DNA of 53,327 bases, the filler included, from Catajapyx aquilonaris (Eukaryota): NCBI GenBank assembly GCA_000934665.2. It is 2 parts of 2 records of this genome, joined end to end, with 100 filler letters (N's around TTAATTAATTAA, not from the genome) between each part and the next. Parts side by side here need not be neighbours in the genome. Positions count along the whole stretch, not along the records: positions 1 to 26,580 come from JYFJ02005184.1; 1 more part is not named here. One strand, given 5' to 3'. The translations under genes and the position numbers were made by a program. Shown here piece after piece: positions 1 to 53,327 of this stretch. The first letter of the stretch is position 1, and each line of letters begins with the position of its first letter. The notes beneath the pieces are model-generated. The model saw nothing but the letters and a program-made list of their open reading frames with translations, did no database searches and was not told the DNA's origin.

Positions 1-983
1 TAAAAATAAAAAATAAAAAATGGCTTTTTTGAGAAAATAATTTTTGAAATATGCGTGTTTTCGCTTATTGCCATATTTTCACCTCGCATATCTCAACAAC
101 ACGCGGAGCTAGCAAAGGTTTTATTGCATAACCTTTAAGGGGTCACCGAGTATGTCACAAACTATAATCGGCATAACCGTCACGTTTACCATAACGGCAT
201 AATAAATTGCGTAATATGCGAATTTTGACCAAAATATGCAATGTTGGAGATTTTTTTGCAGGTGACTGTACCATTAAATCAGGTAAATTTATGCGTTACA
301 TAACAGCGTGTTATTCCAAAAGCATGAGTTTAAAATTTCATGTTGGTTTTCAGAACAGTTCCCGAGATATACTCATTGAAAGCAATGGAAAAAGTGAACT
401 TCCCGTGAAGGTTATTTTGGTACCCCTTGAAAGAAATATTAATATTTCGATAACTAAATTTAATCTCGTAAAACTGATTGCTCCATAAGGGTTCAATTGG
501 ATGTGGGTTTCACATATATTTAAAAAAAAAAAAATCGAAGACCATGACTGGGCACCCTCCGTCTGAATTGAAATGGAACCAGCCATAAGTAAGAATATCA
601 AAAATGTAACCGAATCAAAGTTCTAAATCTGACTTGATCTAGTATAAATCAGACATTGCCAACATAATATCCCACCCTCTGTAAACAGATTGTAAAATTA
701 TGAAGGAAATTGTCTTGGTTTTCTCTCACTTGTATGTACATAGCCTTATGACCCAGTTCTTGTGTGCAACAGTATTTAGTAATTATTGAGCAACCAGTTT
801 TCAAGAAGGACATGCAGAATAATTTCATTGCTAAATTCCCCTTGGCAGTCTGCATGCCTTCTTGGAGATCATTCATTCATCTTTTGCTCGTGGAATTTAA
901 AAGAAAAGTCATCTTCAAACACACACAGAATATTCTGGTTGTCAGTGATGGATGTGCATAATAAATTTCACATTTCATTGCAG

Positions 984-1151
984 CATATGGGCTCACGAGA
1001 GGATGTTGCCAGTCGGATAGAAGAAGATACAAAGCAGAAGATGCTTCTAATGAACCAGCAGGTAGCTGCTAATAAGGAGCAAGTGATTCTAGCGGTACTT
1101 AAGCTGGTGTATGATATCAAGCCAGAGCTGCACAAGAACTACCGTCAATGA
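984..1151 (+). CDS. ATP6V1G: V-type proton ATPase subunit G, last coding exon (upstream exons lie outside the window)
   Basis: Acceptor ttcattgcag at 983, then HMGSREDVASRIEEDTKQKMLLMNQQVAANKEQVILAVLKLVYDIKPELHKNYRQ*. The MGSREDVA and DIKPELHKNYR motifs are typical of arthropod V-ATPase G (Vha13). AATAAA at 1244 and 1332. Confidence 0.93.
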   Translation, partial: HMGSREDVASRIEEDTKQKMLLMNQQVAANKEQVILAVLKLVYDIKPELHKNYRQ

Positions 1152-1356
1152 ACCAGATATTTGCATCCCACTTTTGTGTTCTTTTATCCAGTGGAGTAGC
1201 GCAAAACTATGGATGTCACTGTTAGCACATTGGGTGGTTGGGAAATAAATTAGCACTGAGTAGATTTAAAAACATTCCACTGGTATTTAAAGTGCATGTA
1301 TTATTGTGTATATGATGATGTTGTCAGTATCAATAAATATTTTCTGTTGACTCCAA

Positions 1357-2443
1357 TAGTGATGGGAATAATGGCGACATTTGAGTAGCTGTTGCAGCTA
1401 CATCCAAGTCTCTGCGACAAAATATCATCTCAGCGCTAAACAGCGACTGTCCCTAAATGGCTACAAGAGGGCTACCCGGCTACAAGTTGACTTTTATTTA
1501 AAACAGCTGCTGGGGCGAAGCAGCTACCCCTCTGGCGACATAGCTGCCTCGCCATTGGCTTTACCTGAGCAGCTGCTATTAATCAGCTAAAGTTTGCAGG
1601 AAGGTAGTCTATAAGGCGTGATTACGGAAAGAGCAATATAAATTGTGGATTACACGGACTGTATCTTAAGTGGTGAATAAATGGAAAGTGGTGGTATTCT
1701 ATTGATGCCAACTTAATTTTTTATGTCATGCATATGACAAAAAATTTACTTGGCATCAATAGGACAATAGATAGAGGTATGAACAGTTAATCATACATGG
1801 TCTCGCACATTATTTTGAGATTTTGAGACTACCACATGCAAGTGTGTGAGAGTAATTGCAATTAAAATGACATACTCAGTGCTGTCAAAATCTCCAAAAG
1901 ACAAGCTTTGCAGACACCAGTTCTGGAGTCCACTTCAAATTACATTTATTACTGTACTGTATAAGAACAATAATGCCTGAAATCCGTAGCTTTACAAATA
2001 GCATTATATCGCCATTCCACTTGCCTCAGTGCCTTGTTGAGATTGATGACAACAAGTTGCACATAATTATATCGATGAGTGAAAATAATTACTAATAAAT
2101 AAAATCATCTGCCTAATCCTACGTCACGTAGGCCGGATGCTGGAACATCGATCATTTACTTGCTAACTTGGGCACCAAGTCTCCGAAATTGGCACGAATA
2201 GCCCCAAGGCTGAGAAGTAGCCCAGTATCCCCTACTTCTAAACAGCGACTTTTGCCGATTTCAGCGACTCACATTGCCAGCTGCAGCCGAGTAGGCGTAT
2301 AGGCCAGTAGACGAATCGCCGAAAGTCGCTGTTTAGAAATCAATGATACTTTTGTATGAAAATAAAAGCCGATATTTAGAGTCGCAGCGACATTGCTGTA
2401 GCAGCTACAAGGTAGCCGACTAGTGACTTTCGTCCCACCACTA
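1357..2443. mobile_element. Non-autonomous hAT-superfamily DNA transposon (MITE), 1087 bp
   Basis: Perfect 8-bp TSD GACTCCAA (1349-1356 and 2444-2451). TIR TAGTGATGGGA / TAGTGGTGGGA(rc). Many subterminal GCGAC/AGTCGC and GTAGC/GCTAC motifs. No transposase ORF. Confidence 0.9.
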
Positions 2444-5400
2444 GACTCCAAGTCACCAACTTTTCCCTCCATTCGAACATATATGGTCAGAATGTCTCTT
2501 GAGCCTAGAGGATGTGCCAGGATCAACTTCCATGAAGGGTGGCTTTGGAGTTCCAGAGGCTGAGGATCACAGGACCGATAGTGGTCTCCCCTATTAATAG
2601 GTCCCACTAGGATTACACACGATCCAGAATACAGATCTAGGTAAGTCTGGAAGGCCTGGCGATTGTTGAAATAACAAAATAGCAGTGCATAGCCACAAGG
2701 TATAGAGTAGTTTGATTCATCTGCAAACTGAAGTGGGATGAAGACTGGCGGAGCGTAAGAAGATTGCCACCACTTGCGGTCCACTTCCAGTGCTTCAACA
2801 GGGACACCTGCAAGAGGGCAAGTAGGTGAAGTTGCAGAATGAACAAAATAACACCATTCATATGGCCTTTCCTGCATTCCTGCAAACAGGTTATGCAACT
2901 GAAAGTCCTGATAAGGATCTTTTCTACACAATTTTGTCAGGTGGGAGTGAGTATTATTTTCTAATACGTTTCACCAGTCTAGAGTGATTACAGTCAGTTT
3001 CACATGACTGCGCTGCAGGGCAAAAGACATGGTTCCACTGATGGTCTGATGATAATGTAAGGAACCTTTTTGAGGTGTAGTTGACAGGAATAGGGGCATG
3101 GCCAAACACAGAAGCAATTATTAATTTCTTTTTTAAGATAAAATATTATAACTCGTCGAAGAATAATCTTAATTTTTTGTACGCTAGTGGCAGTGGTTTT
3201 ATAGGATCATTTTCTCAGGCATTAATTATTCTATGTTTTACGTACGGGTCTCACAAAGTGAAGATTGGATTTCTTTTACTCTTTCACTACAAATTTTCCA
3301 CAAAGGTTGGTTTTAAACTTTTAAAGGTTATCTCTATAATGTACAGGGTTCTCCAATTGAAAAATGCCAGTTTTGGTTTTAACACATTATTGGCCCTAAC
3401 ATGCTTATTTTTAAGCAGTTACTTGTAGGGGTTATCAAAATTATTAGCACCTGCTGGTATTAGGCGAAATTATGATTGAATCGTCTATCGAAACTAATCT
3501 TGATTGCATTGAATATTCCATTGATAATGGTCCATTGGTATCTAATTCCAATGAGAGAGCCCACCTTTTGGAAGCCAGAACCACTTCGAAAGCGTTTAAA
3601 TGGATGAGTGCACATAGCTGATTTCTAGCAGCCATGACCTTTGATAACCCCTAAAGGTAAATATACAAAAGATATACTGCTTAAAAATAAACAACTCGGT
3701 GTCAAAAATGGCCAAATAACATGAGAAAATCTATTGGAACACCCGCTGTACAACCTGAGTCTACATGTAAAGGTTTAAAACCCGAAGCAAGCTTGCATAT
3801 ACTGCATTGTTAAAACCTATGCGTTTTAGGAGACTCTTATGTACACGTCTTGCCACCCAAGGAGAACCACACAGTACTTGCATCATGAAATATTACGCAT
3901 TTTGGGCAACTGGAAGAGAGAGAAATATGATGCATAATGTACACTACGTAATAGTGTCGTAAAATTTCCCTTTCTTTCCATAACTCTTGAAAATTCACTC
4001 TTCCCAGTATTAGAGTCAAGGAATACCGGTGTCCAGATCACGGTTGAGTTCGTCGCTGTAATAGTGGTAGTGAACCTGTTTAAATTGCGGTTTTCTTCAC
4101 ACATAGCGCCTTCAGAGCGGTCAGGATTTAATAATCGTTCTAACTGATTTTTAATTAGGTTGGTTAGAATTAAGAAGCAAAAACAATAGAAAGAATAATA
4201 AAACCAGAGGGGCGCGCTACCGAACCGCGAAAGTGTCGTGTATCCACAGGCGTGATAGAGGATTGATTTGCATATAATCGAAAAATGTACGATCATTTGC
4301 TTCCCCATCTTGATTTTTTAAATAAAACACCGATACTCTATGGGTATTTTTATGAAGTCGAAAGGGACAATATTCTTCTTCCTGTACCCCATTATCGGAC
4401 CTTGGGCCCTTATTAGGGGAGTGGAATACCACTATTTTTGGGAACCATATAATATATATATGTTAATTGTTCCAAGGGTAAGTATAGGAGGGGATGTGCA
4501 AAGTGCAAGTGCGCTGTCGTTAATTGGTCATTTTGTGAACTCCCCCGGGTGGCTTAGTCTATCGGAAATTGCCACCCGAAACGAAGCCAGAGATGGCCCA
4601 ACTCTGCACGAAAGAAGGTGGGAACCCCGGGTGGGGATTGAACCCGGGACCTTAACTTCCGTGGGCGCGCGCGTTACCGCGGCGCCACTCCGTCTCCCTG
4701 AAAGGGACAATATTACACATATTGTACCATATTCTGAGATCTTTAATTTAATTTGATAAAATAACTCTCCTCAATGTTAGCCTACATTATTATCGGAAAT
4801 GACAATACAACACTAACTTCCTCAGATGATATGTTGTGACCTCTCGAACACCTCACATGTGTGAGTTCCAGCAGCATTCAGTCGAATGTCGTTTGGAAGT
4901 ATAGCCTGTACTCTTAACCTGACAGAAAATAATCAGTTTTGTCCTACAGTATATCTCCATCACTTGATTTGCACATGTAAACATGTCCACCACAAGTCAT
5001 TATTCTGCAGCGACATTTTATAGGCCTACTCAGTAGTAGTCACGAAACAATAATGGGCTATGAGTTATTTGATTTTCTGTGTTTCTTCTCCGATGTTATT
5101 GTGGATGATACTCCTATATAAATGAAGTAATGAAATTACGGAAGTACGATATAGCTGCATTTCTACATGAACACCATGCACTTTACAGCAGGCTAATTAT
5201 TATCATTCAAGAGAATATAGAGAATGCAATACTCAATCGAGGTATCACATTCACTGATTTCAGGTTCCATAATAATACACGTTATTGCATCTCGAACATT
5301 AGATGCTGTAATATAAATGTGTTACAAAATAGTGCAAGTGCATATAGAGCAGCACCGAAATTTCTCCACCTTCTGACGCTTACATCGCCTTACGTATTTC

Positions 5401-7051
5401 ACATCTGGAACCGGGCACCTTAATTCCGGGGACACCTTACAGCCTGTTTAAAAAAAAACATTTCACAGGCCCTAGATTGTGCAATGCTATTTTATTCATC
5501 CGCCTTGCCCTGCCCCTCCTTCTTCCCCGCCTTCTGGTTCCTTCCGGAGACATAAGGCGTGAGCACATAACTCGGCAGGTTCAACCATCCCTTCAGCGAT
5601 TAGGACCTACCACAGCTCTTGTTTCCCATAACGGTACTTCTCGCCTCCTTACCCACTTTCTCTCCGTGATAACATATAAAATCGGCATCAAGACCCACAC
5701 CGGCACAACACTCTCAACTGTTCCCACAACAAGACCTCTGGTACTCTCAAACTCAGAGAATATGGAGAAGTTGGTGAGTTGTCCAACTTGAAGGTACAGC
5801 AGCTAGCAAGCTAACACGTTTTCTTCTGCAGATGATCCTCTTGGTCACCCTGGCCACCCTGGCGACATTTGCACAGGCTGGACACATTGGAGGCTTCGGC
5901 GGAGGCGACTTCGGCGGCGGAGGCGGCGGCGACGACGATGTAAGTTGTCATTTGGTACAGAGCAATATTTAACGTACTGACATCGATGTGTGTTTCTCCA
6001 GGGCGGACACGGACACAAGACCGAGCATCATGTGGTTCCAGTGTACGTCAAAGTCCCAGTGTACAAGAAGGTTCCAGTTTACAAGAAGGTCCCCGTGGTG
6101 AAGCACTACCCCGTGTACGAAAAGTACCCAGTCTACCAGAAGGTGCCGGTGTACAAGAAGGTCCCCGTCATCCAGAAGGTGCCCGTCATCCAGAAGATCC
6201 CATACCCGGTCAAGATCCCCGTCAAGAGCCACCACCACGAAGGCGGTGACGACGGTGGCTTCGGAGGCGGCTTCGACGGTGGATTCGACGGCGGACACTA
6301 ACAACTTAACCTCCCTCTAATGGTAATTATCCCACACATTACGGGTTAAAAGACCGTGACTAATGCTTTGTTTCATTGCAGAAACGGTTGCTTCAGCAGT
6401 GATGGCGGGCGTAGCACCAAGTTATTGTTCCAAAAGACTTGCTCACTTTCTAACCAGCTGACGGGTGCGATCATTGACGCAATCCCAACATGAAACACGA
6501 TCGTCGCCCCAGATGTGCGTCAAAAAAAAAGCGGAACGACGAGAGCCCCGCCTCGAAAGTGAATACGTAACGCATCGAGTCGCGGCATTATGCAATAATT
6601 TCACAGTCGAAACCCCCCATCGCAGCCTACACTTCCGTCACGACATGTAAATATGAAAGCGAAAAAATTCCTCGGGACAAGAGACTTTGAGTAATAAACA
6701 ATGTTTCTAAAAGAAAACACGCCTTTCAATGTGTGCCTGACCTGTAGCTTGGTGAAAGAGCCATTCCAGGAGACCTGTCCCTGCTCCTATGCTGACCACT
6801 CCACGAAGACCCAGCTGCCTTATTGATTGACCCAAGATGAGCAGATCATCTTCGGTAGGCCGTACCCAACATAACAGCTCGTCGTGTGGACCGGAGTTCA
6901 CTATACTCAGCACATTTCGCCAGTCGCCTGTGAAATATTCGAGCACTTCCCTGTAATGCAGGCAACCCAACTGTGGTTTGCCTATATGTCAGGACATACC
7001 TTTGCTTGCAGATTCGACGATTTCTGTTCTTGTTTCCTTCAAAGGGTCCAT
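2269..7051 (-). CDS. Uncharacterised class I SAM-dependent methyltransferase-like protein, 3 exons (7051-7000, 6927-6742, 2807-2269; 258 aa as assembled)
   Basis: Phase-consistent GT-AG junctions (both phase 1) give MDPLKETRTEIVESASKGDWRNV...VVSIGAGTGLLEWLFHQATGVPVEALEVDRKWW...LLFCYFNN...VILVGP. The GAGTG motif I followed by an acidic strand end (EVD) suggests a Rossmann SAM fold. The last 57 aa are MITE-derived. Confidence 0.8.
3310..3785. mobile_element. Degenerate palindromic Tc1/mariner-like MITE remnant
   Basis: Imperfect inverted matches: tacagggttctccaat (about 3342) vs attggaacacccgctgta (about 3733-3750); tatttttaagcagt..aggggttatcaaa vs tttgataacccct..actgcttaaaaata; ggttttaaac vs gtttaaaacc. 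Boundaries are approximate. Confidence 0.45.
4375..4699 (-). mobile_element. tRNA-derived SINE (family A), full length
   Basis: Perfect 15-bp TSD GAAAGGGACAATATT (4360-4374, 4700-4714). The head has A-box-like TGGCGCCGCGGT and B-box GGTTCAATCCC. The body is shared with the copy at 8174. Confidence 0.88.
5675..5680 (+). promoter_or_regulatory. TATA box of the nested cuticle-type gene
   Basis: TATAAA 87 nt upstream of the ATG at 5762. Confidence 0.55.
5762..6301 (+). CDS. Secreted low-complexity Pro/Val/Tyr/Lys-repeat protein (PV/PY-rich cuticular-protein type), 139 aa; exons 5762-5773, 5832-5939, 6002-6301
   Basis: Phase-0 GT-AG introns (gtgagt, gtaagt). Signal peptide MEKLMILLVTLATLATFAQA, Gly/Asp/His-rich termini, and about 10 hexapeptide (K)VPVYK repeats. 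Probable 3'UTR intron 6323-6381; AATAAA at 6693. Lies antisense inside intron 2 of the methyltransferase-like gene. Confidence 0.88.
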
Positions 7052-7457
7052 GCTTAGCACGAAATTGAAAGTGGTCCTGACCTCGCTTCCTTCTCCGTTT
7101 CTCTCACTTACGATCACGTAACTTGCACGGTATGACGGGTGGCGGCCTGCCAATGATGCAACGCTCTTGTGGGGGTAATAATGTTCTTGGGAGGACGCCA
7201 CTTCAGACCAGGGTCTCATTAAACAAAGCACTTTGGGCTTTGTTTTGCCTCTAAAACGGTTCTGTTTGTGTACTACTGTACGGACTTAAACTCACTTTAT
7301 TTGCATAACCCAAAGGGTATTAAACCCACTCTGGATGTCGATTCGCAAAAAGGTTCCGATATGTAGGCCTACTGTAGGTCTTCTGCTGTGTATGAAATAA
7401 TGAATGGCCATGCAACATACCCCACAAATGGATCAAAGCATTACCCGGATGATGATG

Positions 7458-7503
<46 letters not shown>
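7458..7503. repeat. (AAT)n microsatellite preceded by (GAT)n
   Basis: Read directly from the sequence. Confidence 0.95.
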
Positions 7504-7509
<6 letters not shown>

Positions 7510-8173
7510 TTATTATTTCGCCATTTCTTTCGAGGAACCTCTTGCCCAATTCTTACAACACACCCACAGTAGAAATGAGCAGACCTTCAGGGTCAGTGAT
7601 ATGTATACCTGCTGATGAAGACATACTGGTACCGGTACTTTCTGCTGCATTGAGCTTTACTTTCTGGGTCATCAGTCATCAGGTGAAATATTTGCACACA
7701 AGCTGCAGGGGTCAAAATCCCTGTTATCGTTTTATCATGTTGCTGTTATCATGACAAAGCCAAGCAGGGTTCCGTCCACTTTGGTTGGCCCGACTGAATT
7801 TTTACAAGGACCTCATTAACTTGTGTTAAATAGGTTTCAAATTGCGTTGTCACTGCTCTCTAGAGTAGCAGGAGTCACTGGAGAACACTGGAGGGTGCAG
7901 GAAGGGGGAGATTTGGTGAAGGAGACTCAGCCGTAAAGGTGTACAAACACCAGTCTGTGTGTCACTTGTGATTGCTTCATGACTCCTCTAAATGCACTCA
8001 ATTTAACACATCAAATTTATAAATTACTGGCAAGCATTATTAGAGTAGGGAAATTTTGTAAATGGTACGGTGCTGTACAGTGGATTTAAATAACATTCTC
8101 GTAATAATCAGTCGCAATATGGACGTGGAAGTGGAGTGATTTTATCATTGGACTGCACTTTGGCAGCATGAAC

Positions 8174-8709
8174 GGGGAGGAGGAGTGGAGCTGTGGTAAT
8201 GTATGCGCCCACAGATGTAAGGATCCTGGGTTCGATACCAAGCCCGGGCATAACCACCACCACCCCTCTCTCTGCACGAGATTGGGGGGTGGGGGGGGCA
8301 CCCCCTAATCTCGTGCAGAGTTGGGTCGTCTCTGGATTCATCTCAGGTGGAACTCCTGAGACTAACCACCCAGGGGAGTTCACAAAATGTACCACTATAG
8401 ACACATTGCACTGCCCATTGCACATCCCCTCCCACTCATTCCCCCATCGCTCGCGGTATCCTGCATTATGGAAAAGGACCATCATGTATAAGCTTGTATA
8501 TACTACCGGGTTCAAACACTTTTGGCCACTTTATCCTAGCCTTGAAGCAACCTTTCACACACACACACACCTCCTTAACGTGGGGTCTGTTCGAAGGGTT
8601 GCTTCAAGACCAGGATAAAGTGCCCTAAAGTATTTGAACCCAATAGTACATCTAAAGCAAATGAAGGTACCGTGCCAGATGTCCATCAATGGGCGGTGCA
8701 CTAACCCAA
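8174..8709 (+). mobile_element. Diverged tRNA-derived SINE (family A); 3' boundary uncertain; appears to host a small MITE
   Basis: GGGGAGGAGGAGTGGAGCTGTGGT...GGTTCGATACC head. Body tcgtgcagagttggg...ggggagttcacaaaatg matches the 4375-4699 copy. Possible degenerate TSD tttggcagcatga (8159) / tttggcttcatga (8710). Confidence 0.7.
8503..8646. mobile_element. Short hairpin MITE with TA flanks (Tc1/mariner-like)
   Basis: About 52-bp imperfect TIRs ctaccgggttcaaacacttttggccactttatcctagccttgaagcaacc / rc, with TA on both sides and a (CA)n loop. Confidence 0.7.
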
Positions 8710-9174
8710 TTTGGCTTCATGATCTAGATGTGATGTTAATGCAATAAAATATTTTAATGAAGTTTCACATTTTATTTTTAATGTATTCTATATTAACATA
8801 TCTAAACATGATGCAGGACAGGTTCCCACAGTACAAACACTGGCAGGTATGAACATCTGAAACACATTTTTGGAATGATTACCCTTGAATGTGAACATTG
8901 TGGTTTGGGGTTTGGCTCAACACTGTACAACTAATTACTGTACAGGAAGGTCTACCACAGCAATACAGAGCCAAACTCAGACTATTTTATACCTTAAAAT
9001 ATCAATGATGGAAATTGAAGAAGGATCAAAGAGAATGGACACTGATTTTATCCTATGGACTATCAACTCAATATTAACATATTTATATGCATTTACTTGA
9101 AAGTTTTACACTGTCACAAATAATATAATCATATAATCTGCATTAATTTCTCCGGAGTAATCTCTTTCTAACAT

Positions 9175-9834
9175 TCAATGACTGCACATGTAACCTGCAT
9201 TCCTCTCCCTACTTACTCTTAACACTAACAATCTCTCAGCACCTGCTCTCCTTTCCATGACTACTTTGGAGTAAAAATCTTTGTTGTCCAGAATATTTCT
9301 TACATCCTCAACATCATTTTCTCTGCTGAGAAGCAAATATGCCACCCCTTCCTGTGACAACAGTTGTGGCATCCGGTCCAAAATTTTATCAATTATGAGT
9401 CTACCCTTGGGGCCACCTGCCCAAGCTGCCCGCAAGCCTGTGCCACCAACTTCATCTGCCAAGGTAGTGACATAAGGTGGATTGCAAACAAGCAAGTCCA
9501 CTTTCCCATCTAAGTGATCAAGTCCTGAAAACAAATCGGTCCTGACGCATTCCACGTTAACCTCATTTGCAATGGCAGTTGAGTAGGTCACTTTGCATGC
9601 TTCTGGGTTCATATCGACAGCCATCACAACACAGAAAGTGCCAAGAGACTTGGCCAGTGCAGTTGAGACCATTCCTGATCCACTTCCAAGTTCAATTGCT
9701 ATGGTTGGTTGGAGAGACATGATCAAAGTAAGGTCTTCTTCCAGAGCATCCAACAGAAGGAATGTATCTTCTGCTGGTTCGTAAACAGAGTTCCATACAC
9801 TTGGATCCAAGTGGGAGATATCTGGAGTTTGCAT
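9175..9834 (-). CDS. N6AMT1: HemK2/N6AMT1 (KMT9; eRF1 glutamine methyltransferase), intronless, 219 aa
   Basis: VYEPAEDTFLLLDALE, ELGSGSG motif I, NPPY motif IV, AWAGG..GR, and C-terminal ERRAGAERL, all hallmark HemK2/Mtq2 motifs. Start context CAAAAATG. Minus-strand AATAAA at 8776-8771. Confidence 0.96.
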   Translation of the reverse strand: MQTPDISHLDPSVWNSVYEPAEDTFLLLDALEEDLTLIMSLQPTIAIELGSGSGMVSTALAKSLGTFCVVMAVDMNPEACKVTYSTAIANEVNVECVRTDLFSGLDHLDGKVDLLVCNPPYVTTLADEVGGTGLRAAWAGGPKGRLIIDKILDRMPQLLSQEGVAYLLLSRENDVEDVRNILDNKDFYSKVVMERRAGAERLLVLRVSRERNAGYMCSH

Positions 9835-9879
9835 TTTTGAATCTGAGATGTAGGTTTAGATTTAGAAGTGTCTAGGGAT

Positions 9880-11251
9880 TTAAGGATGGAATGGGAGGGC
9901 AGAGGAAGCAGGGGCTGACCCAGGAGATGGTTCCAGAAGTGGGCGACGACGACCTGTCTCACGCTGGATCAACTGATGGAGCTTGTTCAGTCGCTCCTGT
10001 AGTGGAAAATCTTCCCATCATTATGGAATCCAGTAATGCATGTCACTGAACATGTAATCACTTCAAGAAGTGTATCATATTGTAGTTATCCACCACAAGA
10101 CTCATACATTTCATGCGAACTATTTAAATAGAGCAGAAACAGGATTTGCATACTGGAAAGAAAAAAAGCATTTCACTGACAATGAATTTGTAAATATTAC
10201 CATGTCATTCAGCATTCTGAAGCATGTCAGTATAAAACAAGGCGTCCCAGGGGGCCTGTATATCCCACCAGGAGCTGGTCAGGCAGTACAAAGAGGGGAC
10301 CCCCACTCTATACATAGTAGGCTACTATAGTATTTATCATCATCTAACTCTGCAATTGTGGCTGCAGGAAACAGTTTAGAAATTACTGTTGAATCTGGAT
10401 ATAACAGCCTCCAGGCTACAACAGACTCGAAATGCTGGTCCCAGCATACTCCCATATGTGGCCTGTGTATTCTGCTATAATAGACCTTCGTTATAACAGA
10501 CTGATTGGCGTGGTCCCTTGAAATCTGTTACTGCACATGGATATTGATTTATTTCTGCCCACTGCCCAAAGCATATTGAGTTTCTCAGTAATAATAATTT
10601 CATAGTGCCAGCAGAGTAAAAATCCCCACAGTGTGTCAGACTTTGATTAGGCCTCCATCACTACTTGTATCAGCTGTTGAGCAAGCCCTAAATCCTTGAA
10701 CACTAGAATCACACAAGGGCCAGGCTTTGTCATGCTCAAATACCAAAACACAGCCAATCCGTATCTACCTGTGTAGTCTGAAGAACGGTGCTGACCACAG
10801 TGACCCTCCTCCTAGCGTTGATAAGCTTTTTGACGTAATGATCCAGGTCGATGGGGCACTGCTGCTCACCTGCTATTCCCCTCAACTCCTCCGACAGAGC
10901 CTCAATCTGCTGCCTCAGCTCTACTTGACTTATCCTGCAAAAAGGTGCGGGTCCGTTATGTCCACAATGCACGAGACACAACCACAAGCTACACACATCG
11001 CATCTCAATAACATCAGCCACCGCCCAATCTATTCCTTTTCAAATAATTGTCTAATTAAGAAGCCTAATTAGCCGGGATGCCCATACTTGGTGGCCTTGA
11101 CCCTCTCGTCCAGCTGATCCAGAGTTGGCTTGAGCAACCCAACGAGCCCCTCTGCCAGCGAGTCCCTGGTTGGATTGTCCCCGTCTCCGAAGGCGAAGTC
11201 CTCTGTCTTGTCCTCCAAGGAAGTGGTGGTGCTGGCCGTGTCCACTTCCAT
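9880..11251 (-). CDS. SNAPIN: Snapin (BLOC-1 subunit 7 / BORC subunit), 148 aa; exons 11251-11088, 10934-10769, 9996-9880
   Basis: Phase-consistent splicing gives MEVDTASTTTSLEDKTEDF...NPTRDSLAEGLVGLLKPTLDQLDERVKATKISQVELRQQI...DLDHYVKKLINARRRVTVVSTVLQTTQERLNKLH, matching the Snapin family signature. Confidence 0.94.
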
Positions 11252-11819
11252 GCTCGTCGTGTCGCCTCGGGAAGGAGGCAGGCAGAGGCAGGGAGGCGCC
11301 CAACTACGCCTCAAACACTACACACCCGACTAGTCACTCGCAGCCTCAGCGGTCGCCATCATTTTTCTGCAACTAGACACTCGGGAACGGACCGATAGAC
11401 TGACTGACTGAGGAACCCTGTGAATTAAGCGGAATTAAGCAAAGGACGCCTTTAATTCAGATTAGCCATAAAACTCATCCTAATCTAATCACAGGTTGTA
11501 TGCTGCAAAATACCTAGTGAATTTCTCTCAACACAATAATGGTAGTGGACAAGGGAACGTTCCTTCAATGACAGCAAAAAAAAATTATAATAAAATAAAA
11601 GTAAAATTGTGGAGAGGACACTTGAGGTACGGCCGGGTACGGCGAAGACGTCGTCGGTGGAGGAGCAGACGGTGACATATCAGCTCCAGTTGCCTTTCCC
11701 TAAGTGCACCTGTGCAGCTGGCACTGCATCATCAGGAATCCTGGCATATTTTATGAGGCAAGGCTGCACAGTACCCCAAGCGACAAGGTGAAAGCAGGTG
11801 CTGAGACTGACTGACTGCG
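11252..11819. promoter_or_regulatory. Putative bidirectional promoter between Snapin and VAMP4
   Basis: Divergent start codons with only 568 bp between them; locally CpG-rich; ATGGCG (YY1-like) motif on the minus strand near 11355. Confidence 0.6.
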
Positions 11820-13444
11820 ATGCCACCCAAGTTTAGGCGCAACCTGTCCGACGAGGATCTGACTGGTGCACATGACACGGAGAAGGTAACAGGCAACACT
11901 AGCTGCAGTCCCAGGTGAGGCTGATTGGGCATTAACACTTATTTACTCTGGTGTCTGTCATGTTATTATAGGAAGGGCTCCTTGGTGGGGATGGGCCATC
12001 CAGAGGGGTGCCGGTGGACGATGATGAAGATGAGGATTTCTTCCTCAAAGGGCCTTCACCCAAGATCAAGTCGGTTCGTTTTGAGGAGGATGACAAGATC
12101 AAACAGTACGTATGCCAAGTAACTCTCTGTCATCACTGCTAGCCGGAAGGATGTTCAGTTAAAATGACAACTGGTGTTAAACAGCGGGCAAGTAAGCACC
12201 AAGTTACAGAGTGTCTAGAAATTCCTTTTTCCAGATGCCAAGTCATTTGGCACTTCCCTGGATAAAGTATACAGGGTGTTTATTGTAACTCTGCAAAGAC
12301 TTTCAGGGGTAATAGAGGGGACCAAGACAAGTATTTTTGACATAGGAATCTGTGTCCGGAAACGCCATCTAGAGGGGGTTCATAGACAAGGAACGGGTGC
12401 GCTCAGACGCTTCATGCGGGAGGCGCTAGGTGAGGGGACTGTTTTGTTGATAGATAGCGCTCGGATAGTAAACACCAATGTGATGTGCCATAACCTGGCA
12501 ACAGCAGAGCCATCTAACAACTAAAGTACACCTCCTAGGAGATGCGCGGATAGTCAACAGCGGTTCTGTTGTTGCCAGGTTATAGCGTATCGCGTTGTTG
12601 TTTTACTTACAATGACGCGATACGCCATAACCTGGCAACAACTGCGCGCCATCTATCAACAAAACAGTCCGCTCTCTTAGCGCCTCTCGCCTGACGCATC
12701 TGAGCGCACCCGTTCCTTGTCTATGAACCCCCTCTAGATGGCGTTTCCGGACACGGGTTCCTATGTCAAAAATACTTGTATTGGTCCCCTCTATTACCCC
12801 TGAAAGTCTTTGCAGAGTTACAATAAACACCCTGTATATCAGGCATGAGCATGGACATGACACATGAGTAAGAAAACTCAAGAGCTGTTGTTATGTTGGT
12901 TTTGTTGGATTTTGTGAACCACCAAATGTAGGCATACATGTATTTTTACTAGGTGTACGAAAACAATAAAATTACAGCCTAAAGTAACATCATAAATCAC
13001 ACCATTGCATTGCATTGGAATGAAGAAAGTCATCCCAGTGATTTTTAATGATGGAAGTGGTACAGAGAAGTGGTGTGGCCTGGGCCTCCCCCAGTGTGCT
13101 GACCAGTGTGTTTATCTCATGAACAGGGTACGAGTCCAGATCCAGGAGGTGACAGCAGTGATGCAGGACAATGTTGGCCGCCTTCTAGAGAGAGGGGATA
13201 GGCTTGAATCATTGCAGGACCGCTCAGATTCTTTGAATGAGGCCAGCTCACAGTTTAGGGCTGCTTCCATACAAGTCAGCAGGAAGATGTGGTGGAGGGA
13301 TATGCGGATGAGAATCATCCTGGGCATCGTGTTTACCATAATTCTTGTCATCATCTTCGGTAAGTTAAGAATGCCATTTCTGTTACACATGTCATTATCA
13401 TACATTGTTCGCTTTCAGTTTCAGTATACTCCCAGTATAGTTAG
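11820..13444 (+). CDS. VAMP4: Vesicle-associated membrane protein 4 (R-SNARE), about 152 aa; exons 11820-11885, 11972-12105, 13127-13359, 13419-13444
   Basis: MPPKFRRNLSDEDLTG N-terminus, dileucine EKEGLL, acidic cluster DDDEDEDFFLKGPS, synaptobrevin domain VMQDNVGRLLERGDRLESLQDRS...MWW, and a TM helix. Junction phases are consistent. The last exon (VSVYSQYS*) is less certain, with an alternative in-frame acceptor 6 nt later. AATAAA at 13645. Confidence 0.93.
12272..12834. mobile_element. Tc1/mariner-type MITE with about 190-bp near-perfect TIRs in VAMP4 intron 2
   Basis: TA|CAGGGTGTTTATTGTAACTCTGCAAAGAC ... GTCTTTGCAGAGTTACAATAAACACCCTG|TA. The mirrored ORFs 12276-12524 and 12603-12881 reflect the palindrome. 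Confidence 0.92.
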
Positions 13445-14090
13445 TTCCTGCACATTTCCTCATGGTGAAGGATGAATTAATGAACTGAATAATCATGATG
13501 AAAAAATGAGCTACTACCAAAAGAACTGCCCCGAAGTATTACTATTGGTATTCTGAAGGGAAGAAGTTGCAGCAAGTGAATATGAAAGAGAAGCATGATG
13601 TTTTTGCGCTATTTAACTATTGTAATTAAGATGTATCACTTTATAATAAAAAGCTGAAATTAACTAATTTGAAGTGTAAGTCTGCACTGATTGTCATGTA
13701 TTTTTATGCCTGCAATTCCCTGCCACCAGTCCCAGATGTTTCCCCCTCCCCTCTTTCCATTAAGGAATACCCGGTATTGAGCACCTTGAGAAGAAGCATT
13801 ATGAACAAGATTTCAACTAACAATCTGATCCATGCGGTAGTCAGTTATGGCAATGTACATACCACATGGAACTTTGTAAGCACACTTCACGCAGCCACCT
13901 CCCCCAAATGGGTTATTCTTGTGAATTCAGTTTGCACAAAATGATTTCCTCACCAAACAATGTGATAGCAAAAAGACTTAGTTATTAGTTAGTTACACTA
14001 CATGTGCACACATGCTCAACAATGATGAAGGCAAGAATATTGCTTTCCATCACATCTGAGTTACTGCAAAAATGTCTGACACTTACTTGT

Positions 14091-14840
14091 TAAGGCAGCG
14101 GAGTACCAAAAAAACAAACGGTAACAATGCGAGCCCTTGGTGACAACCCAAACAAATTCGCTTATGCATGAGCAGCATATCGTCGGCCGGCGATCAAAAC
14201 CTCGTAACTCCTCAAGACCAAATTTTACAGGAGGGACAAAAAACATTTTGTAAAATCATATTTTCTGTTCATGCTGACAATTATTCCTACAGTATAGCGA
14301 CAGCGTAACGTAAACCTTACCTTTCATAAGGGTGATGTTGAATTCATGTACACCGTTGCAAAGTTGTGCAAAGGGACTTGGAAGGTACGCAAGTCCATTT
14401 TCGCGCAAAATGGAGTTACGAGGTTTTGATCGCCGGCCGACGATATGGGGATTCGGCATGTCTACATTTCTGTGGCCCTACGACAGCAAAAATAGTTCAA
14501 TCGACACCGAAATTGCATCAAAAAATAGATGATCTGGCACAGGGTCCCTAGTTCGTCTTTTTCCCATTTTCGGCCTAAAAGTGACATTTAGGACGTTGAA
14601 GTGAGTGGAAAACGACGCTTTCGAGAAGTCAATTTTAACATGACAGCAGAAATTGCGTGAAAATCTGACACATTTCTGTGGCCATATGCCCACAATTTTA
14701 ATGCAATCATGTTAAGTATGGTATCATTGTAAAGGCCAAATCTTTGTGCAGGGCACCTAGTTCGTGTTTTTCTAGATTAATGTCGCATTTCACAACGAAA
14801 AAATACTGTTCCCTCAAAAAAGGGCCTACCGCTGGCCTAC
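14091..14840. mobile_element. Probable non-autonomous DNA transposon between the VAMP4 and IVNS1ABP 3' ends
   Basis: Perfect 36-bp internal inverted repeat (14176-14211 / 14412-14447). Direct repeats acatttctgtggcc and cctagttcgt. Weak termini TAAGGCAGCGG / TAGGCCAGCGG(rc). CpG-rich relative to flanks. No TSD found. Confidence 0.5.
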
Positions 14841-16275
14841 CGTATTTTTACTACTGCAGCAGTTGACACAAACTTGAGCAACAGCTACATTAATCCCAAA
14901 TCAGTCTGAAAAACCATCAGTCGATTAAATCAAAATGAAAGGCTATTAGGAAGCAGAGAGAGTAATGTTTACATTCACTTTTTATTTATCACGTCCTCCA
15001 GAATCTTATCAAATACTGCCCAGTGTAAAGTTGGTGCCCCAGGGAAAAGGAGGAGGAGAGAAAAAAAATACGAGTACAAAATAAAAACCCCCCTTTTCCC
15101 ATCCCAAGGAGGAAAAACAGTACAGTACAAAGCGGTACATAGGAATGTGTCTTGTGTTTGTGTGTGTGTACAAGTGTATACATGAAGAAACGTGTTTGCA
15201 CATTCAAAAAGTGAACTTTTCTTCATCGATTTGGAGGGGATGTAGTTTCAAACAAGCTTCCACTGTCACGTCAATTGATTCATCTGAAATCCTGGAATGC
15301 CTAACTTGGGCAAAAAAGATCGGAATGATTCCAATGATGTTGATTTGTCAAGAATCGCATTTTTTCCTTCAGTTTTTTGATATCTATTTACCAAAGTACC
15401 CATGACCCTGTTGTTTTATCTTAATGCAATCGTTATTACAGTTCCAGAGTCCCTAGATGTAGCAGCAGTTACTAGTATTGGCCCCTAGTTTTGCGACTTT
15501 AAATCCACGACTTTTCATTAAACCGGGAGGTAAATTCGCCTCGTCCAGACAGTTTTCCTTTGTGTCTGCAAATGCAAGGGATGGTTCTTATATGATGGTA
15601 GCGTAAAGGACTACCACTTGTCACATGTTAAATACTCTAGTCACGTTTTTCCCTAGGTCGAATCTCTGGTCTTGCTAAAAACGCAAAAAGTAGAGAAAAA
15701 ATTGCGTCACAACATAAAACATTGTATTCTTCTTGCATTGCTCTTGCTTTCTACTTGGAAATTTATCTATATTTTGTTGCTTTGCACCTACATACTGCAA
15801 CTTGGTTATTTTTCCTTGCACCTAATCTAAACCTATCAAGGGGGAGGATTAATACTCTCACCATTACTTATCTTCTCCATACCATAAATCAGCCTTCAGG
15901 TGTGCCTCAGTACAAAAAGAGGTAAACAGGATACAGGAATCGGCAACATAGAACCAAGTCAAAAAATAAAAGTTGGATATGGCAACGAAAATGAGAGACA
16001 AAGTTGGAAATTAATAACGCTACTGGAGGACAGGCCAAAAAAACCAACCCCCTTTTGCCATCCCTACTAATTTTCGCACTTGACACCCAGGGGTTGAATT
16101 AGCTCAGCTTTGCAAGGGAATCACTACAACACCACAACCACAAGATGTGGCACTTCCCCTGCAAAGTTGAGTGCACTCAACCTTCTCCATTACTACCATT
16201 TAAAAAACAGGGGTCAAGAACAAGTGCAAGACATGTACACAAAAATTTTCGCTGCCTTTTCTCTTTCTCCTCTGT

Positions 16276-19200
16276 TTAGCTCTTTCCATACTCTGCAAAT
16301 TCTTTGATCCCATTGAGTGCAGCTGTGATGACAGTTGGGTCAGGACTTGACCTTTCAGGTGAAGGTGACCTAGATGGGGACGTGGACACAATTGACCCCT
16401 CTGACTGGCATGAGGAAGAAGACAATGCTCCGGTCTTGTTTCCGTTGCAGTGGACCATTTCCACCGACTTGACTTCGTCGTCTTCCTCCTCTTCAGTGGT
16501 AGCCCCATCTTCCTTGTGGACAAATGTGGTCCACTCTCCATCCAGAGATTCCAGGTACTCGATGCTATTCAGGAAGTTTTTTCCTGCAAAAGGGGGGAGG
16601 GAAGGAACGGAAAGGAAGGGGAAGAAAATCATTAGATACGATTCACAAGGTGCAAATTATTAAGTGTAAAACCAAAATCTGGAAAATAAAAAGTTGCATT
16701 AGAACAGCACCTAAAATATAAACAGACTTGGGTCAGCGCGTGAAGGGGTAGGGTTTTAAAAAATTAAACAAGGTGACTCTCATGGATATTATGCCAAGGC
16801 AACATGCATGCAATCAATTATTATGAAAAATCTGGTAGGCTATTCTACATTAGAACTAATGCCAATTACAATGTAATCCAGAAGAGTCTAAATGGCATGG
16901 CTAGACCACAGCCACAGATCTGAAAAATTAGCCAAGTTCAAGCCACTCTCTCTAAAAGCATTTGCATGAGCAAATTTTAATATCCATTATTATTTCAGAA
17001 TTTTGATGGCAATTTGATAGGTCTGTGGCATTGGCACTGCAATGGTGACACTACTACTCACTGCACAGTGTGTAGGTCGAAATAAGATTTTCTGTGCTTT
17101 TTTGTGTGGAGATAAAAGCAGCATCAGACTAACCTGAGAATCCCCCAACGGCATAGAGCCTGTTACCCACCACGGCCACCCCCACATTGGCCCTGCAGGC
17201 AGTCATGTTTGGACCTGGGCTCCACCGTTTTGTTGCTGGGTCATAGATCTCTGTTGAGCACAGTGAGTGGCTCCCATCTGAGCCTCCAACTACCACTAGC
17301 TTGCCTGTAAAGAATGTTGTTGGTCAGATACATCTTGCTTATTAAAATCTATTCACAAATAAGAAGACATACCATTGAACACGGAAGCTCCACAGCCTCT
17401 CCTGGCTGTTCCCATCTCCGTAATGAAGCTCCACTTGTCTGCTACCGGGTCATAAGACTCCACAGAGGTCATGCAATTCCAAGAGTCACATCCACCCACA
17501 GCATAAGTGCGGCCATCCATCACGCAAACACCACTCTGGTAGCGACCTGGTGGCAAAATAATTTTTTGTCATGTGGAACATTGAACCACGCGAATGTCTT
17601 TGAAAATGACATGCAGATATCCATTTTATAACATCCCCCCTTTTTAAAGCACTGATTACTAAATAATCACAGGGACAATGATATCTACTCACCAACATTA
17701 AGTGGTGCTATGCTGGTCCACTCATCCAGCTTAGCATCATAGGCGTCACACTGCCGGATTCCGTATTGCCCGTTCCAGCCACCGATGCAATACAGCTTTC
17801 CATCCAAATTGCAGACACCTACACGATGCAGAAAGTAAGAGCAGAAGAAAAAAGTGTGGTGGGGATGTTGCAGGAGAGAGGTGGAAGAGTGGGTGGGGAG
17901 AGAGAAATAAGTACATATTAATACATGCCCAGTTGGGATCAAGCACACTCTATGCCAAGCTTCTCAATCTCTCTTTTTTTGCTTGCACTTATTCTTTTAG
18001 CTCTCGCCTGCATTTCGTGCCACTTTTGGGGCGCTGCTTCTTTTCTTTGAGTCTGTCAGGGAATGGATCTGGGTGGAGGACTTGTAGGTGTGGTGACTTA
18101 TGAGCTTGGGTAAGGTGCATAAAAAAATGGCATGGGCAAGGAATAAAAAAAAGAGACGCAAAGGCAGAGCACGCCAATATTAGTTATAAAAAATATCCAC
18201 GATAAACAAAGTAGTGGAAACAAGAGTTATGGTTTTTTTTGCAGGCTCCAGTCGGATCAGGATACTCACCCCCAGGCTGCATCAAGTGGGTGGGATGGAG
18301 GTGCGGGGCCTGCAAATATTTTGTGAGACCGTGGGAAACAGTAGGCCCCTCAAATTTTTTGTTTGTTTGTCTCCCACAATATCATCATGAAGGTCGGCTG
18401 CAAGAGCAAATAAGTATGTTTTCTCCCTCTCTTTTCTCTCTCTCCTCTCAACTGCCAGATGATGCTGCAAACGAAGCAGAAGATCTTGCATGAGAGCCAA
18501 CACTGCCATATATGCCTTGAAACCTGTGGATTTTGTTTACCTCTTGTCTCTCCAGTAAAATAAAAAGTGAAGTATTATACAAAAACTGAGAAGAAAAAAG
18601 ACAACAGCTGGCAGCCACTCTGCGCCGGAGATGCCTTCCAGTTGCCAATATGAGACATGCACTTTCTTCTTCACCGTGACAGAAATGGTTTGTAGGATGC
18701 ATGGAACTGGGTCTCAGTGTTTTTCAAAAGAGTTACTCAACACTTGCATTTGGATTCTCAGTCCATTGCAACAAGGAAGAAATTCAACACTGGCTCTCAA
18801 TTTGTGTGTTCAACTGATGAATAAATTGTTATGAAAGCATGTCACCTCACTTTGCAAAAATCATCCTCCCTTCGACTCTCCCAATTCTTACATTCTACAC
18901 AAATGGTAAATGTGCTGTTATTCTCCAGAACACTATATCATGGGAAACTTGCATTTTGAAAAACACTGAAGGTATTGACAAGTGGGAAAGATGGAAAGTG
19001 GCTACCAACAAAAGCAGTACAGAAAATGCAGTCAACTGGCTCCATCCATTTCTGGGAGGTAGGATGCAGGATCCTAATTCCTCAAAAACAAAACAAAAAA
19101 AAGTTGGGAGGGAAAAAACCGAGCTCCTGCAGAAGGCTATCTGCTGTAAATCAGGCTTCTTTTGTGTGCATGTGCATGTGTGTGTACCTGTTTCATTCAA

Positions 19201-22200
19201 GATCTGTACAGAAAAGTTTGCTGGAAGAAATTTTTGCCTTGAATCCTGAACAAAGCCCTGCAAAAAGAAATAATGATCTCCAACTCTGCTAAAATTAATT
19301 CAAAATTCTTCATACCGCAATTCTTACGGCCTACCTGCTGCTCTCCTTGCATGAGTCACGTTTACCCTGAAAATTCTACCTTGTCCTACAACTTGCCCAA
19401 GAAAAACTTCATTCGTAAATGTTACTCTGACCTCAACTCGCCTGCATTTGACATTGCTTGAAACTACCCTGTAAGTAAACCAATCTTCCTGCAAGAACAA
19501 AAAATTGATCCAGCAAACTTCAGGGTGTGGAGACAAAAGTCAACAGAAAAGGATTGAAGCGCTGGGTAGCAAGGAAGGAGATGGCAGTAGTGTGCAGAGA
19601 TCATTTGGTCATAAGATAAACTAATGACCATAGCACATCACTGGCAACTAAGTGTTTTGAAGTGGGCAGAGCAGAAGGCAATCTACCCATGAGTTTGAGT
19701 TGGTCTAGACTCAGGCAAGGTCCTCTGACAGCAATCCTTTTTCATTAACTTCAAAAGACATTTATCTAACTTTCGTCAGCTTTCATGCAAGAGAGTCCTA
19801 GCTTCTATCACATTAGAGTGCACATTCCAAGACCTGACACACACCTAAATCTGTTTCCACTTCTAAGGATTGACCTGACCTTGCCCAAGCATATGACTCC
19901 ACAACTCAAAAATAGGGAAAGGGAGCAGCAAGAGGAAGTGAGGGTTGTGTGGATGGTCCTTGTTCCACCAACTCGAGGATACCAACCTGCATTGGACCTG
20001 GCAAGGGGCAGCTTAGCAGCAGGCTTCCACTTTCCAACCTGAGGATCAAACTGCTCCACAGTAGACAGCTCTGTGGTCCCATTGCTTCCTCCCACTGCAA
20101 AGACCTTCCCCTCCAGGCAGGCTATGGCGAAACGTCCTCGGGCTTCTCTCATCAGAGGTAGCTGAGACCACTTGTTCCTTCCCAGGTTGTATGATTCTGC
20201 CACTCGCAGGCACTCTGTCCTGTCATATCCTCCTGTAATATTCAAAAGAACAGGAGATAGATTTTTGCAGCCTACACATATCCACTCTTGGTAGTGAGGG
20301 TACATTGTCCCTTAAAACTAAAGGATGCTACGCACTAGCTAATTCTGTTACCCAACTCTGTGCCAGTTGCGTACAGAGTGGATATGGAAGAAAAAAACAC
20401 AATTGCATAAAAGCTCGGTGATTCCCCTAAACTACTAAAGGGAAGGGGAAAATGCACAGATGGCAATCTCTCTTCTTCCAGAGCAGTGTACTGCAAACTC
20501 AACAAACTCACCGCATACAATGAGGTCTTCCCCAAATTCGGCACATCCGACAGCACATTTTGCTGAACTCATAGGTGCCACAGGCTGGTATATCTTCTCC
20601 CTCTCCTGGCTCCCAGCACGACTGGAAGCGCTGGAGGTAGAGCTGGGGGTGGTGGAGAGGGGAGGCGCAGTGGAAGATGGGGATGGACTCTGCGAGTTGA
20701 TGCGCTGCACCACAGAGAGGGTTGAAAGCTGACCGCCAACTGTCACAAGGGCCAGAGAACTGTGCTCTGTTGGGAGATAAAATATTAAGTCACACACTTG
20801 CTTTTGAAAAGTTTAGATGGAGCACAGGAGTGAATCTAACCTGCAACACGTGTTGTAGCAATGACCTTCCAGTCATGGTCCACATCACCATCTGCCTGGT
20901 CACCAATATTGCGGGAATAAAGAAGGACCCTGGGCTTGACTGGCTGTGCAGGAGCACGCTTGCGTGGCTGAAAAAATACACAAGTTACTCAGAATAAACT
21001 TTTGATTACCAGAACTCTAGTACATAATAATCTGATAATGCCTCTCACCCAACTATCAAAATTCAACCTCTCCTCCTTGTAATACAAAGACAAAATGATA
21101 CACCCAGAATTGTAATGAACAGGCACATTCAATGAATTTACCGAATTCATAAATTCTATAAGTACTTCCAGCAAAAATTAATGCAAACACCAAATCTCCC
21201 AAAATTTGTACACACCTTGTGGTTGCTGTGGGACAACCTCTTAGACATCTTCTTATAGTCTTGCACAATCTCAGAGTCATTGAGCTCGCCATTGGGGATG
21301 TCGTTGCAATCCTGGAGGGAATTATCAAGTGCAACATAGAGCAGGTGGCTCTTTCCTATCAGCTGGTCCATGCTGATCTCCTGCCCTTCACACTGCTGCC
21401 TGTAGACCCACTCCATGACCAGCTTACATAGGGCAGCTGGATTGACCAATGCTCTCTCGTCCTTGGAACCATGCAGCACCTCCACCTGGATCCTCGGAAG
21501 AGACAGGATCCGAGGCTGGTGGGCCACCTGATCAATCTCTCGCTGTATGAATCCATCAATCTGGCCCACAAAGTCCTGCCGCCTACCAATACCAGGGAGG
21601 GAACGAACTTCCACACAGTTGGAGCAGTCTAAGTGGTCAATCAGATAGGCAGAGCAGGCCCGGGCTGCACTCTCCATCTTCAGACGGCTAGCAGCCAGGT
21701 ACACTGCTTTTACCAGATGAGGTGGGACTTGAAGCCTGAAAATAAATTGCCACAATCAGAAGAAATGTTGGGTTCCAAACTAATTAATGCTTGGAATTCT
21801 TATCATTAATAAATCTAAAGGATATCTAAAGGAATCTTAGTTACCTTGCTGTGTATGAATAGTCAACCAGCCTCTCAAAGGCCTCCCTTTCTATTCCACC
21901 ATTCAGCCTGTATGTAATGACATCTTCATGAATCTTCCCTTTGTTCTCATCATCCACTGTGAACAACTCCATTAGGTATGGTGATGCACAGGCCAGCACT
22001 GCACGGTGGGCATGGATGGCTGTCTTCCCCACCTGATATGGCATTACACAGTATTAATTGAGGGGTAATTGGGACTGGGTCTGGAGTGACAGAAAAGCTT
22101 CTCATACCTGTAAAATGACATCACAGAACTGCTTGTTCTTCCTCATCATGTCCAGTCCAGAGAGGGTCCGGGTGTAAAAGCCTTCGTCATTGAATATGAG

Positions 22201-22245
22201 GTCAATTGGTGGAGGGGGTCCGTCCAGTTCTTCTTCCTCGCCCAT
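16276..22245 (-). CDS. IVNS1ABP: Influenza virus NS1A-binding protein homolog (BTB-BACK-Kelch), about 750 aa; exons 22245-22108, 22032-21845, 21735-21216, 20967-20841, 20766-20512, 20232-19987, 17818-17693, 17546-17373, 17304-17134, 16583-16276
   Basis: All nine GT-AG junctions are phase-consistent (2253 nt total). MRKNKQFCDVILQVG..IHAHRAVLACASPYL BTB domain, VYLAASRLKM, SLQDC linker, Kelch repeats GGYDRTECL, LARSNAGVC, GGWNGQYG, and terminal VGGFSGKNFLNSIEY...EW are characteristic of NS1-BP. Minus-strand AATAAA at 14986-14981. Confidence 0.92.
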
Positions 22246-25200
22246 TTTGATCTCCTCAAGCCTTCTAAGCTACTGTGAATGAGATGAGAGCAAGGCATAT
22301 GTTACTCTACACAGAAAAGCAACAAGACCTTCAACCCCTCATCTGTGCCAATCATGAAAGCAAACCCCTTCAGTGTATGGCATGCAACTGCACACCTGGC
22401 TGATATCTCGGCAACAGCTAGCTATCATCAAGAACAATGATAGGAGTACAATAGCACAGGTGGCCCAAATAATGGATTACCATGTGCTGTTTCTCAAACT
22501 TGAGCAATCATTATACATGAACACCATGATCATATTGAATCCATATCCAGCATGGAATGCATCAAATATTATGTATATTTCAATAAGACCAACCCTTAGT
22601 CTTACAATGGGGTAAAATGAGGTAAAATAAATATTATTCGAATGATATATTAATGCATAGGAAAGAAAGGGATTGCGCCAGAAAAATATGCAATGCTTTC
22701 CACTTATAAACAGCACAGGTACTTCCCTTATAAACGCAATTATCACTACACACTTAGGAGCGCTACGTAAAAAGCTTGCAAAAAAGCACGCCATGTATTA
22801 TGCATGGCAGATATCAACAAAGTACCCTTCAGATTGTATGTCACCTAACGTTCCAATACAATAATCTGAAAATAGCACACTGTTAGTGCTGGCATAAGAT
22901 GCCTTGTACTCTGTGTATGTGTACGCCAACATTTTATAGTCTAATAACATGCGAGCATAAGAACTCTTAAAAACAACCAATGCTATCAAACACCATACAG
23001 ACATTATCTCCCATTGCCCATGAACAGACTTTACGAGCTGCATTTACCTAGAATCAGCAACGTCAAACCTAATAAACGGCACACTCTGCCATAATTCAAA
23101 CGCACTTACAACAGTTAATATAAAGTGTTGTTGCCCGTCAAGATATCACACACACTGAAGGATCGAGATCGCCGCCACTCATCAGGTCATCCCCAAACGC
23201 TCATGCTGTGAAATCCGGCATATCACGTCCAAATACGAAGTAAACCCGTATAAATCCGCCTCTAAACGTTCCACACTGCACAATTCCGCTGGTAACCATA
23301 GAAAACAATTTATTATCGCAACAGTGCACAACATGCCATGAAACGTATTACCAGGTATTACAGAGAATTAATTTCCCCACTGCTTACAAGAGCCAACCTA
23401 GGAGTGGGAAAAACCCTTATGGTACCAAGGCAACCATCGATAGTCCTTTCCCCGGCGACTACATGTCGGGCGCCCCCCGCCCCCAATAGACGCAGAACAT
23501 TGACCAGCCGGAGCTCAGGGCAGGTACCTGCCATCTGTAGTCCCTCTACAAAAGCAAAAGCCGGAATAGAAATCTGGCCCAATAAATCAGATTAACCGCC
23601 CGTTTGATATTGGGAAGGACTATGGCCTTTGATATAGCCCTTTCCCACCGGAAGAAAAGGCCAGAGTCCAGAGTGGCGCAGAAGATAGGATAAAAATGAC
23701 CACTTGAAACTTACCCTACCAAGGGCACCAGTTTAAAAATACCGGGAACACACACAACAAACACCCGATGCAAACCAGGCAACTACTCGCGGTAACACCG
23801 AGCTATCACACCAATTTATGAGTGACCCGGTGACGTCACACTACAAACGAGACCACCAGTCATGGTGTGATTGGTGCTGCCTGCCTGCCCCGCCGCACGT
23901 CCTCCAAGCTCAGGCATGCCAAGGTCAATGTCGGCACGGGGCTGGAGGGTCAGGATGTGCCAGACCAGCAACCTGGAGGATCTCACCTTCCCAAGGACAA
24001 CCCGGCAAGGTCACGGTCCAAGGTCTGATCCAATACGGACACCTTATCGATTGTCCGGCTTATCACTCATCCGGGGATGGCCCACAAGAAACACCGCCAA
24101 CCTGTTGCGCACTCGATTGTTACGTCACACCAAGAAACAAGCAGCCGAAGAATAAACATGGAAAAGAGCCATCAGAAACTGACCTGCATTCTGATCAGGG
24201 GCAATCTCGAAATTGCACATGTGTCCTACTTTATGAAGCCGGATATATGTATAGACGCTATAGCAATTATTTTGAGCCGCGTTCTCCGGCCTGGTGCCAG
24301 CATATACAATCAGCACCCGCCAATAAATCGATTCGGAAGCGGATCTCATCAAGTTTGCGAATGCCGGAAAACCATGCCGCGAATAACTACGTCGCGTGAC
24401 TGACATACACCGCCGGATTCCAATCGGCATACGGCCGATTTTTCCAGATGCTACTTGCAACATGTCCACTTAGCATTTTTACTGACGTCGCATCCGACAA
24501 TACCCCCTCATTCATACAGTCTCGTTTACGTCACATCACTTTTTATCAATCCCAATCTCTTCTCAACAAACCGCGCGATTAGGTAACTACTACCCTCACG
24601 AAGGTTATAAAAGTCAGGCACGGGTCAATCGTGGAATTAATTGAACTCTAGATATTTGACCCGAGTGCCCCCTGGCTGTCACTAGGAGTCATCGGTCGCA
24701 CGTCATGTCTCGTGCTCCGTCGTGACGACGCTACCCTGCACCGCTCGCGGGTGACCAACCTTCCTTCTCTATATTTCCTGAGTCATGGTAACCCAAGGAG
24801 ACGTCTCCTAGTAATCATCCATCGATTCATTCCCCTGCTGGCTGCTACGAACCTCATTTTTGACCCAAGGCCATGCTGGGGCAAAATCAACATATGTTTC
24901 GACGACGCCACGTCACTCTATACCAGATACGCAGCTTGACGTGCCTGTATACACACTCGGAAAGTATACATTGATATTCGATAATTCCGACGATTGGCCC
25001 CCACTGCTAAATACGCAGAAAGTCCAAGTGGTTCGTGCGATGTCCAAGAAACGGCCGTTCCCACGTGTTGTAGCGTCCTCATTTATCGCACTCCCATATC
25101 GATGCTATACAAACATACGCATCAGAAAAGTTGATTACACCTTATCCAAGAGGATATCCGGCTGGTTGTTATCTAGCAGTAGCACGAAAGTCGTGGCTCG

Positions 25201-26580
25201 CGTTATACCACACAATTGAATAATATTCAACGCACAAAAAGGACGAAAAAATAACATCAACAAATCGGATCGCAAAATCAATTTGTACGCCGTTTCAAAG
25301 CAGGAAACCAAATTACCGCATGCCCTTTTCCGCCCTCAGATTGACAACTACAGCATCGACCAGATGACACGACAATACTGTTTCAGCACATGTACCAAAA
25401 GTACATGTCTGCCCTGCCCCAATACAGAATGATGCAATATAGAGCAATGACCGACGCCCAGGATCATTGTCGGGATGGCCGTCATACGCATATCCAGTAA
25501 CTAGATTTTGCTAATATAAAGTCATTTGATCATTCGGTGACATAGCTGAACGCAACCCCGAGCATACCTGTCTGGTGTGGATCAAAGCCACTTCCTATTA
25601 GCAGTCGCCGACAACCACGCGGGGTCTCACCCTACCTCCGCATTATAAAGCAATAACAGCCGCGTAATATAATTCCGCCCGTCAGAGCACACGCCCCGTA
25701 AATGACAGCACCCCCTAAATTGTCAAGACTCCCCCGCTAATAGCCCCTCCAGATATGCCCCCCTTACAGCTCAGCATCTACGCCTCCTAAATATGCGTCC
25801 CAGCATCTGGACCCCCCAACCACCCCCTTATGGCGCATCGACTCGATCAAGCTCTTGTCCCGCCTAAAAACCTGTCCACCATAAAACCGGGTCATGATAA
25901 ACTGCCAGGAGAGGTGTGGAGGCAATGACCCAACATTAACCCCTGGGATTGCGGTCAAACCCACCCACCCACCCCGGATAAAACCTGCGACATACCTGGA
26001 GAAGAAGACTGGTCAGTGCAACTGGCTCATCCAGAGGTGAACTGTGTGATCTGTCCTGCACGACGCTGATCTCCAAACAGACGGTCGCAGTTGTTGGATG
26101 CGTTTTGCTCAGGGAATGGGGGTTGGGGGTGGTGGAGCCCAGCTATACGTATATATACATGGGGGCGGAGGATCGATAGGCTTCCCTAGCACTTTGTTCA
26201 GGGTATACCCAGCAGAGTGCACCTGTCTGATTATCGGAAAACCCCCCTCGCCATCTTGGTTCCCAGACATTGCCTACGTGCCATTTTCAACGGAACAAGA
26301 CAGAAAAAAAATAGGTCCGATGTCTGGAGAAGGTTGACCGTCATCAGGTCCACTTTTTCCCTCAATTAAAAAAAGAAACTAGGGCAGTAGTCAGACGACA
26401 CGTGAGTTTATAGACCTGTTTGCGAGGTTGCAGCCTTGGACCTACAATTTTGTTAACAAAAATGACCAATTACGCAACACACAGCGTTGACTGGACAAAG
26501 GAATGTCAAGGTCCCATCGTCTCATTTCAATACGAACATCCCCACATCTGCATCGCAACAAAAGAAGCGGACATCCTGGT

Positions 26581-26680
26581 NNNNNNNNNNNNNNNNNNNN
26601 NNNNNNNNNNNNNNNNNNNNNNNNTTAATTAATTAANNNNNNNNNNNNNNNNNNNNNNNNNNNNNNNNNNNNNNNNNNNN
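26581..26680. other. Artificial scaffold linker: 44 N + TTAATTAATTAA + 44 N
   Basis: Exactly 100 bp, symmetric, with a six-frame stop oligomer; an assembly artefact. Confidence 0.95.
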
Positions 26681-29284
26681 CGTCGTGTCATATATATTTT
26701 CAATGGTATTTTATGACGGTATGAAGGTGCATGATGCGAATTTGTCTCTTACACCACTGCATTTGGCGCATTGGACATGTAAGCCTTTATATTTCACAGA
26801 CTGCGACAATAATTGCGCTTTTTCTCACCCTCTGCAAATTCTCCGGTGACAAAAAAAAAAACTGTGGTCACTTAATCATCCGTAAATTCGCATCATTCCG
26901 AGTCATTTTTAAGCAAAATTTGTTAAAAATTATTCGCATCACTATTTCCGCCCCCCGCCACATGTGCCGACACCGAGCATTCCTGATAACAATCGCACAG
27001 CACCGTCCATAAAATCTGATTCATTTATTCAAATTCCCTGCCTCTAGGCCGACTCTGCCCGTTCTGACCAAACCGACAATAAACCCGTTTCATGAGAAAA
27101 GTAACGGCTCAACCGTGGAGCCCTACGTTGTTCGCACATGCTCTAATTACAGAAACGACTGCACAATGTCGGACCCAAAAAAGAGCCATGGAAAAAAAAG
27201 ANAAAAAAACCCCCCCCCCCCCCCCCCCCCGAGTTTTTGGACGCGCGGGTTTTGGCCAAAACGCGGCGCAAATGATGGAAGCCGCTCCTACACAACTTGA
27301 TCAATATGCTCGATGTCCCATTTTATGCTGCTGGAAGGAGACGCCAGAAACGCCTCGTTATTTTTGGGGGGAGGGAGCCCTTCCCTCGCCCAGCAATGGG
27401 TGTCATGGGTGACGTCCGACTCATCCATGTCTCTCCGCCGTGATTAATCGCTGGCTGGAAAAACCGGCCTAATTCCCAAACCAGACAACAAAACTCAATT
27501 TGCCGCTCCTTACAATTCAGTCAGATAGCTTTTTAAAAATATTAGTTCGCTCAACCTACTATTTGTAACTAATATTTTTCGTACCCATAAATTAACCCCG
27601 TTTGTGGCAGTAAAATCCAACAAATGGACTGTTGGAACCTACATGTACAACCGCCTTTCATCAGCAACGCGCTCTAATTATAGCCGATTCTATAGGCTAC
27701 AGCCAAGTCCGCGAAGCTCGTAAAAAGGGTTCAAGTGGGGATGAAACAATGACCGGCAATATCGAAGGAGCCCACAGGCCCCCACCTTCCGGATTCACAA
27801 TCGCGACTCTTTGACTTTTCCAAAGATTGCCATGACTCACACTCACCGGGCCATAAATCACCATTCTCCATCGCCTCTAGGGGGTTAGTTAGTTAGGCTA
27901 ACAAACTCACCCGGAATCTACCGCATCGAGGAAAACTACCTGAATCAATCACTGCCCACCAAGGTGGGGCCCACGTCACTCCTATAGCTGTACCTATTCA
28001 AATGACTGGGGGAAGGGCTCCCAAAATATTTCCGCTTTTTAAGGGACGATATTTTAAAAGTAGTGAATTAATTTGGAAAATTGCTTAGCCGATTAGTGAA
28101 ATTTGGTGGGCCCATAAAAATTCGTTCAAATTAAACCGAAAACAACTCAAAATATTTCTGGTTGAGTTACAGCTCCCCTCAATGGCATTTTACTGAACTC
28201 GAGCAATGTGCTAATGCCACAGATCTAATAAATCCGATCATGAGCCGGATCAATCAGAAGTGACAAGAATAAACCGTCAGTGATTAGCAACCTGGGAATC
28301 TGCCAGAAATCTCTGAATCCCATCCGGAATCTAGGAATGAGAATCCTGGAATGTCGGACCCCACCCGCACCCGGATGAAATTCTAATCCCAGCCATCACC
28401 GTTCATAATACAATCAGACTCATTATTCGTGCAAAAAACGAACTCCCATAATTCGAAGTAATATTTGAGAAGTAGATACTGTGGAAAATAAATGCCAACA
28501 TGCTTTCTTTGTCGATCTCGAACCTGATTATAGAAGTCCGTCCGGCCGCAGCTGTCTTTTCCCCTTCTCCCGTCCTCCTTTTCAAAATGCATTCTTCTCC
28601 AAGCTGCTCAGACTAGCTTTTTTTTCTTTTCCTTTTTTTTCATCCCCTCTTCTCTTTCTCCAGTGACCACTTCTTCCCCCAACTAGTCTCCTCCGATTTG
28701 GCTGGCTGTACCCGTTCATCGGACCGGAGGCCATCATTTTCAGGCCTACCACCTTTTGCTCGGATACAGTCACACATCTTATAATAATAATTGGCGTCGT
28801 ATATCCTTAAATGACACCTTTTTTTTAACGATCCGAATGGTACATGGGGACATCCCACGTAACGAGAAAATTGCAGGAGGTAAACAAGTTCCCTTCGATT
28901 ATTATCGACCAATCCAATCAGACGCGGGATATCAAGTCGACAGCAAAAATAACTGTATGGTTGGCTTACCTATCTGCCACTTCCGCGTTATGAGCGGGGA
29001 AAGTCGGAAAATGAATTTCCGCCAAGATTGGGTTCCTGTATAAGCGTCGGGGAGAAATGTGTACACATGTATGATGTACGGTCCAAATCGAGCATGATTT
29101 CGCGGGCACGTGGTGCAATAACACGGACAAGAAAATCCGAGGGGAATCCTCAGGCATTCCATTTCAGGGGCGTTCTTCAGGCGCTCAAGGAACGTCGGAA
29201 AAACAACAACGCAGTCATGCAATAACAGTAAACGAGGAAAGAATCCATCGTGACGGTCACCTCGAGGATAGTTTACTTCAAGCG

Positions 29285-29648
29285 GGGGAGGTGTGGTGGC
29301 CGTGATGGTAACGTCACGGCTTGCTGAGCGAAAGGCCCCAGGTTCGATCCCCGCCTGGGGAACTATCCTTTCGCCTGCGTCGGGAGGGTCTCTGACCTGC
29401 ACCAAGGAGGTGTCTGGCAACCTAACCTCCTGGGGAACAGCACATGACCCAGTTGTTGACATTGCACTTGCACTTACGTTCCCTCCCCAAAAATCCCTTC
29501 CCCTACCCTACATCCTTGACTCCTTGCACCGGTGTACGAAGAAAAGTGTGTATACACATAGAAAACTGATGGTGGTGAGCCACCCCCCTATAGGGCTTAG
29601 GGCCCACAACGGGGTACATAATAAAAAAATAATAAAAAAATAATAATA
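29285..29648 (+). mobile_element. tRNA-derived SINE (family B), full length
   Basis: Perfect 17-bp TSD ATAGTTTACTTCAAGCG (29268-29284, 29649-29665). A-box TGGCCGTGATGG, B-box GGTTCGATCCC, and an A/TAA-rich tail. A second copy is at 52461. Confidence 0.92.
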
Positions 29649-31839
29649 ATAGTTTACTTCAAGCGTCACAAGTATATTGTTGCGATTTAGACGTACCAAT
29701 TTGCATGTCCAAAAATTGGCTATTCATCCAGCCATATGCCGTCAGCATCGCAACCTGGGCTAAGTGGCAATTGACGAGAATATTTCGTTGCTAGGGGGTA
29801 TATGCACTGTACTGCACCAATGCACTGCACTCGTCATGAAAGTTGGCTAACGACCAACCATTGTCGCCTATACAGTTCATTATAAGGCTCCGATTCATAG
29901 CAATAACGGTGCCTGCACGCCCTATGTCATTTCCTCCTTGACCGCACATAACCTGAGCGACACTATATAGCGTAATCAAATAGCGAATTCCGCGTAAACA
30001 GGTCACCTCAGCCTCCGTTTCCGTCCGCCTTGAACCCCCGACAATTGCAAAAAGCCGGTAACCATGGCCCCCGATGCAATACACATCATCAGACGCCGAT
30101 CAAATCTCAAAAATTCATCCTTCCTCCTTCCCTCCCCGTTACATTGCGTCTATCCGCATTTGCGGCCCGTGCTCGGTCACTCGGCAACCTGTTCATTTTT
30201 GTCAACCTATCCCCCGACATGGAAGGCTTCCCGATGTAATTATTTGCGACCAGCATCAAAGTGCCTCCGTCTGCCCGTTTGATACACCCACACAGGCCTG
30301 CTACAGGTACCCCCCCACCTATACTCCCTGGCCTCATCCATCCATCCACCCACCCACCCACATGACTCACCCGCAAAATGAGACCTATATGTGTGCGTTC
30401 AGAAACAGCCGACCAGAATCCCACAGCACGGATTCTTTTTAATGCCTGCGTGAGTGTATGCAATGAGGCTCAAGGACGTCGCCCACCAACTTGGCAGCCT
30501 TTTCTCAATATCTATTCTATCTAGCGCTCGCTCTCTCTGGACTGGCGGCTCTCTCTAATGTAGTACTGCACAGTAAGAAACGGGCTGGTGACTGATGCCA
30601 TTGTTACAACCGGCCTTTGTCGCAAGTAGTCAATATTTAAAAGGCACATTACTGGAAAGGGTCGTGTTAGTTGCCCTCGTGACTACTGGTCCAGGCGGCG
30701 CACTACACCACTATGAAAAGTAGGCACGCCTATAGGACAAAACCACGATTAAGAAAAGCAACTTCCCTATTCCCCCCACTCCCTCCTCCCTCTTCTACCT
30801 GGGCAGAAGCATCGGTTTGTCTCTTGGAAGGGGCCTTGAAGAAGCAAAACCCTTGGAGCGGAACCGGGCTAAATGCACGGAAAGGGGGAGAGTGGGGAAA
30901 TTGGGGGAGAGGGGGTTAAGGGGGTGGCAACAAGCAGGCAAAACTGCACTCCGATACTCCTTCTTACCTGTATTTTCAGCCATCCTTTTAAATCATGCCC
31001 GCAAAGCACCTGCCGCGGATAATCCGAACTACATAGCATTGTCCGCAAAGAGAAAATAATGTCGCCCAATAACCGATGCGCCGAGAGAAATAACAACTTT
31101 CCCTACATGAAATACACTGTGGATCATTCCAGTCTGTCAGACTACACTTTCTCCCAGATCCGGAAGGCCCTCAAAAAAATTCGGCGCATTTCTCATACAT
31201 AACGCTTGCAGTCAAGCATCGCCGCGGCTCCAACACTACCGGTCAGACCTCTACTAAAAACCTAATGAAGCGTGACGTAGCCATATGTGATTTATTTGCC
31301 GCAAAATTTTCCTTAAGGGGTGTCCAAATCGGTATCGACGCCTCGGCTCCGCAGCTGCAGCAACTGCAGTGATGCTTGGGGGGGGTACCCCGTAGGACAA
31401 TATTTCCCGTCTCTCTTCCCCCACTCTCTTCCTCTCACAACCTAGGCCCCATCGATTCAGACATAATGTGCAAGCGCAACGAGATGCACAGTTACATGTT
31501 GTCTCATTCGTATTAATGCGTGTATTTTTACCACAGGATTTCTGAGTCAAACCAACACCAGTTATGGGATTAGTCCCAATAATTCACTTCGCGGCCAAAA
31601 TACTTGACGTCATCGATCCAACTGGCCCGTCTTAATTAACGGTCGGAATCGATCCCCAAATTGGCAGAAAGACTGATGTGACCAAACATGTCGCGTCTGA
31701 CTGGCAATCATGGAGTTTCTATAGACTTGGATTTTCTGCATGCATTGCGGTTGCACTCGGTTCTGTTGCGGTACCCCCAAGAACGCAGTTGAAATCACTT
31801 GATGACAACCGGCACCCTGACTATACCTGCTCACCCGCC

Positions 31840-32910
31840 CTAACCAACCTGTACCGGCTCTGTCGTGACGGATGAACGTCGGCTGCGGGTACGACGGCTG
31901 CGACGGCGGCTACGGAGGATATGGCGGTGGATATAGCGGATCCAGGGGATACGATGGAGGTTGCGGAGGTTGCGGCGGCTGCGACGACGGTTACGACGGC
32001 TACGTCGACGGCTACGTCGGCGGTTACGGCGGTTACGTCGACGGCTACGGCGGTTGCGACGGCGGCTACGGCGGTTACTGCGGCTACGACGCTGGTTATC
32101 GCGGCGGTAACAGCAGAAACAGCAGGGGCAGCATTGGCGGCAGCAGCAGAGACAGCAGGGGCAGCAGGAGCAGCAAGGGCAGTCTTGTTGCGGTGAATGA
32201 CCGATCCTGGCGGCGCAGTTGAAGCATGACATGCCGCCCCATGACATACGTACCACTTGGTTCATGAACATCGGACGTTGGGCCACTCCCAGCTGGGTCA
32301 TTGCCGGTGGAAACGGCGGTGTTCTCGGCTGCCGCTGAAACATCCGCAGCGGCGGGGGTGGTGGTATAAACGGCGGAGGCGGTAGCCACCATCGCGGCCG
32401 TGCCGGTAGGGGCGGCTGCAGATCAACCGGCGACAATGTCATATTCTCCAGTGGGACCATCGGCTGAAAGGTCGGAAGTGGGAGCCCCGACGGAAGTAAC
32501 AGTGGCGATAGGGCCATCGGCTGGTAAGCTGGATGGCACAGGACGAATATCGGTGGGGTCATAGATTGACGGGCATCGACGGGTATGGGCTGGCGAACCA
32601 TTGGCCGGCCGGTCATCGGCGGTGTTGGGGCCATAGCCTGCTGGTTTGTTGCAGGTCGGACCCCTGTCATGTTGGCCATCGGTTCCTGCCGCCGAGCCTC
32701 TCTCCTCCTCTGCTTCCTCTTGTCACTGGACCGAACAGGTGGCATAACCACAAACACAATAGGCACAACCGAACAGCTCAATCGGTGGTCACTATCTGAA
32801 GCCCTGGACCTCCGTCTCCAACTCCTCCAAGTACTGCAACTTCCCGCTTCCCCACCTCCACCTCCACCGGATTTATCTACCCTGTCTGGTAGTACTCGTA
32901 CTGTTCTCAT
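31840..32910 (-). CDS. Hypothetical low-complexity protein (basic N-terminus, Pro-rich, CCHC-like knuckle, Cys-rich, Arg-rich), 356 aa or 301 aa from ATG 32745
   Basis: Longest ORF in the window and GC-rich; contains CFNCAARIGHSPQQDC. No recognisable family, and the coding frame of the repeat part is ambiguous. Confidence 0.3.
   Translation of the reverse strand: MRTVRVLPDRVDKSGGGGGGEAGSCSTWRSWRRRSRASDSDHRLSCSVVPIVFVVMPPVRSSDKRKQRRREARRQEPMANMTGVRPATNQQAMAPTPPMTGRPMVRQPIPVDARQSMTPPIFVLCHPAYQPMALSPLLLPSGLPLPTFQPMVPLENMTLSPVDLQPPLPARPRWWLPPPPFIPPPPPLRMFQRQPRTPPFPPAMTQLGVAQRPMFMNQVVRMSWGGMSCFNCAARIGHSPQQDCPCCSCCPCCLCCCRQCCPCCFCCYRRDNQRRSRSNRRSRRRNRRSRRRNRRNRRRSRRRSRRNRRRSRRNLRNLHRIPWIRYIHRHILRSRRRSRRTRSRRSSVTTEPVQVG
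31880..32180. repeat. Degenerate 3/9-bp-period GC-rich tandem repeat (GACGGCTAC / GGCGGTTAC units, then CAGCAGNNN units)
   Basis: Read directly from the sequence. Confidence 0.8.
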
Positions 32911-35900
32911 GATCCGCCTCCAGTAGCAAGATTACGTAAGTGTCAGTAGTGCAAGCTCCTCCTCTTCAGCAGACTCTAATCAGCTGGAATCCGTCATCAA
33001 ACCCAATGGGCAACTGCTTGCCTTGCACTTTGCCTCTTCTTCGGTTGCAACTGCCCTTGACCATGCCCTTGTTCCTCATTTTGCAGTGTATTGCGTCAAG
33101 CAATCCTGCACCTGCTGTCCGCCACCGTGGGAATCTCAACGCCTCCGATAAAGAACGAAAATAATATTTCCGTTCTAGATACGCATATACTTGGTGCACG
33201 TAGACAACCCATTCCAGAGAAAATTGCACACCCTGTGCAGCCTTCGAAGCCAGGCATCGGCGGCACGCGCCACACGGGTTCAGCAGCATCAGTACCAAAT
33301 CGGATTAAGGCAGGTTAATAGGAATACAATCGTGTGGAGTGACAGACAGCAGCAGGCGATCAGTGGTAATTGTCACCTCGACGGGCTCCATAAATCTGAC
33401 ACTAACACGAGGAGCAAAAATCCGCGTGTACAAATTCTGAATTAATCATTACGAAGCGCCCGCGTATATGGCAAAAAAAACCGATGGCCATCAATCCATT
33501 TTGCCAATTCGGGGAGTCGCCAAAACATTATTCCGTGACATTAAAATATCGCATCGAAGTGTCACAAATGACACCCGCAGAAATATTGCCCCTGCAATCG
33601 GAAAGCTCCATCAAGTCAGAAAGACAATGCTCGAAAAAGCATACCCCCGCTCCATATATGACGTCCCAAACATTTTGGGAGGACCCATGACAGCCTAGTG
33701 ACTGACAGTAGATGTGGGCGGTAGTCGTCTATAAAGATGCCACACTGCAACATCAGCCACACTCCTAATTACTTTTTCCACAAGGATAATGGCGCATCAT
33801 GTGGCTTCCCAGCAAAAATCTCTTGCTCTTGGAACATTCCCACCCCTGCTGGATGCCCTTCCCTGGAAACTGCCCAGGACACCCGAGTCCATTATCCTGG
33901 TCGGTCCATTATGCTCAACGTCTATCGAAGCCATACCGGGGGCAGCTCCACTCACTTTCATGGGCCTTTGTTTCGTGTTTGGGATGTCCCCAAGTACCAT
34001 CTTCATCTCCTCTACCCTTCCTCTTACAATACCCGCCACCCATTCCCCCAATTGATGCATTTGATCTGGATTGCCTTTACTGGCTCGGTAAAGAGCCTTC
34101 GAACCAGGATTGCTCGTTTCGCGCGTTCTTTCTCGAGGTGTGGTGTCCTCGTGCCTAGTGGTACTATCAGCCAAATATTGCTTACACTGTCCTTTCGCGT
34201 ATGTATCCTGCGAGTGCCACTACCTGCACTCTCTCGACGAGTGAGTCGGCCTGCTGATAGTGGCACTCACAGGATATGTACGAACAACTAGTGCTATGAC
34301 AGTGTCCGAAGCCCCCCCACGGTCCGATAGAACTGCATATAATTTTGTTAAGTATGCCACTGGACAACCATCAGCACTCGGCCACGGTAAAATTCTCAGA
34401 AAAAAAATGTGCTGATGGTTGTATAGCGCCATGATTATTTTTTTCCTAAAGTTTTTTTTTTTTTACATGTTATGTAATTCTACTTGGGTAAAGTGCAACC
34501 TCTAGGTGCGAGCTCGGTGCAAGCCGGTGCAAGCCGGTTCAAGGCAAATCCAACCTATACGCCAGTAACATGAGAGATACCCGTCGGTTCTCACCCATTT
34601 CAGTTTGAAACCTGACCTGCTCCTTGGGTAGCCTGGTTCCCGTGAATTGGATATCGCGTGTGCAGCAGCACGGGAGCATAGTCCAGATAGCCTCTCTGGG
34701 GCATAAAGTTTCAGGCAGACGGCGTTATTTTTTGTGTGGATACATTGCACAACTGATCTTATACGCTCACACTGACTCATGGTCACACCAACTTATAGTT
34801 ATACTTTTCAATGCATTCGAGTGATGGTTTAATGAATGTCTTATGAACAAAACCAACGGTCCTATCGCGCTTGTAACCTACACATAGACGGAGTTATATA
34901 CCAACAGACTAATCACTTCATTTGTGAATAATTGCACGAATCAATTTAACAATTATACAACTATTATAATAATAGTTGTACTACACCAACAATCGGTTTG
35001 ACAAGTAGAACTAACGGGGGGGGGGGGGGGGGGGNGTGCGGGTACAGTGAATGCCAGAGGATTACGGTGGGAAACCAACTCCTTTGATCAGGTGTACCGA
35101 AGAGGCGGTACCTCGGGAGCATCACGTTACAAGCGTGGAGCACCGACATAGCACAGTCTGGGTATATTCGTGATGCAAAATAGTCGCGGTACACAACGAA
35201 ACGTACCAGCTTTCCGCAAGTGACTACCCCCTGCAGGTGTACTCAATATTTATTCTTTACATGGAGATTTATGGTGATAAACCGGATTGATAAATTGTGG
35301 CCCCCTCCCTCCCCTCACCCCCGATGACCATTCACTCATTTAGAAAGTGCACAGTTGAGCCCCTAATTTCCCAAGCACCACAGGAGCACCCCCCTAATCG
35401 AACACCTCGGAGAACACAAGGTGTGCACCGGGTCACCCAAGTGACCACATCCTCTCGAGCGAATGCTATTTCCCCATTACCACCATGATAGATACCAAAT
35501 CCATAAAAACTTTCAGGTGAAAAACCCCTCCCGAACCTTGCATCACGTACCGTGACTCAACATGCGCTATCTGCAATTTGTACCCCGTTCCGGACAGCCA
35601 TGCTATTTAAAATAGAAATATTACTGATACGTTGCGTGATCCTGCAGCCCGTGTTAATTAAAGCGCCTGAAATAATTTCCCCTGTGGAAACACCACTTAA
35701 ACCGCATTTGTCAATTACTTACCCCGCGCACGCATCAAGACCGTTTTAATAGCCGTGTAAGTTTATAGGGAAGCCACTCAACCTGACGCAAGGTTACCGG
35801 TTCAGCATAAAACCTGGCCCAAATCGTGAGCACCACATATTCCTCAGTAATCAAGCACAAAATGTCTTGCACCGACCTTCCCCACCATCGGGGTCGGCTG

Positions 35901-36779
35901 ACCCCCCCACATTACTTACGGCGACCCGGCCCAATCGCTATCGCCCCGTCCCATCATCGTCCTCATTGCTATTCGGTTGACCTGGCCCTATACTCGAGGT
36001 GCTCATCACACCCCGTAACTGGTGGGCCAATAGGCCTATAAATGGAGGGGGGGTCAACGATCTTGTAAACACAGCCATTGTCTGGGCACCTGAGGAACCT
36101 GTTGCTACATCTTGAAGGAAATGCGGCCATTTTCAAATCATTTCAATGTACCCACTGATTTTTGGCCCATACTTTCAAATTACTATGTGCCTTTGACTAC
36201 AGCTAGGTTCAGCCCAGGTATTGATTATCCGCTCAAAAATGGATGCAATTTGTGTCCACTGGCTGACGCAATTCGACATGTTCACGGATTTATTGGTGCG
36301 CTCAGTCTCCTGTGTGTGTGCCTGGAAATCACCCGGCATTTAAAACGAGGCCTAAAATCCGAGGTATGATGGTGGGGAGGGGAGGGGACATTGGCAGATT
36401 TTTATGTCAGATTCCACACTCGCAGACTCAAATTCCAACCCTGATTCCCATCTGGGCGATTCCATCGTTACGGCCATAACATTTACACGAGTCGCTTTTT
36501 ATACGTACTTCAGTTTGCTCTCGCAGGATTATAGCATTTCATATTATTACATTGTGGTGTGCATCACTCATTATCCGCTGAAACGCCGCAAAAAAAAGTA
36601 CAGTATATAGGATGTAATATGGCACTTATGTTGGGTTTGGTGTTTACTTGCCGCGAAATGACTTTTGATACACACCTGAAAAAATCTAGGAGATAATGAG
36701 TTGCAGAAGTCACGTCTCTCAAAAAACAAATTCGACATCAAAACCCCACAAAATTAGTTCTGTTATTATGTTGGGGAAG

Positions 36780-36932
36780 ATGAGGCCATGAGTGGGAAGA
36801 AGCGTGTTTTGGGCAGGGGGAGGAGACCCCCCCAACAGAACTTCCCTCAGACAATAATCCCCCGCCCGACCCGGGCCCGAACTCGCGGCCCCAGAGGCTG
36901 CTGCTGTGACATGAACCACCACGCCACAGGTG
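36780..36932 (-). mobile_element. Possible degenerate tRNA-derived SINE head
   Basis: The minus strand reads TGGCGTGGTGGTT ... GAGTTCGGGCCC with A/B-box-like spacing; no TSD or second copy seen. Confidence 0.3.
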
Positions 36933-39900
36933 CTGCCTTCGCACATATGTAAGCAGTGTCTTGTTACGATCCTAACCTCGTGCGACCTCATAAAATGTTT
37001 GTCCAGCGATAATAGTTTCTTCCGTTACAGAAAATGTCATATTTGCTCCATCCTCAAATTCAGACTGGAATGTCTATCGACATTCCTGCGTACGCCAGGT
37101 GACAGGTGTTCGTTCTCGTTAGCGTTTTCGTTGACGACACCCCCCCCCCCCAATAAACAAACAAAGAAAGAAATATTGTCATACGCTGATGACTTTTTAG
37201 TGTGACGTCACGCTGGTACTTTATGAACGGCCCCTATCGAGTTTCTTCCCGCAACGTAAAATTGCGTGTGACGGAAAACCAAGAAACTGGCCACTATTCG
37301 TGACTACGTGCGATTAGTGATTACACTATACAAAATGTACAGGTGATTACGCGAGTGCCCAACCCCTCCAGGAAAACTCATCCCTTGCCTTCTTCCGCCC
37401 AGGTATATCATATATTTGACATAAAATATGGTCACCCAAATTGTCAGCTTGTGTCGAAAACTCCATCTCCTTATACCGGAGCGCCATCGTCCGACCTGAA
37501 AGCGAGTCCATCCGACATTTTTTTTCCCCGGCGGCCGCGGCCCACCAATAAGGCGGACTATCAGGCAGTGATACATGGGCAGGTGGCAGCCTCAAGGCCA
37601 GTCAGTCAGTCCCCTTGCAAGTCCCCCTCCCCCCAGAACACTATAATCCTTGCCGGCCAGGTAACAACACCTCGCAACTCGGTTAATTATTCATCTCCGG
37701 CCAAAACCAGGCTATCCTGGAGGGACCCTGCTGGAAGGAAGCCTCTCTTTCTCGAAATCCTTGTGTCCCCTTCTTTCTTCTAAACCTTCTGACCACACCC
37801 ACAGTGGCCTTCATTTCCTTCTACCATCGCCCAGATGACTTGCACGTTTCCACGAGCGCGTGAAACGGCCTCTGCTTCCTTACCAAGCTTTCTATTCCAG
37901 CATAATGTGGCCGCCTTTTGCCTTTCTCTCCCCCCTTTTTTTTTTGTCTCCAAATTTTATTGTCTCAATTTTTTTCCCAACCCGTAACATAATTATAGCC
38001 AGCTTTCCGAATAGCAGCAGGCTTTCCATATTAGTTCGGAACACAAAATCTGCACAATAACACTCAATTATTCAGCATCGATTAGCACTTTAAAAGGTGG
38101 GCCACCAGAGGGGGTGGATCTAAAACAAGTTTGGCAGCCCGGCCGCAGTATGACCGAAGTATCTTGCTGCAATGTTGTAAACAGCCAGTGTCCAGCGTTT
38201 CGGAGTTAATTTTAATCCGGGACTGTCACACTGTGTTTGCCTCGACTGCAGCAGCATTTTGCTATTTCCGTGCATGTCATTCTGGATGGACGTTACAAAA
38301 GGTGTCACTCTCCTTATTTTTGTGTGGTGGAAACCCCCCCCCCCCCCCAACACACACAAAGCTGTTAGCCTGCGACATTTCGGACCCCCCTTGTTTTTAC
38401 CATTTTCATCCACTGTGTGGTATTGTCCAAATATTATGATTCGTTCCGTGCACTGGTTCTGTGCGTTCTGGTGTAGTCGAAATTTGGAGCATGTCCGGCC
38501 CAATGAGTGGATTAGCATAACAATTTACACTGCAATTAGCTTCCCCTGTCATATATGAAGTGGACTATTATTGTATTAATATTAATGACCGCACCGTGCA
38601 ACTATTTTTACTGGTGTGATATATGGAACAAAACCTGGTTTTAATCACCAACAAAAATTAGCCCATGCATGCTTGTGGGTTTTCCGGCCTGCCGGATACA
38701 TATGTGAACTCATGCTGGTGCAATGTGTAGAGTTACGACGCCTCAAGCAGTTATCCCACAGGGGGAGGATAACAAAAGCGTAATATTGTCGGTGTTCATA
38801 TCGGAGGGCGAAAAAAAAACGGCCCACAATCTGCTATACTGTACAGTACAGTCACAGATTGGACATACGCTATACATTAAGATTAAATAATTGGCAGGAG
38901 ACAACCACGATTTCCTGCTGTACATGCTGAAGAAAGCCGTTTAGGTGCGACAGGAAGCATGCAAGCCACATGAGTAACCCTGCCTTTATTCCCATGTGGT
39001 ATAGCTAGTCAACCCCTAATCAGCCGGATGGTAATTAAATTGCGCACCAATCCTGTCAGGCATCCACAGCTATTATTAAGTAAACAGTTAATGAAAAGCA
39101 ATCTTGACATGCCTTAGTACAATCGGCCCCGGAGGTTGAACGTCGCTACCAACCCGTATTCCCTTCTATTCCTATAAGCAGATACGCCAAACGTCTGATT
39201 AAGCAAGTCGCAAATTGCATAAATTAATCACATCGAAACTGCCGGAATCCACTCATTCAAAAACACCTTACATCAAATGAAAGCAACCTGATACGCTATT
39301 GGTTCAGTAACCAATGCAGCTACATACACTATACTTCCAGAAATGACTCTTCCCCCGTTGGTATAGATTTATCAATAACTTCCTTCTAGAAGACGTCACT
39401 GCTCTGCCGTATACTGACGTGGTTTTAGACCTATATTATTCGGGGATAGGGGGATAAGTCGCGGACTTTGGAACGTTACTCTATGACACACCCTGCATTA
39501 CATATACTTTCAGACTTTTCCCTCCCATATTTCAAGAGCACTTACCCCGAGTTTTTAATTTTAAGCTGAAGGAGACTGCTACCTAACGCGCCTCCCTAGA
39601 TTATGCTCCTCATCCTTTCCGGACATGCGGAATTTCAAGTATCATTAATTATTGCTCGCTGATTGGTAGCTCCGCAAGTTTGACTGAGATTGCCTCGTCT
39701 TCAACGCAACCTCCCATAATCTCGGGATCTTCATTACACTCGCGCATTCTAAGGCATCCAACTGTCCAGTATTCGCGCCCCCCNCTCCCCCAACAAAAAA
39801 ACAAAAAAACAAAAAAAACGGAACCTACAATGCCATTTACCCCAATCCTGCAGATAAAAACATCGACATTTGGACATATGCTTTTAAAAACCCCGTTAAT

Positions 39901-40292
39901 TTTTAGGACATAACCACCTTGTACCACGTTTGATACAGTCAGTGCATTTTCATGCTACGGCCCATGTCGATATTCTGACTGCCCATTGTCGATCCTATAG
40001 GATGATTTTGGATCCCACCACCCCAACCACCCGAATGTTCCAGCGCCCATTTGGCGGGCCTTTTCCACTTTGGTTACGTCAGACCCCAACGTCCAGTCGG
40101 CAGCTGGAGATCGATCAGAGAGAGGAAGACGAGGAGGTGGTGGAGGAGGTTCGAAGGGTATATATACTGGAGGAGGGATGGGGGGAGACAAAGAACTTGG
40201 CAGGCAAAAAGGGAAGGCCTATGAAGCAAAAAGTAGAACACTTTTCACATTCTACTCTCTAACTCCCCCTCCCAGCAGACACATACACTCAC

Positions 40293-40385
40293 ATTCCTAT
40301 CAATGAGGCGTCGCTTCACAAAGGTGGGGGATTCGGTAACCAGGAGATTATCGCAACTGCCGAGCTCGAATTTCGCAGCTGTCAT
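40293..40385 (-). CDS. Candidate distal first coding exon of IVNS1ABP (MTAAKFELGSCDNLLVTESPTFVKRRLIDRN)
   Basis: AAAATG start context, 31 codons, then the consensus donor |GTGAGT in phase 0. It would be in frame with the IVNS1ABP exon if the TAG acceptor (exon start 22269) is used. Inference only. Confidence 0.4.
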
Positions 40386-43300
40386 TTTAGAAGCGGAGCT
40401 TGCAGGAGATATGGCCACATTATTTCGCTTTTCCCACCACCTAAAATTCCGGCCGGGGTCGTGACCCTTCTTGTGGCAATGTCCAAAATATTTCCTGGCC
40501 ACAGCTCGGCACTCCATGCATATTTTTTAAAATGCCGAGTAATCCTTCATGAAGTCACCTAATATCGAACATGCAGGCACAGGCAAACATGAGTATATCA
40601 TCACAGCATTACAGTACCGGCCCATACGTAATCCCTAGGGGGTAGCGCAATTGTTCTTGCAATACGTGACAAGATCTTATAAGCCCCCATGGCACACCCA
40701 CCAGTAAGTATCAAACATGTATATGCATTCCATGCAATCGATCGTTATATCAGACGTGCCACATAACCTTTCCGGTATTTGTTTTTTCCTCCCTTCCACT
40801 TCCAACTCATTCGGTTGTGCAAATATCACTCTCCAGGTTTCAAATCTCGCCACGTGCTGATAAAATCCGAAATGGGTCGTAGCATTTAGCCTTCCTGAAA
40901 CAATTGAGCAATCCCAGATCTGTTTGAGCGATCCGCATTCTTCCCTGCATACAAATAGCGGCCAAACTCAGTAATAGTCGGGCAAACACGTCTAACGTCA
41001 TGCTACAACTCCCAGCACAATTTTTTAAATATCAAAAGGGGGTGACTGAAAAACAGCTTTCATATATAGGCCTATGCACCAGGAAGGCAGAAACATAGTG
41101 TGCTAGAGCTCTGTAAGACGTGCCACAATTTATTGCCGCGTTACCAGCACATCCAGTGGCAAGGATTCACATATTATGCTTTATGTCCTATTGATGGGAC
41201 ACTATAGAATGGACTCTAAAGTAGTAGAGAGGGTAAATCGCTCATCTCCCAATGTGCGAATAGCAGCATTAGTCTGTCCGCCCACCCATGATCGCAACTA
41301 GGTCCAAATTACATCCCCGTTCCCCCAACCCTGCTTCATCAATCGAAGTACAACTGGAAAATTAATGGCTTATCAGGACTAATCACAAGATCGTCCTTCC
41401 CCAACTGCCACCTAAACTGATTTTATTCAACCCGATAGTCTGCTGGCAATTACAGCATAAAAATTCAAGATGATCAAGCGTCCCGATAAAAACAATCCAA
41501 TAAGTCACAAGGCGGCTATTAATCGCCCACTGTGACAGCCCCCTTTATCGCAAAGCTAGTTTGTATTGACAAATCCCCTCTTCGCATTTCACATTGCCAA
41601 TCTCCCCCTTTCTCNNNNNNCCCCCCCCCCCCACCTATACCCTTTTTTTAACTGAAAAAAAAATCTTACCCATCGACAGCACACTTTAATCAATTGTCTG
41701 CCTCACTGCTCACTCCTGACGACACACCCTCTCCCATGGAAAAAAAAAAGAGGAAAAGCCTACTTGGGCCTACTTATTTTGCTATTGGCCCGGCAACAAA
41801 GCCTCTTGGGATTGGCGCCATGTCAGCACGTAACAATTGAGTCCTCCCTCCCCTCCTACCATTCAGCCAGGGCTAAGAATGGCCTTCCTCGGCCGTACGA
41901 GAAAATCGATCTACATTCTCACGGTGAATGCATGCCTCATTCACCCATCGGTTGCAGCCAATAGGCGCATTCTTACGCCCAAAATCCCCCCTGGCCCCAG
42001 GCCCTCTCACAACAATTGGGGGGATGGGATTTTCGACTTGTTTGGCCGCACCCCACAACCTCATCACAAAGTGCCTCATGAATGGTATCAATCGCTCGCT
42101 GTAGATGTTATTTTTTCTTCAAAATCTGCATCCGTCGATTTTGGCACTTTCCACCCGAATTCGTAGTTCGGACACATCTCCTTTGACATCTGAACCGCAT
42201 CTTGCATTCAATCGAATTAACCCACCTGTATACGGTACGGAACACTCAACCTGTAGACGAAAGATGCCACTTCCTGGTAGAAAATGTGAACCCCCCACTT
42301 ACCTAGTAATTAGGCTCCGGTCCAATACTGACATCGGCGGAATACACTTTGTCGGTGGAAATGGCCTCGGCTGAGCATGCCCACCCTATTCATCAACCCC
42401 TGCCTCCAGCCTGCCTAACCTAACCTACTCCAAGTTGAGACCCCAATACCTTTGCTCCATGCTCCAGCATCACCGCAGTCTGGTAACTCATCCGTTCCAC
42501 TCCGTCAGGGGAGATATGCAGCTCTCCTGCTGTTTATGATGGACGGCATAGAGCCATAGATCAATATAGAAGTCGCGACCATTGGCATCTGATCCTGCAG
42601 TGCACCTGGCCACTAATCCCATTAAGAAATTCAGATATCACATACCCAACTATATCCCTTGTTCCTATAGCAATAAAAAACTGCGGCACAATACCTATTT
42701 TTGCTGGGTCTAAATGGACCGAAAGAGAATAGCCAGTAATTCAGCCAGGTGAACAGGACAAACTGCACCCACGAGAAGGGGAGATGCAGTGGTTGCAGTC
42801 CTATACTCACGGTTCAATAGATGGAAGTCGTTCGGAAAATTGTCTGAAACTCTGAATCGACACATTGGATTATCGATGTGGGAAGTCAAGAAAATGAGAT
42901 GCAATAGTAGGCATGATTAGAACGACTTGTATCATGTGGCATACTCGTCAACGATACGAAAGGTATACCTATTGATTACCATATGACCTGGAAAACTGCT
43001 TGTCATAGAGCATACGGGGTTCGCGTTACGCAGGGTTAATAAGCAAAATGCGCCTATAGTACTGATCCCAAGAATTGATAACAAATAAGCAACAGAATTT
43101 CCAATATCGCTGAAAAATGTCTGGAATTTTCTCTCGCGAGATTGTGAGCCAGTTGCAGCCCATCAACACAAATTAGGGAGCATCTTCTATTACACGTAGA
43201 TACTGTTAAGAACATAATACTTTTAGAAGATCGCCTTAATTTGACTCGACAAAACAGACCCTTAGTGTCCGATTTCATCATGTGAAGATACTGTAGCTCT

Positions 43301-43824
43301 CTTGTAAATGCCAACCGACTATAAATCGCAATATTAAACGTTAAAAAGCTGCTCTCGCAATTGTGGTTCTGCCGGTGTGCATGTCAATAAGACTTACTCG
43401 ATCATGCAAGCGCGCCTATATAATTATTCCACAGTACAATTTGCTTTATGTGGCATCCTACAACATCGAGCTGTACAGGATATTCGCCAAGGTGCATACG
43501 GTCATGAACCGTTTCCTGCATTTTTTCCCCGCCATCCCTCATTTGCAAGTCACATCACATACCTGCATTTCCAATGCAGAAAAATTCATTTCCAAGCAAC
43601 TACAAGTGTCAATGAGACCGACAGTAAATCCCCCACCAAAAACAGAGAATTTGCGTGCTCCGTCACTCCCAATCTGGCTGACGTTACAAGTCATACCCTA
43701 TTCACACCCCGTAGTCATCATCACGCCCCGAGATGGGAATGACTCATCTCCAAATGACACCCCTCTCTCATCTGCAAACCGTCCCAGCTCCTCAAAAACT
43801 GTGTCAACTGCGTGTGACCCCCCC

Positions 43825-44029
43825 NNNNNNNNNNNNNNNNNNNNNNNNNNNNNNNNNNNNNNNNNNNNNNNNNNNNNNNNNNNNNNNNNNNNNNNNNNNN
43901 NNNNNNNNNNNNNNNNNNNNNNNNNNNNNNNNNNNNNNNNNNNNNNNNNNNNNNNNNNNNNNNNNNNNNNNNNNNNNNNNNNNNNNNNNNNNNNNNNNNN
44001 NNNNNNNNNNNNNNNNNNNNNNNNNNNNN
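43825..44029. other. Assembly gap flanked by poly-C runs
   Basis: Run of N. Confidence 0.95.
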
Positions 44030-45398
44030 CCCCCCCCCCCACCCCCTTTTCCTTCCCACATGTGACCCACTATCCCTCCCTTTGTTCTATTCCTTCTCGC
44101 ACTTTCTCACAATTCCACATTTCGGGCGGGTTTCCTCGGCAGAGTGCGTGCAGGGGCAGCCACCCATACTCGGGCTACGCCCTTCTTCCCCCCTGGCGCT
44201 AAATAACTAATTATGTTATGAAGTCACTATGTCAGATTATTACGGCGTAGGTGTTGCGGCATGAATATCAACCTTGTGTAGGTACCGTTCGCTCTTGAGT
44301 GGAGGACATAATTTTTGTCAACTACATACATGGGCGACTTTGTTGAAACAATATGTCCATTTAGCTTAGTACCAACTTTTCCTGCGTGGACAAGAGTATT
44401 TTTTAAATACAAATATTGCACAACTGCAATGGAGTCTCCGTTTGACACACAGCAGTTGTGTTACGAGCGTATACTGGCATAAACAGCATGTCATTTACTG
44501 TATGTCATAATGTGATATGGGGGAAGGGGGGACGGACATGGCCATTCGTTGCAGCAAGCTGGCTATATTCTCGAATAAAAATTTGTTTTTCAAAAATTCT
44601 CATCATGCAGCTGACGTGTTGAAATTCCCAAGTGGAATTATTTTTCAAAAGCCAACGTCAACCAGCGACAGTTTGGCAAATATTTTGACTTTCCAAATTT
44701 CATTGCCATTGAGGTACATTGCTAGTATTGTAGTTCCAAACACCCCTTAATGAAGGTAACCATCATATTCATCACATTAGTTATTTAGTAGTTCCTTCGA
44801 TCTTCAACCCTATTGCTTTCAGGGAGCTGAAAATAAGGTATATGTTCGTACCGTAAGTATCCACCACGTCAATTCTGAGCCAAATGTTTATAAAACACCG
44901 AGTGTCATTCTTAATGATTTATTATGGAAATATCGCGTCGTGTCTCGGGATTTCGTCTTACAATGGTTTATGAGTTAGGGGATATGGTCAAGCTCTGTTC
45001 TCCTGAATGTATGGGAGCTATATAGTATGATAAATTCAGGCACTATCCACGGTCATTCTGCAGGACTACTATACCTTACCCGGAAGAAATTCTCTATAAT
45101 TATGTCGCTATATCTGAGACGGTTATAATTGCGTAGATCGTCTGGGGCGTTACCACATTTTATGTAACACCCTCAAATGTGCACTCCTATTCTGCCCAAC
45201 CCATAAAATCCTTGCGGAAGATGGGACGCACCCAGACTATCTACTAACTTGCAGTTCACTGACTCCCAGCATTTTGTAAAATGCAATAACTCATTGCTTT
45301 GAGAAACTGTGCAAACAAAGGCGAACCGGTATTAAAACTAATGTTCCAAAAATTTTCCTTTATACTGTATAGGGAGTGGAATATGTTATGCTTTATAG

Positions 45399-45651
45399 CA
45401 GTGCTTCCCAATTTCTTTCGTTGGCGACACCAAAAAATCGTCTTGTAAAATTTGCGACCCCCTATATGTGCACATTTCGATCCGCCATCATGAAAAGACA
45501 GGTAAACAGTGAAATGACCTTACCTTATGGTCGTGATTTTCAAGAAAGATAGCATCATTTTGTGAAAATAATTGGTTACCCTCCCTCGCGACCCCAAATA
45601 TTATTTTCGCGACCCCAAATGGGGTCGCGAACCACAATTTGGGAAGCACTG
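45399..45651. mobile_element. hAT (Charlie-like) MITE, 253 bp
   Basis: Perfect 13-bp TIR CAGTGCTTCCCAA and perfect 8-bp TSD CTTTATAG (45391-45398, 45652-45659). Subterminal hairpin TCGCGACCCC-AAAT-GGGGTCGCGA. Confidence 0.93.
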
Positions 45652-46240
45652 CTTTATAGGTATAAACACACAGTGTTCCAGTTGAGGTTTCCTTTTCAGT
45701 TTGCAAATTTTTCCGCCCCAAGTTGCTCATTATTAAACAGATACTTTCCAACACTTAAGGAGTTACATTATAGCTTCTAATATTACGTGTAATTGAGGGA
45801 CCTATTCGTTAAAGAACTGTGGGAAGGTGTAGCTTGTAAAAATATGGGTTCAATATTGGCCTCAGCTCTCAGATGCTAATGGGTTATGGTACGCGTCACT
45901 TTTAATGTCTTATAGGCTCGTTAATTCGCTACAATTCTGCAAGGCCTGAATGAATACTTCTACTATCATAATTTTCGACAATTTCTAAAATTGTTGGAAA
46001 GTAACCATTTAATTATTATTATTGTTCGAAAAAATCGCTACCCCAAACGGTCACCTCAACTGGAATCCAACATATATTGATTAAACCTAGAGGTCGTGAA
46101 TTCAGATAAAGGCGTACGAGATTCGCTATGATTCACCAAAAATTCCCCATGATTTGCATTCAATATTTCATTTTTTGCCTCCCTCTCTCTTGGGCCAGAT
46201 CATTAAAAAACTGCTTATTCCTTGGCTCATCCTTCGCACA

Positions 46241-46306
46241 TTATTTATTATTTATTATTATTCATCATCATCATCATTATTATTATTATTATTATTATGG
46301 TTGTTG

Positions 46307-46337
<31 letters not shown>
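46241..46337. repeat. Compound (TAT)/(CAT)/(TGT) microsatellite
   Basis: Read directly from the sequence. Confidence 0.9.
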
Positions 46338-47028
46338 ACCCAGTCACCACAAAGTACAGTACATGATGGCCACCGTACTGATACCACTAAACCAATCCCA
46401 CGAACACGCATGTTCTTTCACACAACACTTATTAGGCCCCAGTGCTCGTTCGTGGCAAAATAGTGGAGTAATGTCGATTTTCTATAACATGACCACACCA
46501 TGCATGACCTACCTTCATTGGAAACGGCACTGCAGGCTATACAGTAGGATTCGCATATCGAGCGGTACCGCACTGCTAACAGGACAGCCCTATTATTCAT
46601 CAATTAGCAATGCCATGCCCACAGTTCACTATGAACTTACACATCCATGATACATTACGCGCATCAAATTGGAAAATTATGTTCAATTCCAGCTTCGATT
46701 TCAGGCCATTCCGAATCACCAGACATCCTTCCCAAAGCCATCCCCGAGCTCCCATGTTATACTCCCAGAACGCTAGCCACTAAGCAAATTATTTGGTCTG
46801 CCTGGAAAACGCATCTGAATACGCCCCTTACCTTCCAGTCCATTATAATATTGCAGGGGGATTAGAACCCACAGGCAGCAAAACTCAAGATCTCCAGGAC
46901 GCACTCTGCCCGACTCTGTCTACAATTCCAATCGATTTACGCGATGCTGTAAATCCCTCGCTCCTATCCAGATTACCCTATTAATATTTCCAATGCGCCA
47001 CAACTGCCACGCACACCTGCGCTCTTAC

Positions 47029-47104
<76 letters not shown>
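47029..47104. repeat. (AAT)n microsatellite
   Basis: Read directly from the sequence. Confidence 0.95.
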
Positions 47105-47105
<1 letters not shown>

Positions 47106-48707
47106 GAGGATATTTGGTAGCAGCAGTGACGAATTAGAGGAATGGGCCCGTGCAGTGCAGGCCTATGATTCGTATTCCTGAGGCATATGGCAGAGTTTGG
47201 AAGCGTGCAGTCATGCCTTAAAAATCTACTCTGCCATGAGAATGGGTCTCTCCTGCGAACGTGCAAAGCCAGGTTTCACTCACATCCCGGTCTATTACAA
47301 TCAATAGGCCGGGGGTCGTGGCGTTGCAATTTACACCCGAATCCATTGCTAACAACAAAAGGTGGGGGTCTCATTTCTGCGCCCGCCGGGCCATTGTTGG
47401 TCTTCCGCAATATTGGCATCGGCCAAAAATATGTGTAAAAGAAGGGGGGAATATGAGCGGATTGCAAACTGGATTGCCGTTCTTTTTTTGCTGGCATATG
47501 TGACTTTTTTTCACTGCAGTATTTTTTCCATATGGACTCTAAAAATACTCCCATATCTCTTTACAGCCTGCTGGGTCAAAGTTGAAGACACTGGATGGGG
47601 GTAGTCGACTGCTTCAGTTATCAATTTGTTCCGGATGGATGACCAATGCTGTAAGTGACCACTTCGCCTTTCCAGAACACTCTTTTCCGCTGTTCTATTA
47701 CAAAAATCGGGAATCCCTAGCTGCTGGTGTGTCACCATTCTGTAGGCCCAGGTCCTCCTATATCAGGTTACATTATTTTTAAAAACCCTCGCGCCGCATT
47801 TGAACCCTTGCACAAACCCAGCTCAAAAACCGAGTCTCCAGCCACGAAACTCGGTCCTGCACGCTCGACTCCAGAAGCCAAAAAAACAACCCCGCTATTT
47901 ATAGTTTCCCAGAGAAAATGATTTCTTCAGAACTGGTCCTGCGGTGTGAAATCAGCCAACATCTGCTTGACATGGGGCGATGGGAGGGAGATTCTGAATA
48001 GGCCAAAAAATAGGGAAAAAACCGGGTAGGTTGCAGAAAAAGGTTCTTTTTTCTCTCTCTCCCCCTCTCCATTCCCTCGCAAAATCCTGGCCTACCAACC
48101 GCACCAAGAAGGTCTCCTTGGGAGAAGGTTCCAAAGCAGGCCTGATATTGTGCGAGTGTAGGAAATGCGACCCTAATTCCAAGACCCCATCCTACGTGTC
48201 GCTTCCTGTTGTGCAGCCGGTGAGAAGCCTCCCAACCTCAAATACTGGGGCCCCCTCTTTTATACCAGCCGGACCCTACCGATCATCTTGCACCATTTCG
48301 TGCCTACTGACTACGGTGTTGCCTAATAATTGCAGGGCTTGCTAAAATGCATTTTTGCGACTGGAGCCTACAGTGTGACTCACCCGGTTTCTCCACCTTG
48401 TAAGCCGGGTGCATTCCATGAGATGTGTTGGGTTGCTAGGCAGTGGGGTCCAATTATATTGATAATATGGCCCATTGTTACGTATATGATAAGTCACGCA
48501 ATTGGTGAAATGCTACAGATCCGACTAGGCACTGGTTATGTAAAATGTTATTTTTCAGTTTGGAAAACTGCGGGTTCATGTCCCTCAGGCCCCCCCCCCC
48601 CTCTACCATGGTATGGCAAATATTTGGCACGGCATCAACTTGGGCTAGTTAAAGTAGGCCTAATGTGATTTCGTCCAACTCGCAATATCTCAAACGGTGG
48701 CAGCAAC

Positions 48708-48721
48708 AATAATAATAATAA

Positions 48722-48755
<34 letters not shown>

Positions 48756-48773
48756 GTTATTATTATTATTATT
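48708..48773. repeat. Tail-to-tail (AAT)n/(TTA)n microsatellite
   Basis: Read directly from the sequence. Confidence 0.9.
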
Positions 48774-51700
48774 GCGATTTTTTTTTGTCCAGATCCTACA
48801 GACAGGGTTAGTAATATGGCCAACTAAGGATAGGGGAGATTCGGGTTTGCGTGAGCTCCCGCAGGTGGTCATCGAAAATGGTTCACACTGAAGCATGGCC
48901 GGAGGGGGGAGGCGTACCTTAGCTAGAAAAGTCCTGCGTCAAGATCTAACCTGAGGACCTTTCCTTCCGCAGCCGACAAACGTTGCGACACGGCGCCTCC
49001 CCCGTTGCGATTCATATCTACCTTATAATCTTCTATTTTAATCTCAAGGTACCGGGAAGCTATGCACGTATTCAATTATTCACGGAAAATGCACATATCA
49101 TCATATAAACTTGCCCTCGCCAGATAACGATCAAGCCTATCGTATGTCACTCCTGGCTTTCCAATTACTGCATCCTAGATCTCCGACGCGGTAGTCCCGC
49201 CTTGATGCAACTGTAACTATATATGCATCATGCACTTGGCTGGGACTTACATATCGTGTCGCCTAATGACGGGACCGATAATAATTGCTGCATCGATTAC
49301 CAGCGATTCCCTGTAATTATTCTGCGGGCTGAAAATCGTCGCACGTGACTGGCTGCCAGAACCCACATGCATGCACATATGTGACCGGGGGGGGGAGGGG
49401 GGGGGGAAGCTAAAGGATGCAATTACGTCACACGCCCTTTGTACCCCAATCGCGAAAAAATGATATGTAAACGACCCGCAACAAACAAGCAAGAATCCTT
49501 GAGAGAAATAAACATAAATCTGACTGCAAGTTTGCCAAATGCAACCCCCACTGTTAAAAATAAGCACAACCAAAAGTAGTTAGAGACGCATGTATTTCGT
49601 CCCCCCCTCTTCTGAAGGACAAAGGCACCCTTCTTCCCATGATGCCTCGCTGGCGATAAAGCGGGTAATGAGTCATCCTAATCGTTGGTATCTCCGCATA
49701 TTATTAGTGTTCTAATAGGGTGTGTACCAAAATACATAATATACTGTAAAACCGGTGGATCCGGGCCAAGAAATCCCGACTGTGGGACAAGTTTTCTTTA
49801 CCTCCCACTCACCACAGGGCATTTATAAATACACCTGCACAAGTATTTCAGACATCCCTTCAACATTCTTGACAGGCTGCTGTATCGCAGATTTCGCATT
49901 ATGCCCATTGCGATACCGTATCTCCCAGGTTTTTTTTTCCTCTCCCACAACGCTGCACACTATTGTCCGATTAACCACGTACCAGAAACGGGTAATGGCT
50001 TTCTAAGAATCTCCCCAAAATTTGTCAACATTTTAATCCAATTGGTGTCCAACAATGCATTTACTACACTTTCCCGCCCTTTCGTAATCTCCCTCCCCCC
50101 TCCCCCATTCACGCTGACATGAACGGGTTATTTACAGCCTTTGATCCTTCTCATGACCTTCCTCGGTCCGGATTACACACCGGGAAATCCGGCACCACTC
50201 TTGCCGACTGCAACACTCCACTATTTATAAACAAACACCCTTTTTTTTAAAAAAAAAAAAAGTGGACTGCAATAATGGGTTTATGGAGAGGGCCTGCAGG
50301 CTGAGTGTCCGCTCAGGTTTATTAGGAGGAATTTGGCCGAAACTATCCGGTGAAACACTCGCGTATTTAAATCCTGCCAAACTCTCACCCACGCATAATG
50401 TCAAGGTCATGCCCAACACGTGCTCTCGGTAAGTCCGGAAAAGACCGCCCTGTCCTCCGTAACAAGAACAAGGGATCAGAAATGGTGGAAAAAGAAAAAG
50501 GGGGCCAAGCGAAGAGCGCGCTGGAAAAAACTGAAACGGACGAAAAAAAAAAAAAGAAAAAAAAAACCTGGCCGCTACCCCAAGTTCCATGAACTCGCTT
50601 AAGACAAGATGTCCGCCACCCTCCCTCCACTACCTCCCACCCTTCCCCGGAGTTTGTCACAGATTATGACCCGAGTCAATACACCAGGACAGAAATTGGG
50701 GAGAGAGCTAGGCCTAGGTCCACCCCCCCCCCNTACTCACTTGTCACTTGCTCATTGTTGTCGCTCAGGCGCTGGGAGGGTTATGGCTCAGGGTGTTTTC
50801 CCGGAGTATCACTTCAGGTACCACTCCCTGGATGTGTGTAGCCTAACACACCTGGTCGGGCCAGCAAACAGTCTCATCGGTCGCAGGGGGAAGCATCACC
50901 GCGCGCGCACACACACTCATGCATGCACCACTCACACACACATACACTCACAGCCACCCTCCCGCCCCCCCGGTACACTCCCCCAACGTGTGACGTCACA
51001 GTCTACAGAATGACTATAAATCCCAGCAGTAAACCCGGTAACTGGAATTTTCCACTCGAATATTCGATTGTTGGGGAGAACGCGTCGGCTTCCCAAATGA
51101 GACTGGGAGGTTGGTCGGGGGTGTGGGGTGGGATGGCTGGCTGGCTAGGGCAGGGGGAGAGGGTAGGGGGAAGGCGGGCGGGTAGAGAGGGCTGGGAGGG
51201 ATGAAGGGGAGGGGAGGGGAGGGTGGCTGAAAAACTCGCGCTGTCTTGTCCAAATAGGGCCATTCAAGTTATTATCCGTCCTTCCCTCCCTGGTAAAAGT
51301 GTACCAGTGCGCGCGGACTAGGTAGTGGATGGGAGAATCGATTATTGTTGCTTACCGGGCCTTGTTTCGAGGAGCGACGGCCATATTTTGTATCAGGTGT
51401 CACTCATGTTTATTCGGAGAAGCACATGTATATACCCTCTTGTCATGGGGGTGGCTCTCAAGAAATCGGGGGAGATTATGTAATTGTGCTGTACCGGAAA
51501 GCTCTCTTGCGGCCGATACGCCATTTCATGCATCCAGACACCCATCAAAACTTGTGATGACACTATTAGCGGGAACGTTAAAAAAATCCGGGGACTCGCA
51601 TGTGCGTACGTATCGGTTGTGTTTACCACTATTTTTTTTACAGGCTTGCTTACGAATAACTTACGCTTAGTGCAATAAAGCTGTGTAGTGATGTGCGCCT

Positions 51701-52391
51701 TTTGTCGTCAGATATGCCTACCCGCTATGATGACTATGTAATGAATGCGACATGCGCGCATTTTGTAGGTTAAAAAGTAAACAATATGCATTGCAGGACA
51801 TCACATAAATGTACAGAACATACGCTTACAAAATAATGTCTTTAAATCTAAATCTAGATCATACTGCACAAGGAGACATTGAGAATAATTTATTTCAATG
51901 TCACGTACGTGATATGTCACGTAAATATAGGCAGCATATACGAGGGAGGCAGTAAATAGGCCAATAGACGATCAAAGAGGGGTGCAGAGATATGCATTTA
52001 TTGTGCTGCAACTGATTATTACGAACTTGTGACCTTTTGGATTCCGTGCGTATCAAAATACTCTTGCACAACTCGTGTGCATTGCATCGCATTATCTTAT
52101 CACACAGTTCGCGCATGTGTGTTTGGTCCATCCGCCTTATTGTGAATGGTCCCTTGGCAGTATGATTTTCGGGGGAGAAAATGTGGTAACATCTCTATTA
52201 TTTTGGTCTTCAAGTGCATTCCGTTGGCTGATTAGTACAGTATTATCAACAGGGTCTAGGTTAGTACAGTATTTTGAGTCTTGCGGTTTTTATAGCACAC
52301 GACAATGAAAACTCCACAATTGAAATGAATGATTGGTGTTGAGAAGCTTATAAACTTGCCGACTTCTTGACTCTGGCCATGAACACCTGTA

Positions 52392-52460
<69 letters not shown>
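52392..52460. repeat. (AAT)n microsatellite
   Basis: Read directly from the sequence. Confidence 0.95.
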
Positions 52461-52461
<1 letters not shown>

Positions 52462-52926
52462 GGGGAGGTGCGGTCAAGGGGGTAATCACTTCGGTACTCC
52501 GGTGTACACCTGGGAGTGGTACTCCCTGGTATACTCCTCAGGCACCTCACTCTTTATTACTCCGTGGTACTCCTTGAATTTGGTACTCCAGTGTACACTT
52601 TTCAGTAGAGTGATTACCCCCTTGGGTGCGGTGACCGATATGGTAACGATCCCCGCCTGGGAGCTCCCTTTCACCTGCGTCAGGAGGGTCACTGACCCGC
52701 TTCTTGGAGGTGTCTGGCAACCTAGCCGCCTGGGGGACTGCACATGACCCGCTTACAGACATTGCACCTGCACCCATGTTCCCTCCCCAAAAATCCCTAT
52801 CCTTATTACCCTATATGTCCTTGTTTCCTTGCACCGGTGTGAGAAGAAGAAAACTATATAGAAAACTGATAGTGGTGTGCCACCCCCCTATAGAACCCGT
52901 ACCGTAAGGGTCATCACGTTGTAAAC
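52461..52926 (+). mobile_element. tRNA-derived SINE (family B), interrupted by a MITE and internally deleted
   Basis: GGGGGAGGTGCGGT[MITE]GACCGATATGGTAACG then ATCCCCGCCTGGG. The body is colinear with 29285-29648 (ggaggtgtctggcaaccta, gacattgcac, ccctccccaaaaatccct, tagaaaactgat, caccccccta). Confidence 0.88.
52475..52624. mobile_element. 150-bp hAT-type MITE nested in the SINE head
   Basis: Perfect 16-bp TIR CAAGGGGGTAATCACT, perfect 8-bp TSD GGTGCGGT (52467-52474, 52625-52632), and internal GGTACTCC repeats. Confidence 0.93.

Positions 52927-52990
<64 letters not shown>
52927..52990. repeat. (TTA)n microsatellite at the SINE 3' end
   Basis: Read directly from the sequence. Confidence 0.95.
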
Positions 52991-52993
<3 letters not shown>

Positions 52994-53327
52994 AAATCGC
53001 TATTCCCAGCATACGAATTATTATAAACAAGGCATTATATGAGATATTATAATGCAATACGTAGTCTAGATCGTGTTGCATTATGTTATGAATACTTTAG
53101 GGCTGGAACTACAGTATTTCAAAGGTTGCTGATAAACTGGTTGCTCGGGTAAAACGGAGGAATTATAGGCAGTGCGCCAACCTGCATGTTGTAAATAGTG
53201 GTTTGTTACATGTTGTTACTTGGACCATTATACACCCCTGTCAGAAATTATTGCATCACCTGTATATTTTGTACATTTTTCATTGTAACTTTTGAATTTA
53301 CTACCCAAATTCCCTGAAAAAAATTAT

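What the first reader, a model, noticed from the sequence alone, without database searches (positions are those of the whole stretch)
9175..11251. Dicistronic Snapin-HemK2(N6AMT1) unit with a completely AUG-free first cistron
Seen: the Snapin stop (9882-9880) is only 45 nt from the N6AMT1 ATG (9834). The spacer has no AATAAA and no room for a promoter, and N6AMT1 is intronless. Reading the spliced mRNA, I find no AUG in any frame in the 489 nt between the two start codons, where about 7-8 are expected at uniform composition. The ORFs are in the same frame, but the spacer holds two extra TAA, which excludes a readthrough fusion. Established (from memory): Drosophila Snapin is dicistronic with the methyltransferase CG9960/HemK2, and second-cistron translation depends on absence of internal AUGs in the first. 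Inference: a deeply conserved arthropod operon-like mRNA using scanning or reinitiation, coupling a vesicle-trafficking factor to the eRF1 methyltransferase. The Snapin start context is strong (AGCATGG), so simple leaky scanning may not suffice.
Basis: partly seen in the sequence, partly recalled or inferred. Interest (0 to 1): 0.8.

Follow-up and report, generated by a model that had tools for sequence, protein, structure and literature searches.

The report
Snapin-HemK2 two-protein messenger, ATG-free first gene
An arthropod-like animal carries the Snapin and HemK2 genes on one spliced messenger RNA, with the first gene cleared of every internal start codon so that ribosomes can probably slide on to the second; this is the counterpart of a gene pair already described in fruit flies.

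Summary
On the minus strand a three-exon Snapin ORF (148 codons) ends 45 nt before an intron-free HemK2/N6AMT1 ORF (219 codons). The 489 spliced nt between the two start codons hold no ATG. That is not chance. Shuffles give P about 0.001-0.004. The two introns, the HemK2 ORF and the 3' UTR hold 4, 24, 19 and 10 ATGs, and no 489-nt genomic stretch of the window is ATG-free. One 1590-nt contig of the only public run that holds the stretch has both Snapin introns removed and runs through the spacer and all of HemK2.

Four other Snapin-HemK2 loci from environmental contigs keep 6-8 ATGs in Snapin, so the purge is specific to some lineages.

The pair is the known Drosophila snapin-HemK2 dicistronic gene (Wall et al. 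2005, seen only as cited). Its presence on one EST out to Daphnia was published in 2008 (PMC2276209). This scan also reported it in a springtail (e1-7393355).

Verdict: real, and most likely read by leaky scanning (inferred). It is a new member of a known kind, of modest interest.

The parts
11252..11301 (-). 5' leader as far as the RNA contig reaches (50 nt, GC 0.74, no ATG)
   Evidence: The contig end lies at 11301. There is no ATG in 11301-11252, and the nearest upstream ATGs, at 11362 and 11359, lie outside the contig.
11088..11251 (-). Snapin exon 1, start codon 11251-11249 in the context GAGCATGG
   Evidence: Sequence and translation. Pfam Snapin_Pallidin matches profile positions 1-25. 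No ATG after the start codon.
10935..11087 (-). Intron 1 (153 nt, GT..AG), holds 4 ATGs
   Evidence: The RNA contig skips 153 nt, with ends CT..AC on the + strand (table 5). ATG count.
10769..10934 (-). Snapin exon 2, the conserved coiled-coil core
   Evidence: Pfam PF14712, E 5e-13. 193 library proteins match at E up to 0.001. No ATG.
9997..10768 (-). Intron 2 (772 nt, GT..AG), holds 24 ATGs and one AATAAA (10553)
   Evidence: The RNA contig skips 772 nt. Counts.
9880..9996 (-). Snapin exon 3 coding part, with stop TAA at 9882-9880
   Evidence: Translation. Orthologous third exons were found in L001, L002, L005 and L008.
9835..9879 (-). 45-nt spacer: no ATG, no poly(A) signal, two more in-frame TAA; it ends in an acceptor-like CATCTCAG followed by ATTCAAAA before the ATG
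   Evidence: The fold of 146 nt around it is no more stable than shuffles, z = +0.68.
9175..9834 (-). HemK2/N6AMT1 ORF: 219 codons plus TGA, no intron, start context CAAAAATGC, GSGSG and NPPY motifs present
   Evidence: Pfam MTS. Human N6AMT1 structures match at E about 1e-48 over residues 3-208. The N-terminus MQTPDISHL is shared with a barnacle HemK2. 19 ATGs after the start codon.
8787..9174 (-). 3' UTR covered by the same contig (388 nt, 10 ATGs); ATTAAA at 8782 and AATAAA at 8776 lie just beyond the contig end

Best explanation
This is the orthologue, in an arthropod-like animal, of the Drosophila snapin-HemK2 dicistronic gene. One promoter upstream of about 11301 gives a pre-mRNA from which two Snapin introns are removed. 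The mature mRNA, about 1.6 kb in the assembled contig, carries Snapin (148 codons), a 45-nt spacer and HemK2 (219 codons). It is polyadenylated only after HemK2.

Most 40S subunits start at the Snapin AUG. A fraction scan past it, meet no other AUG in any frame for 489 nt, and start at the HemK2 AUG. That AUG sits in CAAAAUG, the arthropod optimum as I recall it. This is leaky scanning. The first cistron has been kept free of AUG both at the protein level (no Met) and at the codon level, so that bypassing ribosomes are not captured.

Shown: the two ORFs, their identity, the ATG-free stretch, and the contig that is spliced and spans both ORFs. Inferred: that both proteins are made from this mRNA, and that leaky scanning is the route.
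For: (1) Anatomy and identity of both ORFs.

(2) Contig record 4 of run X1 (1590 nt, depth 29.6) lies on 8787-9995, 10768-10933 and 11087-11301. Both Snapin introns are removed at the predicted GT..AG sites, and the contig runs unbroken through the spacer, HemK2 and the 3' UTR.

(3) No poly(A) signal lies between the Snapin start and the HemK2 stop in exonic sequence.

(4) ATG counts:
- 0 ATGs in the 489 nt, against 6.6 expected.
- P(0) is 0.001 and 0.004 in 20,000 shuffles each.
- The introns hold 4 ATGs in 153 nt and 24 in 772 nt. HemK2 holds 19 in 657 nt and the 3' UTR 10 in 388 nt.
- 0 of 52,839 genomic 489-nt windows per strand are ATG-free.

(5) Codon level:
- The four Asp/Asn/His/Tyr codons that precede a G-initial codon all end in C (0 of 4 end in T). 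In HemK2 9 of 11 end in T, in a VAMP ORF 5 of 5, and in a Kelch ORF of the same window 3 of 3. Fisher's test for 0/4 against 17/19 gives P = 0.0017.
- The Snapin protein re-encoded with HemK2's codon usage gives a mean of 3.2 ATGs and P(0) = 0.004.

(6) Orthologous loci as a natural baseline: L001, L007, L008 and L002 hold 6, 8, 7 and 7 ATGs in the Snapin CDS, with 1-2 Met each.

(7) An AUG-free whole first cistron is what leaky scanning needs. Reinitiation or an IRES does not need it.

(8) Precedent: passages citing Wall et al. [quoted passage not shown]

(9) The 146 nt around the spacer are not structured, z = +0.68.
Against: - The Snapin AUG has A at -3 and G at +4, and its leader is at least 50 nt long. 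Neither feature favours bypass, so the flow to HemK2 by simple leaky scanning could be small.
- A contig built from short reads can merge overlapping transcripts; the tool itself warns that a contig across two genes does not show a single transcript. Run X1 is not on record as RNA. I infer that it is RNA from three canonical intron-skipping joints and from introns that no contig covers.
- X1 is the only holder, so one study.
- With the protein and the gene's own codons fixed, 37% of synonymous permutations are ATG-free. Within Snapin, 0/4 at-risk codons against 6/13 codons not at risk is not significant, P = 0.24. The codon-level signal is confounded with Snapin's higher GC3: 0.66 against 0.42 in HemK2.
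- Snapins are Met-poor in general. Of 65 full-length-like library representatives, 18 have no internal Met and 22 have one.
- Four related loci keep 6-8 ATGs and yet have HemK2 5-104 nt downstream. The pair can therefore evidently work without an AUG-free first cistron.
Confidence: 0.68

Rival explanations
1. Termination-reinitiation. Ribosomes translate Snapin, stop at the TAA, and some 40S subunits stay on the mRNA, resume scanning through the 45-nt spacer and start again at the HemK2 AUG.
For: - The spacer is short (45 nt), ATG-free and unstructured.
- The Snapin start context looks strong.
- Related loci with 6-8 ATGs in Snapin have spacers of 5, 61 and 104 nt without ATG. For them this route fits better than leaky scanning.
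- Crosby et al. 2015 (PMC4528330, passage) name 'resumption of ribosomal scanning' among the options for fly dicistronic genes.
Against: - Reinitiation after a long ORF (148 codons) is generally inefficient in eukaryotes (established knowledge, recalled).
- It does not explain why all three reading frames of the whole first cistron are ATG-free here, when introns, the second cistron, the 3' UTR and orthologues are not.
Confidence: 0.14
2. HemK2 is made mainly from its own monocistronic mRNA. That mRNA would come from an internal promoter (in Snapin intron 2 or exon 3), from cleavage, or from spliced-leader trans-splicing at the acceptor-like CATCTCAG eight bases before the HemK2 ATG. The spanning RNA would then be a precursor or a by-product.
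For: - The spacer ends in a pyrimidine-rich stretch plus CAG, just upstream of the ATG.
- Contigs cannot show transcript starts, and they drop rare forms.
- In FlyBase only 45 of 159 dicistronic loci appear to be expressed exclusively from dicistronic transcripts (PMC4528330, passage).
- Some crustacean groups are reported to trans-splice (recalled, not checked here).
Against: - The spanning contig already has both introns removed, so it is a processed RNA and not a raw precursor.
- None of the six loose ends listed in table 7 lies between 8787 and 11301; two further rows were not shown.
- An independent HemK2 mRNA would remove any need for an ATG-free Snapin.
Confidence: 0.12
3. The ATG-free stretch is a by-product of a Met-poor protein family and GC-rich codon use. 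The two genes merely lie close together.
For: - 18 of 65 full-length-like Snapin representatives lack an internal Met.
- Synonymous permutation of the gene's own codons gives P(0) = 0.37, and codon-order permutation gives 0.066.
- Snapin GC3 is 0.66.
Against: - The shuffle tests give P of 0.001-0.004.
- No other ATG-free 489-nt stretch occurs in 53 kb.
- Orthologues hold 6-8 ATGs.
- The codon-choice contrast with the downstream cistron of the same mRNA is significant.
- The spliced spanning contig and the experimentally studied fly precedent also argue against it.
Confidence: 0.04
4. Internal ribosome entry just upstream of HemK2, or a Snapin-HemK2 fusion protein by stop-codon readthrough.
For: The two ORFs are in the same frame. 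Crosby et al. 2015 consider IRES use possibly common among fly dicistronic genes.
Against: Three in-frame TAA stops separate the ORFs. The 146 nt around the spacer fold no better than shuffles: z = +0.68, and 150 of 200 shuffles fold at least as well. Rfam gives no match there at E up to 0.1.
Confidence: 0.02

Closest known systems
Drosophila melanogaster snapin-HemK2 (CG9958-CG9960) dicistronic gene. Wall, Phillips & Kelly 2005, J Biol Chem 280:27670 is not held and is known here only through citing passages.
   Same: The same two proteins lie in the same order on one mRNA. The first cistron has no in-frame AUG, and the second cistron is reported to be reached by leaky scanning. The pair was already seen on a single EST out to Daphnia magna, i.e. 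across Pancrustacea (PMC2276209, Table 1).
   Different: Here the first cistron and spacer lack ATG in all three frames, whereas the fly paper's title speaks of in-frame AUGs only. The Snapin start has A at -3 and G at +4, whereas the fly Kozak-like regions are described as diverged from consensus (PMC11892635 passage). The host is a different, unplaced arthropod-like lineage: its best HemK2 hits are only about 50% identical.
Drosophila stoned (stnA/stnB) dicistronic mRNA
   Same: A long first cistron without in-frame AUG, with the second cistron read by context-dependent leaky scanning (passages).
   Different: The proteins are unrelated, and the first cistron is much longer (recalled).
Bicistronic nuclear genes of green algae (PMC11892635, passages read)
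   Same: AUG depletion before ORF 2 and leaky scanning, shown there by in vivo mutation.
   Different: Those are plants, with weak ORF 1 Kozak-like sequences as a rule. The relation is one of convergent logic, not homology.
Springtail Snapin-HemK2 unit reported earlier in this scan (e1-7393355)
   Same: The same gene pair, with the first cistron described as almost free of start codons, judged a known kind.
   Different: It lies in another genome, and I did not re-examine it.
Spliced-leader operons of nematodes and tunicates
   Same: Two unrelated genes, closely spaced, under one promoter.
   Different: Those are resolved into monocistronic mRNAs. Here a processed RNA still carries both ORFs, and no leader was seen.

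Membership tests
Snapin-HemK2 dicistronic gene of the Drosophila type | The upstream ORF is a Snapin (BLOC-1 subunit 7) orthologue | tested here: met
   PF14712 matches exon 2 (E 5e-13) and exon 1 (E 3e-4, below the curated cut-off on its own). The protein is 63% identical over 124 residues to the Snapin part of a beetle model. Intron positions are shared with L001, L002 and L007.
Snapin-HemK2 dicistronic gene of the Drosophila type | The downstream ORF is HemK2/N6AMT1 | tested here: met
   PF05175. 437 homologues were found, and the named ones are called HEMK2/N6AMT1. Human N6AMT1 structures match at E about 1e-48 over residues 3-208. The NPPY and GSGSG motifs are in the translation.
Snapin-HemK2 dicistronic gene of the Drosophila type | Both ORFs lie on one processed mRNA | tested here: met
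   One 1590-nt contig with both introns removed spans both ORFs. Caveats: it is an assembled contig, from one run, and the run's kind is not on record.
Snapin-HemK2 dicistronic gene of the Drosophila type | The first cistron has no in-frame AUG | tested here: met
   0 internal Met and 0 ATG in any frame.
Snapin-HemK2 dicistronic gene of the Drosophila type | Translation of the second cistron falls when AUGs are put into the first | not testable with these tools
   This needs reporters or ribosome profiling.
Spliced-leader trans-spliced operon | The downstream gene's mRNA carries a spliced leader joined at an acceptor in the spacer | tested here: inconclusive
   An acceptor-like CAG lies 8 nt before the ATG. 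None of the six loose ends listed lies in the unit, but two rows were not shown, and contigs drop rare forms.
IRES-driven second cistron | A structured RNA element lies upstream of the second start | tested here: not met
   z = +0.68 for 146 nt, and no Rfam match at E up to 0.1. This is a weak test, because some IRESs are unstructured.
Readthrough fusion protein | A single leaky stop lies between in-frame ORFs | tested here: not met
   There are three in-frame TAA codons.

The most novel reading that the evidence does not exclude
The Snapin-HemK2 pair is ancient in arthropods, but the way the second protein is fed has changed. Other lineages keep 6-8 AUGs with spacers as short as 5 nt, and must use reinitiation or separate transcripts. 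The pair would then be a natural series for studying how a dicistronic mRNA switches translation mechanism, with the purge arising more than once.
Probability: 0.3. Interest if true: 0.45.

Novelty: new member of a known kind. Interest (0 to 1): 0.3.

Why it matters
It adds a clean case, supported by assembled RNA, to the small set of animal mRNAs that encode two unrelated proteins, and it is an extreme one: no AUG in any frame for 489 nt. It also matters for annotation. Gene predictors either miss the second ORF or fuse the two. Four fused Snapin+methyltransferase models were found, in a beetle, a butterfly, a dragonfly and an ostracod. The contrast with related loci that keep 6-8 ATGs gives a testable comparative question about leaky scanning versus reinitiation. 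It does not open a new kind of biology, because the pair, its mechanism in flies and its conservation to Daphnia are already in print.

Tried and rejected
- RNA runs: the look-up of sequencing runs listed one holder, X1, and no holder on record as RNA. In X1 no contig covers most of intron 2, parts of intron 1 or 11382-11649. I do not use uncovered parts as evidence on expression.
- Whole genome: none is held. A second HemK2 or Snapin copy could therefore not be sought.
- Snapin exon 2 in the search for homologous proteins ('longer'): no hit. The HMMER library search replaced it.
- Synaptobrevin ORF as a taxon marker: one weak hit, a rotifer VAMP7-like protein at 40% identity. It was not informative.
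- HemK2 tree of 26 rows: the window sits with insects, barnacles and an ostracod model at 41/86 support, which is unresolved. The 26 rows were chosen by hand: 20 named hits, 2 fused models, 3 environmental loci and the window. The taxon stays 'arthropod-like, probably pancrustacean'.
- First Snapin alignment, A1 (17 rows): too diverse for the metagenome scan. A2 (6 rows) was used instead.
- Metagenome loci: of the 10 loci, L003 and L004 are identical to L002 over the 965 nt compared around Snapin exon 2. L003, L004, L006 and L010 end too early to judge. L009 has 5.8 kb downstream with no HemK2 match.
- L008 has no introns in either ORF and no poly(A) tail at its end, so I cannot tell whether it is a transcript or an intron-less gene.
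- Wall et al. 2005 itself is not held.
- Literature searches for the pair outside flies found only Hayden & Bosco 2008. I did not open that paper's supplementary files.
- A fused Snapin-HemK2 protein was considered and rejected because of three in-frame stops. An IRES was considered and rejected on the fold and Rfam results.
Full report
**What is there**

On the minus strand of 11301-8787 lies a compact two-ORF unit.
- ORF 1 starts at 11251 and has three exons: 11251-11088, 10934-10769 and 9996-9880. The introns are of the GT..AG type, 153 and 772 nt long. It encodes 148 residues and stops at TAA 9882-9880.
- A 45-nt spacer follows (9879-9835).
- ORF 2 starts at 9834 and runs without interruption for 219 codons to TGA 9177-9175.
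- The two ORFs share a frame, but two more TAA codons lie in the spacer.

**Identity of the two ORFs**

- Pfam Snapin_Pallidin matches exon 2 (E 5e-13) and exon 1 (E 3e-4). The small methyltransferase domain MTS matches ORF 2.
- ORF 2 has 437 homologues at E up to 0.001. The named ones among the 120 listed are HEMK2/N6AMT1 of animals and fungi, and the best are about 50% identical.
- ORF 2 aligns end to end with solved human N6AMT1/HEMK2 chains (E about 1e-48) and keeps the GSGSG and NPPY motifs.
- Its N-terminus MQTPDISHL is identical to that of a barnacle HemK2, which fixes the start codon.
- A 26-row HemK2 tree places the window with insects, barnacles and an ostracod model, but without support (41/86). 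Earlier notes on the same genome call it an arthropod. I leave it at 'arthropod-like, probably pancrustacean'.

**The ATG-free stretch**

The spliced sequence has no ATG in any frame in the 489 nt between the two start codons. The 50-nt leader seen in RNA has none either. Several tests bear on chance.
- Shuffles: base composition predicts 6.6 ATGs. 20,000 mononucleotide shuffles give a mean of 6.7 and P(0) = 0.001. 20,000 dinucleotide shuffles give a mean of 4.3 and P(0) = 0.004.
- Internal controls:
  - intron 1 holds 4 ATGs in 153 nt;
  - intron 2 holds 24 in 772 nt;
  - the HemK2 ORF holds 19 in 657 nt;
  - the 3' UTR holds 10 in 388 nt;
  - the three exonic pieces hold 0, 0 and 0.
- Genomic windows: none of 52,839 overlapping 489-nt windows on either strand of the 53-kb window is ATG-free, and the longest ATG-free genomic run is 405 nt.
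- A weaker result must be told too. If the protein and the gene's own codons are kept and only synonymous codons are permuted, the mean is 0.84 ATG and 37% of permutations have none. Permuting codon order gives P(0) = 0.066.
- The signal therefore lies in three things: a protein without Met; few dipeptides that can create ATG; and C-ending codons at those dipeptides.
- Codon choice at the dipeptides:
  - All four Asp/Asn/His/Tyr codons that precede a G-initial codon end in C.
  - The same class ends in T in 9 of 11 cases in HemK2, 5 of 5 in a VAMP ORF and 3 of 3 in a Kelch ORF of this window.
  - Fisher's test for 0/4 against 17/19 gives P = 0.0017, and against HemK2 alone P = 0.011.
- Re-encoding: the Snapin protein re-encoded with HemK2's codon usage gives a mean of 3.2 ATGs and P(0) = 0.004.
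- This contrast is confounded with Snapin's higher GC3 (0.66 against 0.42). Within Snapin alone the test is not significant (P = 0.24).

**RNA evidence**

- Only one public run holds the stretch. It is X1, and its kind is not on record.
- Laid on 8300-12300, its contig record 4 (1590 nt, depth 29.6) covers 8787-9995, 10768-10933 and 11087-11301. Both Snapin introns are skipped at the predicted sites, and the contig runs unbroken through the spacer, the whole HemK2 ORF and 388 nt of 3' UTR.
- A third canonical joint lies in the neighbouring plus-strand gene. I infer that X1 is cDNA-derived.
- Limits: it is an assembled contig, the tool warns that a contig across two genes does not prove one transcript, and it is one run of one study.
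- No canonical poly(A) signal lies in exonic sequence or in the spacer before the HemK2 stop. ATTAAA at 8782 and AATAAA at 8776 follow the contig end.
- The 146 nt around the spacer fold no better than shuffles (z = +0.68). Rfam finds nothing in the unit.

**Relatives**

An HMMER search of 1.84 billion representatives with Snapin exon 2 gave 193 hits at E up to 0.001.
- Among the 13 longest of the 150 listed hits that I scanned, four carry both Snapin_Pallidin and MTS domains. These are gene models of a beetle (Asbolus), an ostracod (Darwinula), a butterfly (Parnassius) and a dragonfly (Ladona).
- These look like predictor-made fusions of adjacent, co-oriented genes (alignment).

A metagenome scan with a six-row Snapin alignment gave 10 loci.
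- HemK2 lies downstream on the same strand in 5 of them (L001, L002, L005, L007, L008).
- L003 and L004 duplicate L002.
- L003, L004, L006 and L010 end too early to judge.
- L009 shows none within 5.8 kb.

Gene models built by coordinates give these figures:

| Locus | Spacer (nt) | ATGs in the Snapin CDS | Internal Met |
|---|---|---|---|
| L001 | 5 | 6 | 1 |
| L007 | 104 | 8 | 1 |
| L008 | 61 | 7 | 2 |
| L002 | 729 | 7 | 2 |
| window | 45 | 0 | 0 |

- L002 has 15 more ATGs in its long spacer.
- In L001, L007 and L008 the observed ATG count is about 0.8 of the compositional expectation.
- All four share a Met in the GLMCLLKP stretch, where the window has Val.
- The adjacency is therefore old and widespread, but the ATG purge is not. 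The window stands out from its own orthologues.
- Snapins are Met-poor in general: of 65 full-length-like representatives, 18 have no internal Met and 22 have one. A Met-free Snapin alone is weak evidence.

**Mechanism**

- An AUG-free first cistron across all frames is the signature of leaky scanning: subunits that pass the first AUG are not captured before the second.
- The second AUG sits in CAAAAUG, which matches the arthropod consensus as I recall it. The first, GAGCAUGG, matches it only in part but has A at -3 and G at +4.
- That context, and a leader of at least 50 nt, argue that bypass is not frequent. I therefore keep reinitiation as the main rival.
- Reinitiation fits the related loci that keep their ATGs. 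It does not explain the purge here, and it is generally poor after 148 codons (recalled).
- A separate HemK2 mRNA cannot be excluded from contigs. It could come from an internal promoter or from trans-splicing at the acceptor-like CAG eight bases before the ATG.
- Readthrough and an IRES are unlikely.

**Comparison with what is known**

- The fly gene is well documented. [quoted passage not shown] - The downstream ORFs of stoned and Snapin are translated by context-dependent leaky scanning, and the upstream ORFs lack in-frame Met codons (PMC2978622, passage; PMC11892635, passage).
- All of these cite Wall, Phillips & Kelly 2005, which is not held.
- Hayden & Bosco 2008 (PMC2276209, Table 1 as text) list Daphnia magna (Pancrustacea) as the most distant organism with the snapin-CG9960 association on one EST.
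- FlyBase counts 159 dicistronic pairs (PMC4528330, passage).
- This scan has already reported the same pair in a springtail (e1-7393355) and many other dicistronic units in this very genome. I did not re-test those notes.
- My five literature searches found no paper that compares the ATG content of Snapin across arthropods.

**Verdict**

The unit is a new member of a known kind. What is modestly new is the completeness of the purge and its contrast with ATG-bearing orthologues.

Noticed in passing
window 11682-13472, + strand: A VAMP-type SNARE gene lies head to head with Snapin. An X1 contig covers 11682-11883 and 11970-12106, with a GT..AG intron between them. An ORF starts at ATG 11820, and a synaptobrevin-domain ORF lies at 12996-13472 (PF00957, E 3e-27). 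Its 5' end is about 380 bp from the Snapin 5' end, so a shared bidirectional promoter is possible. From memory, the N-terminus resembles VAMP4.
   Followed up: partly
window 8523-8627: A long hairpin or inverted repeat lies just beyond the 3' end of the unit. It gives sub-threshold matches to miRNA-precursor models on both strands (33.1 bits against a gathering score of 79). One X1 contig joins 8536 to 8627 (table 5c).
   Followed up: no
L001 1045-2099: This environmental Snapin-HemK2 locus has only 5 nt between the Snapin stop and the HemK2 ATG. Its first intron is of the GC..AG type, and Snapin holds 6 ATGs. Leaky scanning cannot easily feed HemK2 there.
   Followed up: partly
L008 125-1280: A 1731-nt environmental contig carries Snapin and HemK2 without any intron, 61 nt apart, with 7 ATGs in Snapin and no poly(A) tail at its end. 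It is either an assembled transcript or an intron-less gene pair.
   Followed up: partly
proteins P0203, P0240, P0258: Snapins of three tunicates (Styela, Ciona, Clavelina) also lack internal Met. Their gene context could not be examined.
   Followed up: no
window 19811-20311, - strand: An ORF with Kelch repeats (PF01344, E 1e-19). I used it only as a codon-usage control.
   Followed up: no
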